A DNA stretch of 64,000 nucleotides from Octopus sinensis. Taxonomy: Eukaryota. The notes beneath the pieces were generated by a model. It was not told the origin of the DNA. It worked only from the letters and a program-made list of their open reading frames with translations, and searched no databases. Numbering within the stretch: the stretch's first letter is position 1; each line of letters opens with the position of its first letter. The translations under genes and the position numbers were made by a program. The stretch lies in the NCBI RefSeq assembly GCF_006345805.1, contig NC_042998.1, positions 40,920,001 to 40,984,000 of the forward strand, given 5' to 3'. Below are positions 1 to 64,000 of the stretch, one piece after another.

Positions 1-243
1 ATGGAATGTCTTCATTTCTACTTTGAAGTCATAAGATTAAAATCTCCTTTATCATATTTAAATTTCTTTCTCAATTATGTATTTCTAACAGAAATAAATT
101 GTTTCAACATGAAAAGTTTCTTTGAATAACTACCTTGAATTCCTCTGTTAACAATTTTGCATCTTTGAGATAAATGTGCAAACACTTAGCTGAATGATTG
201 TGTAGCTAATAAAAACTTAATTTCTTTATTTGGAAATATATGC

Positions 244-2214
244 ATGTATCAGTCTGCCAGAAGGGAAGCCAGGAGACAGGTCTATCTAGCCAGAGGGGAA
301 GCAGAGAAGGAAAAATTTGCCAATGTCCTGCGTCGTGAGGATGAAAGACTTGAGGTGTTTCGTGTTGCAAGACAGTGTGTGAGAGAGAATCGTGACGTGG
401 TAGGAGAGAAATGTGTTCGCAAGGAGGACGGTTCACTTGCACTTAATGAGGGTGCAAAGAGAGAGACTTGGAGACGCCACTATGATAGGTTGCTGAATGA
501 AGAAAATGAATGGGATAAAGAGAGTCTGCCGAATGTCGACCCAACAGAGGGACCAGCAATCCGAGTTAACAGTTCCTTAGTAGATAAGGCAATTAGAAGC
601 ATGAAAACAGGGAAAGCCCCAGGCCCATCAGGAATTACTGCAGAGATGCTCAAAATATCTGGTGGTGTCGGCTATAGCTTAGTCACCCGTATAGTTAACC
701 AGGTGATACACGAGGGGGTCATACCCAATGACTGGTGTAGCAGCATAATAGTCAACTGCTACAAAGGTAAAGGCGACGCCCTAGAGACAAATAACTACAG
801 GGGCATCAAGCTGCTGGATCAGGTAATGAAGGTTACGGAGAGGGTTGTAGCCGAACTAATTAGAGAGAGAGTTACCTTAGATGATATGCAGTTTGGGTTC
901 GTGCCAGGGAAAAGTACTACTGATGCTATATTCCTGGTAAGACAGCTGCAGGAGAAATACCTAGCCAAAGATAAGCCCTTGTACCTGGCTTTTGTTGACT
1001 TGGAGAAAGCCTTTGACAGGGTCCCCTGGTCCCTTATCTGGTGGTCAATGAGGAAACTAGGGATAGAAGAATGGTTGGTGAGAGCTGTGCAAGCCATGTA
1101 CAGAGACGCTGCTAGTAAGGTGAGGGTGGGCAACGAGTACAGTGAAGAATTCCGGGTAGAGGTTGGGGTCCACCAAGGTTCAGTCCTCAGTCCCCTCCTA
1201 TTTATCATAGTCCTCCAGGCAATAACGGAGGAATTCAAGACAGGTTGCCCCTGGGAGCTCCTCTATGCTGATGACCTTGCTCTAATTGCTGAGTCACTAT
1301 CAGAACTGGAGGAGAAGTTCCAGGTGTGGAAACAAGGATTAGAATCGAAGGGCCTTAGAATCAACCTAGCCAAAACCAAAGTTCTAATAAGTAGGAAGGT
1401 AGATCAATCACAAACGCCTTCAGGTAGATGGCCCTGCTCGATCTGTAAAAAAGGTGTAGGTAGAAACTCTATAAGATGCACCAAGTGTAAGCTATGGACA
1501 CATAAGAGGTGCAGCAATGTCAAAGGAAGGCTAACTAGGAAAATAGTTTTTGTCTGTGGCAAATGCTCAGGAGCAATAAACACTGGAAATATGCAGAGAC
1601 CAACTTCTGCCACGTTCCAGGGAGACAAACTAGAAGTAGTTGATAGCTTCCGCTACCTAGGAGACCAAGTCAGTAGCGGGGGTGGGTGTGCTGAAAGTGT
1701 AACTGCTAGAGTAAGAATAGCCTGGGCAAAGTTTAGAGAGCTCTTACCCCTGCTGGTGACAAAAGGCCTCTCGCTCAGAGTAAAAGGCAGACTGTATGAT
1801 GCATGTGTACGTACAGCCATGCTACATGGTAGTGAAACATGGGCCGTGACTGCTGAGGATATGCGTAAGCTCGCAAGAAATGAAGCCAGTATGCTCCGAT
1901 GGATGTGTAATGTCAGTGTTCATAATCGTCAGAGTGTAAGTTCCTTGAGAGAAAAGCTGAACCTAAGAAGCGTCAGTTGTGGCGTGCAAGAGAGACGGCT
2001 GCGCTGGTATGGTCATGTGACAAGAAAGGCTGAAGATAGTTGTGTGCAAAAGTGCTACACCCTAGCAGTGGAGGGAACCTGTGGAAGAGGTAGACCCAGG
2101 AAAACCTGGGACGAGGTGGTGAAGCACGACCTTCGAACTTTAGGTCTCACTAAGGAAATGTCTAGAGACCGAGACCTATGGAAGTATGCTGTGCATGAGA
2201 AGACCCGGCCATAA
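244..2214 (+). CDS. RTE-type reverse transcriptase ORF (656 aa, endonuclease-less) with an embedded C4HC3 zinc finger
   Basis: Motifs PGPSG, NYRGIKL, QFGF, FVDLEKAFDRV, GVHQGSVLSPLLF, LYADDL, GLRINLAKT, FRYLG and the RTE-like C-terminus RRLRWYGHV...GRGRPRKTW. Cys/His cluster at 1435-1566. Confidence 0.9.
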   Translation: MYQSARREARRQVYLARGEAEKEKFANVLRREDERLEVFRVARQCVRENRDVVGEKCVRKEDGSLALNEGAKRETWRRHYDRLLNEENEWDKESLPNVDPTEGPAIRVNSSLVDKAIRSMKTGKAPGPSGITAEMLKISGGVGYSLVTRIVNQVIHEGVIPNDWCSSIIVNCYKGKGDALETNNYRGIKLLDQVMKVTERVVAELIRERVTLDDMQFGFVPGKSTTDAIFLVRQLQEKYLAKDKPLYLAFVDLEKAFDRVPWSLIWWSMRKLGIEEWLVRAVQAMYRDAASKVRVGNEYSEEFRVEVGVHQGSVLSPLLFIIVLQAITEEFKTGCPWELLYADDLALIAESLSELEEKFQVWKQGLESKGLRINLAKTKVLISRKVDQSQTPSGRWPCSICKKGVGRNSIRCTKCKLWTHKRCSNVKGRLTRKIVFVCGKCSGAINTGNMQRPTSATFQGDKLEVVDSFRYLGDQVSSGGGCAESVTARVRIAWAKFRELLPLLVTKGLSLRVKGRLYDACVRTAMLHGSETWAVTAEDMRKLARNEASMLRWMCNVSVHNRQSVSSLREKLNLRSVSCGVQERRLRWYGHVTRKAEDSCVQKCYTLAVEGTCGRGRPRKTWDEVVKHDLRTLGLTKEMSRDRDLWKYAVHEKTRP

Positions 2215-2232
2215 CCCGTGGCCCCGACCTGG

Positions 2233-3540
2233 GACGTAGTCAGTCCTGTGCATACCTTCCTTCTTGTGACGCTTATGAAGACCTGTTGAGGCAAGTGAAA
2301 ATCAAATCAAATCAAAACAAATCAAAATAGATGAACATCAGTGGAATTGTATTCTTTGTGGTACCAGTGCCGGTGGCACACAAGAAAACCACCCAAACGT
2401 GGCCGTAACCAGTACCGCATCGACTGGCCTCCGTGCTGTGGGCACAACAAACACCATCCGATCGTGGCCGTTCGCCAGCCTCATCTGGCACCTGTGCCGG
2501 TGGCACATAAAGACACCATCCGAAGACCCGGCGACGTAGTCAGTCCACCTGTGCATACCTTCCCTCTTATGACACTTGTGAAGACCTGTTGAGGCAAGTG
2601 TGTGACACTTGTGAAGACCTGTTGAGGCAAGTGAAAATCAATAATCAAACCAAATCAAAATAGATGAATATCAATGGAATTTGTATCTTTGTGGTTCCAG
2701 TACCGGTGGCACACAAGAAAACCATCCGAAGTGGCCGTAGCTGGTACCGCATCGACTGGCCTCCGTGCTGTGGGCACAACAAACACCATCTGATCGTGGC
2801 CGTTCGCCAGCCTCACCTGGCACCTGTGTCGGTGGCACATAAAAGTGGCACATAAAAACACCATCCAAAGACCCGGCGACGTAGTCAGTCCACCTGTGCA
2901 TACCTTCCCTCTTATGACACTTGTGAAGACCTGTTGAGGCAGAGGCAAGTGTGTGACACTTGTGGAGACCTGTTGAGGCAGAGGCAAGTGTGTGACACTT
3001 GTGGAGACCTGTTGAGGCAAGTGTGTGACACGCGTGACACTTGTGAAGACCTGTTGAGGCAAGTGAAAATCAAACCAAATCAAAATAGATGAACATCAAT
3101 GGAATTTGTATCTTTGTGGTTCCAGTACCGGTGGCACACAAGAAAACCATCCGATCGTGGCCGTTCGCCAGCCACATCTGGCACCTGTGTCGGTGGCACA
3201 TAAAGACACCATCCGAAGACCCGGCGACGTAGACAGTCCACCTGTGCATACCTTCCTTCTTGTGACACTTGTGAAGACCTGTTGAGGCAAGTGACACTTG
3301 TGAAGACCTGTTGAGGCAAGTGAAAATCAAATCAAATCAAAACAAATCAAAATAGATGAGCATAAATGGAATTTGTATCTTTGTGGTACCAGTGCCGGTG
3401 GCACACAAGAAAATCATCCGAACGTGGCCGTAGCCAGTACCGCATAGACTGGCCTCCGTGCTTTGGGGACGTAACAAACACCATCCGATCGTGGCCGTCC
3501 GCCAGCCTCATCTGGCACCTGTGTCGGTGGCACATAAAAA
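2233..3540 (+). repeat. Higher-order tandem array in the RTE 3' UTR: four units of about 300-350 bp with nested 22-29 bp subrepeats
   Basis: GACGTAG(T/A)CAGTCC recurs at 2233, 2533, 2878 and 3226. The subrepeat GTGACACTTGTGAAGACCTGTTGAGGCAAGT occurs about 1, 2, 4-5 and 2 times in the four units. Confidence 0.9.
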
Positions 3541-3745
3541 CACCATCCGAGCGTGGCCGTCTGCCAGCCTCGTCTGGCACCTGCCAGCCTCATCTGGCAC
3601 CTGTGTCGGTGGCACATAAATACACCATCCGAGCGTGGCCGTCTGCCAGCCTCGTCTGGCACCTGTGTCGGTGGCACATAAAAACACCATCCGAGCGTGG
3701 CCGTTCGCCAGCCTCGTCTGGCACCTGTGTCGGTGGCACATAAAA
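3479..3745 (+). repeat. About 62-bp minisatellite (4 copies) just upstream of the RTE terminal tail
   Basis: CACCATCCG..CGTGGCCGT..GCCAGCCTC.TCTGGCACCTGTGTCGGTGGCACATAAA starts near 3479, 3541, 3623 and 3685; one unit carries a 20-nt internal duplication. Confidence 0.85.
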
Positions 3746-4816
3746 TCACCCACTACACTCTCGGAGTGGTTGGCGTTAGGAAGGGCATCCAGCTGTAGAA
3801 ACACTGCCAGATCTGACTGGCCTGGTGCAGCCTTCGGGCTCCCCAGACCCCAGTTGAACCGTCCAACCCATGCTAGCATGGAAAACGGACGCTAAATGAT
3901 GATGATGATGATGATGATGATTGAAGGAATGGGATCAGGATTAGCAATATATCAAGAATGCAAGTGTGTGCATACATAGTCTAAATAACTCTCTCATGTA
4001 ACATATTTATAGTTATCTTTCTTTTTATTTTATCATGACTTGTATACAAAGTCCCCAAACTTATCCAATGCTTATACTTTAATTTATATAATGTTTTGAA
4101 CATTTTTATTATCTGAAATCTCTGTTTCAGAGATTTTTCTTTCTCATGTAACCACTACAAATTAATCATTTGGACATTTTAAAGCAAAACTAATGGAAAA
4201 GATAATAAAAAAAATATTTCAGCTTTGACTTCGTGTTATCTAGCATGCTTCTGATGAAATTGAGCTCATAAAAATAGATGAAGTTTAGGTTTATTTATGT
4301 GACAGCATTGCGATAAATTTCTTAATGTTAACAGTTTCTGTTAAGTGTTAATAGTTGACTTGAATTTCACCAGATGCATTTCCAGGAAGAAATATTTGCA
4401 TACAAAACACATTGCAAACTGTGTATACTATACGTTCCTGTTAAGAAACTAAGCTTTTAACAACTTAGATGTCAGTAAGAACATTGTGTAATGGTACCAT
4501 TTTAACTACATGTCAGAATGTAGTTAAAAAAAAAAAGAAAAGAAAAAAGATTCATGGATAGTAAACCCAATTATTGCCTGAACTCAGAGCTATTCAAACT
4601 GTAGAATCTGTTTTATAGGGAGCATACGCATAGTTTTCTAATTCTGTAAAACAGTTCTTTCCTTTAGAATTCACAACATAAATCAAGTTTCATGTTAAGA
4701 CTTGTAAATAGTTTCAGTTATATATCTCTGTATAAAAAAATTGAAATATATATATCTGCATACATATGTAAGCATGCGTGCACATGCGCACCGAAGCTTA
4801 TAGCAGAACATGTGTG

Positions 4817-5550
4817 TACAGGATGCATTAGTTGTTTAAGGTCATTTGTATGAATTTAGAAAATGACGCATAGCTCATCAAAGAGAAGTTGCATATGAAA
4901 ACAAATTAGTACAAATAATCTTGAGAATAATTTCATCACACCTATTCAATGAATTCATCATTAGCATCAATGGCTGTTTCAGAATGGGGTTGGAAGCATT
5001 GACATGCTCAAATCAGATGATCTTCATTAATTTGGGACATAGTACTGATTATGGCAGATTTGAGAGATTGTATGATGTTATGGGGCTGTTGACTGATCTT
5101 TATCAATGACACCCCATACATAATAGTCCAGTGGATTGGGGTCTGGTGAGCTAGAACATGATCATGGAGATGAGTATGCACCCACTCTTGGGTTGTCCTA
5201 GCCTTATGAGATCGTGCAGAGTCTTGTTGGAAGTTGTATGATCTTCCGTTGCATATTCAGTCTATCCAGGGCCTCACAACTTTCCCAAACACCTGTGTAG
5301 TCAGTGGCATTGACTCTTAAGTCCTGTGAAAAATATAAGGAGGTACAACATCTCTCTCATTGCTGATTACTCCCTAAAGTCACAATTGTTGGGAACTTAG
5401 TATATGTGATTATTTAAACCTCATTCAGGTTTCTGCATATCCATCTGTCATTCCTTCAGTTTACCTTTTGGTCTTCATCAAAGTTTTGTCATCAATGTAA
5501 AATCAAAGCATTCCAGCCTCTTGGTATTTTAACTTGTTTAGCAAGCACTT
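4817..5550 (-). mobile_element. Tc1/mariner (maT/DD37D-like) relic, 3' half with terminal inverted repeat
   Basis: Minus strand reads KCLLNKLK..EAGML, DEDQKVN*RNDRWIC and further decayed DDD-domain motifs. TA + CAGGATGCATTAGTTGTTTAAGGTC at 4817-4843 matches the TIR of the copy ending at 35577. Homologous to 34366-35095. Confidence 0.8.
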
Positions 5551-5621
5551 TACATGAATTGAAACAGACACTGCTTGTGATATTCAGTTACATCTATTGT
5601 ATAATGTTGAGACACCCACAC

Positions 5622-5657
<36 letters not shown>

Positions 5658-5689
5658 CTCCCCCTCTCTCTCGTGTGTGTATGTGTGAT

Positions 5690-6400
5690 AATCATTGTTA
5701 TTTGATGTCCATTTTCCATGCTGATGTGGGTTGGACGGTTTGACAGGAGCTAGCAGGTCAAAAGACTGCACTAAACTCTACTGTTTTTGGTATGGTTTCT
5801 AAGGCTGGATGCTCAGTCAGACACTAACCACTTTACATAATGTGCTGGCTGCTTTTTACATGACACCAGCAGCAAATAGGTCATGAAGCAACTTAGAAGA
5901 CAAGACCCCTCAACTGAGCTGGGAGCAGTATTGAGGGAGGTGGGTTTGTGCTAGATGATGAGAGGTTAGAGTATGAATAGAGAGACAGAAAAAGGTCTCT
6001 CAGTAAAGGAGATACGTAGCTATCTCAGTAGGAGAGAGAGAAGAGAGAGGGGAGAGATGATGATGGAGACATGACAGGTGGTGAAGGGGAAGGAATGTAG
6101 TGAATGAACACAATTAGAGGGAGAGAGTGTCAGGTAGATTTGTTGTGGGGAGGAGATTCAACAGGGATACAATGTTTTTAGGTTTGTATGTGAAGGGAGA
6201 GTGGGAAATAAACTGAGTGGTGAACTCAAGTGAGGGATGGGGGAGATGTAAAGTGGATGGTCTGGGATTGGGTACAGGCTTGTCAGGAACAAATTGTGTA
6301 CATGGACATGAACTGCATATCTTTATGGCCTCAATTTTACTTAGCTGGATAGGTCTCCTTAAACACATACACATATATATATATAGTTTCAAATTTCTCA
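5690..6400 (-). mobile_element. Old retroposon fragment ending in the RTE-type 3' tail
   Basis: Reverse-complement tail at 5690-5870. The body is similar to 22311-23090 (for example AGTATTGAGGGA.GTGG.TTTGTGCTAG). Confidence 0.55.
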
Positions 6401-6707
6401 ACCTAAGTGATTTTATAAAGTTGCTGAAATGCAAATATAGCATTAAATAATAGCTCATAAAATATCAAGTAGAAACTATTTAAAGTAAGTGGACCAAATT
6501 ACTCTCAAGAATTGAAGAATGCATCTACCTTGACTAGTTTTTGTCCATGACATCACTACACTTGAGAGATATACTGATTTTCAACTGTCAAATTAGAAGT
6601 TTTAACCTTACCAGGTAAAATGGATTTTACAAGTTATTAGTTATAGCTTCATTCGAATTAAAACAAATATGTAAAATGATTTACATATATACATACAATA
6701 CACACAC

Positions 6708-8190
6708 CATCATCATTGTTGTATGTCCTCTGTCTATCATAGTTTGGGTTGGATCATTCACTATATGTTTTGGTGGGAACTACCCCCCTGGACAAGTCAG
6801 AGGACTACATTTCACCTGCATTTGCATTTAATTTTGGGTTTGGGTTCTGTGACTGGCTGCCCTTCCTAATGCTAACCATGTAGATTCTACTGAATTTCTT
6901 ACTCATTTTTTTTTTGTAGCACCAACATATAAGAGATAGCCATATCCTTGATATGATTAAAAACACCTCTGAATTCCATGTCTCTACTCACTTGCAGTCT
7001 CTTTACGAAACAAAGTAAGAGGCTTGAAGGCTAGATGCATGAATGATGGTTTTAAGAGGGCTGTGTGAGGGAGGATGTGGGTATTCTGAGAAAATTACAT
7101 ACACTCAAAGCAATGTAATCAAGAGGGTGGGATGATGACATGGCAGAGTGACTCAGGAGACAGTGATGACCAAGGATGTGTGGGAGAAAAGGAGCAAGAG
7201 TATGTAGAGTGTTCTGGGCACAATCATTCCTATGTAGCTTCATATACATAGACTTTCTTACAAGCCAGAAAGGTCGAGTGATGAGGATAGTTGAAGGGGG
7301 AATGGAAAGCAGGTGGGTCTTGTACCAATGAATAGCATAAATGAAAATGTCAGACAGGTGGTAGTGTTAGTTACATTGGAAGCAGTGTATTATGGACAGA
7401 AGAGATCCAATGTTATCCTTAGTCACAGTGGCAGCATAGTACAGTGAGATTAGGAAAAGAAGAGAATGATTGGGAGATGAGCAATAGGGCACTGGGAGCA
7501 TGAGAGATGAAGTCGAATGAAAAAGATATGAGTGGTAGTGGTGTGGTTGATAGACAGGTAAGAGATGTGAAAGGAAGTGATAAAGAGGAGTGACTGAGTG
7601 AGTTATATGTGATTGGGATGTTACAGTGGTAAGAGGCTATTAGTGTGGGCAATGCTGTAAATTTGACTGTGTTCAGATAAATATACATACACACGTGTAC
7701 ATACAGATGTGCATTACACAATTTTAATGTCTGTTTTGCAAATCTTGGGTTGGTGGGTGCCAATCAGTATCATTCTTTGTTATCTTCTCTGAGAGATCCA
7801 ACAACTTTCAGTTTCTCTTCACCACTTCATCTCAAATTTTCATTGCTCTCTCTTTTCCATCACTCTGAGCATGTAACACTTCTTTATACAATGCAGTCTT
7901 CTCTGTTGCATACTACATCCGATTGCTCTTTTGTTCAGTTTTTCTCTCAACTCATTTGTGTTTTGTTGTTCATACACACTAGTATTACACATCTAATAGA
8001 GCATGCTTGTTTCATTCTTTCTAATTTTCACAAATTCTCTGCATTCAAAGCCCCATGTCTCACTACCATGCAACCTTTTGTTGTCAACTTAGATAATAGC
8101 TCTCTGAACATTTTCCAACCATTTCTTACTCTGGTTACGACACACTCAGAAAACCAACCCCCACTGTTAAGTAGGTTACCTAGGTAATAG
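6708..8190 (-). mobile_element. Old RTE LINE 3' end (decayed ORF C-terminus, 3' UTR, tail)
   Basis: Minus strand 7745-8190 reads YLGNLLNSGG..VVTRVRNGWKMFRELL..LHGSETW..ELREKL..QQRRLH, colinear with the C-terminus of the 244-2214 ORF. Degenerate tail at 6708-6880. Confidence 0.7.
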
Positions 8191-8258
8191 AAACTGTCTA
8201 TTATTTTTAGAGAACTATGTGGACTTTGGAGAGAGAGAGAGAGTGAATGTATATGTGT

Positions 8259-8400
8259 ATCATCATCATTTAATATCTGCCTTCCATACTAGTTATGGAT
8301 TGGATGGTTTGACAAAACTGCCAAGTCCAAAGACTGCACCAAGCTCTGTCTGACTTGACATGGTTTCTGTGCCTGGATGTCCTTCCTAATGTCAACCACT
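8259..8400 (-). mobile_element. Short RTE-type tail fragment
   Basis: (CAT)n followed by a decayed reverse complement of the 3749-3921 tail (GGATGTCCTTCCTAATGTCAACCACT). Confidence 0.6.
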
Positions 8401-9669
8401 ATATAGTGGGAATAACAAAACATTCGATAATGCAAACATACATTCATGTATGGATATTAGTATTCACAAGTGTATAAGATTTGATCATATTTTTATGATA
8501 GTATTTTTTTTATTTAAAGACTACTATGAAATTACTGTGTAATGTAGTATTGTTTTATAGGGTGTAGACACATATCCCTCGGAGGTGTGTTAATGATTTG
8601 CCTTGTATATAAGTTTGATGGAGTAATAAGATCACCATTGCAAACAATGCTGTTTTCCAGAACTAATCTACATTTATTATTGGAGCAGTCACTCCTGGAA
8701 ATAATATTACCTTGTATCAGATGATACAGTTTTTCTGATGCTATATATTATCAAAATGAAATATATCAGTTCCTATCCAGTGCATGAAATTAACATCTTC
8801 TGTTGCAATGTAAATTCTTGCTGAAAGTGCATTAGTGTAAGGAAAGGAATTTCTTGGAATTTCTCTTGAGATACATGATATCAGAAATGCTATTAGCTGT
8901 AATTTTTATCTCAGTATTCTTTAAGACATAACTAGCTTTGGGTGTTCTTTGTATATATTAAAGATGAATTCAAGAGGTCCCTGATTGTATCTAAGTAGAG
9001 ATTTTCTATGAAGAAAAAGTTATGGGCAAGATTTGTGGTCTGTATGATTGCAAAAGCTCCTTTCTCAATATTTGAGTAATAAGATTCAGTGTTGGTTTAT
9101 ATCTTCAATATAACACCAGTTGTTATAAAATTCCTACAATAAAATTCTTGATATAAACTGCTACTACTGTTGATTGTCAATGTAACATCTTTAATGGCAT
9201 CAGATATACTCACAAGATTCTCAGCAGTAGCACTTATTGAATTATTAAAGGTTCTTTCTAAAGATTTGTCCAACCAAATTCAACATTATGTTTGTGCAAA
9301 ATTGCAAATAGTTTGGCTATATCAAAATATTTTGACAGACATCATCTAGAAAAAGTCTATTAGCCCTTAAAAAAAATGAAAATCCTTTCATTCATTTTTT
9401 TTTTTTTTTTGTAGGTGTATGTAAATTAAGCAAGAAGCTTGATAAATGAATCTGAAGTAATCTATTCTCGACTAGGAACTCTGTTCTTATTAGGTTCAAA
9501 AGTCTTGAGCAGCTAGTATCAATTTTGGCACGATAAAAATTAATTGGCTTGAAAAAAACAGGAAGGGAGGAGGGATCAAATGATATTATCAAGTAACTAT
9601 GAGAGGAGCTAGTTGACAGTTATATTTAGCAATGGGAGAAGTCAAAAGTAAAAGCTTTACATATTTTAC

Positions 9670-10150
9670 AGCACGAGGATCAGAGGCATAAGGTGTTCCA
9701 AATTGTATTGTACCAGAGAGAATGAAGACATTATTATGGAGAAGTGTATACAGAATAATAGTTGTACACTTTCCCTTATTAACATGAAAATGAAAGAGGC
9801 AAGGAAATGCTACTACCAGAATTTATTAAATGAGGAGAATGCATGGGTGAAAGAGGACATACTCCAAATGGACTCAACGAAGGGACCAGCCTTTGATATT
9901 GATAGGCATGTTGTTGAAAGCAGAGTTAAGGAATGAAGGATAGAAAGAGAGAAAAAGAGACAGCTAAAGACCAGAGATAAATGGTAACATCCTAAAAGTA
10001 TCTGGAGAAATAGGTCATATACTAGCCACTCAAATAGTCAATTACACAATAGAGTGAGGTGTCATAACCAATAATTAGTAGATCAGTATCATCAATTTCT
10101 ACAAGGTTAAAGGAGATGCTATGAAGGAAAGTAATTACAGAAGCATTGAA
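9670..10150 (+). mobile_element. Decayed internal RTE fragment
   Basis: CTRENEDIIMEKC..YYQNLLNEENAWVKE..KGPAF..ILKVSGEIGH..KGDAMKESNYRSIEL aligns by eye to about aa 30-190 of the 244-2214 ORF. Confidence 0.8.
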
Positions 10151-10829
10151 TTGACTACTGACTGCTCTCTTCTTTGTTGTACTCTCATCTATCATTTGCC
10201 CTCTCTTCTGTCACTGTGCTTTCCTTCAATTTTACCTCTATTGCATCATGCCACCTGTATACCAAGGGATAGTATTGGATCTGTCAGTATTCAATCTCCT
10301 CTCACCATCACCCTTCTTTATTGTTATCCATCACTCTCATACAAATTTTCTTATCTATTGTTGATCTTTTTCATTCTCTTCTATCACACTTTCACTTTAC
10401 TCCTTCCATCACCTTGTTCCCTTGCTATCACTTTTTCCTCATCATGCCATCCATGCTGTTTTTCTATTCAGTCTCCTTACCAACATGTAGCTATCAATCA
10501 CAGTTTCACTTCCATTACTCCCTCCTCTATTACTTTCTTACCCCTGTCTATTTTTCTCATCTTATCCTCTTTTCTTTTATCCTAATTCTTCATGACTTCT
10601 TCAATTTACCCTCCTGATCCTATTACCTTGAATGAATGGAAGCAGCTTAGAGAATAAACTTGCTGAGGAAACAATCTCTCTGATACTAGTACTCTAATAA
10701 AATTCACCTAGTACACTCTGTAAAGGGTATTCAGCCATAGAATCCATGCTAAAAATTGAATATATGAGTGAGACATGGTCCCTGATCTGTCGACATGGGC
10801 AGTAACTCCAAATAAAAACTGACTTAGAC

Positions 10830-10885
10830 TGTGTTGAACCATCCAACCCATACTTGCATGGAAAAGCGAATGAAAAATGATGATG
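10830..10885 (+). mobile_element. Minimal RTE-type tail fragment
   Basis: TTGAACCATCCAACCCATACTTGCATGGAAAAGCG..AAATGATGATG. Confidence 0.5.
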
Positions 10886-13800
10886 CTGGAGAAACCTTTA
10901 ATATTTTCTGGATCAAACGTCCATCTGAAGAAACATATTACTTTGAAATAGAATATATATAAAAAGAAATTTTTTAATCTAGTTACTGTTAGAGGTAAAT
11001 TTCTTCAAATTGATAGTCATGCCCTGTCTCTCAGTCAACCCAATGTAATTGTGGTCCTCAGTAGTTGCCTTGAAATATATTTCATCTTGCTCATTGCATG
11101 GTACTTGGAGATTTTATGCCATAAAATATTCATGTCCTTCTGAACAAATCAATAGAGATCATAATTAATGGTATGATCTCCTTAAAATCCTCTTGAATTT
11201 TAATTTGGTGGTATGCATTTCTGAGTTCAAAGTGAATGGTGGATTTAATGTTAGAGATAGCGCTAGGCTATTCTTATAATTAAGGTGTACCTTGTAATCA
11301 CTACAAATTTGTAATTTTCCATTTTAGCTTTCATACTATCACAAAAGGTGGCACCCACTTGCTACCACTAGGAGGAGCATGCTCTAATTGGTTCTGTTTA
11401 ATAATTTTTCCTAACCTTACAACTACAAGTGCAAAAAGATAATTCAGTGTGTTTTGAAATTTGAAATATGGAAGATGATATCTACATCTTTCTTTAAATT
11501 TAATTCTTAAGCAAACCAATATTGTCAACATTTGGCACAACGCAATTGACTTGTCTTGTGTTATCAATATTTAGTATATCACTTCCAACTAGACCATGAC
11601 TTTTATAACAGTTCACTACTACCACTGTTATAAAATTAAACTGAATACCTGTTTCTTGGGTTCCTTAAAAGAAATCAAGGTTTCGTTTATTGATCCCTGA
11701 AGTTGTCGATAACTTTTGAGAAGTTTTGGTTGGCCAATGATCATCCAATAATTTCTTAAAATTATCTTGCTTCTAGTATCTAATTGCATATCCAAACTGA
11801 CATTATTCAATTTAACTTAAGGTGGCGCTTTCTTTGTCTTGTAGCATAAACACATTTATTTCAGCACCAGACTTGTCATCATCAATATATAATATACTTT
11901 TCTTTTAAGTGCTACTAACTGAAAGTGGTTCTTTTTGTTAAATGATTTACATATCTTACTAAATGCAAGATATTTGCTTTAATAAATGCATGTTTATGAC
12001 TACAGGATTTGCATTTAAAAAATTTCTTTTTTGATATATGAGAAACATCAGCAATTTTTTCATCCTTCTTTATGAGAGATATTGATTCCTTTGAGAAACA
12101 ATCTCATTTCATGTTCTTGCATGAAGTTCACATATGCATGGAGTGACATTATTCCCAAATGCATTTTTTCTAATGTTCATGATCTGTGGGATGTTTGGTT
12201 CCTGTAGTATATGCTTCCAATGAAAGTCATTTGTATTTATTCTTCTTCAATATTTTGGTCATCTTGAACAAATTTATCAAACTCTTGAAGTTCCATTATG
12301 AAGTTGATAATAAAAAAGTTTACAATGGGCTAGCTACAAAACATCTTAACCATGCTCCAGTAAAGTCAGAATCAGTAAGCACCAATAGTACCTTACTGGC
12401 AATGCTATTTGTTCTGAGGTAAACAACTGGCAAAGGTGTGAACTTTCATATAACACATATATTATTCATGCATAGCAATGGGTTAATAGTGTCCTTACAG
12501 ACAACACCTCCACTTCTACACCCTCTACCTAACCCAATTCTTGACCAAATTAAATGCTGTTGGATTCATTGAAAAGAGCCAGCGATCCACTATATTTTGC
12601 AATATTATGATAGTAAATTATGTGTGTAAAAAAAAGGGATATGATATGGAAGAATATCACACAGTTGCAACTTCTTCTAAGCAGTATAGTTTCCTTATTT
12701 CTATATTATTTTTGTTTTAGTTGCATTTAAGTAAAAGATCTCAATGAGAGGAATCTAATTCTGTAAACCACAAGAAAATTGGTGCAGTAGAAAAAAAGGG
12801 GGGAAAAGTGCTCAAATCAGAGAGGAAGTAATGTCTAATATCATCTTTAAATCACCCAATCTCTGTTATTTTAAAAGATAATTTAGTAAAGTTAAGCTTT
12901 CTTTAAAAAACCCCAAAGGAGAGAAATCTAATACTGAAAGCTTACCTCAAGATTTGTGCCATAGAAAAACACTTACAGGGTAAAATTCAGTCAAATCAGA
13001 AAGGAAGTAAAGATTAAATTTATCCCTAAGCCATCATATCTTTGTTATTTAAAAAAAAAAAATCAATTTAATTAAGTGTACCTAACCATCATGAGAAACT
13101 AGTATTGAAAAGCATGTCAAAATTGGTACAAAGTTGGTATAGTACAAATACCAGAGTAGAGGGTAATCACTGGCGCATTAATCTATAATTATACTTGTTT
13201 GTAACAATATATACATGCTTACACACAAACAAACACTTGTACATATAAAATATACAATAGGATCTGAGCAAAGTGGTGATGGTCTGCATCTGCAATTAGT
13301 GAGCATAAACAATTAAAAAGAGAAAGAAATCAGGGGTTAATGTATCAGATATGAATCCTACCCTTTTTTTTTTTTTGTTTTATTCATTTTTTCCCCTCAA
13401 AATATTCTTCAGAATTCTATGTTTTGAACAATATTATAATTTTGCCCCTAAAACAGCTTTTCAAAATTTCAGACCCAGCCACCACACACATACACACACT
13501 CTTTCAAAGTTTTATGCTTTTTTCTGTTTTTGAAAATATTCTAGGTGTTTCACATGATAAAATATGAGGACTATGATAATTTGAAAAAGTAAAAAAAATA
13601 TTTTTTTAAAATTTTAACTTTTGCTCAAACACCTCTCTCTTAAAACATTCATATTAACATTCTGGGTGTTTTAAACTCAGCCACTGATTTCTGCGTGTGT
13701 GGATATTTGCTGAAGTAGAAGTTGAAATGAAGGCTGCTTCAATGTAACAACCAGAATTCTGAAAAATTATTTTTCTAGAATTTCATATTTTTATGTTATC

Positions 13801-15215
13801 TTCTCTGGTTTTTGGAATACACCCTACTGAAATATGGAATGTGTGAGTACAGCTTCCCAACTCTTCCCTCAACCAACATATACTGAAATATTAGATAAAT
13901 TTTTGACCACTATTATTATTGATGAGCAATCAAAATAGAGTTTGCCTCCATGTAATTCGACTTTCACCAACACAAAAACTGTTTTGCCTTCAGACCAAAG
14001 CAGTAATGTAATGTGAATTAGTAAAATTAGATTATTTTTCTCAGATGTATCTTCACAAACTTTTTATACACTTAAAGTTGGTTCTGCTCTCAACCAAAAA
14101 TGTTCCCTACCACTTGGCTTATTTTTGTTCATATCAAGGATACATTATATCAGTGTTTTCTATAGTGGGTTTTGTAAGAATTTATAAAAGACTGACAGAT
14201 TATCATGTTTTTGAAAAATATTAAGATTATTTGAAACGTTTAAAACTTACTTGTCTGATACCATGGCATCAAGGAGACCCACAGTGTACTCAAAGTATTT
14301 TTTGTGAATGTGATCAGACTCCTTTTGTCTCAAAACTGGTTGACTTATATTAGCAGTACTGCTTTCTGATTGGCATCATTTAATTCATCTGCTAGTGCTT
14401 TATTGGCATTTTAGGTTCTTCATAGGCTATTTTATATAATTTAGTTTTTGCCAATTCATAAAATTTATTTTTTTTATCATTGTTTAAATTTTTATAAAAA
14501 TATTCCACTTCTTTATTTTTTGTGCCAATTTTTGAGTGTTGTTTTGATAACAATTATGTTTTGGCTGTAAAAAAGAGTGGACCAGCAAGAAAAAGACAGG
14601 AATAATAATATTCTTAATTAATTGTACCAGGAAAAGTACTGGACTAAAAGAAGTGAAAGCTTATAATTGTTGCAGCTGAAGCTGGAATCGAATTAAGAAA
14701 AAAATGTTTTCTGTTTCATTCAAATGATTGTTTTAGTGAGGTCCACCTTTCCCTGACATAAAATTAAAATTTATTCCCACTAAAAACAAAGAAATTGGGA
14801 TCTATACCCATAGATAACATTCTTGGGCTTTTGATACCCAGGAACTCCCACCCTCCCCAACTCACATGTTTTCTATAAAGCTTGACCAACAAACTTCTCT
14901 TACCCTGAAGTGCATAAAAATCTAATTTACCTTCTTGCAGACTCAGCAAAAATCATTGGATACAATATCAATTAGATATGCACATAAAGGGGTGCTATGC
15001 GGGAAAGAAAATGGGCCTTCAAATTTAAAAGCATTATTAGCTTACTGCCCAAGAGCCCCATAGCCTTTCCTATAGTCTTTTTCTACTGGGACCCATCCAA
15101 GAGGCATGTTGCTTAAATTCAAATTCCAACTTCAGCTGCAATAATTCTTGTCCTGTACTTTTCCAGTTTCAATAAATTAATGTTATCACTTCAGCATCTA
15201 CCTTTGCCTGTTAGT

Positions 15216-15246
<31 letters not shown>

Positions 15247-17339
15247 AAACTAAAGATTCAATATAATGTATATTGAAATAGATTTTTCCACTGTTAGGGA
15301 TACTTTCATCAAACTGTAGAGCTTGCCTCCACTATTGCTTACCACTATCTGTCCATTTATAATACTATGTTTACATATCGAAGAATGAATAGAAGTTTAT
15401 TCACAAGTTTTACTATAAAACAGCAAGTTTTTAAAAAATTCAATTGAAGTAACTGTTATCAGAATTCTTTCTAACTTGCTCTAAGCTATGCCAATAAGCC
15501 TTGAAAAAAAAAATGTAAAATTATGCTAATTATCTTAAATGATGAATCTATTTCTAGGTAAATTCCTATTAAAAGGTTATCTATGATAACTTTGTTACTT
15601 GATCTGCTAATGTGTTTCATACATTTTTAGAGCATATATTAATCTTTGCTACTAATGTTGAAATGTTTAGAAAAAAACCATCTGGATTCCTAAAATAAAT
15701 CTTTAGTCAGTCTGTTTTGCTTTATAATACTAGTATTTCATGCTGAGAGCATTTCCTGTTTACTTATTATGCAGTATGGGGAACAGTTTCAGTTAAGTGT
15801 TCTTTTTTTTTCTTCTTGTATTTCATAATAGAGGGGAGAAATATGATGAGCATCTATCTCTGAGGAGGTTTAAGATATCATTTATTAGGCCAATTATGTT
15901 ATTTTATGAACTATTAGGTGAAGTTGCGAAGCATTTTATAACCTATTGTTTCTTTATGAAAGGTGTCTGAAGACACTCTGCTGAGTATCATACATGTTGT
16001 ACCCCCCCCCCAATCAATAATGTTTCCTATATGTTTCTTTCTTCTTTTTGGGGGGCAGGGGAGCTACCCAGTCTCCCTTGGATTTTTTGCAAGCTTTTAT
16101 ACTTCAAATCTTTATAATTAAGAATTTCTAAAGTTTAATGTTATATTTACATCGTCAAAAAAAAAAAAGCTGAATTAGTAATTAGCTGTTTGATGATAAT
16201 AACCAAGTTCTAGGAATTAGTATTATCGACTACACTCTGTCTCCTCCAAAAACTTGTCTCACTCTTATGTTAGAAATTATTTTATTATTCTTTGTATCTC
16301 AAGTGGAAATGTGATTGGGTGCTCTATGGAATGATTTTTTTAATAAACATATACTAAAAAGCATTTGTTTTTAAATGTTTCCTTCAAAGATCTCCACTGA
16401 GACATTTGTCTCTCCCATATGGAGAGAGAGAAAAAAATTAATAATTTTCAGACATTCTAAATATGAAGTTTTGTTGTCTACATTCAACTTAGAAATAACT
16501 CCAACTTAAACTGAGATAATGTCCACCAAAACTTTGAATGTAACATACTTAATAAACAACAGCAACAAGGAAAGCCGGTTTAGTCAAAATAAATGTTATA
16601 AAAAATCTCCCTGTGAGATGGTTAATAATGATATATATGGTCTTGAGGGTGTTCATTTTGTAATTTTTCCTCATTTTTTAAAATAACTTTGTCCTACTCC
16701 ACATCTTTTGTAAACCCCAGTGTGTAACATTTTATAGTATGTATGAAAGAGTCCTGACAGCAATAATACAAAGAAAATTTACTTTTATATTTGACTGCAC
16801 AGTATGGATATAAAATACTAGATTTTGTAATTTTTCTTATGCTGTATAACATGAATCAGCACAGTATGTCTGTTAGTTCTATGCCAGCTGGAATCACACA
16901 AATTGAACTATTTTTACATTTGTTTTAATAGAAGCTATAGATTCTCTATTCTTCCGGAGAACATTTCAATCCCTTCTGCTGTCATTTATTTACATTCTGT
17001 AACATTCATTATCAATGTGAACCTGTGTATGTTGCTGAATTTATACTTTTATTCTATTTTATTATCTTTTTTCTTTTGTGGGCAAGGATTTTAATAGAAA
17101 CCTTTGAAAATGGCTGGTAATCATTCTTTGAGGGACAACTTAGTTCTTGGCTTAATTGATGCATTAATGACAGATAATGTATTAGAGATGATAACCAGTG
17201 ATATAGCTACTTCTTTCGTGCACATTTTGATAACTGTCTTTGATCCACTTGATTTATCATCAAGTAATGGGACAAAATATTATCTGAAAAAAGGGTAGAC
17301 AGTAAACCTTTTACTTGGGTTGTTGATTCAAAAATACCT

Positions 17340-17567
17340 CTAACCCTTTAACATTCAGATTACACTATCAAACGTAATGCTTATTTATTCATATAGTTTT
17401 GAATTAATCAAGCATCTTGTAGCTTCAAGATTTCTATGATGTGATTATTATTTATTTTTAGAATAACATTGTAGGGTAGGTGTGAGAAGCCAGATCTGTC
17501 CAGTTAGAAGATAAAACAGGTATAATATTTTGGCAAGATATGGCTGGCTTAAATGCTAAAGAGTTAA
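17340..17567. mobile_element. piggyBac-like MITE (about 220 bp)
   Basis: (C)TAA-CCCTTTAACATT at 17340-17355 and AATGCTAAAGAG-TTAA at 17552-17567: imperfect CCC-starting TIRs with TTAA-type flanks. Confidence 0.65.
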
Positions 17568-19740
17568 GACTTGATGTGAAGTCTGTTGAGCGTTTTCTTT
17601 AACTTTGTCCATTGAGTTTTGGTCGATACAATTGCCAAACAAACAATTTGTATGTGGAACAAAAGGGACTAGTTAATTTTATTTGTACATGTTGATTAAA
17701 TTTATATATACCTGGGTATGTTTTCTACTGAAGGAAGCAACTCAGCATGTCTGTTAAATTTCATAATGAAAAATTTGCAAAAACATCAGGGACATTTTTT
17801 TTCTTTTGTGATGTTTGGAATGTCCATGTCTATTACTAAGTGTATACAATGTCTTCATTTTTATGGGGTGTATTTTTTTATAGTTATTATATATTTACTT
17901 AACTATGTATGTTCAACATTATTTTTAGCACAGTTGGCTACTTACATTAAAAAATAGCTAAATCATTTTTGCAATACCTCCAATTTTCACAATAATCTGA
18001 CAAGTAAAGACACTATAAACATTTGAGTAAATAAGCATTTTTAGGCATTTTCCGCACAATCATTACACAACCAATCTTTTGACTTGAAAAATTTCAACAG
18101 GATGTAGGAAGTTAACTTTTACACCTTAACAATCTGATATTTTGGATGGGGTGGAGAATATATTTCTTGGTTCTTTGTTAACTTTCAAACATCTTACAGT
18201 TTTCAAAATATCTGTGAAATTGTCACAAGTACTGCTAGTAGATCACTGTTTTAAGAGTTACTCTCATTATTAAAGCACTTTACCATTCTAGTATTCTAGT
18301 ACCATTCTTTGCTCGAGAACTGAAGTCATTATTTTATCAATGTAAAGTTTATCAGTTTATGACTTGCTACCAGCATTGTGCTTGATTTTTATCAAAGAGA
18401 CTCAGTTTTCAGTGGTGTATTCCATTGAGCTGTAAATACCATACTTACTGTTGATCCAGTATGTGCCTTTCTATGTGAGCCAATGTGGGAGCCTTATTGT
18501 GGTCCTTTGACCTGCTAGAAATAACCAATCATCTCTCAAATTACACCTGCTTGTCTTACAAAAGGAAGGACAGGAAGATCAGAGGTATTTTGCTTTAGTC
18601 CATGTTTGTTATATTGAGTGAAGGTCATTGAAGTGATGGTGATAACTAGAAATTTGTCCTTTTGTGTAAGGGGAGTTGTTTTGTTAAGTGTATTTTGAGA
18701 TGTATGATAATACTTTAATCTGTTCTTGGTAAGTATAGATTTGGAGGAAGGAGATTTATATTGTGCTAGAGTTAATCTGTTTTTATGGAGTCTAGATTTG
18801 TGAAAGATAGTTGGAATCAGTGTCTGATTGCAAATTATCCTTTTCAGTTTCATATATTAAGTATATGTTAACAAGTACCTGTAATTAATACACTGGATCA
18901 TAGAAATAAATATCTCCTCTTCACATGTCAAAAATTGTCAGTGTGTTGGCAAGTTCTTGACAAACTTAACTAATATTCTTAGGAAAATTCAGCTATTATT
19001 AGTTTTATTACTTCTTGTACCTACTTCAAGTATTGAATGTTGAACTATAGGAGATGAACATACATAGTTTTGGTTCATGTAATTTCTGTCACTTTGAAAT
19101 TGTGTCAGTCTGTTGATGATATATAATTTGTAATCTTACTTATAAGAGACTAGTGGATAATATATATATTGTGTATTACTTATTGGTTTCAGAACTCCAA
19201 AGTTGACCTAGTTACTGTTCATATTTATTGTTTGTTTTCTTCATTTTTAATATAACCTGTACACTACAGATATATAAATTATTGTCATCTCTTATTATAA
19301 AAGGCAGATTTTATCTGCCTCCCTTTGGGAGTTATACAAATCTACAATATAAGATTTCTTCAATTACAATTTACCTAGCATTTTTAAGAGCACAATGCAT
19401 CGCGTCATGCCAGGTCCAGTTTTTAAAATTTAAACTCCAATTAAGCAAAATTTACAGAAAACTCACATTCTGGTGTGTGTCAAATGCTTTTCTTAGTCTG
19501 GTTTACACCACACGAAACGCACACACACAGTGGGCAACGAATAAAATGAAAGTAAATAGCAACAGAGTGATTTGAGGAAGACTAAACTGAAAGTATTCTG
19601 TCTATGACGCTGATAGATACATGAGTAAAATGTATGGGAAGCTAAGAGCTAAGAGTGAGTGAAAATAGCGAGAGAGAGAGTGATTTGAGGAAGACTTTCA
19701 TTAAATAACCGTAGTGGCTTGTGTTAGTAATAAAGTAAAC

Positions 19741-20110
<370 letters not shown>

Positions 20111-20169
20111 TGATCCAGCATGGCCACAACCTCAAGGCTGAAACATATAAAAGAATAACAGAATATAAA

Positions 20170-20530
20170 TGTGTGCAAAGTACAAGAAATATTAATGCAG
20201 TATATGGGGATTGGACAATAAGCGTAAGGCAGTGTCAATGGTGGTTCCAGAAATCCCGAGCCATAAACTACAGCCTAGAAGACGAGCCTCATCCTGAAAG
20301 ATCTGTAGAACTCGACAAGGACACCCTGAAAACCCTGGTGGAACAAAATCTCATCGTAACTGTTGAGGAACTAGCAGAGAAGCTTGGATTTGGTCATTCA
20401 ACCATTCATTGAGACCTGTGTGCTATCGGAAAAGTCAGCAAATTGGGTCAATGGGTTCCTCACGAACTTTCCGAGTCTAATTGCATGCAGAGAGTGAATG
20501 TATGCTTTTCTTTGCTGTCACATCTCACCA
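20170..20530 (+). mobile_element. Mariner transposase N-terminal fragment
   Basis: RNINAVYGDWTISVRQCQWWFQK..SLEDEPHPERS..TVEELAEKLG..KLGQWVPHEL, which includes the mariner-diagnostic WVPHEL motif. Confidence 0.85.
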
Positions 20531-20547
20531 CTACTGCGCTATGTATA

Positions 20548-21181
20548 TCTATATATATAAAACTGTAGTTGTGTGAGTGTCTGTCCCCTTCGATTTAGAT
20601 TCCTAACTACTCCCACATTTTGCGGTGCAGTTTAACCAAATTCGGGTAGCTTATAGTCGTGATTCATATCGAGCCCGTCTGAATATTAGCGCGCGTCTAC
20701 GATGAGTCTACGATTTTAAAAATAATTTAACATCATTTTTTATTCCATTTTAATGCATAATTTTTCGTGTGTTGATGGCGGCGGAGTTGGCGTCCACGCT
20801 CACACCTGCACCTGTGGGGAAGGGAGTGTAAGGAAATCAACGTCGTAATGCGTTGTCAAGGAGACCAGTGTTCTTTTAGAACGACTTCATGGCTTGAAGA
20901 CACCAAAACAGAAATGGCTAAGAAAGCGTCTACATGAGTCTACGATTTAAAAAAAAATTTACCATCGTTTTTTTTCCATTTTAATGCATTTTTTCGCTAT
21001 TATATAAGGGAAGTAACTCTCTAAAAATGTCTACGATGAGTCAACGATTTTTAAAAAAATTTACCATCATATTTTTTCCATTTTTAATGCATTTTTTGCT
21101 ATTTTTTTGCTATAACTCTCTAAAAATGCTTATATAGTTATTTCCCTTACAAACCCGAGCAACGCCGGGCGATACTGCTAG
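20548..21181 (+). mobile_element. Complete non-autonomous Helitron (634 bp)
   Basis: 5' TC at 20548 preceded by A; 3' hairpin CCCGAGC-AAC-GCCGGG at 21154-21169, then CTAG at 21178-21181 followed by T. No TSD. Three internal ~70-bp degenerate repeats. Confidence 0.85.
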
Positions 21182-21604
21182 TCTTATATAAATGCTGTTT
21201 CTATTTGATAGCACTTGTTTGTTAACAGTGAAAAGGATTATGATAAAGTGGATAAAATTTTCATTCTTTCTTACTTGATTAAAAACATTCTTTTAAGAAA
21301 TGTTAGCACATGTTTATGGCTTGCATATTTCAGGACTTAATTTTATATTTTAATTCTTCACTTACTGGGATAATAATCCAGTTGATGAATTATTTAGTAT
21401 CAGCCATTATTCATCTTACATGCATTGACTACAACCATATTGTAGTTCTTGTTACTTGGAAAAGCACAGTGTGTTTTTTGATGGGTACTACTTAGCCCAT
21501 CAGAAGGTGATCTCAATGGGTTTGCTGTTGAGTGCTGCAATGTTTTATAGATTATATCATAATAAATGTATGTTTTGTGTGTGTGTGTCTGTCTGTGTGA
21601 ATAC

Positions 21605-22012
21605 ATGGATGTTTCTGTGGAGGAAGTTTGCTTGTTCAACCATATGGTTTCAGGTTCAGTCCTACCACATGATACCTTGATACTTTCAGCAAATGATTTT
21701 ATTATAGCCCAGGCTGAACAAAAACTTATGAATTGTTTTTGTAACTAGGAACTGAAAAATGCCTGTTGTACATGTGTTTACATTTGGATTTCTCTGAAAA
21801 CCATGCAGTTATGGGTGATGATGTTGCTATCATTTTCTGAATCAATGGTTTGTCTTCTGGCTTTGCACATTTGAGGACATGTAGAATTCCTGATACTAAC
21901 ACTTTACTTGAAAAATATGTAAGGATTAACGTCAGGAATCCAGCTGTAAAACTGTGCTCCTATATGTTCTTCTAACCCATGCTACCATGGAAAAGTGATC
22001 ATAGAAATGAAT
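21605..22012 (+). mobile_element. Degenerate tRNA-headed SINE with RTE-type tail
   Basis: Decayed head (GGTTCAGTCC B-box-like) and tail CTAACCCATGCTACCATGGAAAAGTG; same layout as 62425-62845. Confidence 0.55.
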
Positions 22013-22310
22013 ATATATCTCTGTGTATATGAATTTTGTACTTCATTTCTCTATGATAAGGAATTCTGCTGTAAGTTTGTAAGGTAATTAACATAGTTTC
22101 ATAATTATAATGCATGTAGAAAAGCTATTTATATCACATTACATTTGTTGTCCATTAAATTTTGCAACACTATATATAAGAAATTGTTTGATTTTTATTA
22201 AAATGCTATAATGATAATCATGAAGATATTATTCTACATATCTATATCAGCCCTTTTTAATTTTTTCACAATCTAGTACATTATTTGCATTATTTCTGAA
22301 TTCATTCAAA

Positions 22311-22968
22311 CATCATCATCATGATTTGTTTTTTGTGTTAGCATAGGCTGGATGTTTTGACAGGAGCTGGTAAGCCAGAGAGCTGTACCAGGTTCCATTG
22401 TCTATTTTGGCATGGTTTTTTATGGCTGGACACCCTTCCTAATACCAACATTTTACAGAGTATTACTGGGTGCGTTTTACATGGCACCAGCACCGGTTCT
22501 TTTTTTTTATGGCACCAGCTGCAGAGGGGTCACCAGGTAACTAGCAAGACAAAGACTCCTGAATGATAGGGGGTGGGTAGTATTGAGGGATGTGGCTTTG
22601 TGCTAGCTGAGAAGTTAAAGTATAATAGAGGGATAAAAATAGGTGTCTTGCTATAGAGGAGATACTTGGCTACCCCAGTTGGAAAAGAAAAGAGAAATAT
22701 AGAGATAAAGTTAGAGAGAAAGATAGGTAGATAGAGAGATAGTTCATGGTGGAGATATGTTGGGACATACCTACAAGGTACAGTGGGGGTGAATATAAGT
22801 TTTACAAAGGATTGGACAGGATGAGTAGGTAGGGGTGATGTTTCAAAAGACTATGATGGGTGATGGTTAGAGATAGGGTAGAAGTGGTTGTAGCAAGTGA
22901 TAAGAGTGGATCAGGGGAGCTATTGAAGATATGTGATGGCATTGAGAGTGATTGTGTGCAGCTAGATA

Positions 22969-23002
<34 letters not shown>

Positions 23003-23090
23003 TGGAGGAGTTCACAATCAAGTAGTGATCATGAGTGGGGGGAGGTGTGTAGAGAAGATGGGGTTTGGGGCAGGGCTTACTGGTGGACAT
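22311..23090 (-). mobile_element. Old retroposon fragment ending in the RTE-type tail
   Basis: (CAT)n plus reverse-complement tail at 22311-22540; body similar to 5880-6400. Confidence 0.55.
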
Positions 23091-23179
23091 TCTATCATAC
23101 TCACTTCCACTATTTCAAAGGACATAGATATAGTCATCAACATTAACATTCTCCAATACTTTGAATATCTTCCTCTTCT

Positions 23180-24200
23180 TAATGATTACTAGTGAAGCTT
23201 CTGTAAAACTAGATCCACTGGAAACTTACTCTCTTATAGCATCCATCAGTTGACTCTCACCTTGGATAGAGTTGGTGAAATCCATGTTACTTTCAACAGT
23301 TGCAAAGCTTTTGACCATGTCTGGCATGCAAATCTCTAATTGAAACTGCCTGCCTGACTCTTATCTCTTGGATTGTCAAATTGCACTATTGTAATGTCAT
23401 GATGAAGCTCGTTCTGTCCCAGATTCTATATATACTCTTGTCCGAGAATTTGATTTTGTCCTCCCTACCAATGACCTACATACCATCATGTCCAATGACA
23501 TCCACCCTTACTCAAATGATATAATCTTTCTTTCTTCCTTACTCTGTGCCTAGACACCACATATCAGATTGCATTGACTCTATGAACAGAGATCTTATAA
23601 ACATCTTCCAGTATGGACATGAGAGAACAAAGAAGAATAAACCTTCAAGAAACATAATCACATCTCATTCTGCTTAAAAAGGAGCAGCCTACAATTTAGT
23701 GCTTTCACTGTCACTCCAAATGTAAGGCCTCCCTGTCATCAAGGTTCTCTCCTGCTGAAAGCTTAGAACCACATCTCAAAGGCTAGCCCTTTTGTCCAAG
23801 TCCAGAAAATACTTCAGTCAGTATTGATTCTGGGCTGAAGCATTTTCTTCAAAGCTCAGGTAATGTTCACATTGGGAATATCGTTTCCACATCTTGTACT
23901 TTGCTACTACTGCTGCACACACAGACATCCTAATCTACATTCAGGGAATGGTCATTTGACTGATTGGCATATAGCTACTCATACACAGACATACTTCTCT
24001 GGTCTACAGATATACTTCCCTTCCTGCTACTACTGTAATGGTCCTTGCTCCTCAGAAGTGGCTGGTCTTATACCACTTCTATTCAGGCAGTTTGGACTAA
24101 TTCATCTCTTCTCCTCTCATCATCTGTGTTGTATCTTTTCTCATGTACTAACCATTGTGCCCATTCCTTTCTCTTCAGAAAATCGGTCTTGTAGTATCCC
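23180..24200 (+). mobile_element. Decayed non-LTR RT relic (CR1/L2/Jockey group)
   Basis: Fragments FCKTRSTGNLLSY, KAFDHVWHANL, NDLH..HPYSND (YADD-region remnant) and CYYCNGPCSSEVAGLIP. Confidence 0.55.
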
Positions 24201-25941
24201 ATCTCTGTTCATGTCTTTCCTGCAGGTGTTAACTTGCAAAATTTAAGCAAAATGCTAACTGCATCAGTTTTGCTGGTCTTGGAAATCCTCCAAAGACTGT
24301 GTATGCTGTTCATTCTTCCAAACCCAACAATTAATAAAAAAAATTAAAATACAAAGTACACTTGTACAGTCAAAGAAAGGGGAGTCTACATTGTATGTTG
24401 ATTTCACTTTGATGTCTCTATGGTGGCCAAATTGAACATGAAACCATGGAATCCATTAAGACAATTCCACATCCTCCATGTGAATTGCAAGCTCCTTTTC
24501 TACTGTTCTATCTTCATATTTGGCTGTGGTTGAGTGTTTACCAATCTTTCTTCCCATAATTATGTGGGTAAATCTTTTGAAATATTAACATTATTATGAA
24601 TTTTAATTGCTTGATATCTGTAGAATGGATGCTGTCCATCTGGTGCTTTTTGGGTTTTTTTTAAAGTTTACTGGTAGCATCTCCCCTTATACCAGGTGGA
24701 GCGATGCCAGCCAACAGGTCAAAATCATTACTGTTAGTGGGCTTGAACCAGTGAGTTATGTATTGATATGGCTTATTGAGATTGGAATCTGAAGATTTTG
24801 TATATGAAGATCTAGCCCATGCTGGGCACAGATTATGCAGCTTAGTAGCATAAAGCCAATGTGGTTAATGTATCTGAGGACTCTAGGAAGTTGTGTTCAC
24901 TTTGGCACTTACATTATCTAAATGTTCCTTGCATGTTAGACAACAATCTAATAACTTTTATTCCACACTATAATGTATTTAACTTGCGATGAGCCTCTGT
25001 ATTTTTTAGATGCAGAAACTTCTGTTTTCACAGGATTAACAATTAAATGCATATCTTTACAGTAAGATCATAGATTGTTTAAAGCTGTACTCATTGTTGT
25101 TTTGTTGTCATTAAAATTCTTTATGGCCTACTATGCATAACTCATTAGCACAGATAAAACAGTTGATCATTTGTGCAGATGTTGAGCAACAATGGAGTCT
25201 GTACATTACTCTAAGGTAGCTCATTTCATAACGAGAGTGAGTAACTGTTCTTGGTATTCAGTATTACAAAGAAGCATTTATTTCCTGTCATAACAACAGT
25301 GAGCCATGTGAAATGAAGTGTAGTATTTTAGTGTTTGGAGGTGAAAAAAAAAAGCTTTTTTTTTTTTACTAAAGAGATATGTTTGTCAGTGTCAATCATC
25401 CTGTACATCTGTCTCTCCATTTTGTTAACCTTATTTCAGAATAGATATGATACAGCAGAGACAACCAATATGGAGAGCTTAGCTTCTATCTTTATTTTGG
25501 GCATTCAGTTAACTATTCAGTGTCCTTTCCAGTCTTGAAGACTTTACTTTCAGTTTTTTCTTTTTTGCTTTGTTATTAGTTAGAATTGTACTTTTCATGA
25601 ATCCTATGAATACATGTTGATTTTAAATTTTCAAATGTACAAGTGGAGGTGTTTTTTTAACTCCTCATTTTAGGCTTATTATTGATTTACCTTTTGGTTG
25701 ATCCTATTTGTTAATGTCAAGGCATTTACAGTGTTGGCAAGCATATAATGGGCCTAATTTTGGATTTTGCATTTGTCTTTCTATGTCTTATTTTGATTAA
25801 AACAACTTTGGCATATTTAAAAAAAAATATTCCAAAGTGAAAATGGCTTTAAAAATATGGTAGATATTTCATAAAAGACCCGTTCGTAATCTCAGTGTGA
25901 AATAGTTTTTTATGAGTGCATTCAGTGTATCTCCCCTCCAA

Positions 25942-26056
25942 AGATTTGGCTGCTATTTCTAGCATGCTCTGCTAACACGTAACAGCTATTTGCGATAAAG
26001 GACCCGAAATACCTGTTATGTGATAGCAGGGCGTGCAAGAAATAGCAGCCAAATCT
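25942..26056. repeat. 115-bp imperfect inverted repeat (MITE-like hairpin)
   Basis: 44-bp arms (AGATTTGGCTGCTATTTCT... / ...AGAAATAGCAGCCAAATCT) with 5 differences and a 27-nt loop. Confidence 0.85.
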
Positions 26057-28149
26057 ATCCAACCCACAAAACAAAACTCTGTTGCTGGGAAACTCAGAGT
26101 TTCCTGGTGACCTAACAGGTCACGGGTAGTCTAGTTACTTATACATGTTTCTTCTTTTCTGTGAATGAAATATGTTACCTTTCTTGAATTTATTTTTATG
26201 TTCATTCAAGTCTTCTCAGTCTGATTTTTTAAAATTTCTTTATTCACATCTTTCCTTGACTTTGTAGGGATGTATATTTTTCATAGTTAATAATTTGTAA
26301 AACTTATTAGCACATTTGCTTTTTAATTAATATTTCTATGTATTTTTCCTATCACTTTTTGTGATTTTGTTTTTTGCTTTATTGACAGTATGTTGGTTTT
26401 ATCTCTTGGGATTATGCTTTAATGAAGAGTTTATATCAATCACATATATATTTATGTGTATACTGTGTTCTCGTAGGGTATTTCTGTATTCTTTTCAAGT
26501 AATCTCATCAATCTGTGGTTCACATTCATCACCTAGTTCTCTTCTAGTACCAAATAAGTTATTTGCATACATGGTAGTCAGTTGCAATATTGTGAATGAA
26601 AAGAATACAACAAAGCACAGAAGACATTGTCTACCATAGCCAAAGTAGTTTCAGCTGCTGTAATTCTGCATCCATTGACACTGACTTTTAAGGCTGAGAG
26701 AGAGTGAAATTGCTTTTGTAAAGCTATCATTTTGTAAACTTTCTCTCACAGGTTTCTGTGCAGCATGATTGCTTCTTTGGGATTGAGATAATCAGATTGA
26801 ATCTGATTAATTAATTCTTTAAAGACTTGTGATGTGGTATTAACAAAAGTACCATGTGAAGATGATTACTTGCAACTGCAGCTGAATTTGCATGAGGTTG
26901 AGTGTGGGTGGGTGGTGGTTGCTCATGATTGTCCAACTTTGTACAAGGAACTATATAGGCATTCCTGAAATTGCAGAGTTTCATAACAATATCGTCTTTG
27001 ATATAAAAGGGAATATCAACAATAAGCCACTTCGTAATTGACTCACCTACTAGAAATAACCAAATCTCCCTAAAATTACACCTTACTGTATTCAAATAGG
27101 AGAGTACATACATTGGAAGGCAGTAGTCACAGCTGCAAAATCTTTGGTCATAGGTTTATTTGTTCTGGACCAAACTGGGGCTAAATAACAATGTGTATAT
27201 ATGTATTTGTGTTGCATTTAGTATGCCATTAGTTTTCTACTTACATCTGAAATAGTTTACTTTTTTGTGACCTATTTCGATTTGGTATGTATTTTATGAA
27301 ATTTTTATTTTCATATTTTCTGTTATCACTCCCTGATAATTTTGTTTGCTTTAAAGTACTGGATCACATCCTTATATGATGCTGTCTGATGTTTCAGTGT
27401 GTGCTGGTTTGACCTTTCTGTGGAAGCTTTATAACTTATGAGTCACTTAATTGATGTGGGAGACAGAAAGGTATTGTCTACATCTTGCAAATGTCCACTT
27501 GAAACAAACTGCATCATTTGGGTAAACATAATTAACTAACAAAGAAGAATTGCATCATCTTATTGATTTGAACTTTCAAAGTGATATGTATAGTAGAGAT
27601 TTTGTAAAGTATAGTCAGATATTTTCTTTTTGTAAGAAGCTTTTTTTTCTTAAAAAAAAAACAAAAAAAAACCCAAATGTCAGCTGAATATGAAAAATTT
27701 GTAAACATTATGAAAGGTATTTTGTTTTTGTATTTTATTTGCATGAAGAATGAATAAGTTATTTGAACTCTATGGTTTCACCTATATATGTCTCTCTTTC
27801 TTGATTATTTGAATTCTTTCTCTAAGGGAAAAGGCAGTTTCTAACAAAGAAGCAAAGCTCAATTCCTAGAATTTAGATGTCAAAAATGATAGGTGATACA
27901 TGTTGAATTTTTTATCTGGTCACTTTTTTTTCTATCTGAAAACATTATCTTTTTGAGATTGTCATTTAGCTATTAACTAACATAGCATGGTACTCCAATA
28001 ATTCTCAATATAAATGTGAATCCTTAACCTGAACAGAGAAGCTTTAGATTTCAAAGCAGCTGTTGATAAATATCCTCATTTTCACTTATTTTCATTGAAA
28101 TGCTTATATCTGAAGGACAATAAAGTTTTATGAAGACTATTCTTGAATC

Positions 28150-28760
28150 AGATAATGAATGACATCTGTCCTTCAATGCTACTTGTAGCGCAATCAAGTT
28201 TTTCATCAGGAAGAGGTACTATGGAGATGATGTTCTTTGCAAAACAACTTAAAGAAAAAATGTATTGATTTTGCAGGTGCCTTTTCATCAGGTCTTTGTT
28301 AACATTACAAATGTCTTTGATACCATCCACAGGAGAAGCACTGTGGGAAATTCATGGAAGTTGGGCTGTCTGCTAAAATGTAGCTAATGTTGAAGGAATT
28401 ATGATAATATGAAGGCTCAGATCACATTCAGCCAACATCTTTCAGATAAAAATGCTATAAACAGAGGAGTTAAACAGGCTGATATCCTAGCTTCTAATCT
28501 ATTTTCAATATATTTTGTTATGATCCTCATTTTTTTCAAGAATGGGTTGTTGGTATCCATCTAATGTTAGAACAACAGGAAGGTCTTCAACTTGAAAAGG
28601 TTACACTGCAAGTCAAATAATTGAAAACTTTTAAGAACTGCTTTATATAGATGTCGATTTTGTTAGTTATATTGGCATGCAGCTTATAATCAGTTGAGTT
28701 TTGGTTGCATGTGTTGCATTTGGACTCAGAATAAACATGGAGAAAGTAAGGGTGATTGAA
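28150..28760 (+). mobile_element. Decayed RTE-BovB-like RT fragment
   Basis: QSSFSSGRGTMEMMFFAKQLKEK, RGVKQADILASNLFSIYF, RTTGRSFNLKRL, AFGLRINMEK. Confidence 0.7.
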
Positions 28761-29133
28761 AATTAAATTTTAAAATATTTTTATCTAAAAAGACATGCAT
28801 ATTTATATTAATGTACTTAAAATAGATAGTTTATTCTGTAGTTCAATTTATTTATTCTTTCAAAAACTGAACTTTTTCAAAGGCTAAATTTCACTTAACT
28901 GAGGATATTAACATCATAACCATCCAAATGCTGGCTTAAATATCCCAAGCCATAAAATGAAAACCCAGGACAAGGTGTGATATTACAATTCATGTTTACA
29001 GCTATTCAATTGATATAATTATCTGCAACTAACTGAGAGACTACCAATTTGGCTTCATAAAATATAAAATAAATGAACTGTGAATTAAATAACAAAATAG
29101 GCTCTTAGGATTTCTTTATTTTGAAAAATATAC

Positions 29134-29370
29134 CATCATCATCATCATCATACGTTTGTTGTCCATGCTGGCATGGGTTGGATGGTCTGACCAGAGCTGG
29201 CAAACTGGAAAGCTGCACCAAGTTTCAGTCTGATTTGCCATGGTGTCTATGGCTGGATGCCCTTCCTAATGCCAACAACTTTATAAAGTGTGCTGGGTGC
29301 TTTTACATGTGTTTTTACAAGTGCTTTTACGTGGCACTGGCATTAGTGCTTTTAATGTGGCACCTGCACA
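29134..29370 (-). mobile_element. RTE-type 3' tail fragment
   Basis: (CAT)n CGTTTG..CCATGCTGGCATGGGTTGGA..GGCTGGATGCCCTTCCTAATGCCAAC. Confidence 0.7.
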
Positions 29371-29569
29371 GGAATCTTGCAGGACCTTGCATACTAGTGT
29401 ATGAAAAGTGCATATGTATGTATGTATGTATGTAAGCAAGCAAGCGAACGAGCAATTTTATTATTGTTCATAGCAACACTGACATGGAAAGATACTGGTT
29501 ATAGTTTGACCAGTGAAGAGTACTTAATTAACTTTTATCAAAATGCAAATGCATAATTTTATCCATGAA

Positions 29570-29925
29570 AATTTTCCAATTGTAGTCAGTCTCTGGCTTG
29601 TGTGGGTTGCTGTTGGAAAGTCACATGTGGCAGTAAAATTCAATTCTTTGCCATACTTCCACAATGAGTTAGAGGTGATCGTAGCAGAATTTCTACAACA
29701 TTGCCAGCCTCATTCCCTGATTGAAATCCCATGGATTACTATGTGTGAGGTGCAGTTGAGAAAGACACCAGCTGCTCTGCTTCCAACACCAAGGCTGATC
29801 TGGTGGCCAAGATCAACAAAGTGTTCAACGATCTTTCCAGGGACACTGAGGAATGCATGCGCCAGGATCCAGAGCCATCTTGAGACTGTTTTGGAAGCTG
29901 AGAGCAGTTAGAGTAAACTTAACTT
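29570..29925 (+). mobile_element. maT/DD37D-like transposase C-terminal relic (different subfamily)
   Basis: PD*NPMDYYV*GAVEKDT..KADLVAKI and RNACARIQSHLETVLEAE. Confidence 0.7.
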
Positions 29926-32539
29926 CCAGGCATAATCTGATATTTTGGGATTTTTTCTTGAATACTTTTACCTTTGTATGGGATATTATGCTTTCTTTTC
30001 CTTTTATGCAAACTGCTAAATTTAGCCTGAGCACTATGAATGTATGAATGGATGGTGGCCTTGAGGCTAAGAATCTAAGAACATTATACATCTTATTTAA
30101 GGTTAATATGATTATTAAAATATCAAACCCTATAGTGGTTTTAAAGTTTGCATGTATGTGGAGGTGTGTGTGTGTGCATGTGTATACAGACATTTTTGGA
30201 GTGTTCATTTTTAATATCTTTATACTATAATTTTTATTTTATCACTTTTTTCACCTTTTTAATATTTTAGTAGTTTGGCAAAATGATTTATTGAATGCAA
30301 AGTAATTTATTCTTAGGGACCTTCTATCTTGTTGAATGGCAATACCTTGAGTAGCATTATCGATCAAGTCTTAATCACAAGAAACAGAGGAAAATAAAAT
30401 TAAGTACAAGGCATATAAACTTCCAGTACTCATGTTTTTGTTGGTTGCATTATCAAATCTAGTTGTCTACTGAAACTCATGTTCATATCAATATAGTTTG
30501 GGTATTAATGTCCTACAGGATACATTTAAAATGTATATAATTTGGTTTTGCTTTTGGTTAACAAATAAGGTCTCTTCTCTCTCCATCAGGGATTTTTACA
30601 GGTTATAGTACTTTGCCTGTATACTCTATTTTGTTTATCACCTACTGGATAAATGAAGTATAACAACATTGCTTTGATTGCATACACTAAAGCATGGCAA
30701 TTCTAACATTGATTAACTGCTTTACTAGCCCTATACAAATTTTGTGGAGGTGGCATTATAATAATTGCACAATGGTAGAAGTTCTCCCTTAATGTGCAGC
30801 AATAATACTAAATTGTTACTGCATGAAGAAGCTTTTTTTATCAAGAATTTTACAAGCTTAATTCTTTTGAGCTATGTTCTATCACTGAAAATGTGAAGCA
30901 AAATGCTAGGTATATTTATGAAAATAAGATACAAGACTGTCAGCTTGAATACAACTCTATCATCATGGAGAACAGTTAATATATTACAACATTATATTAT
31001 GCAGCTGACAAGGACTTGCATTTTATATTTTTGTATAGGGGCCTAAGGTTACTCAGAATAATTTGAAGCCGCAGCTTGTATATATTCATTTGTGACTGAT
31101 TTTGCTAAAAGCATTTTTGCCACTCTTATATGTTTATATCTACTATAAATAATCTGCAGCAGAAATGACATTTATAGAAAATTTGGGCAAGCATCTTATT
31201 CAAATTTTACGAGATTCTTTTATAATTAACACAATTGCTCCTTTTGGTAAAGATAAAGCTGTATTTCCATTAATAAAGTATTGGGATATAAGCATTCCTT
31301 AGAGACTACCATTAGTTGTAGCATGCCTGGAAGTTAGTGTTTTTCATTCAGTTACTGCTATCGTTTTTCAGCACATTTGCTGTGATCCTATGTCATTCTA
31401 AAGAGTTGTATTTGAGATGACATATGGTATAGCAGGTATTGTAATATTGTGAGGTATAACTGAACAGTTAATGATATTAGGCAATGTATTCAAGTCAGGC
31501 AGCTATTTACGTGACTGAGATGCAGATAAGATAGAATCTGGTCATAACCTGAATGCAGATTTTCCTCATAAAAATGTGTAACTATTCTTTCTTGTGTATT
31601 TGTTGCCAATATGTGTCATGTCTCACTGACAACAACCATGTAAATACTAAAATTAGTAAGTTTGGAATTAAACTGCTGACTTTCCAAGTACTTTGACTCA
31701 TATATGATACTAGAAGAGTGATCATTTTAACATTCTACTGGAATGAATTAGCATAATTACTAAGTTGTGCTTACTCCACTGGATTCTAATCTATTTCTCA
31801 AATAAATATACAATTTTTATCTAACACAGAGTTTGGGGCACCTGAATGCTTATAAGTTTGTGCCAATAACCAATATGTATTCTTTGAGTCTTAACAATAA
31901 CTTAAATGCATAATAATATCAGAGCATGATAGCAATCAAAAGAAGAGTTGCTTTTCCATCATCCTGAGAATGTTAACTGACTTAGTAAATAGAAAAAGCT
32001 AATACTTGTTACTATCATTTTTTTGTACAAGGCTACTAATGACTTGTGCTATATTTGCTATCATAACAGCTGCCATTTTCTTCTGCGAAAATTTAAAATT
32101 CTACAAAACAAATGCATTTTTTCTCATAGTAAGTAGCTGCATTATTGTACTAGTCAATTCATCAAGCTTTTTTTACTAACATAATGTACACCTTGATATA
32201 ATGCAATATATTTTGGACTTGAATGTGTTATTCTTAAAATTGATTTATGCTGGTTAGGATTTCAATAGAATATTTTTCTGTAATGTTTGTTTGTAGCTAT
32301 TTTTTTAAAGCAGATATGGCAATTCTGTCTGTGGTCACAACTTGAAGAATCTTCAAGATAAAAAAGAAATAAAAATAAGAATCAGTTGATAAACAATCAA
32401 CACTGCTTCAGTTTTAATTAAAACTGTATTGTACTGGAGGTATTGTTTTGACAAGCTAATAGCAAGGACAGATATGTCTATAGACCAAAGACAAGATTGT
32501 TAGCTGTAGTAGCTAATTAAATGACATTAGTGCTAAATA

Positions 32540-32850
32540 TGTAACATGCGATATAGCTTTGTGCCTTGGGTTTGACAAAGTAAAAGCTTGGGGAACTCCT
32601 AATTTTGTTGGTAATAAAGGGCCTCTCTTTATGAAAAGGAAACTATATGTGTGTATAAGAAATGTGATGCTGTGAGCTATTGAAACATGAGATGCAATAC
32701 AGCTGCATGAAAGAAATTGAGAATGGTATAGATGTATGATGTTAATGAATGAAAAAGATGGAATGCAAGGAAAATTACTAAAGGAACTGAGCATCAGTGA
32801 TATGGCTGATATGTGCAGAAAAAAAATGAAAGCACAAGATGTTGTATAAC
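32540..32850 (+). mobile_element. Decayed RTE ORF C-terminal fragment
   Basis: ELLILLVIKGLSL*KG / KLYVCIRNVML*AIET* parallels ELLPLLVTKGLSLRVKGRLYDACVRTAMLHGSETW in the intact ORF. Confidence 0.6.
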
Positions 32851-34349
32851 TATAGGTCAGCTGTGATTGAGCAGTTAAAAGCCTTCCACTCATGGTCATT
32901 CCATCTTTTGTACACATAAAACATTGTTTAATGTGTTTTTCTATTTTTAAAATGGCACAGTGTGATCTAAGGATTATTTAATTGCTTTTGCTATCAGGCC
33001 ATTCAGCTGTGTTAAGACTCCTGATGAAAGGTATTTGCAATAAAAGTGAAATCAAGCAAAATTTCTGGGGTGAGAGTTGCACAGAGTATAAACCTTTGGG
33101 TTTATAAATGAAATGACACGGGATGTGGACACATTGAGGGAAACTGTATCCAGAGCTGTTCCATCCAAGTCAATAACTATGAAAAATAATTCTCATCACT
33201 ATAACTGAAAAATATCAGCTTCACTAATTTTCTTTAAATGATCAGAAAGGTATCTAGTTATTCTTTCCTATTTTGTTGTTAATTAAATGTTTATATGTTA
33301 TTGCTAAACAAAGTACCAGGTCTTAAGTTCAAATAATTATTTACAGTGTACAATTAGACCTAAATTGTCTATTCAAGAACAATTATTATATCGAATAAAT
33401 GAGTCTGCTCACCCTCCTAACTGAGATCAGGCCCCCAAATGCAAACCCCATTCTTTGCCACAAACTAGTCTCATGTTGTAGTTGGACACTCTGCCAGGGC
33501 CCTCTCCATCCAGTTCTCGATACCATCACTCCATCTTCGTCTTTGATACCCAAGAGCCCTTTTCCTATTCACTCAGTCTATGAGGATGTGGACACAGGTT
33601 CTGGGCTCTGATAACATGGGCAAAAAATTGCAGTTTTCACCATCTGATCATTGTTTAGTTTTGCTCTGGTCCTGTCTCTTCCAGGAATGAATTTTTTTTT
33701 GTACAGGCCACTCAACTGATATGGAGCACTCACATACATCATGTCATCTTGAATGCCTTCAATCACTTGGTGATAGTCACCCTTAGGTTCCAAGCTTCAC
33801 TCCCATACAGTGTTAACACTGCAGAAAATAATCTTCAAATCTTTTGAGAGCATAAACAGGACAGCTGATGAGAGTTATCTACATGTCCATATGTTAAATT
33901 AGCAGAACAACTAAATATGTAGTTAATATTATTTACTGTGACTTACAATTCTTTCTATTTACAAAATCTGCTTAGAGCATTAAGAAAGGTTTTTAAGGAT
34001 GTTATTAATATAAATATTGCATCTACTTCTAATTTTGCTTCTAGTCAACTGGTCTTTTTTGAAAATATGTTTTATTATAGTATTTTTGATGCACATTAAA
34101 GATGGAATATTAATCTGAATTTTGGGTTTTTACTTTCTGACTTGGATTTACAGATATTGTATTAGTGAAAGAAAACTGACTGAAAATATTTAAACATGCA
34201 CACCCAAAATCTAAAGTTGGTGTGTTCTTAGATGCTTCAAAGAGGAATAATAAGTCTTAGTATTTATCTAGGGTATATAATTCAAATTTATCATAGATAG
34301 GAATGGGACTTGTTCCTATTTACAAAAATAGTTGTATGTGTTTATTTGG

Positions 34350-35577
34350 ATATTTTTTTTTTGAGGTCATTTGTATGAATTTAGAAAATGACTCATTGCT
34401 CACCAAAGAAAAGCTGTATTGGGAAACAAATTGGTACAGATAATCTTGAAAATCCTTTTACCATTCCTATTCAATGAATCCACTGTTAGCATTAATGGTT
34501 GCATCTATACAGGGTCAGAAGCATTGACATGCCCAAATCAGATAAACTTTATCAATTTGGGACATAGTGCTGGTTATGGCAACTTGTCAGATTGTGTAGT
34601 GTTATGGGGGTGTTTATTGACCTCTCTCTCAACTACACCCCGTATGTAATAATCCAGTGAAATGCTGTCTGGTGAGCTAGGAGAACATGATCATGGAGAT
34701 TGGCACACATCTCTACTTGGGTTGTTTTAGACTTCTGAGATGGTACTGATTCTTGTTGGAAGGTGTACAGTATTCTCTTATGTACTCAGTCTATCCAGGG
34801 CCTCACAACTTTGTCCAACACCTCTGTGTAGACAGAGGCATTGACTCTTATTAATCCCTGTGTAAAAAATGAGGAGATATAACATCTCCCTTATTGCTGA
34901 CAACTCTCAGAACCATAACAGTTGCTGGGAACTTGGTTGCGCAGAGACATGGATGAGGTTCCAATGGTCATGCATACTATCTGTTGTTTCTTCCATTTAC
35001 CTTTTGGTCCTGATTGAAGGTCCCCCCTCCCCATCAGAGAAAAACCAAAGCATTCAGCTCTTTGGTGTTTTAACTTGTTTAGCAAGTACTTTACATGGAT
35101 TAAATAATTCTCTCTTGTTGCATCCCAACATAAACTGACCCCTCCACATCATATATCATTTGTACTAGATGTCCTCATGCACAACTCTTCTGATGGTGCT
35201 TTCTAAAAGACCTTAAGGTCCTTTGCAATAGCTCTGATTGACTTTCTGGGGTTTTTATTGATTATTTCTTGGACTTTTTGTACAAAGTCATGTGTTCTAA
35301 TGGTAGTAGACCCTTTGCATGCATTTTGCATTTAGCCACTGATTTTGGATCCTTGTGGGCAGCTTCCATTTCCTTCAAACTTTAACAATGAAGGATCAGG
35401 CAACTTTCAGGAATCAAACTATCTCTGTATCACTAAGCTGCACTTATAAGGCAATGATTACAGTGTGCCATTCGATTTGCTAAGTCACTCTGATGTCTGA
35501 CATTATTTGTCTGAAAAATAAGGTGGAAAAAAAAGTTAGGAGAAAGAGGCGTCCTTAAAAAACTGGTGCACCCTGTA
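34350..35577 (-). mobile_element. Near full-length (about 1.2 kb) decayed maT/DD37D-like mariner element
   Basis: 5' TIR TA-CAGGGTGCACCAGTTTTTTAAGGAC (ends at 35577). The pseudo-ORF runs MSDIRVT..KSIRAIAKDL..RGQFM..FSD..TKFPATVMVL..FQQES..SSPDSISLDYY..EVNKHPHN. The 3' TIR is degraded. Confidence 0.85.
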
Positions 35578-36825
35578 TTTTGATTCTTAACAAATTATGA
35601 AGGAAACTACAGTTATTTAAATTTATCCTAGCATCTGACTGACATTTATTTTACTGACTCCAGAAGGATGAAAATTCAGCTTATGTCCCAAGCAACTCTT
35701 AATGAGAGAACCATTATAAGGCCATTTTTCATATCAACATATAATGATTTATTTTTTATTCAAGTACTGTCAGCAGTACTCAGTGTTGCTTGGCTTTATA
35801 GAAAGTATCAGAAAAAGTCATCTAGCCTATGACTTTATTCTTAAAGATGTGCCCCAATCCAAAGCTTCAGGTACTTAGGTGCAAAGCAGTGAGCTACAAT
35901 GTGGCACATCCAAACACACACACACATTTATGTGCACCTAAATGTACGTATACACTAATTCATTCACATATCTACAAACCTCATGCACACATAAAATACC
36001 CATAGTATTACACACAAAGGAGTATTATTTGGTAACATCTACAACATTTTTGGTGCCTGTCTAATTGAGAGTAGGCAATCCTCTCTCAGCTCATTGACCC
36101 TTGACCTAGCTGAACATGGATGTGATAGTTGGAGAGAGAGAAAGAGAGAGGGTTTCACCAACATTTTGATGGTACTCATTTTCAACTGAGTAAACTGAAG
36201 AAATATGAAATAAATTTCCTTGCTCATACATCATGCTTGCATGTTTGTTATGTATACATACATGCATGGAGTGTTAGTGGGAATAATTTAAATTCTTGTT
36301 ATGAGTGCAATCTTACCAACAACACAGCCTATCAATTCTGTTTCTTCAATCAGATATATTAGTTGTTTGACTACCAACCTTGTGTCATTACACAAATGTA
36401 GAACATCTAATTTCCTCACCACAAGTAGTTTTGGGCTGTTGAGAAATACATTAGTATACTTTACAGTTTGTTTGGGATGTAAAACAATGTCTATTGAAAT
36501 GTAGATAAATTCATCTTTATGTAATTATTGAAGAATTTGATCATTGATCATCTGAACAGCTTCACTAATTGATGTAAATATTGCTTTTTCACAGAGCCAT
36601 TTTTAAGTGTGGTAATTATGTTGAATGTTGAGAATTGTTTTTTAGTTGGTCAGCTGTTGACCAATCACTAACGTCAGCCACAGATAGTCCCATTTTGATC
36701 AGGTACAACAGTTTCCTCTCTAAGTTCCAAAAGGTTTTATGCTTGTTTCTAGTTTCAGTTTCTTAATTTTTTTTTTATCTAGTTTCAGCTCACGAGCTGT
36801 GGCCATGCTGGGGCACCGCCATTAT

Positions 36826-37840
36826 GCAATTTTTAAATGTAATGATTTCAAGCAATTTTTGGTTTGCTCAGTTTTTGTCCCCTTGAGAATGACTGAAAAT
36901 ATCTGACAAATGACCTCTTCTGAGACTCTGCCAAAAGGAGAATTTATTCCCATAATATCCCTTACAGTGTGATCCAAAGCCTTAAAAGTAATTTTATAGG
37001 ACACAGCTCACTCTACCTTGTTATCAAACACTGTTTTAGCACTTCTGTTACACCTACTAACGTTGTATTGTATCATCAATAGTGCAGTTTAACAGTAGTT
37101 TGAATGCATTGTGAACTGTTTTGCATCCAGACAGTATGACAAGAATACCTGAAGATGCAACTGCCATGGCAATTTTCCTCGTGTTTACTTCAACCAGAAG
37201 TAGTTTTATTAAAAAAGATTGTTCTTGTTCCTCCAGGTGCATCACGATAGAATATTTCACACATCTTGATCTGAATATGGCCATCAGTTGCTTAAAATGT
37301 TGTTCTGATTATCAAGTAGCTTAGCTTTGCATTTAACCATCTATTAAACTAGTATCTTAATGGAGATCACATTGAACTTGGTCTGGCTACTATAAAACAG
37401 ACCATATTTATGCAGTTTGTTTCCACCCATTGCCAAAATTTTGTAATCAGTATCCATGAGATCTCTTAATATAATATTCCTAGAATGAATGACAATCCTA
37501 ATATCATGTTGCTGTAATTGGTGTTAATAAACATTAGACAATACTCTACAGGTCATTGGAAGATGACAGTTCGCATATTTTCAGTGAAACTGCAAAGAAG
37601 CCTTGCAGTTTTGTAAGTGATTATGAACCAACTGCTTCCATCATTGTTGCTTCTCACTGACCGTTATTTTGTATATAGCACAAATGCAACTGTCTGAAGC
37701 TGATGAAGTGATTTTGTTCCTCTAACATCATGTTGGATATCCTTAAGTAGAAATATCCCTGCTGATTGGGAATGAATAGCATAGGCACTTCCCAAAGTGT
37801 AATCAACTGTAATATACCTATAACCTTCAATGGGAACATC
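36826..37840 (-). mobile_element. Helitron Rep/Hel relic (pre-helicase and PIF1 helicase motifs)
   Basis: TLGSAYAIH..DVRGTKSLHQLQTV; DAPGGTRT (Walker A remnant); RKIAMAVASSGI..HNAFKL; FKALDHTVRDIMGINSPFG..KNCLKS. Confidence 0.8.
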
Positions 37841-37995
37841 TTTTTTCCTCTGAACTATTTATTTTGTTCTAGGTATTAAAAAACAATAAAATGTTGCATA
37901 TTTAGGGTCTCTTAAAGGTTGAGCTTATGGTATTGCATTTGTAACATGTTACTAATAAATAAATAAATAAATTATATATGTATGTATGTTATGTC

Positions 37996-38545
37996 AAGTC
38001 ACTTTCAAGTGCTACTGGTAACATGTAACCCAGTACAACCTGTTGCATGGTCGGGTCGTCGGCGACTAAACCGGCAACCCCACCAAGCTTGCTTGGTGAG
38101 GAAGGTGTTTATTGGACACCCTGCGGGATGAAAAACAAAACCCGTCAAAGGGCGGAGGAACTCTTGAGAGTCAACAGCCATCCAATAAATGTTTTAAGGC
38201 TGTATCATGCGCGGGGACATAGAAATAATTGGACTGAATACCCAATCGCGTGGTTAAACCATTGGGAGTGAAGGACTCCTAGCCTTTGTTTGGGCATCCT
38301 TCTAGGAGAAGGTAACTCAGGTAACTGGGATAACTCCAACATAAACCTGCAGCTCAGTGGTTACCGATGATGTTGACTTGTTCTTCTTTTCGGATTATGG
38401 CTGCTGTTGCTTAGTGAGTGGGATTGACTCAGTGCACAGCCTTTCCTCCCTTTAAAAAAGAATCTTCTTGCACAGGCATTGCATGATAACAACATTGATT
38501 AAGCTTCATGCAATGGCCATACTCGATAACGAGGGGGCAGCCACC
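37996..38545 (+). other. CpG-retaining, hairpin-rich interspersed element resembling an RTE-clade 5' UTR, inside a (TATG)n tract
   Basis: Several short hairpins; motifs CGTCGGCGACTAAA and TCTAGGAGAAGGTAACTC; (TATG)n on both sides. The family assignment is from recalled motifs only. Confidence 0.4.
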
Positions 38546-40439
38546 ATGTATGTATGTATATGTGCTTGCATGCACACATCAGAATATAGACGATATATCT
38601 CTATGGCTATAGAAAAAAAAAAAGTATATCAACATATTGTAATCTGTGTGCATCAACATAACATTTGGAATGCATGCACATATATATGTACACATCACAC
38701 TCACATTGTCTATACACTATCCAGCTGTTGTATATATCTCCACTGCAGTTTTCCTCTACTTACACTCATATACATAACCCTACTCACACTCACAAATATG
38801 TAATTTATTATTATTATTACTGAAGCTGTCCTCTTCAAAACCCTAGCTTGTATAATAGTTGGATTGCAAATACTATTTCCATATATGGTAGCTCCATTCT
38901 ATTTCTATTTATGAAATTTATATAAATTATTTTTGTATTATTGTGTTGATAATATCAACAGAGATATTTAAGTATTGCTTTTAGGTGAATTCTTGATATT
39001 GTATGTTATTTAGATAAGTTTTTTTATTTTAAAATCTACTTCTTAAAGAAAATAGTAGATATCATCAGGTATAGTTGTGGAAAGTACCACAAACAGACAT
39101 TGAAGGTAGATAAGGGTTTAAGATAAAAAATATATTACAATGTACATTGTTGTTTGATACTCAATTTCTTTTTATAAGTGTTAGATTTTGTTGTATCTGT
39201 TTTAAAATATTTCCTGGGTTAACTTCAAATCTTTTGGTTCAATCATTGTATGTGTATATTATAGTTTACAATATTTTAAGCAGATTGATATAATTCTCAT
39301 TTCAAAATATTTCCCAAGTCCACACTTAGAATTTCAAGATCATAACTATTTTAATATTCTATGAATATCTATTTTATTGTTTGCCTGGCATTTGCAGATG
39401 TATGTCTAAATTGTTTGTTTCTGTTTTGGGCAATGCTATTTTCTTTCACATGTATCATACATTATTTAATTTCTCCTCATGAATTCTTTTTATACTGTCA
39501 GGCCAACTGTTAGATTGTTTGAACTTTACCTTTTAGATACACTGCATCCAACTTATAATATTTCTCACATTTTTCAAAGTTTATTCTTATTTATTTGTTT
39601 CTGATTGCTGCTAAATATAACTGCCATTTTACACAGTCAAACTTATTTGTTTCTTGCAAGAGCAGCAGATGTTCTGAAATTTATAAATGTTACAGAGGGA
39701 ACTCTTCGGAGCAACATACCTAGAGGTAACAATTTGAAAACCTAAATCAATTGTTCCATGAAAAATTTAATGATAAAGATTTTGAACTCTAAACTACTCA
39801 GCTCATGTTCAGTTGAGTATTCTAATATGCCAATACAGTTTATTGAAAAATTTGATATGGTTGAAAATATGGTATTTTTATATTTACTACTACTACTGTA
39901 AAACTGAGCTAGCACAAAAAAAAAAAACCTTGACTGGTTAATGACAAAAACCAATGTGAGTAGTTTTACATTAACATTTATTTAATATCTGAAATTTGAC
40001 TCTTTTACTACTTTGATTCATGTAAACAGAGATGTACACCTTAATGTCACATATATAGAGCTAAGTGTTGGGTTGATGGCTAATGTTTTCTAGTTGCTGA
40101 GTTCTCTTAATGTAGCTTAGAAGAATTTAATATTTATATTTATTAATATTGCTCGAGTTTAGAACACTTTCTAATCTACCTTAATACAAAACAAAAGTGA
40201 ATAAAATATTAGCATATTACAGAAGTAAAAAATAGAAATAGATGAAATTAAAAAAGAACATGCAGTCTTAGCTGTAAGTCCAAGTGGGGTGACATCAATG
40301 AACCATACTTAAGGAGTGCATATAACCCAGCACACTATAAAGTGGCTGACAAATGAACAAAGACAAAATTGGGTCGGCAGGACTCTGTAGTCTTTCCAGG
40401 GACAAGATAACTTCTCTAGTGCTAGTGCCATGATAAAAT

Positions 40440-40634
40440 ACTCCCAGTGTACTCTGTGAAGCGGTTGGTATTAGGAAGGACATTTAGCTATAGGCACCGT
40501 ATCAAAATGAAATGTGGACATTGTCCCTGACCTATCTATGAAGGTAGTAACTTCCAATAAGAACTGACTTGGATCATCATGGTCCATTGAACCCATGCCA
40601 ACATGGAAAGTGGACATAAAATGATGTTGATGAT
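40440..40634 (+). mobile_element. RTE-type 3' tail fragment
   Basis: GGTTGGTATTAGGAAGGACAT..GAACCCATGCCAACATGGAAAGTGGACATAAAATGATGTTGATGAT. Confidence 0.6.
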
Positions 40635-40994
40635 ATTGCTTACACTAACACACTTCCCCCTCTCTCTTTCTCTCCGTCTCGGCAATATTAATAGACATTT
40701 GTTATTGGCAGATATTTGAGACTTTTAGAAATACATAGTGAACATCACAAAACATTCAAAACCTACCCTTGAGAAAAACAAGCATAAACAAAAAATTGCT
40801 ATTAATAACTATTATTTTTTAAAAAGTAATGATATTAAATTGAATAAATAACAAGATAGTACAAATAGAGAAGGGAAAAAATAAAGAAAACTTGAATCTG
40901 AAAGTAACAAAAGACCCAGAAATTCAAAGTTCAAAAAGTAACACTAAAATTCAAGAACAAATAATTTAATATTTCCCTTAGGTATAAGCAAAAT

Positions 40995-41212
40995 ATTGGT
41001 TTCAAATCTTGGCACAAGGCCAAGAATTGTTGGGGAGGGGTAAGTCAATTACAATGACCTCAGTGTTCAACTGTTATTTCTCTTGTTGACCCTAGAAGAA
41101 TGACAAGCAAAATCAACCTTGGCAAGATTTGAACTCAGCCCATAAAAATGGATGAAATGCTGTTAAACATTTTGCCTGGCATGCTCACAAGTTGACCAGC
41201 TTGCCACCTTAA
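40995..41212 (-). mobile_element. tRNA-derived SINE (second copy at 57250-57460)
   Basis: Reverse complement carries a GAGTTCAAAT B-box and a central TTTCATCCTTTC.GGGTC.A.AA motif; similar to 57250-57460. Confidence 0.7.
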
Positions 41213-41959
41213 AGCAAAATGTTAAAACAAAAATTCCCATCCAGAAGGGTTCAACAATAAAAATATAATAGATTTACTCACACTCACTAACCATAAAATA
41301 AAATAATTTATGTATTAAACTGACATGCTTAAAGTTGAATGTAACTAAGAAACTAAATAAAAGATGAAAAAACAAATGTAGAGGAAAAGAAAAGAAATAC
41401 ACCTCATCTCACCTTCTCTGCTCAGCTTAAAAGTTTATGACTGATTTGCATTAGATGAAGTGAAAGTACATCAGTGGCTAAGTTGCAAAAGTGAAATTTT
41501 TGATGCTTCATGAAAGAAATAAATGAAAACTGAACATAATAGTTTTTGAGTGTTAAATGGCTCTGGACTTTTTTTTACAATATAGCTATTTCAATTTCAA
41601 CGCATTCCCAATTCAACCAAGTCACTTGCAAAACAAGTTGTGGTATGGGGTAAAAAGCATAATTCACCTACCTTGCGGGTCCTCTCATATATCCAACCAG
41701 GATATATCCATAGGAGCCCTACCCACCTAATCTCCAGCCAGTAAATTACCTCAACTCATGTGATCACTGTATCCATCCCAAGCAGCAGCCCCCAAAGCAT
41801 AAGAGGCCCACACAAGTCATCCTTCTGCTCATAAGGCCTTCCACATTCCTCTCCTTCCAGCAAGGCTCCTTGGTCATTCACATAATGTCACTGACCTTAT
41901 GCTTCTAACTCACCTCTGACCTCGAAACTCACCTCCTGACCTCGAAACTCTCCACATCA

Positions 41960-43200
41960 CTTCACTCCATGTCAAAATCTGCCATCCACTGTGTGGACAT
42001 CTCACCCACTGTTGACCTCCACAGAGATGTGGCGCTGCACACATCCTCTTCCTCTTCCTTCATCACCTGATGAATCAACAATTCTGCAAACATCCAAGAC
42101 ATGATGCAGCATTCCATTCACAGGCATGTTATTTCAAGAATTAATTGCAGTTACTATTCCTTTTCCCCATTGAGATGTGCAGCACACATTTGGGGGCTTG
42201 ACCCAGACTTCACCCCCTACCTGTACAGAAGCAGGCTCTCTGTCTTTTGCAGATCACTGTGATACCATACATGGATATTGCCATTCATATCTGAATACCA
42301 CTCTGCATGGTACTGACTAGGGTAACATATTATACTAGAATACTGCCTCAGTTGCTGAGATATGTCCCCCTCTCCATCATGACCTTGATTGTGCAATAGT
42401 GTCAATCCACAATACCATTTCCACATGGCCTATATGCCACTCTAAAGAAACAGTTCATGTTCTATTTCTTAAGCATTTCTAGCTGCTCTTCCAAGCAAAA
42501 TGCTATGCTGTTGTCCATCAGCAACTTGTCTACTGGTCTCTGCTCCAGCTACATCTCATTCACAATTCAAGAAACTTCATCTGCAATACCTGTCTTGATT
42601 TCCTTCCATATTGCCACCACCCCAGTCTGCAGTTGATCATCAAGAGACATGTCCCCTACCAGTAGTGAGTTACATCTACTGCCAGTCATTTCCAGTTGTG
42701 TTCTGCTGAGATGTTTCCCACCTAGTGCAGCAGGGGTCAATGGACTGACACCGGCCACAACTTCAGACCGCATTTTGAATGCTTAGTGTCTTGTTCTCTC
42801 CCATATGTTATATGGTATGCAGTCTTCCTAGCTGACATACTGCAGCTATCTCCAGCTCTGAATCCTCTGGCAGCTAGCTCTCCCAGAATCCCTAGATGGT
42901 GCTTTATTAACATCTTTGCTGCCTCTTTCGTTTGTACTCTCCTCTCAGCAGTGATCACTGATCCCACCCATCCAAGCACAATGGCTGAATCAGTTTGCAT
43001 CTTGATAATATGCAGCCCCAATCTCTGGACCAGATTCATTCCCTTCGACAGTGTGTCCAATTCAACTACATTGATGTGATTGTGATCATCCATTTGCCTG
43101 AACCAGGCTGTGTCCTCCACCTCAATTCCCCCTATTTCCAGAACAACCTTTGTTACTATGCTGCTACCATCACACCATTTGGTCTCATTCTCCAATTTGG
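41960..43200 (-). mobile_element. Ty3/Gypsy pol relic (RNase H and integrase)
   Basis: WCDGSS..DHNHINVVELD..MQTDSA (RNase H); LAVDVTHY..LLMDNS..AYRPCGNGIVD (DDE core); C-terminal GEVWVKPP..WGKGIVT. Confidence 0.8.
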
Positions 43201-43399
43201 GCGTATACTAGCATCCTCTTACTAGGTCTTCCACTCTTACAATCTCTAGGTTTGAGCTAAGAAAATCACTGGTGACACAGATTTCTAATTTTAATACTTG
43301 CTTTACTTTTAGAGCTTAATATCTTTACAGATATGCACTTATCAGTGATGCATAAAAATAATCTGCTCACATCTTCCAATTTATATAACTCTTCAATAT

Positions 43400-44190
43400 A
43401 CCTGATCCATGTTTTCAAAGACAAGGAATCCACTTATAATTATTTTAATGACTGGAAAGAAGTAATTTCAAAACTTTGTTTGAATTTGAGAAATATATCT
43501 GTTGTGAAGAGTGAGAAACACTGTCATTGTAAACATCCAATTCAATGCCAAATTTTTGTTGACTCTAACATTAAACAAATACCAATGGAACATATATCCC
43601 ATGGACGAAAATCAGCCAATTTAGATGAAAACTTTACACAAGTGGTACCCAAGAATAATGCAAAGTTAGTAATTTCAGTAGCATCAAGCTGCACAAAAAG
43701 TTAACATAAAGTTAGAAGCTAATGCAATTGCTTTTCAGAATGACAGATGGTTAGCCCAGATACTAATGTTTAGTTTTGGATGTTGCACTATGACAAGCTC
43801 TGCAAACACACTGTGATATATACATTGGTTATTTTGGAAATTGTGTAAGTTTGGGGTGCATTGAAACTGAACAAAGCAGATGTGTTAACTATATTCCATG
43901 CATCAACTAGAGAAGACAGTATTGGAAGATTCTATGAACTTGGCAAAATCTATGTAGTTTCTATAGTTAACAGGGCATCTCAGAATTTATATAACTGGCT
44001 CAAGAAGGTGACCAAACAGAGAAGATGAAAGATGCATTTGCCATCTTTGTATATTTAATATACTGCACAAAAGCTGTCTGTGTATCAGATTTTCTAGACC
44101 TAAGGTGGCATCTGTTCTGCAAGAATCTGGCAGAATGTAGTAAGTTGCCTTCTACAGCTCATTGAAAACGCATGTGCACAGAGTAGGGTT
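43400..44190 (+). mobile_element. Probable AcademX-type DNA transposon relic with an XPG/FEN1-like nuclease domain
   Basis: Decayed peptides SPDT(N)V, IFHASTREDSIGRFYELGK (FHAxTGxD..GK-like H3TH region) and LRWHLFCKNLAECSKLPST. Assignment is by recalled motifs. Confidence 0.5.
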
Positions 44191-45402
44191 TAGTGTCGAG
44201 CCACTGCCATATGGCAACTTCTGTTTGACTCAGTAAATCTGGCATGCTACCAGTTACAACAGTGAGGGTTCCAGTTGATCTGATCAATGGAACAACCTGC
44301 TTACGAAATTAATGTGCAATTGGCAGAGCACTCTAAAGACATTAAAACCCTTAACATAGTTCCCAGGAAGATTCAACTTGACACAGAATTACAAGGCTGA
44401 TCTTTTGAATTACAAGTACTACTCATTTTTTCCACTAAGTCATACCTGTTATTAGAATAACTATGGTGAGATATTACGTTCAACTATGAAGGTTCCACCT
44501 GCTTCACAAATCATGTAGAGTTGGTTATATGTGAAATCAAATCCCATACACAACTTGGAGTTGTCCATGCAGAAGACAAATTTGGCTTCCACAGACCTTC
44601 ATGTGGAAGTGACTGTAAAAATGGCATAGACTTTGTCAAAAATGATAGGACAGTGGAGATCTGTAAAAGTATATTCTTAATATAAACTTAATAAACCATT
44701 GTAGAACTTAAAACTAACAAGGCTGCTTTCTTACATTATAGACACATAATTTATAACTTCACAAGACTTGCTATGTGTATTATGTAATACAGTTATTACA
44801 GAAATATAAAGACAATAGCTTTCAATTAACTGTGTTTGTTGCTTTTTCTATAATCCTGATCCTGTTTTGAGGCCTTTATTGGATTCTATGATCCAGAAAG
44901 CCTGGGTTAAGCATGCTTACGTTTCTAGATTAACTAGAAGCTGAGTTAGCTCAAAAAATTTATTTCATATTGGCCATATTGAAAACCCCAAATGGCAGGT
45001 GTCTGTGCATTCATTTTTAGATTTTTTATTCTAAAAATGTACAGATTTGTAAATTGCCAAGAAATTTTAGCAAAATTAAGACAACATTTAACTATCTAGC
45101 TATTTCTCATTTTATGATAATTTTTCCTAATTTCAACCTCAAATTTCCAACTACAGGCATTTTCCCATTAACAGAAGCATTGTTTTCCTGAAAATCCTGC
45201 TACAATGTAGAATTTCAAAATGTAAAACCTTTTCCCCCACATTGACTTCGATGCTCTGGAACTTGAAAGTCAGTGTGGAAATAGGTTTTGCATAACTATG
45301 TCAAGCTTTTCACAAACACAACACTTCCATAATGCAAGGGGTACCTATATATTTATGATATTTATAAAGTTATTTTTAATCACCTATTTGTTTTCTTTTC
45401 AG

Positions 45403-45495
45403 GCTGATCGTCCAGTTGTTAATGATCTGTTCAAAGATTTATCTGATGGATGCAATCTACTTTCACTGTTGGAAGTTTTAAGTGGCGAAACCCTA
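45403..45495 (+). CDS. DMD: Dystrophin exon (human exon 3 equivalent), CH1 domain: ADRPVVNDLFKDLSDGCNLLSLLEVLSGETL
   Basis: ttttcttttcag acceptor and gtaagt donor; 93 nt, phase 0-0; aligns to human [31 protein letters not shown]. Confidence 0.92.
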
Positions 45496-45676
45496 GTAAG
45501 TATATATGTGTGTTTTCATGAATTGTTATTCTAAGTTTCATGTTAACTAATTATTCAAACAAATCATTTCAATAATCTGTAATGTGAAACCCATAGTGAT
45601 GATCCAAGAAGCTTCAGCTTCTAAAAATTATTATATTTATAATATAGGTGTGTGTGTGTATATATATATATGTGTC

Positions 45677-46257
45677 TTGGCATCACTCAGCAAGACTTTT
45701 GTTAGCCACTCTCCAGCCATCTATTTAAAACTGTATACAGCTATGGTACAACCACACTTAGAATTCGCATCATCAGTTTGGAACCCCTATCTTGCTCAGA
45801 ACATTGACCTCCTGGAATCTGTTCAGAGACGTGCAACCAAACGCATACCCTCTATCAGACACCTACCATACTCTGAGCACCTTGTTTCCCTGGGCATGGA
45901 TTCACTGAAGCTCCGGCGTCTGGCAATGGACTTGGTAAACACCCACAAAGTTATCAACCACCTCACCAACAACAACACTGAACACCTTTTTGATCTTCAT
46001 GTATCTAACACATGTGGACATGCCTACAAAGTCAGAAAACAACACAGCTCCCATGACTTTCGGAAACATTTTTTCACGCTCAGAGTTGCTGAAGCATGGA
46101 ACAAACTGCCTGCGTCAGTTGTTGACTGCCATGACACTGCATCCTTTAAGGCCCTCATGCTTTCCGAAATCCGCCGAAACTACACCTGATTATACATACA
46201 CTTTAGATGAGTTGTAGTGCACCTGAGCACTGTATACAATGTTTTTATTATTATTAT
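45677..46257 (+). mobile_element. CR1-clade LINE 3' end
   Basis: LKLYTAMVQPHLEFASSVWNPY..LESVQRRATK..LRRLAMDL..RKHFFTLRVAEAWNKLP followed by a (TTA)n tail. Confidence 0.85.
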
Positions 46258-47759
46258 ATATAAAATAAATGATTAAGAAGTTTGTTTTGTAGTCATGATT
46301 TTGTGTCTTTTTTTTTTTTCTTAGTATGCTTTTCACCATGGCTTGACATTAATTTAAGGTTTATGAGTGAAATTGTGCCGCTGGAAATCGAAATCCCAAC
46401 AGATGGATTGTACATGTAATTCAAAAAGCCATCACCCTTTTCAGTTACTTTGTCAAACTGATTTTTGTCCAAATATTATGTGAAAAGTACAAGCATCTAT
46501 GGAATACTCAGCCACTTACACTTGTACTCAATAAATTACACTTGTACTGAATAAATCATTCAGTTGTTTAAGTAACTAGAATAATTATTGTCAAAACTGG
46601 CAGAGAATTCAGTTACTTCAGGAGAGAGAAATGTTAAACTCTGCTGAATGTCCTTCAGAAATGACACTTTAAAATAAATGAATGAATGAAGTTTTCTCTT
46701 ATGAGAAGTGTACTAACATTTTTCTCAATTAGTCTTCTCGAAGTACCATATATCTAACTGTTGCAATTTGTTGAGATAATTTCAAAGTAGAACTGTTGAA
46801 ATTAAAACAGAACATATGAATACTTTTTCTGTTATTCAATTTTTATTTTTAATTTCCAGTTAAAGCGAGAACTAGACCTTAAAACTACAAAAGAAAAAAA
46901 AATTTTGCTATCTACCTTTGTAGATAACAATGCAAGGGGGATAATTATTTTAAAAATGCTAAATTATTCTCCCTTATTAGATGGATGTCGGCTTTTCATA
47001 AAAAGAAAAAGAAAAAGAAACAATTCTACTAATTGCTCAAGAAAAAACTGAAGTTAAATACTTTACTGAAAAAACCTAAATTTTAATATTTTTCTTAAAA
47101 ACATAGATTTAAACCAATGAAAAGTTACCAGTTTTGAACAGACTTCCTAATAGCATTCTTTTGATAATACTGGTGAAATACCATTTACATGACTATGTGA
47201 TAACTCCTGTATACTGTAAACTAGATAAAAATGTATATGCCCATTCTCAAAATAAACCGTCAGTGTGGAATTTTGTTTTATAACTAAGATATATATCTAG
47301 AATATTAGGTGTATAAAACTAGTTAACTTTGTTAACTCCAATGAAGTTTGATAAAGCTGTTAACTGGATTTTTTTTTTGTTTTTGTGTAGTATTTTCTGC
47401 TTATAATGGATTATAACGTAAACTTATGTTATATATTTGTGTATTTTTCTCTCACTTTACAATATATTCATTTTTCTTTTTATTGCCATTCAATGTTTAT
47501 CATAATTTCATGGGGCTGGTGGTTAATATGCAGAAGCTGTTTTTACTCTGATTGAACGCAACTGTTTGCTGATGGTTGGTGTTGGGTTGAGACGTTTTGT
47601 TTCTATTTTTGATGAAGTGTTTACTTTGGTGGATCTTTTTAAAGATTTAGCTGGCGCAGTGAATAGTCCACCACTTGAGATTAATGTATAGTATCATTTC
47701 CATAAGTCCACAATATTTCTAGCTTATGGGTTAACTGTTATAGCTAACTTCAGGCTTAA

Positions 47760-48180
47760 CTCTTCTTAACTGTTTCTCTTTCAGTCCAATGATAACTCTC
47801 TTTTTACTGTATTCCCTTCCCATATCTTCATTACCTTCCTCCCTTTCTTCTCACTCCTTTCCTTCTTTCTTTCACTTCTCTCCCCTTTCTTTCTGTTTCC
47901 TTTCTTTCACACCCCATTTCTCACCACTGTTCCTCTTTCATTTTTCATTCATTAAATCTATCTTGCTAAATTTTTCCCACTGTCTTATCTATTTTTTTCT
48001 CTTCTAATCTCTTCTTTTATTCCTGCTCCCTCACTCCAGCTCCCCCCCTCTCTCTCTTTCTTCTTCCAGCCCACCCTTCTCTCTTTCCCCATGTATCCCA
48101 TACTTCTTACTCTTTTCTGTCCCTCCCTTTACCCCATTCTTCTCTTTCCCATTCCACCACTCTCCATCATCTTTCTTCTC
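47760..48180. repeat. About 400-bp pyrimidine-rich (C/T) low-complexity tract
   Basis: Strongly C/T-biased on the + strand; directly visible. Confidence 0.85.
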
Positions 48181-48454
48181 TACTCCTGAATGAAGCAGCT
48201 TCTACCTGCTAGAAATACCAGTGAAGCCTCTTTCAAACCATATTTTGTCATTTTGACTGACATAAGGAACGACATATTGGATAATGTAATTCCTGGTTGA
48301 AAGGAAAAGATGTGTTCATTGCCTGAATTCATTTGATTGTATATACAGCTGGTTGGTGCTGATCTGGGGCTAAACAACAATTCCCTGCTCCCCCTCTCTC
48401 TCATCTACTTCTTACTCTCTTTCACATCCCATGTCTCTTCTCTGCACTCTTTCT

Positions 48455-48496
48455 ATGTGTGTGTGTGTGTCTCTCTCTCTCCCTCTCTCTCTCTCC

Positions 48497-48528
<32 letters not shown>

Positions 48529-48647
48529 GAATAACATATAGCCTATGGCTAAAATGTCTTTTGTGCTAGATCACCGGCAATAATAATTTATTTTATCGCC
48601 TTTTTATTATGTTTACATATATCTATATATATATATACACACATACA

Positions 48648-48687
<40 letters not shown>

Positions 48688-48788
48688 CATACATATATCT
48701 ATATATATATACATATATCTATATATATATACATATATCTATATATTTACATACAAATATATATATATATACACATACATATACAAAA

Positions 48789-48842
<54 letters not shown>

Positions 48843-48860
48843 TATATATATATATATATA
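48455..48860. repeat. Compound microsatellite (GT)n(CT)n(TA)n(CA)n
   Basis: Directly visible. Confidence 0.95.
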
Positions 48861-49211
48861 TCATCATCATCGTTTAGCGTCCGTTTTCCATGCTAGCATG
48901 GGTTGGACGGGTCAACTGGGGTCTGTGAAGCTGGAAGGCTTCGTCAGGCCCAGTCAGATCTGGCAGTGTTTCTACGGCTGGATGCCCTTCCTAACGCCAA
49001 CCACTCCACGAGTGTACTGGGTGTTTTTTACGTGCCACCTGCACAAGTGCCAGACAGAGCTGGCGAACGGCCACGAACGGATGGTGCTTTTACGTGTCAC
49101 CGGCACGGGGCCAGGCGATGCTGGCAACGGACACGAACGGATGGTGCTTTTACGTGCCACCGACACGGGGCCAGACAGAGCTGGCAACCGGCCACGAACG
49201 GACGGTGCTTT
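48860..49211 (-). mobile_element. Young RTE 3' UTR fragment with three 60-62-bp units, flanked by (TA)n
   Basis: Near-identical reverse complement of 52800-53034 and 3749-3921; CpGs retained. Confidence 0.9.
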
Positions 49212-49224
49212 ATATATATATATA

Positions 49225-49440
49225 TAATATATATAATCACTTGTTTCAGTCATTAGACTGCATATATGTTGGGGCACCACTGCCTTGAAGAATTTTTAAT
49301 TGAATGAATTAACCCCCAGAACCATTTTTTTTAAAGCCTGTTACTTATTCTATTGGTCTTTATTGCTGAACATTGAAGTTATAGGGATATAAACACACTT
49401 ATACCAATTGTCAAGTGGTAGTAGGACACACACACACAGA
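49225..49440 (-). mobile_element. SINE 3' half fragment
   Basis: Reverse complement contains GACCAATAGAATAAGTA..TGACTGAAACAAGT. A related 3' end lies at 36770-36822 and a head fragment at about 50400-50500. Confidence 0.55.
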
Positions 49441-49444
49441 TATA

Positions 49445-50333
49445 TGAGGTAGTGTCAAAATGTTTTTGGATTAGTTCTGTAGCATGCCAATAAATGGCAC
49501 AACACAGTTGCATGCACAGTGAGAGCTAGCAGTGACTTTCATGAGGCAGTGTGCCAAGTGACATTGCTGTGTTTACTTCGCAAGTTGTGCCATGTATGCT
49601 GTAGTCTGTGATTTTGTCATGGACAGGAACAAAGAGCCAACATGAAATTTTGCATTAAATTTGGGAAGTTTGCTACAGACATTAAGCATGCTTTGGCTAG
49701 GTTACAGCGAGAAGGCAATCAGTTGTACACAATGTTTTAAGTGGCAAGGGCACTTAAAAAGCAGAAAAACATCCTTGGAATACAATGAATAATCTGGAAG
49801 ACCTGCCACATGCGTCACCCTCAGAAATGTGGTATTGTGCATCAAGAACTCATTCCCCAGAGTCAGACTGCCAATTGAGAGTTCTTCTGCGATTGTTTGA
49901 AACATTTGAGGGAGGACATTCAGGGAAAGCAACCAGATTGGTGGAGCACAAAGAACTGGATTCTTCATAACAACAATGCACCCTGTCACCAAGCTCTCCT
50001 TACTTGTAAGTTTCTCGCCAAATCAACATAGTTTAGCTTCCGCACCCTATTCGCCAGATAGAGCACCTGCATATTTCCATCTCTTCCCCAAGATGAAAAT
50101 GCAGCTCAAAGGTTGCCATTTTAACACCATTGTCGAGACCCAGGAGTGAATCACAGAAGGTCCTCAACTCGTTTACGGAAAATAACTTCCAAGCCAGATT
50201 CCAAAAGTAGCAGGAACACTGGGATTAGTGTATTGCTGCACAAAATGACTATTTTGATAGAGATGATGTTAAAACTTAGGTAAATAAGTTATTTATTTAT
50301 TTATTAGTCCAGGAACCTTTTGATACCACATCA
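49445..50333 (+). mobile_element. Internally deleted mariner (DD34D-type) element with both TIRs
   Basis: TIRs TGAGGTAGTGTCAAAATGTTTTTGGATTA and TAGTCCAGGAACCTTTTGATACCACATCA. Peptides QRANMKFCIK, WILHNNNAPCH, PYSPDRAPAYFHLFPKMK. Confidence 0.85.
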
Positions 50334-52260
50334 TGTATATTTATATATATATATAGTAGTAAGAGAATAGAGGAATTTTGATTATCCCCACTATAAATAT
50401 ATATATATATATATATATATACTCACAGGACTGAGGCTACAGTAAAAGATTCTTGTCTAAGGTACCATGTGGTTGGGATGCAAGCTTTTTTACACACAGT
50501 CATGCCTACATACATATACACACCTCTTAATTACTGTTTTCATTTACTTCAAATATTTTCATTTTAACCAGAATCTTACAAAAGAAGAAAGAAAAGCAAC
50601 TGGAATTTTGAATTTTAATGCAGTAATGCATTGTATCTTTGTGACAGTTATTTTGTGCCCCCTTAACGTAGCCATGTGTTTTTGTGTCCCCTAATACAGC
50701 CACAGGTGTTGTTGCCTCCTTAATACAGTCATGTTTTGTTGTAACCTAACACAGCCACGTGTGTTGCTGGTTCTCTGATATAGTAATTTATGTTGTATCC
50801 TTGTGCAAGGTAAAGATCTTGGCTTGCTCCAATTTACCTTACTGACAAAAAAGCACTAATACTTTACAATTGAATGATCAACAGTAAAAAGAGTATCCCT
50901 GAATGTAAATATAACTATTCTCACATCACCTGCACATTCTTGACTGTTTGATACAAAAGAAGTCAGTTACATGCATTCAAGCCCTCATTTCAAAATTCTT
51001 CAACTACCTTCCATTATTAAGCTGTGCTTTTCCATTGTTTTTGCTCTTGCTGTTGAAAGAGTCTTCTATTCACTAAATATGACCTGTCCAATAAGAAAGA
51101 ACATGACTTGTAGCTAATATGTATGGGCTTTTAAAATAGAAAAGTTGTAAGTTTGATTAAAATTTCACACATTTGATATGAAAATAGTTTATGTGCACTG
51201 CTGTTTCTCTTTAGGTAAATCCTCCACCCCAGAAAAAGTGGTGCAGAGATATTTAACTTTCAGTCACCTTACTAATTTGCTCTGAGACTCAAACCTACTT
51301 CAATACAGTGTACTGTTATATAATTGGAATTGTTTCCTCATCTGATTGCATCACTTGCACATTAGCATTAAAAAAAAATACTTCATAAATATAACCCTAA
51401 TTCATAAAGCACTGTGCTTTCTCTGCTTATCCTACCACTGTCATAATGACCTCTTTTCTTCAGAATCCCCCTCCCCACTGTCGTTCCATTTGAACAAGCC
51501 CATTTTACTCAGTTCTCACTTCAAATAGTTTTTCTGTTCTAAAAGTTTGTAATAGTTTTGCGGTTCTAAAATCTTAGTTGTTTACTGAGAGACTGGCTTT
51601 TTGGTAGTACTTTGTTATCTCTTTGTAATAAGCTGCACTCATCTCAGATGTAATGTGCTCTTTGCTGACCTACAATCAGTGCTCTTCTCCTTCTGTCATG
51701 ACAATAATGTAATAATAGTAAAACACAAACTATTTTAATAGTTATTTTGCCCCAAGTCAACCCTGACTGAGCAGACTCGAGATCAAAAGCAATCCAGCTG
51801 TAATCATTTCACCTTTTTAGGAGTGTCCCAAACTATTTTATCCTTTGTGTCCTTCTGTTTTTTATATTTGGGTTTGAGGGACTACTTTTTCTATCAAGTT
51901 GAGTGACTGCATAGAGGCTCTCATTGGTTTAATTCTGATAAGTATTTAGTTAATCTGTTTATGTACTGTATTTAAATATTTTTACTTTAACTAATAAGTT
52001 CACAACTTCTAAACAAATATTTAACATTTAAGTTGCCAGTGTGTGAATCCTTTTAAAAATACTTTGTTAAAAGTGTAAAATAAACCCAAATAAAAAAAAA
52101 CAACAACAAAAGAACAGAAAAACTATTTGAAGTGAGAACTGAGTAAAATGGGCTTGTTCAAATGGAACAACAGTGGGGAGGGGGATTCTGAAGAAAAGAG
52201 GTCATTATGATAGTGGTAGGATAAGCAGAGAAAGCACAGTGCTTTATGAATTAGGGTTAA

Positions 52261-53030
52261 AATCAAACCAAATCAACATCAGTGGAAATTGCAGCTGTGG
52301 TTAAGCGAACCATCCGATCATTTGTCCATTGCCAGCCTCGCCTGGCCCCCGTGCCGTTGGCACGTAAAAGCACCATCCCCTTGTGTCCATTGCCAGCCTC
52401 GCCTGGCCCCCGTGCTGGTAGCGCGTAAAAGCACCATCCGCTCATGTCCGTTGCCAGCCTCGCCTGGCCCCTGTGCCGGTAGCACGTAAAAGCACCATCC
52501 GCTCATGTCTGTTGCCAGCCTCGCCTGGCCCCCGTGCCGGTAGCACGTAAAAGCACCATCCGCTCGTGTCCGTTGCCAGCCTCGCCTCGCCCCCGTGCCG
52601 GTAGCACGTAAAAGCACCATCCGCTCGTGTCCGTTGCCAGCCTCGCCTGGCCCTCGTGCCGTTGGCACGTAAAAGCACCATCTGCTCGTGTCCGTTGCCA
52701 GCCTCACCTGGCCCCTGTGCCGGTAGCACGTAAAAGCACCATCCGTTCGTGTCCGTTGCCAGCCTCGCCTGGCCCCCGTGCCAGTGACACGAAAAAAACA
52801 CCATCCGTTCGTGGCCGTTTACCAGCTCTGTCTGGCACCTGTGCAGGTGGCATGTAAAATGCACCCACTACACTCACGGAGTGGTTGGTGTTAGGAAGGG
52901 CATCCAGCCGTAGAAACACTGCCAAATCTGACTGGGCCTGATGAAGCCTTCCGGCTTCACAGACCCCAGTTAAACTGTCCAACCCATGCTAGCATGGAAA
53001 ACGGACGCTAAATGATGATGATGATGATGA

Positions 53031-53034
<4 letters not shown>
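52261..53034 (+). mobile_element. Young RTE 3' UTR fragment with nine 61-bp units and an (ATG)n tail
   Basis: Begins with the AATCAAACCAAATCAACATCAGTGGAA module also found in the 2.3-3.4 kb UTR; ends in the same tail as 3749-3921. Confidence 0.9.
52309..52862 (+). repeat. 61-bp GC-rich minisatellite, 9 copies
   Basis: ACCATC starts at 52309, 52372, 52433, 52494, 52555, 52616, 52677, 52738 and 52800. Confidence 0.95.

Positions 53035-53094
<60 letters not shown>
53033..53094. repeat. (AT)n microsatellite between the RTE tail and the Helitron 3' end
   Basis: Directly visible. Confidence 0.97.
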
Positions 53095-53098
<4 letters not shown>

Positions 53099-53099
53099 A

Positions 53100-54363
53100 C
53101 TAGCAGAGATCCCCGGCATTGCTTAGGATTAAAATGGCATAGTTTGTATATATACATTACAGTTAGTTTGAAGCAAGTGACATGAGAAAGTGCTGCATTG
53201 ACAACAAAACATTTGTGGAGTAAATGTTGGGCTAATATGACTAAGCAACATGCTATGCATCTGTTTGGAGTATTTCAGGCCCTAACCTGTCATGGAAAAT
53301 TGTGGGGTGGTGCTTATGTAATTTTTGAATGCACTGCAAAGATGTCAGTGGATATACTCTCTTTTGCAGCAGTTGGCACTGTCTAACATGACCCATCATC
53401 TGAAATTTTGACACCTCCTTTAGGTTTGTTGTCCTGCATCACTCATAAAGTAAATTTGGAGGAACTGTGGTTGTTCATTTGTGGGTAACAGGGAACCAAT
53501 GAGGTGATAGACTTACCCTTGAACTTTGACGTCAGCATAAATTCATGTTTAACCATCTTCTTAGATGCAGTAAACGATGTCATTTGAAATGCAGAGTTGT
53601 ATTGTCTGATATTGTTCAGAAAATCCTTTGACTGGGTGGAAGTGCCTTCTAGAAGATCCATAAGAGGTTGAGAAGGAGCTGGTACTGCTGGCAATGTTAC
53701 CTGACCACCTGAGCAGCACATACCATTTGTTTCATTTGAAAATTTTAAACCTCTACAGAAACAACAATTTGTTTAGCACACCAATTTAGACAGTTATCAT
53801 TTTTGTAAGAATGGGATGGAACATATCTGAAAACAGCTTCAGGAGTTGTGAAGAACAAATTTGTATGTAGTCTCTTTCTGAGAGCTATTCTATTGGACCT
53901 CTGTCTAATCATTAAAACATCGATTTAATGATCTGGCATTAAGTACTGCAGCATGCGTTTGCTGATCTTGGAGAAGTCTCATCTCCCTTCTCTCTCTTGA
54001 GACTCCATCTGACATGCTGCAGCATGCCTTTGCTAATCTTGAGAAAATCTCATCTCGCTTCTGTCTTCAGACTCTCACCTTCAGTTTTCTACACTCCTCC
54101 TTGCTTCATACTTGTTTTTGGAGAGATTACATCTTTTCTTTGGGATATTTTTTCAATATTGTAAACAAAAAATTATGAACGTAGAAAAAATTGTACATTA
54201 ATCCCTATTTTTGTAAGCAGTTGTATGTATGTAGTATGCTTTTATTTCTGTATGCAGTATAAATTAACCAAATAGAAGCACATGTATGAACTACTAATTT
54301 AATGGTAAATGCTACAATAATTATTATAGATAAATTTTTTAATATATATTTATCAAGCACATG
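53100..54363 (-). mobile_element. Internally deleted, decayed Helitron (3' terminus plus N-terminal pseudo-ORF)
   Basis: Minus-strand 3' end CCTAAGCAATGCCGGGGATCTCTG-CTAG-T, homologous to 21154-21182. Pseudo-ORF CCFCRGLKFSNETNGMCCSGGQVTLP..FLNNIRQYNSAFQMTSF..KVQG*VYHLIGSLLP..PQFLQIYF. The 5' boundary is uncertain and may include the palindrome arm. Confidence 0.82.
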
Positions 54364-54838
54364 AATAAATGAATAATTTACATCCTAATGTGAACAACAT
54401 TACACGTCAGCAACTTTCCATCTTTATGGCCACCACAGCAGAATGGTGTGTTAGTGTATGTGTTGACTGACATAACGAACAGCTGGAGGTGAAACTCTTT
54501 GACAAAAAACAATTTTACCGTTCAATTACCTGTTAATAACTATTGCAACAGTTGCAAGGTATTTAGTTACATATTTCCCCTTAAATTAACATTAAAAGTT
54601 CAAGGGTAAATGTTAATTTAAGGGGAAATATGTAACTAAATACCTTGCAACTGTTGCAATAGTTATTAACAGGTAATTGAACGGTAAAATTGTTTTTTGT
54701 CAAAGAGTTTCACCTCCAGCTGTTCGTTATGTCAGTCAACACATACACTAACACACCATTCTGCTGTGGTGGCCATAAAGATGGAAAGTTGCTGACGTGT
54801 AATGTTGTTCACATTAGGATGTAAATTATTCATTTATT
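54364..54838. repeat. Perfect inverted repeat: 230-bp arms (54364-54593, 54609-54838) with a 15-nt loop
   Basis: Manual base-by-base comparison found no mismatches between the arms; loop AAAAGTTCAAGGGTA. Confidence 0.97.
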
Positions 54839-55710
54839 TCAAATATAATAGAAATTAGATGATCTTAATGCTATCATATTAGAATTAAAAGTAAAAGAAT
54901 GAAAGTGAAACAATATTATAGCCTTAACACATGAAAGACTGGCAGTTGGCTATGTGTGCAAGTCTCCTATGTGTCACCAGCGCTGTCCAAAAGAAAAGGC
55001 TGCTGCTTTAGAGCTGATACAGCTTGGCATCAGTCATTTCAAGTATTGCTCTCAGAACACAAGCACCCAGAGAGATACAACAAGGTATTATGTCTGATTC
55101 TGTAACAGTCCTTCCAATTGACAGTTTGCAAGTGGAATATTTTTGTTAACTTGAATGGATGAATAAAAGTTAACTTCACCTCAGCAAGATTTGAACACAG
55201 ACCACAATGATTTGGAACAGAATGCCACCAGGCATTCTATTCAATGCCAGTTTGCTATTTTAATGTATCCTGAAATTATCTTTGATAAGTAAACGTTTAG
55301 TTTTACAGAATAACATCTATTTGTGAAATTTTCTATAATGCATCTTTCATAAATAAATTTGGCTAAATTATTTTAATTATAATTTCATCACTTTTTAAAA
55401 GTATTTTCTTGAAAATATGAAGGAACTGAAACTAAATTAGAATTTCTTAAGTTAATATTGCAAAACTTCCTACTTAAATCCCATTTTTCTATTAAGTTGC
55501 TTTAACCCAATTTAGTCGCTTATTCTTGCCTTTCTTTGAGAATGTAGCACTCCTACACAAAACTGACTTTTACTGGTTCAAGGTTGTTCTTAAATCCCAC
55601 CAGGACTGTCTTCACTTGAGACATTTTTTTTATTAAGCAAATAAAATAAATTAAAATGTGCCCTTTTTTCTTTAGAAAGGTAACGTGAATGATTTTGTTT
55701 TTTTAAACAG

Positions 55711-55791
55711 AAAAGAGAAAGAGGCTGTTTGCGGGTTCATCACATCAATAATGTTAATCGTGCCTTATATATTCTTGAAAAAAATTATAAT
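55711..55791 (+). CDS. DMD: Dystrophin exon (human exon 4 equivalent): KRERGCLRVHHINNVNRALYILEKNYN
   Basis: ttttaaacag acceptor and gtaagt donor; 81 nt, phase 0-0; matches PKEKGSTRVHALNNVNKALRVLQNNN. Confidence 0.92.
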
Positions 55792-56988
55792 GTAAGTAAT
55801 TATATTTAGCTATACATTTTCCTGATGTTGACATAACTAAATATTTCTAACAACTTTAATTCTCCAATTTTACATTATTTCTGTTCTTTAATTTGTGAAT
55901 TTCCATTTTTTATGATCTTACAATGAAAGCCTATTGTTTTATAACTTGTATTGGTAGCATTTAGACATTGTTAATTGATATTAATATGGAACACACACAG
56001 ACGCATAATCTTGCTTATATTCACCCTCGACTGTGTTCACATTATCCATCTCTGGCTAGTTGCCTATATACTGCCTATATACAGCATATACTGGGATGGA
56101 ATGGAATGGATACTGATACATTTGTTTTGGAAAATTGTACCATTCTTTTCTACAATCTAAACTTAAGATAGTTCAGTTGTAATTTTAAGTAAAATGATCT
56201 TCCTGCTATTTGCTATTCTAATGCATTTAGAATTTTGATGTACTGACATTCAACTGTTAAGTTAAAAACTATGGGCTGCTCACATGGGGTGTTAATAAAT
56301 TCTGCCAGTTTGGTGAGGGACTTTATGAAAGTCAAGTGGCTAAAATGTGAATGGCAAAAAAAGTTCTGATAACTGCTATTTCTATTAAGTAAGGGCTTTC
56401 AAAATCACTAAGCCATCTGTTGAAATAATTGTGTTATCAAATCTCCTTCAATATGCTTCGGACAGCTTAGAATAAGAGGCATATTTAAGTCCATAAGTTT
56501 AAAAAATGTGCTCAAATATTACATGGAAGTGACAAGAATACTTATCTGACCAATTGGCTAACTGGACATTTCAGGAAAGCCTATGTAGAGTATTTAACCT
56601 ATAAGTTCTTAAAAGTTTAATCAGCTATATATGTAGCTATGGCTGTTCAAATGCTATAAGAAATGGTTTCTATGTATATAAAAAGCAAGTTATATGAAAC
56701 ATGACTGTAAGTGAGAACAATTGATTTGGGGTCAAATTTTACAATCTATTGGGTATGTAATAATAATTTATTGAGTGCATATTGAGAAAATAACCTGACA
56801 TGTATTGGATATGCTAGGAGAAAAATGCTGTGATGGAATCTATGTGTGGTCAAAATTGCTCATGGAATATGAGATTGCTTAGAATTAATATGTATGGAGA
56901 CATGTTTTCATTTCCCTTTTACTACTGATATATATCTAATATATTCATAACAGTAAACCATGACTTTGTTTTGTTTTATTATTTCCAG

Positions 56989-57081
56989 ATAAAACTTGTA
57001 AATATTAGTAGTAATGATATTGTGGATGGCAACTGTAAATTGATTCTGGGTTTGGTATGGAGCATTATTGTTCATTGGCAG
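56989..57081 (+). CDS. DMD: Dystrophin exon (human exon 5 equivalent): [31 protein letters not shown]
   Basis: atttccag acceptor and gtaact donor; 93 nt, phase 0-0. The HWQ-VK junction is typical of dystrophin/utrophin rather than spectrin, nesprin or plakin CH domains. Confidence 0.95.
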
Positions 57082-57249
57082 GTAACTACTTCTCTACTAA
57101 TTCTTAGATGTTTTCTTGTTGATTTGTAATTGATTTAGTATCTTTATTTTCTTGCAAAAGAATTTCTGACTACTGACATAAGTCTTATAAGTTCAAACTA
57201 AAATCAGTGAAATACCTAAAGATTAAATATACAGGATCAAATATAATAT

Positions 57250-57460
57250 TGGTTTCAAATTTTGGCAGAAGGCCAGCAATTTTGGAGGTTGGGGTAAGTC
57301 AATTACATCGACCCCAGTACTCAATTGGTTCTTATTTTATTGACCCTGAAAGGATGAAAGTCAAAGTGGGTCTTGTTGGAATTTGAACTCAGAGCATAGA
57401 TGGACAAAATGTCTTTAAGCATTTTGCCTGACATACTAATGATTCTGCTAGTTCAACACT
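57250..57460 (-). mobile_element. tRNA-derived SINE, same family as 40995-41212
   Basis: TATTGGTTTCAAATTTTGGC..GACCCTGAAAGGATGAAAG..ATTTGAACTCAG. Confidence 0.72.
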
Positions 57461-59192
57461 CTAGAATCAGATGTAATATCAAAATAAAAAATTGTAGGAC
57501 TAATATGTGTTTTGTGCATAGCTGAAAATTAAGACTTTATAGGGGTAATTAATAGGAAATTTGTGAAGCAATGATTATCATAGACTTACACAATTCTCAT
57601 ATAGTTTTCATTATTAAAAATGTTGCTTCTGAAAGGCTGCAAAAGTTTGGAGTGTATTGTCTAAATCTAGTTATATCTGGATTAATTTTCTTCTTATGCA
57701 TTATACCTAAATCTTAGTTCAGAGATTTTTGTGATTTTTTAGACATTATCGTTGTATATTGGTATTTCTCATTATAAATCTATCCATTTTTCTTATCCAT
57801 AACCATCTCTTTTCTCTACCAGCATCTTTTTTAATTAAATACATTATGATACTGATGTCCTGTTTAGCTCCTTATTATCCTCCTCCTTACAACTTTTATT
57901 TGAGCTTTGATATGCATCATCTCATCTCTTTGTTGAGAAATAGCAGTCTAGACTCATTTAAAAGGAATTACAGCAAAAACACAAGTGTTATTTTGAGGAG
58001 AGAGAACTTCATCCTCTCTTCACTTTTGGCTCCCAATTTCAAGAAATTTCATTCTTTATGTATGTTAGGATTTCTTATTTTCCTTCTTTATAAGGTATTC
58101 TTATATTGCCTCACTGCATCAGAAGAGACTTGGTTTTCTATTAATTTATGAATCAAGCAAAATCCAAATATTTGTTCCCCAAAATGCAATAGTGCAAAAC
58201 AAGAAAATAAAGTGTAATTAAAAATTATAAGTTACATCTAGGTGGTGTCAAGTATGTAAATTTATCTAAAGGTGTGACATTGAGGTTAACTTTAATAGCA
58301 TTTTGAAGGTAAATTATTATGTTGGTAAATAGGAGAGATGCTAATGAAATACAATAGCAATAATTCAGTTATTTTTGAATAGTGAATTTGAAGGTGTTGG
58401 CTTTGACTTAAAATATGTCAGTCAATTGAAAGTAGCAAAGCATAATTACATAAACTTGTTAGTACTATTAATTACCCAGTGCTTCCCTATCACTAGATGA
58501 AGGATAGTGTGGTTAATTTTTGAAGATATCTGCTATAATTGCAATAAAGTTAGAAAGATTTCTGCACCTAGATTTTCTTGATAGTTGTAACCAGAAAGGA
58601 TTTAACTATCTTCATAAAGTGTATTTTTTGGTGCGTGTTGACATTTGAAACTCTACTTAAATGATAATTAAAACACTGTCTTCAAAGGTATAATATTTTT
58701 CTTGTGAAAATTTATTTTAGAAATATAAAAGAAAATGAAAAGCAAATGCGCAGTATCTTTTGCACCTAAATTATTTTCTGTTTCTAAATATAACCTCTCT
58801 CTTTGAAGAGAGAGAATATAAAACTTATTTCATAACTAAACAGGTTTTATTTGCCATCTTATGTGAAAATCATATTTAGTAATTTTGAGATTGTGTTGAA
58901 GGGCCATATCATTAATTCTGCTACTCAACTGTTAATGTCTTATTTATTCCTTACATATGCATATTATTATTAGAATTATTGGATTTCATTTTCTGTGTAA
59001 AATGATGATGTCCAGAAGATGAAGAAAATGGATGGATTTGTAAATATCTACTTTTAGGAAAGTGTTGTTCGTTGATATGTGTGAAAATATGTTAAAAAGT
59101 ATACTGTTAAATATAAGTGATAGTTTTTGGTGTAATACTATAGTGTACAGATGCTAAAATCATGTAATCACAAGCTGTCTTTAAATTTGTAG

Positions 59193-59284
59193 GTCAAAGA
59201 TGTAATGAAAGATGCCATGGGAGAACTGCAACAATCAAACTTGGAACAAATGTTATTAGAATGGTGTAAAGAAATCACTAAAGA
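59193..59284 (+). CDS. DMD: Dystrophin exon (first part of human exon 6): VKDVMKDAMGELQQSNLEQMLLEWCKEITK(D)
   Basis: tttgtag acceptor and gtatgt donor; 92 nt, phase 0-2; matches [30 protein letters not shown]. Confidence 0.92.
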
Positions 59285-59758
59285 GTATGTATTTGGCATG
59301 TGACCTTAATGTGTTAAAAATGACATAATCTGTCTGTATAGTCTTCGTTTCTCTCTTTAAAGTAAAATGATATTTGGTAACTCTATCTAAAGATGTTATC
59401 TGTTGCAATATTTACATAATATTTGTAAATAGCTATGTGTCCATTTCATTATATGAAACATTACTTGTTGAAAGTTCAGAGAAATATTAAATCTTTTTAT
59501 ACTTCTTTCCTTAAAATTTTTTTATCACAAAGATTCATATATAAGTTTTGGTAATCTCAAGAGTAGCATAAAGAACTGATATTTTGTAACAGATATGTTG
59601 CAACGGAAGATTTTCATTAAGACTGGAAACATTTTATAATTGCTAGTTTTATTCACAAAAGAAAATGATATCCAGTAAAGAGTGTGAAATAAAGCAGTTT
59701 TGGAGTTGGATAATTGTACAAATTTAAATATTTGCATAACTTTATACCTTTTTTAAGT

Positions 59759-60033
59759 GGAAGCACATGGCCTAGTAGTTAGAGCAGTGGACTTGCGGTC
59801 GAGGGATCACGGGTTCAAATCTCAGACAGGGCGATGTGTGTGTTTATGAGCGAAACACCTAAGCTCCATGTGACTCCGGCAGAAAGTAATGGCAAACTTC
59901 TACTGAATCTTTCCTCCTGCATCTTGCAGCTCACCTGCGACAGACCAGTGTCCTGTCCAGGTGGGAAACCTATATGCCAAGGAAACCGGCCCTCTGAGCC
60001 AGGCATGGCTCGAGAAGGAACGAACAACAACAA
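59759..60033 (+). mobile_element. tRNA-derived SINE with intact Pol III A and B boxes and an (AAC)n tail
   Basis: A box TGGCCTAGTAGTTAG (59768-59782), B box GGTTCAAATC (59812-59821), unrelated body and AACAACAACAA tail. Confidence 0.8.
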
Positions 60034-61342
60034 TACCTTTTTAAAGCTATTTATTCAACTATACTGTTTATCTTTTTGGTTACAGTAGTTCTGATGGTTG
60101 TTTCGGGTAACTTTCAATTTGCTCTGCTTCTGCAGACCTATGGCACAGATTTTTGAATTAAAACATGGATTCACTCATCTCTTGCCCAATTAAATTTTTC
60201 ATTCTGTCATTTGAGCTTGAAGCTACTTACTTTTAAAATACAAATATGTATTCTATGTTCACTTTTTAATTAATACTATATAACTAATTTAATTGATGTA
60301 ATTTGTAAATCATAAATGAAGCTGCTAATTTGTTATTTAGATGGCATGTATGAATTAAGTGAATATCACTTCTTAGGCTTGAGGAACTGAAAAGCAAATC
60401 CACTTGAAACTTTGTGGTTAGTTAAAGTAAAGAAATATTTAGCAGTCAATGATTGCATAAACAAATGAATAAAATCTGTTGCTGTTATAACAGCAATAGA
60501 ACTTATACATTAACATATTCCATGAAGTCCAGTCTTAGTAACAAATTACTTCATAATATTAACTATTAGAAAGAGAGACTTGTTTTTTAACTCCTCCACA
60601 TTGAGCACTCCTGTTTTACCAACTCTTATTTATTAATGAATAAGCTATCAGAGTGTTTCCCTTGTGGATATTAATTAACAAGAAAATATATATTCACCTG
60701 ATCACACATCATTTTCACATATCCAAACCAACTTTTATTTTACAGTATTTGAGACAACTACTCAGGGTAACACCATAGAAAGATATTTTGCTTTTCTTTG
60801 AAATCATAAATTTGTGTAATAAATTCTAAAATATTCAGCTTTTTATGTATCCTTTCTTTTCTTATTTATATGCATGTTGAGTTGGCATCTCAACAAATTT
60901 TATATCAAGCTCCAAATTCTCTGTAAGCCTTTAAAAAACGAAACCTTAGAAATTAAAAAAAAAACCGAAAACTTAAAATCTTAAAAAACAAAAACTTAAA
61001 AAAAAAAAACCAAAAGCTTAAAAAAGAAGAAAGTGTTCCACAATTTTCTATATTGGTAAAGTATTTTGTTATTATGTTGCATTATAGTTAAGTTACTTAC
61101 TTTTTGAAGCTCTTTAAAACTACATGATCCTGTACAATAGAAACTATTTTGTTCAGCCATTTAGTATATTTACTTATTTTGTATTAATGTATATTCAACA
61201 AGTGATGGAGTTAATTAATGCATTCTTAATGATTAAATTATTAAGTACTACTGTTATGATATAGTTATTTTTTAACTATGAATATTGTATGTGGAATTTA
61301 TTCTAATAATACTTAGTGAACCAAAAAGGTTATGTTCAAGGT

Positions 61343-61844
61343 TGGTGGTTCTTCAGCTTTTGTAATTTAGTACCCTCTTTCACTAGATAGCATCTTACAA
61401 ATGACCTCTCAGCCTGTTTTTAAAACAGAAAGAAAAATCAAACTGAAGCTAATTTTGTTGTAGTTTATTATGAATATTTGCTTTCCTTATGCAGCATGTG
61501 CCTCTTTGTAAATATGTGTGGATTAATGCCTCTCGTGTTAAATTTTTTTCATTCATTAATTTTATTAAATAAGGCAAGGATTTATGTAATGAAATTATAT
61601 TGGAGTGGATGTATCTTCTGTCAAGTTTCTGTTCACTGATGATACACTGTTCTGTTCATATTTTAATCCCAACGGGTCTTTTTGAAAATGTGTTTAAAAT
61701 ATGAAAAATGTATTTACTTTAAATATTATATTTCTAAGAAAACCTTTCTAAATATTTAGTACATGTCATAACACTCCCTTTGTGAGCTCATAACACTACT
61801 AAAGGAGCAAGGGTGCATTCTACTGTTTTGGCTAAGAACCACTG
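61343..61844. mobile_element. Possible hAT (Charlie-like) MITE
   Basis: The right end GCTAAGAACCACTG matches a CAGTGGTTCT-type TIR; the left end TGGTGGTTCTTCAGC is degenerate; no clean TSD. Confidence 0.35.
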
Positions 61845-62424
61845 CTTTAGACATTAGGTATGCTATTTTAATTCTGAATCTTGTAGTAAACCCAGTATCA
61901 GTAATCAACAACAACTTGTCTGATCTACCAGTGTTAATGTTATTAAAGATTACATGTTGAAATATAAACAGTTCAATTTAAACTAATATCTTAAATCATT
62001 TTAAATAACATTTTTGACTTCATAATGCCTAGAATGTCATTCTTTTAAGATTTCAGTTGATATTCAAGAAGTAAATAAAAGTATGCAGTGTATGTGTTGA
62101 AATAATTTTAAGACAGAATATTGTAAAGCTTTTTAATCACCAGAGTAGACAAGTAGATGTTTTTTTCTTTGCTTTCTTTCAAATTAGTCTCATGAGTATT
62201 AAAATGTTATGAAAAGAAAAAAATTAGATGTACAGTTTCTTTTAGCTTGGGATAACTAGTGTATTGATTGAAGTTATTCTCTTGGACTATATCTGTCTTC
62301 AGCAGCCTCATTAGAGACATTTACAAATTACTATAAAATTATCATAAAAATTTATTTGATTAACCAACACAATTATGTTTGTTAACTATTTTGTTTCAAT
62401 CTCAGCTAATGAAATAGAATATTA

Positions 62425-62845
62425 AACATGACTGTGTGGTTGAGAATTTCACTTCCTAACTTTGTGGTTGGTTTTGCATTCAGTTCCACTGCACTGCACT
62501 CTTGGCAAGTGTCTTATATTATAACCTTGGGCTGACCAAATCCTTATGAGTGGATTTGGTTGATGGAAACTGAAAGAAAACTTATATATAATATATATGT
62601 ATGCATGTGTCTGTATTTTTATTTACATTTGCAATTGTTTGTATGAATGTGTGGTAACCAAGTTCTCCTGTCAATAAATCATCCAGGAACTTTGTTCCTC
62701 CTAAGCCATGTGAAATAAGTGACCCTTTACTTGGAACACAGGTAAGGATTAGCATCAGAGAGACATCTGGGTTGTAAAACAATGTGTCAAATAACATATT
62801 CATCAAACACATGCAAGCATGGAAAAATGGATGCAAAATGAATGA
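62425..62845 (+). mobile_element. tRNA-headed SINE with RTE-type 3' tail
   Basis: Decayed head (CATGACTGTGTGGTTGAGAA..TTCAGTTCCACTG), central GGCAAGTGTCTT..GGAAACTGAAAGAA and tail CACATGCAAGCATGGAAAAATGGATG. Confidence 0.65.
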
Positions 62846-63088
62846 ACTGCATATAGTTTTATTCCTGAAAAATAAATGGTTATTAAAAGAAAAATACCCT
62901 TTGATTGAATACTCAATAATTACAGATTGATGTCAAAGAAACTAATTGAATATATGAATAGTGGAATAAATGCAATGTTTAATTGAAGGTGTGAGAGTAA
63001 TAAGTAATGAATAAATCAAGGATATTATTTTTTCGGGTGACATTAGTTGTTAACTAATAATCTAATATATATTAATTTTGTTTTTCAG

Positions 63089-63169
63089 CTATGATAAAGT
63101 TGAATTAAAAAACTTTACAACAAGCTGGAAGGATGGTTTAGCATTTAATGCATTAATACATAAACACCG
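63089..63169 (+). CDS. DMD: Dystrophin exon (second part of human exon 6), CH2: (D)[26 protein letters not shown](R)
   Basis: tttttcag acceptor and gtaagt donor; 81 nt, phase 2-2; matches NFTTSWSDGLALNALIHSHR. The gene continues beyond the window. Confidence 0.93.
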
Positions 63170-63342
63170 GTAAGTCAAACTTCTTTCAGTTTAGTTAATG
63201 ACTAAATGTCTGTTACAAGGTTCCACTCCAGCAATTATCTACAGCAATTAGAATAAAATCAATATTGATTAGGTTTCATATTTCTAGCTTTTTGCTTCAA
63301 ATTGAAATGCAGACCAAAATGACTGAAATCATTTAAAGAAAA

Positions 63343-63372
63343 ACACACGTGCACACACACACACGTGCACGT

Positions 63373-63412
<40 letters not shown>

Positions 63413-63421
63413 ACACACACA
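63343..63421. repeat. (CA)n tract interrupted by CACGTG
   Basis: CACGTG at 63346, 63362, 63368 and 63402; purine-pyrimidine alternation is preserved. Confidence 0.9.
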
Positions 63422-64000
63422 CTTTACAGTTATCTACATTATCTAACCTTCTTATTCCTCAAATTTTATTTTTATGTAAAATATACCATGGCAATAAATG
63501 AGCTGTTCAGGAAGTGAATCTTTGAGAACATTCAAAACTAGCTGACTGTTTAACCAACAGGAAAGAATGCATCAGTGGGATGAAACACAATACAAGATCA
63601 TGTTGAGCTGTGGAAAACCCGAGTGCAGATTTAATGGAAATATATTTATTTTTAAAATAGAGATTAGAGGTTTTCTTTTTTTCTCAGAAGTATTCCTTTC
63701 CAGTGGTTAGTTGAGAGAATCTAAAATGTGCAGGATGTTTAATCTTTTGTATTTGTTCTGTTGTTTATTTCTCACCTCAGTGTGCAAATCTTGAGGCTCC
63801 TGCTCATTGCTTGGTTGCCTCTGTGAGCCTATAAGGAATGTGTATCTAGTTGCAAAGGTATGCTTAGTATCATCAGAGCTTTAACAGTATGAACAAAGTC
63901 ACCAGTATGTGGTTGAGTTCATGAGATGTAGGTATCAATGGATGAAAGAGATTTATTGGTTCTGTGAGTAGTCTAGTGTGGGTTGAGTATAACTAGGCTT

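What the first reader, a model, noticed from the sequence alone, without database searches (positions are those of the whole stretch)
54364..54838. Perfect 230-bp fold-back palindrome inside a dystrophin intron
Seen: two 230-bp arms with no mismatches and only a 15-nt spacer, ending about 870 nt upstream of the exon at 55711. The adjoining Helitron is full of stops and frameshifts, so the arms are either much younger than their surroundings or homogenised by arm-to-arm conversion. Known: near-perfect long palindromes extrude cruciforms and are unstable, and when transcribed give long dsRNA that ADAR and Dicer can act on; coleoid cephalopods show extensive A-to-I editing. Inference: the dystrophin pre-mRNA carries a 230-bp perfect hairpin that could be hyper-edited, diced or affect splicing of the next exon.
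Basis: partly seen in the sequence, partly recalled or inferred. Interest (0 to 1): 0.8.

Follow-up and report, generated by a model that had tools for sequence, protein, structure and literature searches.

The report
Perfect hairpin palindrome in octopus dystrophin intron
A 475-bp stretch of an octopus dystrophin-type intron really is a flawless fold-back repeat, but it looks like one young example of a hairpin-forming DNA class already known to be common in octopus genomes, with no sign of a function of its own.

Summary
Arms 54364-54593 and 54609-54838 are 230/230 complementary around a 15-nt spacer, and pairing stops exactly at both outer ends.

The context also holds. The palindrome lies in a 10.2-kb intron (45496-55710) of a + strand gene with dystrophin/utrophin-type calponin-homology exons, 872 nt before exon 55711-55791. 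The window shares transposon families with Octopus genomes.

It is not part of the neighbouring Helitron, whose homology to an O. bimaculoides copy ends at 54207. It has no coding capacity, no Rfam membership and no target-site duplication longer than a hidden TA.

No second copy was found, but that search had almost no power. An obvious TIR transposon in the same intron also found no copy.

Similar hairpins with 11-17-nt loops occur in O. vulgaris and O. bimaculoides samples. Published work already reports exceptional dsRNA potential and hyper-editing in octopus, and no siRNA pathway in molluscs.

Best reading (0.38): a recent in-situ inverted duplication by template switching, functionally passive, and a likely ADAR substrate in the pre-mRNA. 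Rivals are a TA-targeting palindromic MITE (0.30) and an assembly or polishing artefact (0.15). Editing is plausible but untested, dicing is unlikely, and a splicing effect is unsupported.

The parts
54364..54593 (.). Left arm of the palindrome (230 nt, 34% GC)
   Evidence: It is 100% reverse-complementary to 54609-54838. It is single-copy within the window. The longest stop-free reading is 47 codons.
54594..54608 (.). 15-nt non-palindromic spacer AAAAGTTCAAGGGTA, the apical loop of the hairpin
54609..54838 (.). Right arm of the palindrome (230 nt)
45496..55710 (+). Host intron (10,215 nt, 37% GC) of the dystrophin-type gene. The palindrome starts 8,868 nt after the GTAAGT donor and ends 872 nt before the acceptor.
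45403..45495 (+). Upstream CH-domain exon ([31 protein letters not shown]), followed by the donor GTAAGT
55711..55791 (+). Downstream CH-domain exon (KRERGCLRVHHINNVNRALYILEKNYN). Acceptor is ...aaacag, donor is gtaagt.
53051..54207 (-). Neighbouring degraded Helitron fragment. It is context only and is not part of the palindrome: its 5' boundary lies 157 bp from the left arm.
   Evidence: Frameshifted Helitron N-terminal motifs are seen. The best protein hit is O. bimaculoides LOC106877661. Nucleotide identity to L001 12620-13693 is 85.6-86.9% and stops at window 54207.

Best explanation
This is a genuine, evolutionarily very young inverted duplication of ordinary intronic DNA. One arm, probably the left, is native sequence. 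The other arm was written as its reverse complement in a single replication or repair template-switch (fold-back) event. In that event the nascent strand copied back along about 230 nt and then returned to the original template, leaving a 15-nt turn-around loop.

The element has no coding capacity or RNA-gene function of its own.

Because it sits in the sense strand of a dystrophin-type intron, every pre-mRNA would carry a 230-bp perfect duplex. In an octopus the expected fate of such a duplex is promiscuous A-to-I hyper-editing by ADAR, followed by normal intron turnover. Processing into siRNAs is not expected.

At the DNA level, long identical arms with a spacer under 20 nt put the locus in the range known to stall forks and break. 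It should therefore be polymorphic and short-lived.

Shown here: the structure, the gene context and the separation from the Helitron. Inferred: the mode of origin, transcription, editing and instability.
For: - The arms are perfect with a tiny loop, and complementarity ends abruptly at both ends.
- No direct target-site duplication longer than 2 bp exists in any register within +/-12 nt of the ends.
- The arm has no IR/DR-type sub-repeats or other transposon hallmarks.
- Arm GC (34%) and CpG o/e (0.46) match the surrounding intron (37%, 0.40).
- A 26-nt stretch that spans the left flank/arm junction (54355-54380) has a 21/26 direct match 79 bp upstream (54276-54301). Empirical p is about 0.015-0.05. 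This is as expected if flank and left arm were always contiguous.
- The centre (54585-54616) has a 23/32 match in the right flank (p about 0.03).
- No second copy was found in the window, in about 110 kb of Octopus and other fetched DNA, in two metagenome scans and one viral k-mer scan, or among 1.84 billion protein representatives.
- Template switching is documented to create perfect hairpins in one step, preferentially seen in introns (PMC10710096).
- For the RNA fate: octopus has the highest hyper-editing signal, and 0.44% of random 50-mers have a >95% identical inverted partner within 2 kb (PMC5625713). The stem carries 152 adenosines on the + strand, and only 17 have the disfavoured 5' G.
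- For DNA fragility: inverted Alus with a 12-bp spacer stall forks in eukaryotic cells (PMC7999016).
Against: - Documented template-switch events are mostly tens of bp, so 230 nt would be long.
- The junction-spanning similarities are only marginally significant in AT-rich DNA, and four comparisons were made.
- The absence of other copies carries almost no weight. The unmistakable TIR transposon at 51392-52259 also has no copy in the same sample.
- A TA sits 2 bp inside each outer end (AA-TA-AATG...CATT-TA-TT). This fits insertion of a TA-targeting element into a palindromic AATATT site.
- No ancestral one-arm state could be examined.
- No reads, RNA-seq or small-RNA data were available.
Confidence: 0.38

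Rival explanations
1. It is a palindromic miniature transposon (MITE or foldback-like). In this reading it is a deletion derivative of a TA-targeting DNA transposon with about 230-bp terminal inverted repeats, reduced to TIR-loop-TIR, that recently inserted into an AATATT site of the intron. The RNA and DNA consequences would be the same as in the main explanation.
For: - The structure is that of a whole-length inverted repeat with no coding capacity.
- A TA lies 2 bp inside each end, and the extra AA/TT would follow from a palindromic AT-rich target.
- The same intron holds a clearly transposon-like, TA-flanked 868-bp element with 149-nt TIRs at 99% identity (51392-52259). Young long-TIR elements therefore exist in this genome.
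- Insertions of such elements are, from general knowledge, much commoner than de novo 230-bp inverted duplications.
- Palindromic Harbinger MITEs are the main hyper-edited repeat in frog (PMC5625713).
- Other hairpins with similar loops occur in O. vulgaris and O. bimaculoides DNA.
Against: - There is no visible non-palindromic TSD. The TA model needs 2 extra paired bases at each end.
- No second copy was found anywhere searched, although power was low.
- The termini do not resemble the neighbouring TIR element or any other sequence in the window.
- The arm has no transposase-binding-type sub-repeats.
- A junction-spanning similarity to upstream flank would not be expected for an insertion.
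Confidence: 0.3
2. It is an assembly, gap-filling or polishing artefact. In this reading the real chromosome has one arm, or two diverged arms. The perfect fold-back was created by chimeric fold-back molecules or reads, or by consensus polishing that homogenised the arms.
For: - Fold-back artefact reads are documented, at about 0.6% of ONT genomic reads and more after whole-genome amplification (PMC12870357 and PMC6218980).
- Perfect identity is what polishing with multi-mapping short reads would produce.
- No independent assembly or read set could be consulted. All exact-ORF look-ups were empty.
Against: - A fold-back read continues into the reverse complement of the left flank. Here the right arm is followed by unique sequence that runs on colinearly to the next four dystrophin-type exons.
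- The arms are only 230 nt, far shorter than read-scale fold-backs.
- The 64-kb window has no N or gap.
- The spacer is not a sequencing adapter, judged from knowledge of adapter sequences and not by a search.
- Older, mismatched hairpins of the same architecture exist in two other Octopus assemblies, which argues that the class is biological.
Confidence: 0.15
3. It is a selected hairpin RNA element. Candidates are a precursor of small RNAs (hpRNA or miRNA cluster) or a cis-acting dsRNA that recruits ADAR or modulates splicing of the dystrophin transcript. Its arms would be kept identical by arm-to-arm conversion.
For: - The stem is perfect next to a decayed Helitron.
- It lies in a sense intron, so transcription is likely.
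- Sub-threshold Rfam hits to long-hairpin plant MIR families reach E values down to 3e-14.
Against: - All Rfam hits are below the gathering scores (77 against 100 bits at best). They occur on both strands at the hairpin centre, so they reflect generic hairpin shape.
- Molluscs lack a siRNA pathway (PMC12479628).
- The element is 872 nt from the nearest splice site.
- Perfect, mismatch-free 230-bp stems are not the form of processed miRNA or hpRNA genes, from general knowledge.
- No conservation evidence could be obtained.
Confidence: 0.05

Closest known systems
Template-switch mutations that create perfect hairpins in one step (Loytynoja and Goldman model; PMC5453318, PMC8794818, PMC10710096)
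   Same: A reverse-complement copy lies directly beside its source. Pairing is perfect from the moment of origin. There is a small loop and no target-site duplication. The location is intronic.
   Different: Described events are mostly tens of bp, whereas this one is 230 nt. The ancestral state, which defines such an event, could not be examined here.
Palindromic MITEs, such as the roughly 200-bp palindromic Harbinger repeat of Xenopus that is heavily edited (PMC5625713)
   Same: It is a short non-coding element whose whole length folds on itself into tight dsRNA. It would be an ADAR target without needing a second inverted copy nearby.
   Different: Here no family (second copy) and no clear TSD were found. 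Harbinger elements make TWA duplications, which are absent.
Human palindromic AT-rich repeats (PATRR11, 22, 17, 8), several of them intronic (PMC7999016)
   Same: It is a near-perfect palindrome of several hundred bp, single-locus, lying in an intron, and expected to form a hairpin or cruciform and to be unstable and polymorphic.
   Different: PATRRs are more than 90% AT and have essentially no spacer. This element is 66% AT with a 15-nt spacer. No rearrangement data exist for it.
Inverted SINE/Alu pairs as ADAR hyper-editing substrates
   Same: Intramolecular long dsRNA forms within a pre-mRNA intron. The same intron also contains such a pair (48860-49091 / 52794-53025, 92%).
   Different: Those duplexes come from two separate insertions that are kilobases apart and mismatched. 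Here the arms are adjacent and identical.

Membership tests
MITE / foldback-type DNA transposon | Terminal inverted repeats and a small, non-coding body | tested here: met
   The arms are 230 nt at 100% identity. The longest stop-free stretch is 47 codons, and it has no homolog among 1.84e9 protein representatives.
MITE / foldback-type DNA transposon | Target-site duplication flanking the TIRs | tested here: inconclusive
   There is no direct repeat longer than 2 bp in any register within +/-12 nt. Only palindromic TA or AT dinucleotides are hidden inside the arms, with the TA 2 bp in from the ends.
MITE / foldback-type DNA transposon | Multiple dispersed copies in the genome | tested here: inconclusive
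   No copy was found in the 64-kb window, in about 110 kb of fetched loci, or in the metagenome and viral k-mer scans. A bona fide TIR element in the same intron also had none, so the test lacks power. A whole-genome search is not possible with these tools.
Helitron (as part of the adjoining element) | Sequence continuity with other copies of the same Helitron family | tested here: not met
   Homology to the O. bimaculoides copy (L001 12620-13693, 85.6-86.9%) ends at window 54207, which is 157 bp before the palindrome. In L001 that boundary abuts a preceding Helitron fragment and a GT microsatellite.
Known RNA families (miRNA or hpRNA precursors, Rfam 15) | Score at or above the family gathering threshold | tested here: not met
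   The best hit is MIR7993 at 77.3 bits against a threshold of 100. Hits occur on both strands and are centred on the loop.
Template-switch (fold-back) inverted duplication | Perfect reverse-complement copy adjacent to its source, with no TSD | tested here: met
Template-switch (fold-back) inverted duplication | Ancestral or allelic state with a single arm in place | not testable with these tools
   No orthologous or allelic sequence could be retrieved. All exact-protein look-ups failed, and the dystrophin gene models were not returned. There are only weak internal hints.
PATRR-like fragile palindrome | Near-perfect palindrome of several hundred bp, more than 90% AT, without a spacer | tested here: not met
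   Length and symmetry are met (475 bp). AT content is 66% and there is a 15-nt spacer.
ADAR hyper-editing substrate | Long, nearly perfect intramolecular dsRNA within a transcribed region | tested here: met
   The predicted stem is 230 bp. It lies on the sense strand of an intron flanked by in-frame CH-domain exons. Transcription itself was not tested.
ADAR hyper-editing substrate | Clusters of A-to-G mismatches in RNA reads | not testable with these tools
Dystrophin/utrophin gene (host) | N-terminal tandem calponin-homology actin-binding domain closest to dystrophin or utrophin | tested here: met
   Five + strand exons were mapped. The PDB best hits are dystrophin 1dxx at 2.1e-18 and utrophin at 2.9e-18. 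Pfam CH scores 1e-9. The best database hits are named dystrophin in molluscs and annelids. The rest of the gene lies outside the window.

The most novel reading that the evidence does not exclude
Octopus genomes may continually generate short-loop hairpin palindromes in situ through a lineage-typical fold-back replication or repair process, rather than through transposition. The loops seen here are 11-17 nt, in all three examples. This 100%-identical element would be the newest product caught in a dystrophin intron. Such a process would be a direct source of the exceptional dsRNA load and hyper-editing signal of octopus transcriptomes.
Probability: 0.12. Interest if true: 0.65.

Novelty: new member of a known kind. 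Interest (0 to 1): 0.27.

Why it matters
If real, the locus is a clean natural substrate for two questions.

1. How does an octopus cell deal with a 230-bp perfect intramolecular dsRNA in an abundant muscle and neuronal pre-mRNA? This bears on ADAR hyper-editing in an animal without a siRNA pathway.
2. How long does a perfect short-spacer palindrome survive in a metazoan germ line? This concerns polymorphism, centre-break deletions and fork stalling inside a very large gene.

Its value is as a well-defined test case. Intronic hairpin-forming repeats and their editing in octopus are already described in general terms, so it is not a new kind of element.

Tried and rejected
**Part of the Helitron: rejected.** Homology with an O. 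bimaculoides copy ends 157 bp away from the palindrome.

**Known RNA family: rejected.** Only sub-threshold, strand-symmetric hairpin hits were found.

**Coding sequence: rejected.**
- The longest stop-free stretch is 47 codons.
- It has no homolog among 1.84e9 protein representatives.
- Pfam found nothing on six neighbouring ORFs; only the CH-exon query in that call matched, to the CH domain.

**IR/DR-type Tc1-like TIR architecture: no support.** The arm has no significant internal direct repeats.

**Larger diverged inverted repeat around a converted core: rejected.** The flanks show no inverted similarity.

**Search for independent copies or assemblies: nothing useful came back.**
- Exact look-ups of 14 window ORFs all failed.
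- Two metagenome scans and one viral 22-mer scan were empty.
They returned only proteins up to about 1.7x the query length.
- No cephalopod dystrophin model was returned, so the orthologous intron could not be fetched.
- About 110 kb of fetched loci held no arm-like sequence. They came from O. bimaculoides, O. sinensis, O. vulgaris and two ENA contigs.

**Viral hairpin termini** (parvovirus-like ITRs) were considered. They were dropped because no viral ORF lies nearby and the size does not fit.

Full report
**Observation**

There are two 230-nt arms (54364-54593 and 54609-54838) with no mismatch. The spacer is 15 nt, AAAAGTTCAAGGGTA, and is not self-complementary.

Complementarity ends abruptly. 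The seven positions immediately outside each arm do not pair. The flanks show no weaker inverted similarity.

Folded as RNA, the + strand gives a single uninterrupted stem of 230-231 bp with a 15-nt loop. The energy is -408 kcal/mol, against -107 +/- 6 for dinucleotide shuffles (z about -50).

The arm occurs nowhere else in the 64-kb window. The window contains no N.

**Context**

Five + strand exons encode a calponin-homology actin-binding domain. They lie at 45403-45495, 55711-55791, about 56986-57084, about 59193-59283 and about 63086-63170.

- The closest solved structures are dystrophin (1dxx, 2.1e-18) and utrophin.
- Pfam CH scores 1e-9.
- The best database relatives are mollusc and annelid proteins named dystrophin, at 65-72% identity.

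The palindrome lies in the 10,215-nt intron 45496-55710. It starts 8,868 nt after the GTAAGT donor and ends 872 nt before the acceptor of exon 55711.

The organism is an octopod.
- Window 53051-54207 is 85.6-86.9% identical in nucleotides to O. bimaculoides chromosome CM046601.1.
- A SINE piece (48860-49010) is 99.3% identical to O. sinensis DNA.
- LINE and SINE families are shared with O. sinensis and O. vulgaris loci.

**Relation to the Helitron**

The - strand between about 53100 and 54207 carries a frameshifted, stop-ridden Helitron N-terminal region. It shows the CCxxG...IRxYN...GSLLP motifs. The best protein hit is an O. bimaculoides LOC.

A second, unannotated copy in the O. bimaculoides locus aligns up to window 54207 and no further. 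In that locus the boundary directly follows another Helitron fragment and a GT microsatellite. That is what a true 5' end in a tandem Helitron array looks like.

The palindrome begins 157 bp beyond this boundary, so it is not part of that element.

**What it is not**

- It encodes nothing. The longest stop-free stretch is 47 codons. That stretch has no hit among 1.84 billion protein representatives.
- It belongs to no Rfam family. The only matches are sub-threshold hits to long-hairpin plant MIR models, on both strands, centred on the loop.
- The arm has no significant internal direct repeats of the IR/DR kind.

**Origin**

There is no direct target-site duplication longer than 2 bp in any register. 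That excludes the usual signatures of hAT, Mutator, P, PIF/Harbinger, piggyBac and most other cut-and-paste families (family TSD lengths from general knowledge).

What remains for a transposon reading is a TA lying 2 bp inside each end (AA-TA-AATG...CATT-TA-TT). This would fit a TA-targeting element inserted into a palindromic AATATT site.

That reading gains some plausibility from the same intron. At 51392-52259 lies an 868-bp, TA-flanked element with 149-nt TIRs at 99% identity, which is clearly a young DNA transposon derivative.

Against the transposon reading, two short similarities suggest that the arms are native to the locus.
- A 26-nt stretch straddling the left flank/arm junction has a 21/26 direct match 79 bp upstream. 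Empirical p is 0.015-0.05.
- The hairpin centre has a 23/32 match 40 nt beyond the right arm (p about 0.03).

Both are marginal in AT-rich DNA.

The arm's GC and CpG depletion equal those of the intron.

No other copy of the arm was found in anything I could search. The TIR element just mentioned also has no copy in that sample, so this negative result has essentially no power.

I therefore rank the explanations as follows:
- in-situ template-switch duplication, 0.38
- palindromic MITE, 0.30
- artefact, 0.15
- selected RNA element, 0.05

The remainder is left unassigned. Template switching is documented to create perfect hairpins in one event, often in introns (PMC10710096). Described events are usually much shorter, however.

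**Artefact**

Fold-back reads exist, at about 0.6% of ONT genomic reads and almost none in HiFi (PMC12870357). Such a read continues into the reverse complement of the left flank.

Here the right arm is followed by unique sequence that proceeds colinearly to four more exons. The arms are far shorter than read-scale fold-backs.

Polishing could have made slightly different arms identical. Only reads can settle this.

**The class is common in Octopus**

In about 80 kb of non-redundant DNA from other Octopus assemblies I found two further simple hairpins.
- O. vulgaris L003 18626-18901 has about 130-nt arms at 85-88% identity. It has a 16-nt spacer, which folds to an 11-nt loop.
- O. bimaculoides L001 19851-20046 has a stem of about 90 bp that is nearly perfect, with a 17-nt loop.

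Porath et al. reported that 0.44% of random 50-mers in O. bimaculoides have a >95% identical inverted partner within 2 kb. That is exceptionally high among the 19 species they compared, and the species has the strongest hyper-editing signal (PMC5625713).

The present element is thus the youngest-looking member of a known, abundant class.

The same intron also holds an inverted SINE pair (48860-49091 / 52794-53025, 92%), which is another dsRNA-forming partner set.

**Likely behaviour**

This section is inferred. If the intron is transcribed, the 230-bp duplex is an ideal ADAR substrate. The stem carries 152 adenosines on the + strand, and only 17 are preceded by the disfavoured G (the neighbour preference is from general knowledge).

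Dicing into siRNAs is unlikely. Molluscs, including O. bimaculoides, lack a siRNA-type Dicer and Ago and show no endo-siRNA signature (PMC12479628).

Nothing suggests an effect on splicing. The hairpin is 872 nt from the acceptor.

At the DNA level, identical arms with a spacer under 20 nt fall in the regime where inverted Alus (12-bp spacer) stall forks in eukaryotic cells. Human intronic PATRRs break in the same regime (PMC7999016). The locus is therefore expected to be polymorphic and short-lived.

Without conversion, zero mismatches in 460 paired positions implies an age of roughly 1-6 My or less for assumed substitution rates of 1-5e-9 per site per year. The rates are assumed.

**Verdict**

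All functional claims remain untested.

It is a new member of a known kind and of modest interest. It is mainly useful as a clean test case for dsRNA handling and palindrome stability in octopus.

Noticed in passing
window 51392-52259: An 868-bp non-coding element with 149-nt terminal inverted repeats at 99% identity. It begins TAACCCTAATTCATAAAGCAC and is bounded by TA on both sides. It looks like a young non-autonomous TA-targeting DNA transposon in the same dystrophin-type intron. No other copy was found in the window or in the fetched loci.
   Followed up: partly
window 48860-49091 and 52794-53025 (with 60-61-bp tandem arrays at 49026-49211 and 52323-52865): Two copies of a SINE-like repeat carrying a GC-rich minisatellite of about 61 bp lie in inverted orientation 3.7 kb apart, at 92% complementarity over 232 nt. 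This is a second potential long dsRNA in the same intron. A piece of the repeat is 99.3% identical to O. sinensis DNA (L002 3983-4133).
   Followed up: partly
L003 18626-18901 (O. vulgaris OX597841.1) and L001 19851-20046 (O. bimaculoides CM046601.1): Two further simple hairpin palindromes in unrelated Octopus loci. Their arms are about 130 nt (85-88%) and about 90 nt (nearly perfect), and their apical loops are 11 and 17 nt. Together with the 15-nt loop here, the similar loop size across three unrelated sequences is unexplained.
   Followed up: partly
L001 10001-13693: O. bimaculoides carries Helitron fragments head to tail. An N-terminal fragment lies at 10001-10702, a Pif1 2B-domain fragment at 11534-12013, then a GT microsatellite, then a new copy starting at 12620. 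This tandem arrangement helps place the Helitron 5' end at window 54207.
   Followed up: partly
window 244-2214: An uninterrupted 656-aa reverse-transcriptase ORF of a LINE lies on the + strand. It is 75-78% identical in nucleotides to copies in O. sinensis and O. vulgaris loci, and it may be a recently active element.
   Followed up: no
window 20002-20412: An ORF with a mariner-type transposase N-terminal (HTH-like) region, ...WTISVRQCQWWFQKSR...EPHPERS..., sits next to a long (GT/CA)n-rich stretch. Its ends were not mapped.
   Followed up: no
(tool behaviour): All three word-indexed protein searches returned only proteins up to about 1.7x the query length. No cephalopod dystrophin was returned. 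For this reason the orthologous intron could not be retrieved.
   Followed up: no
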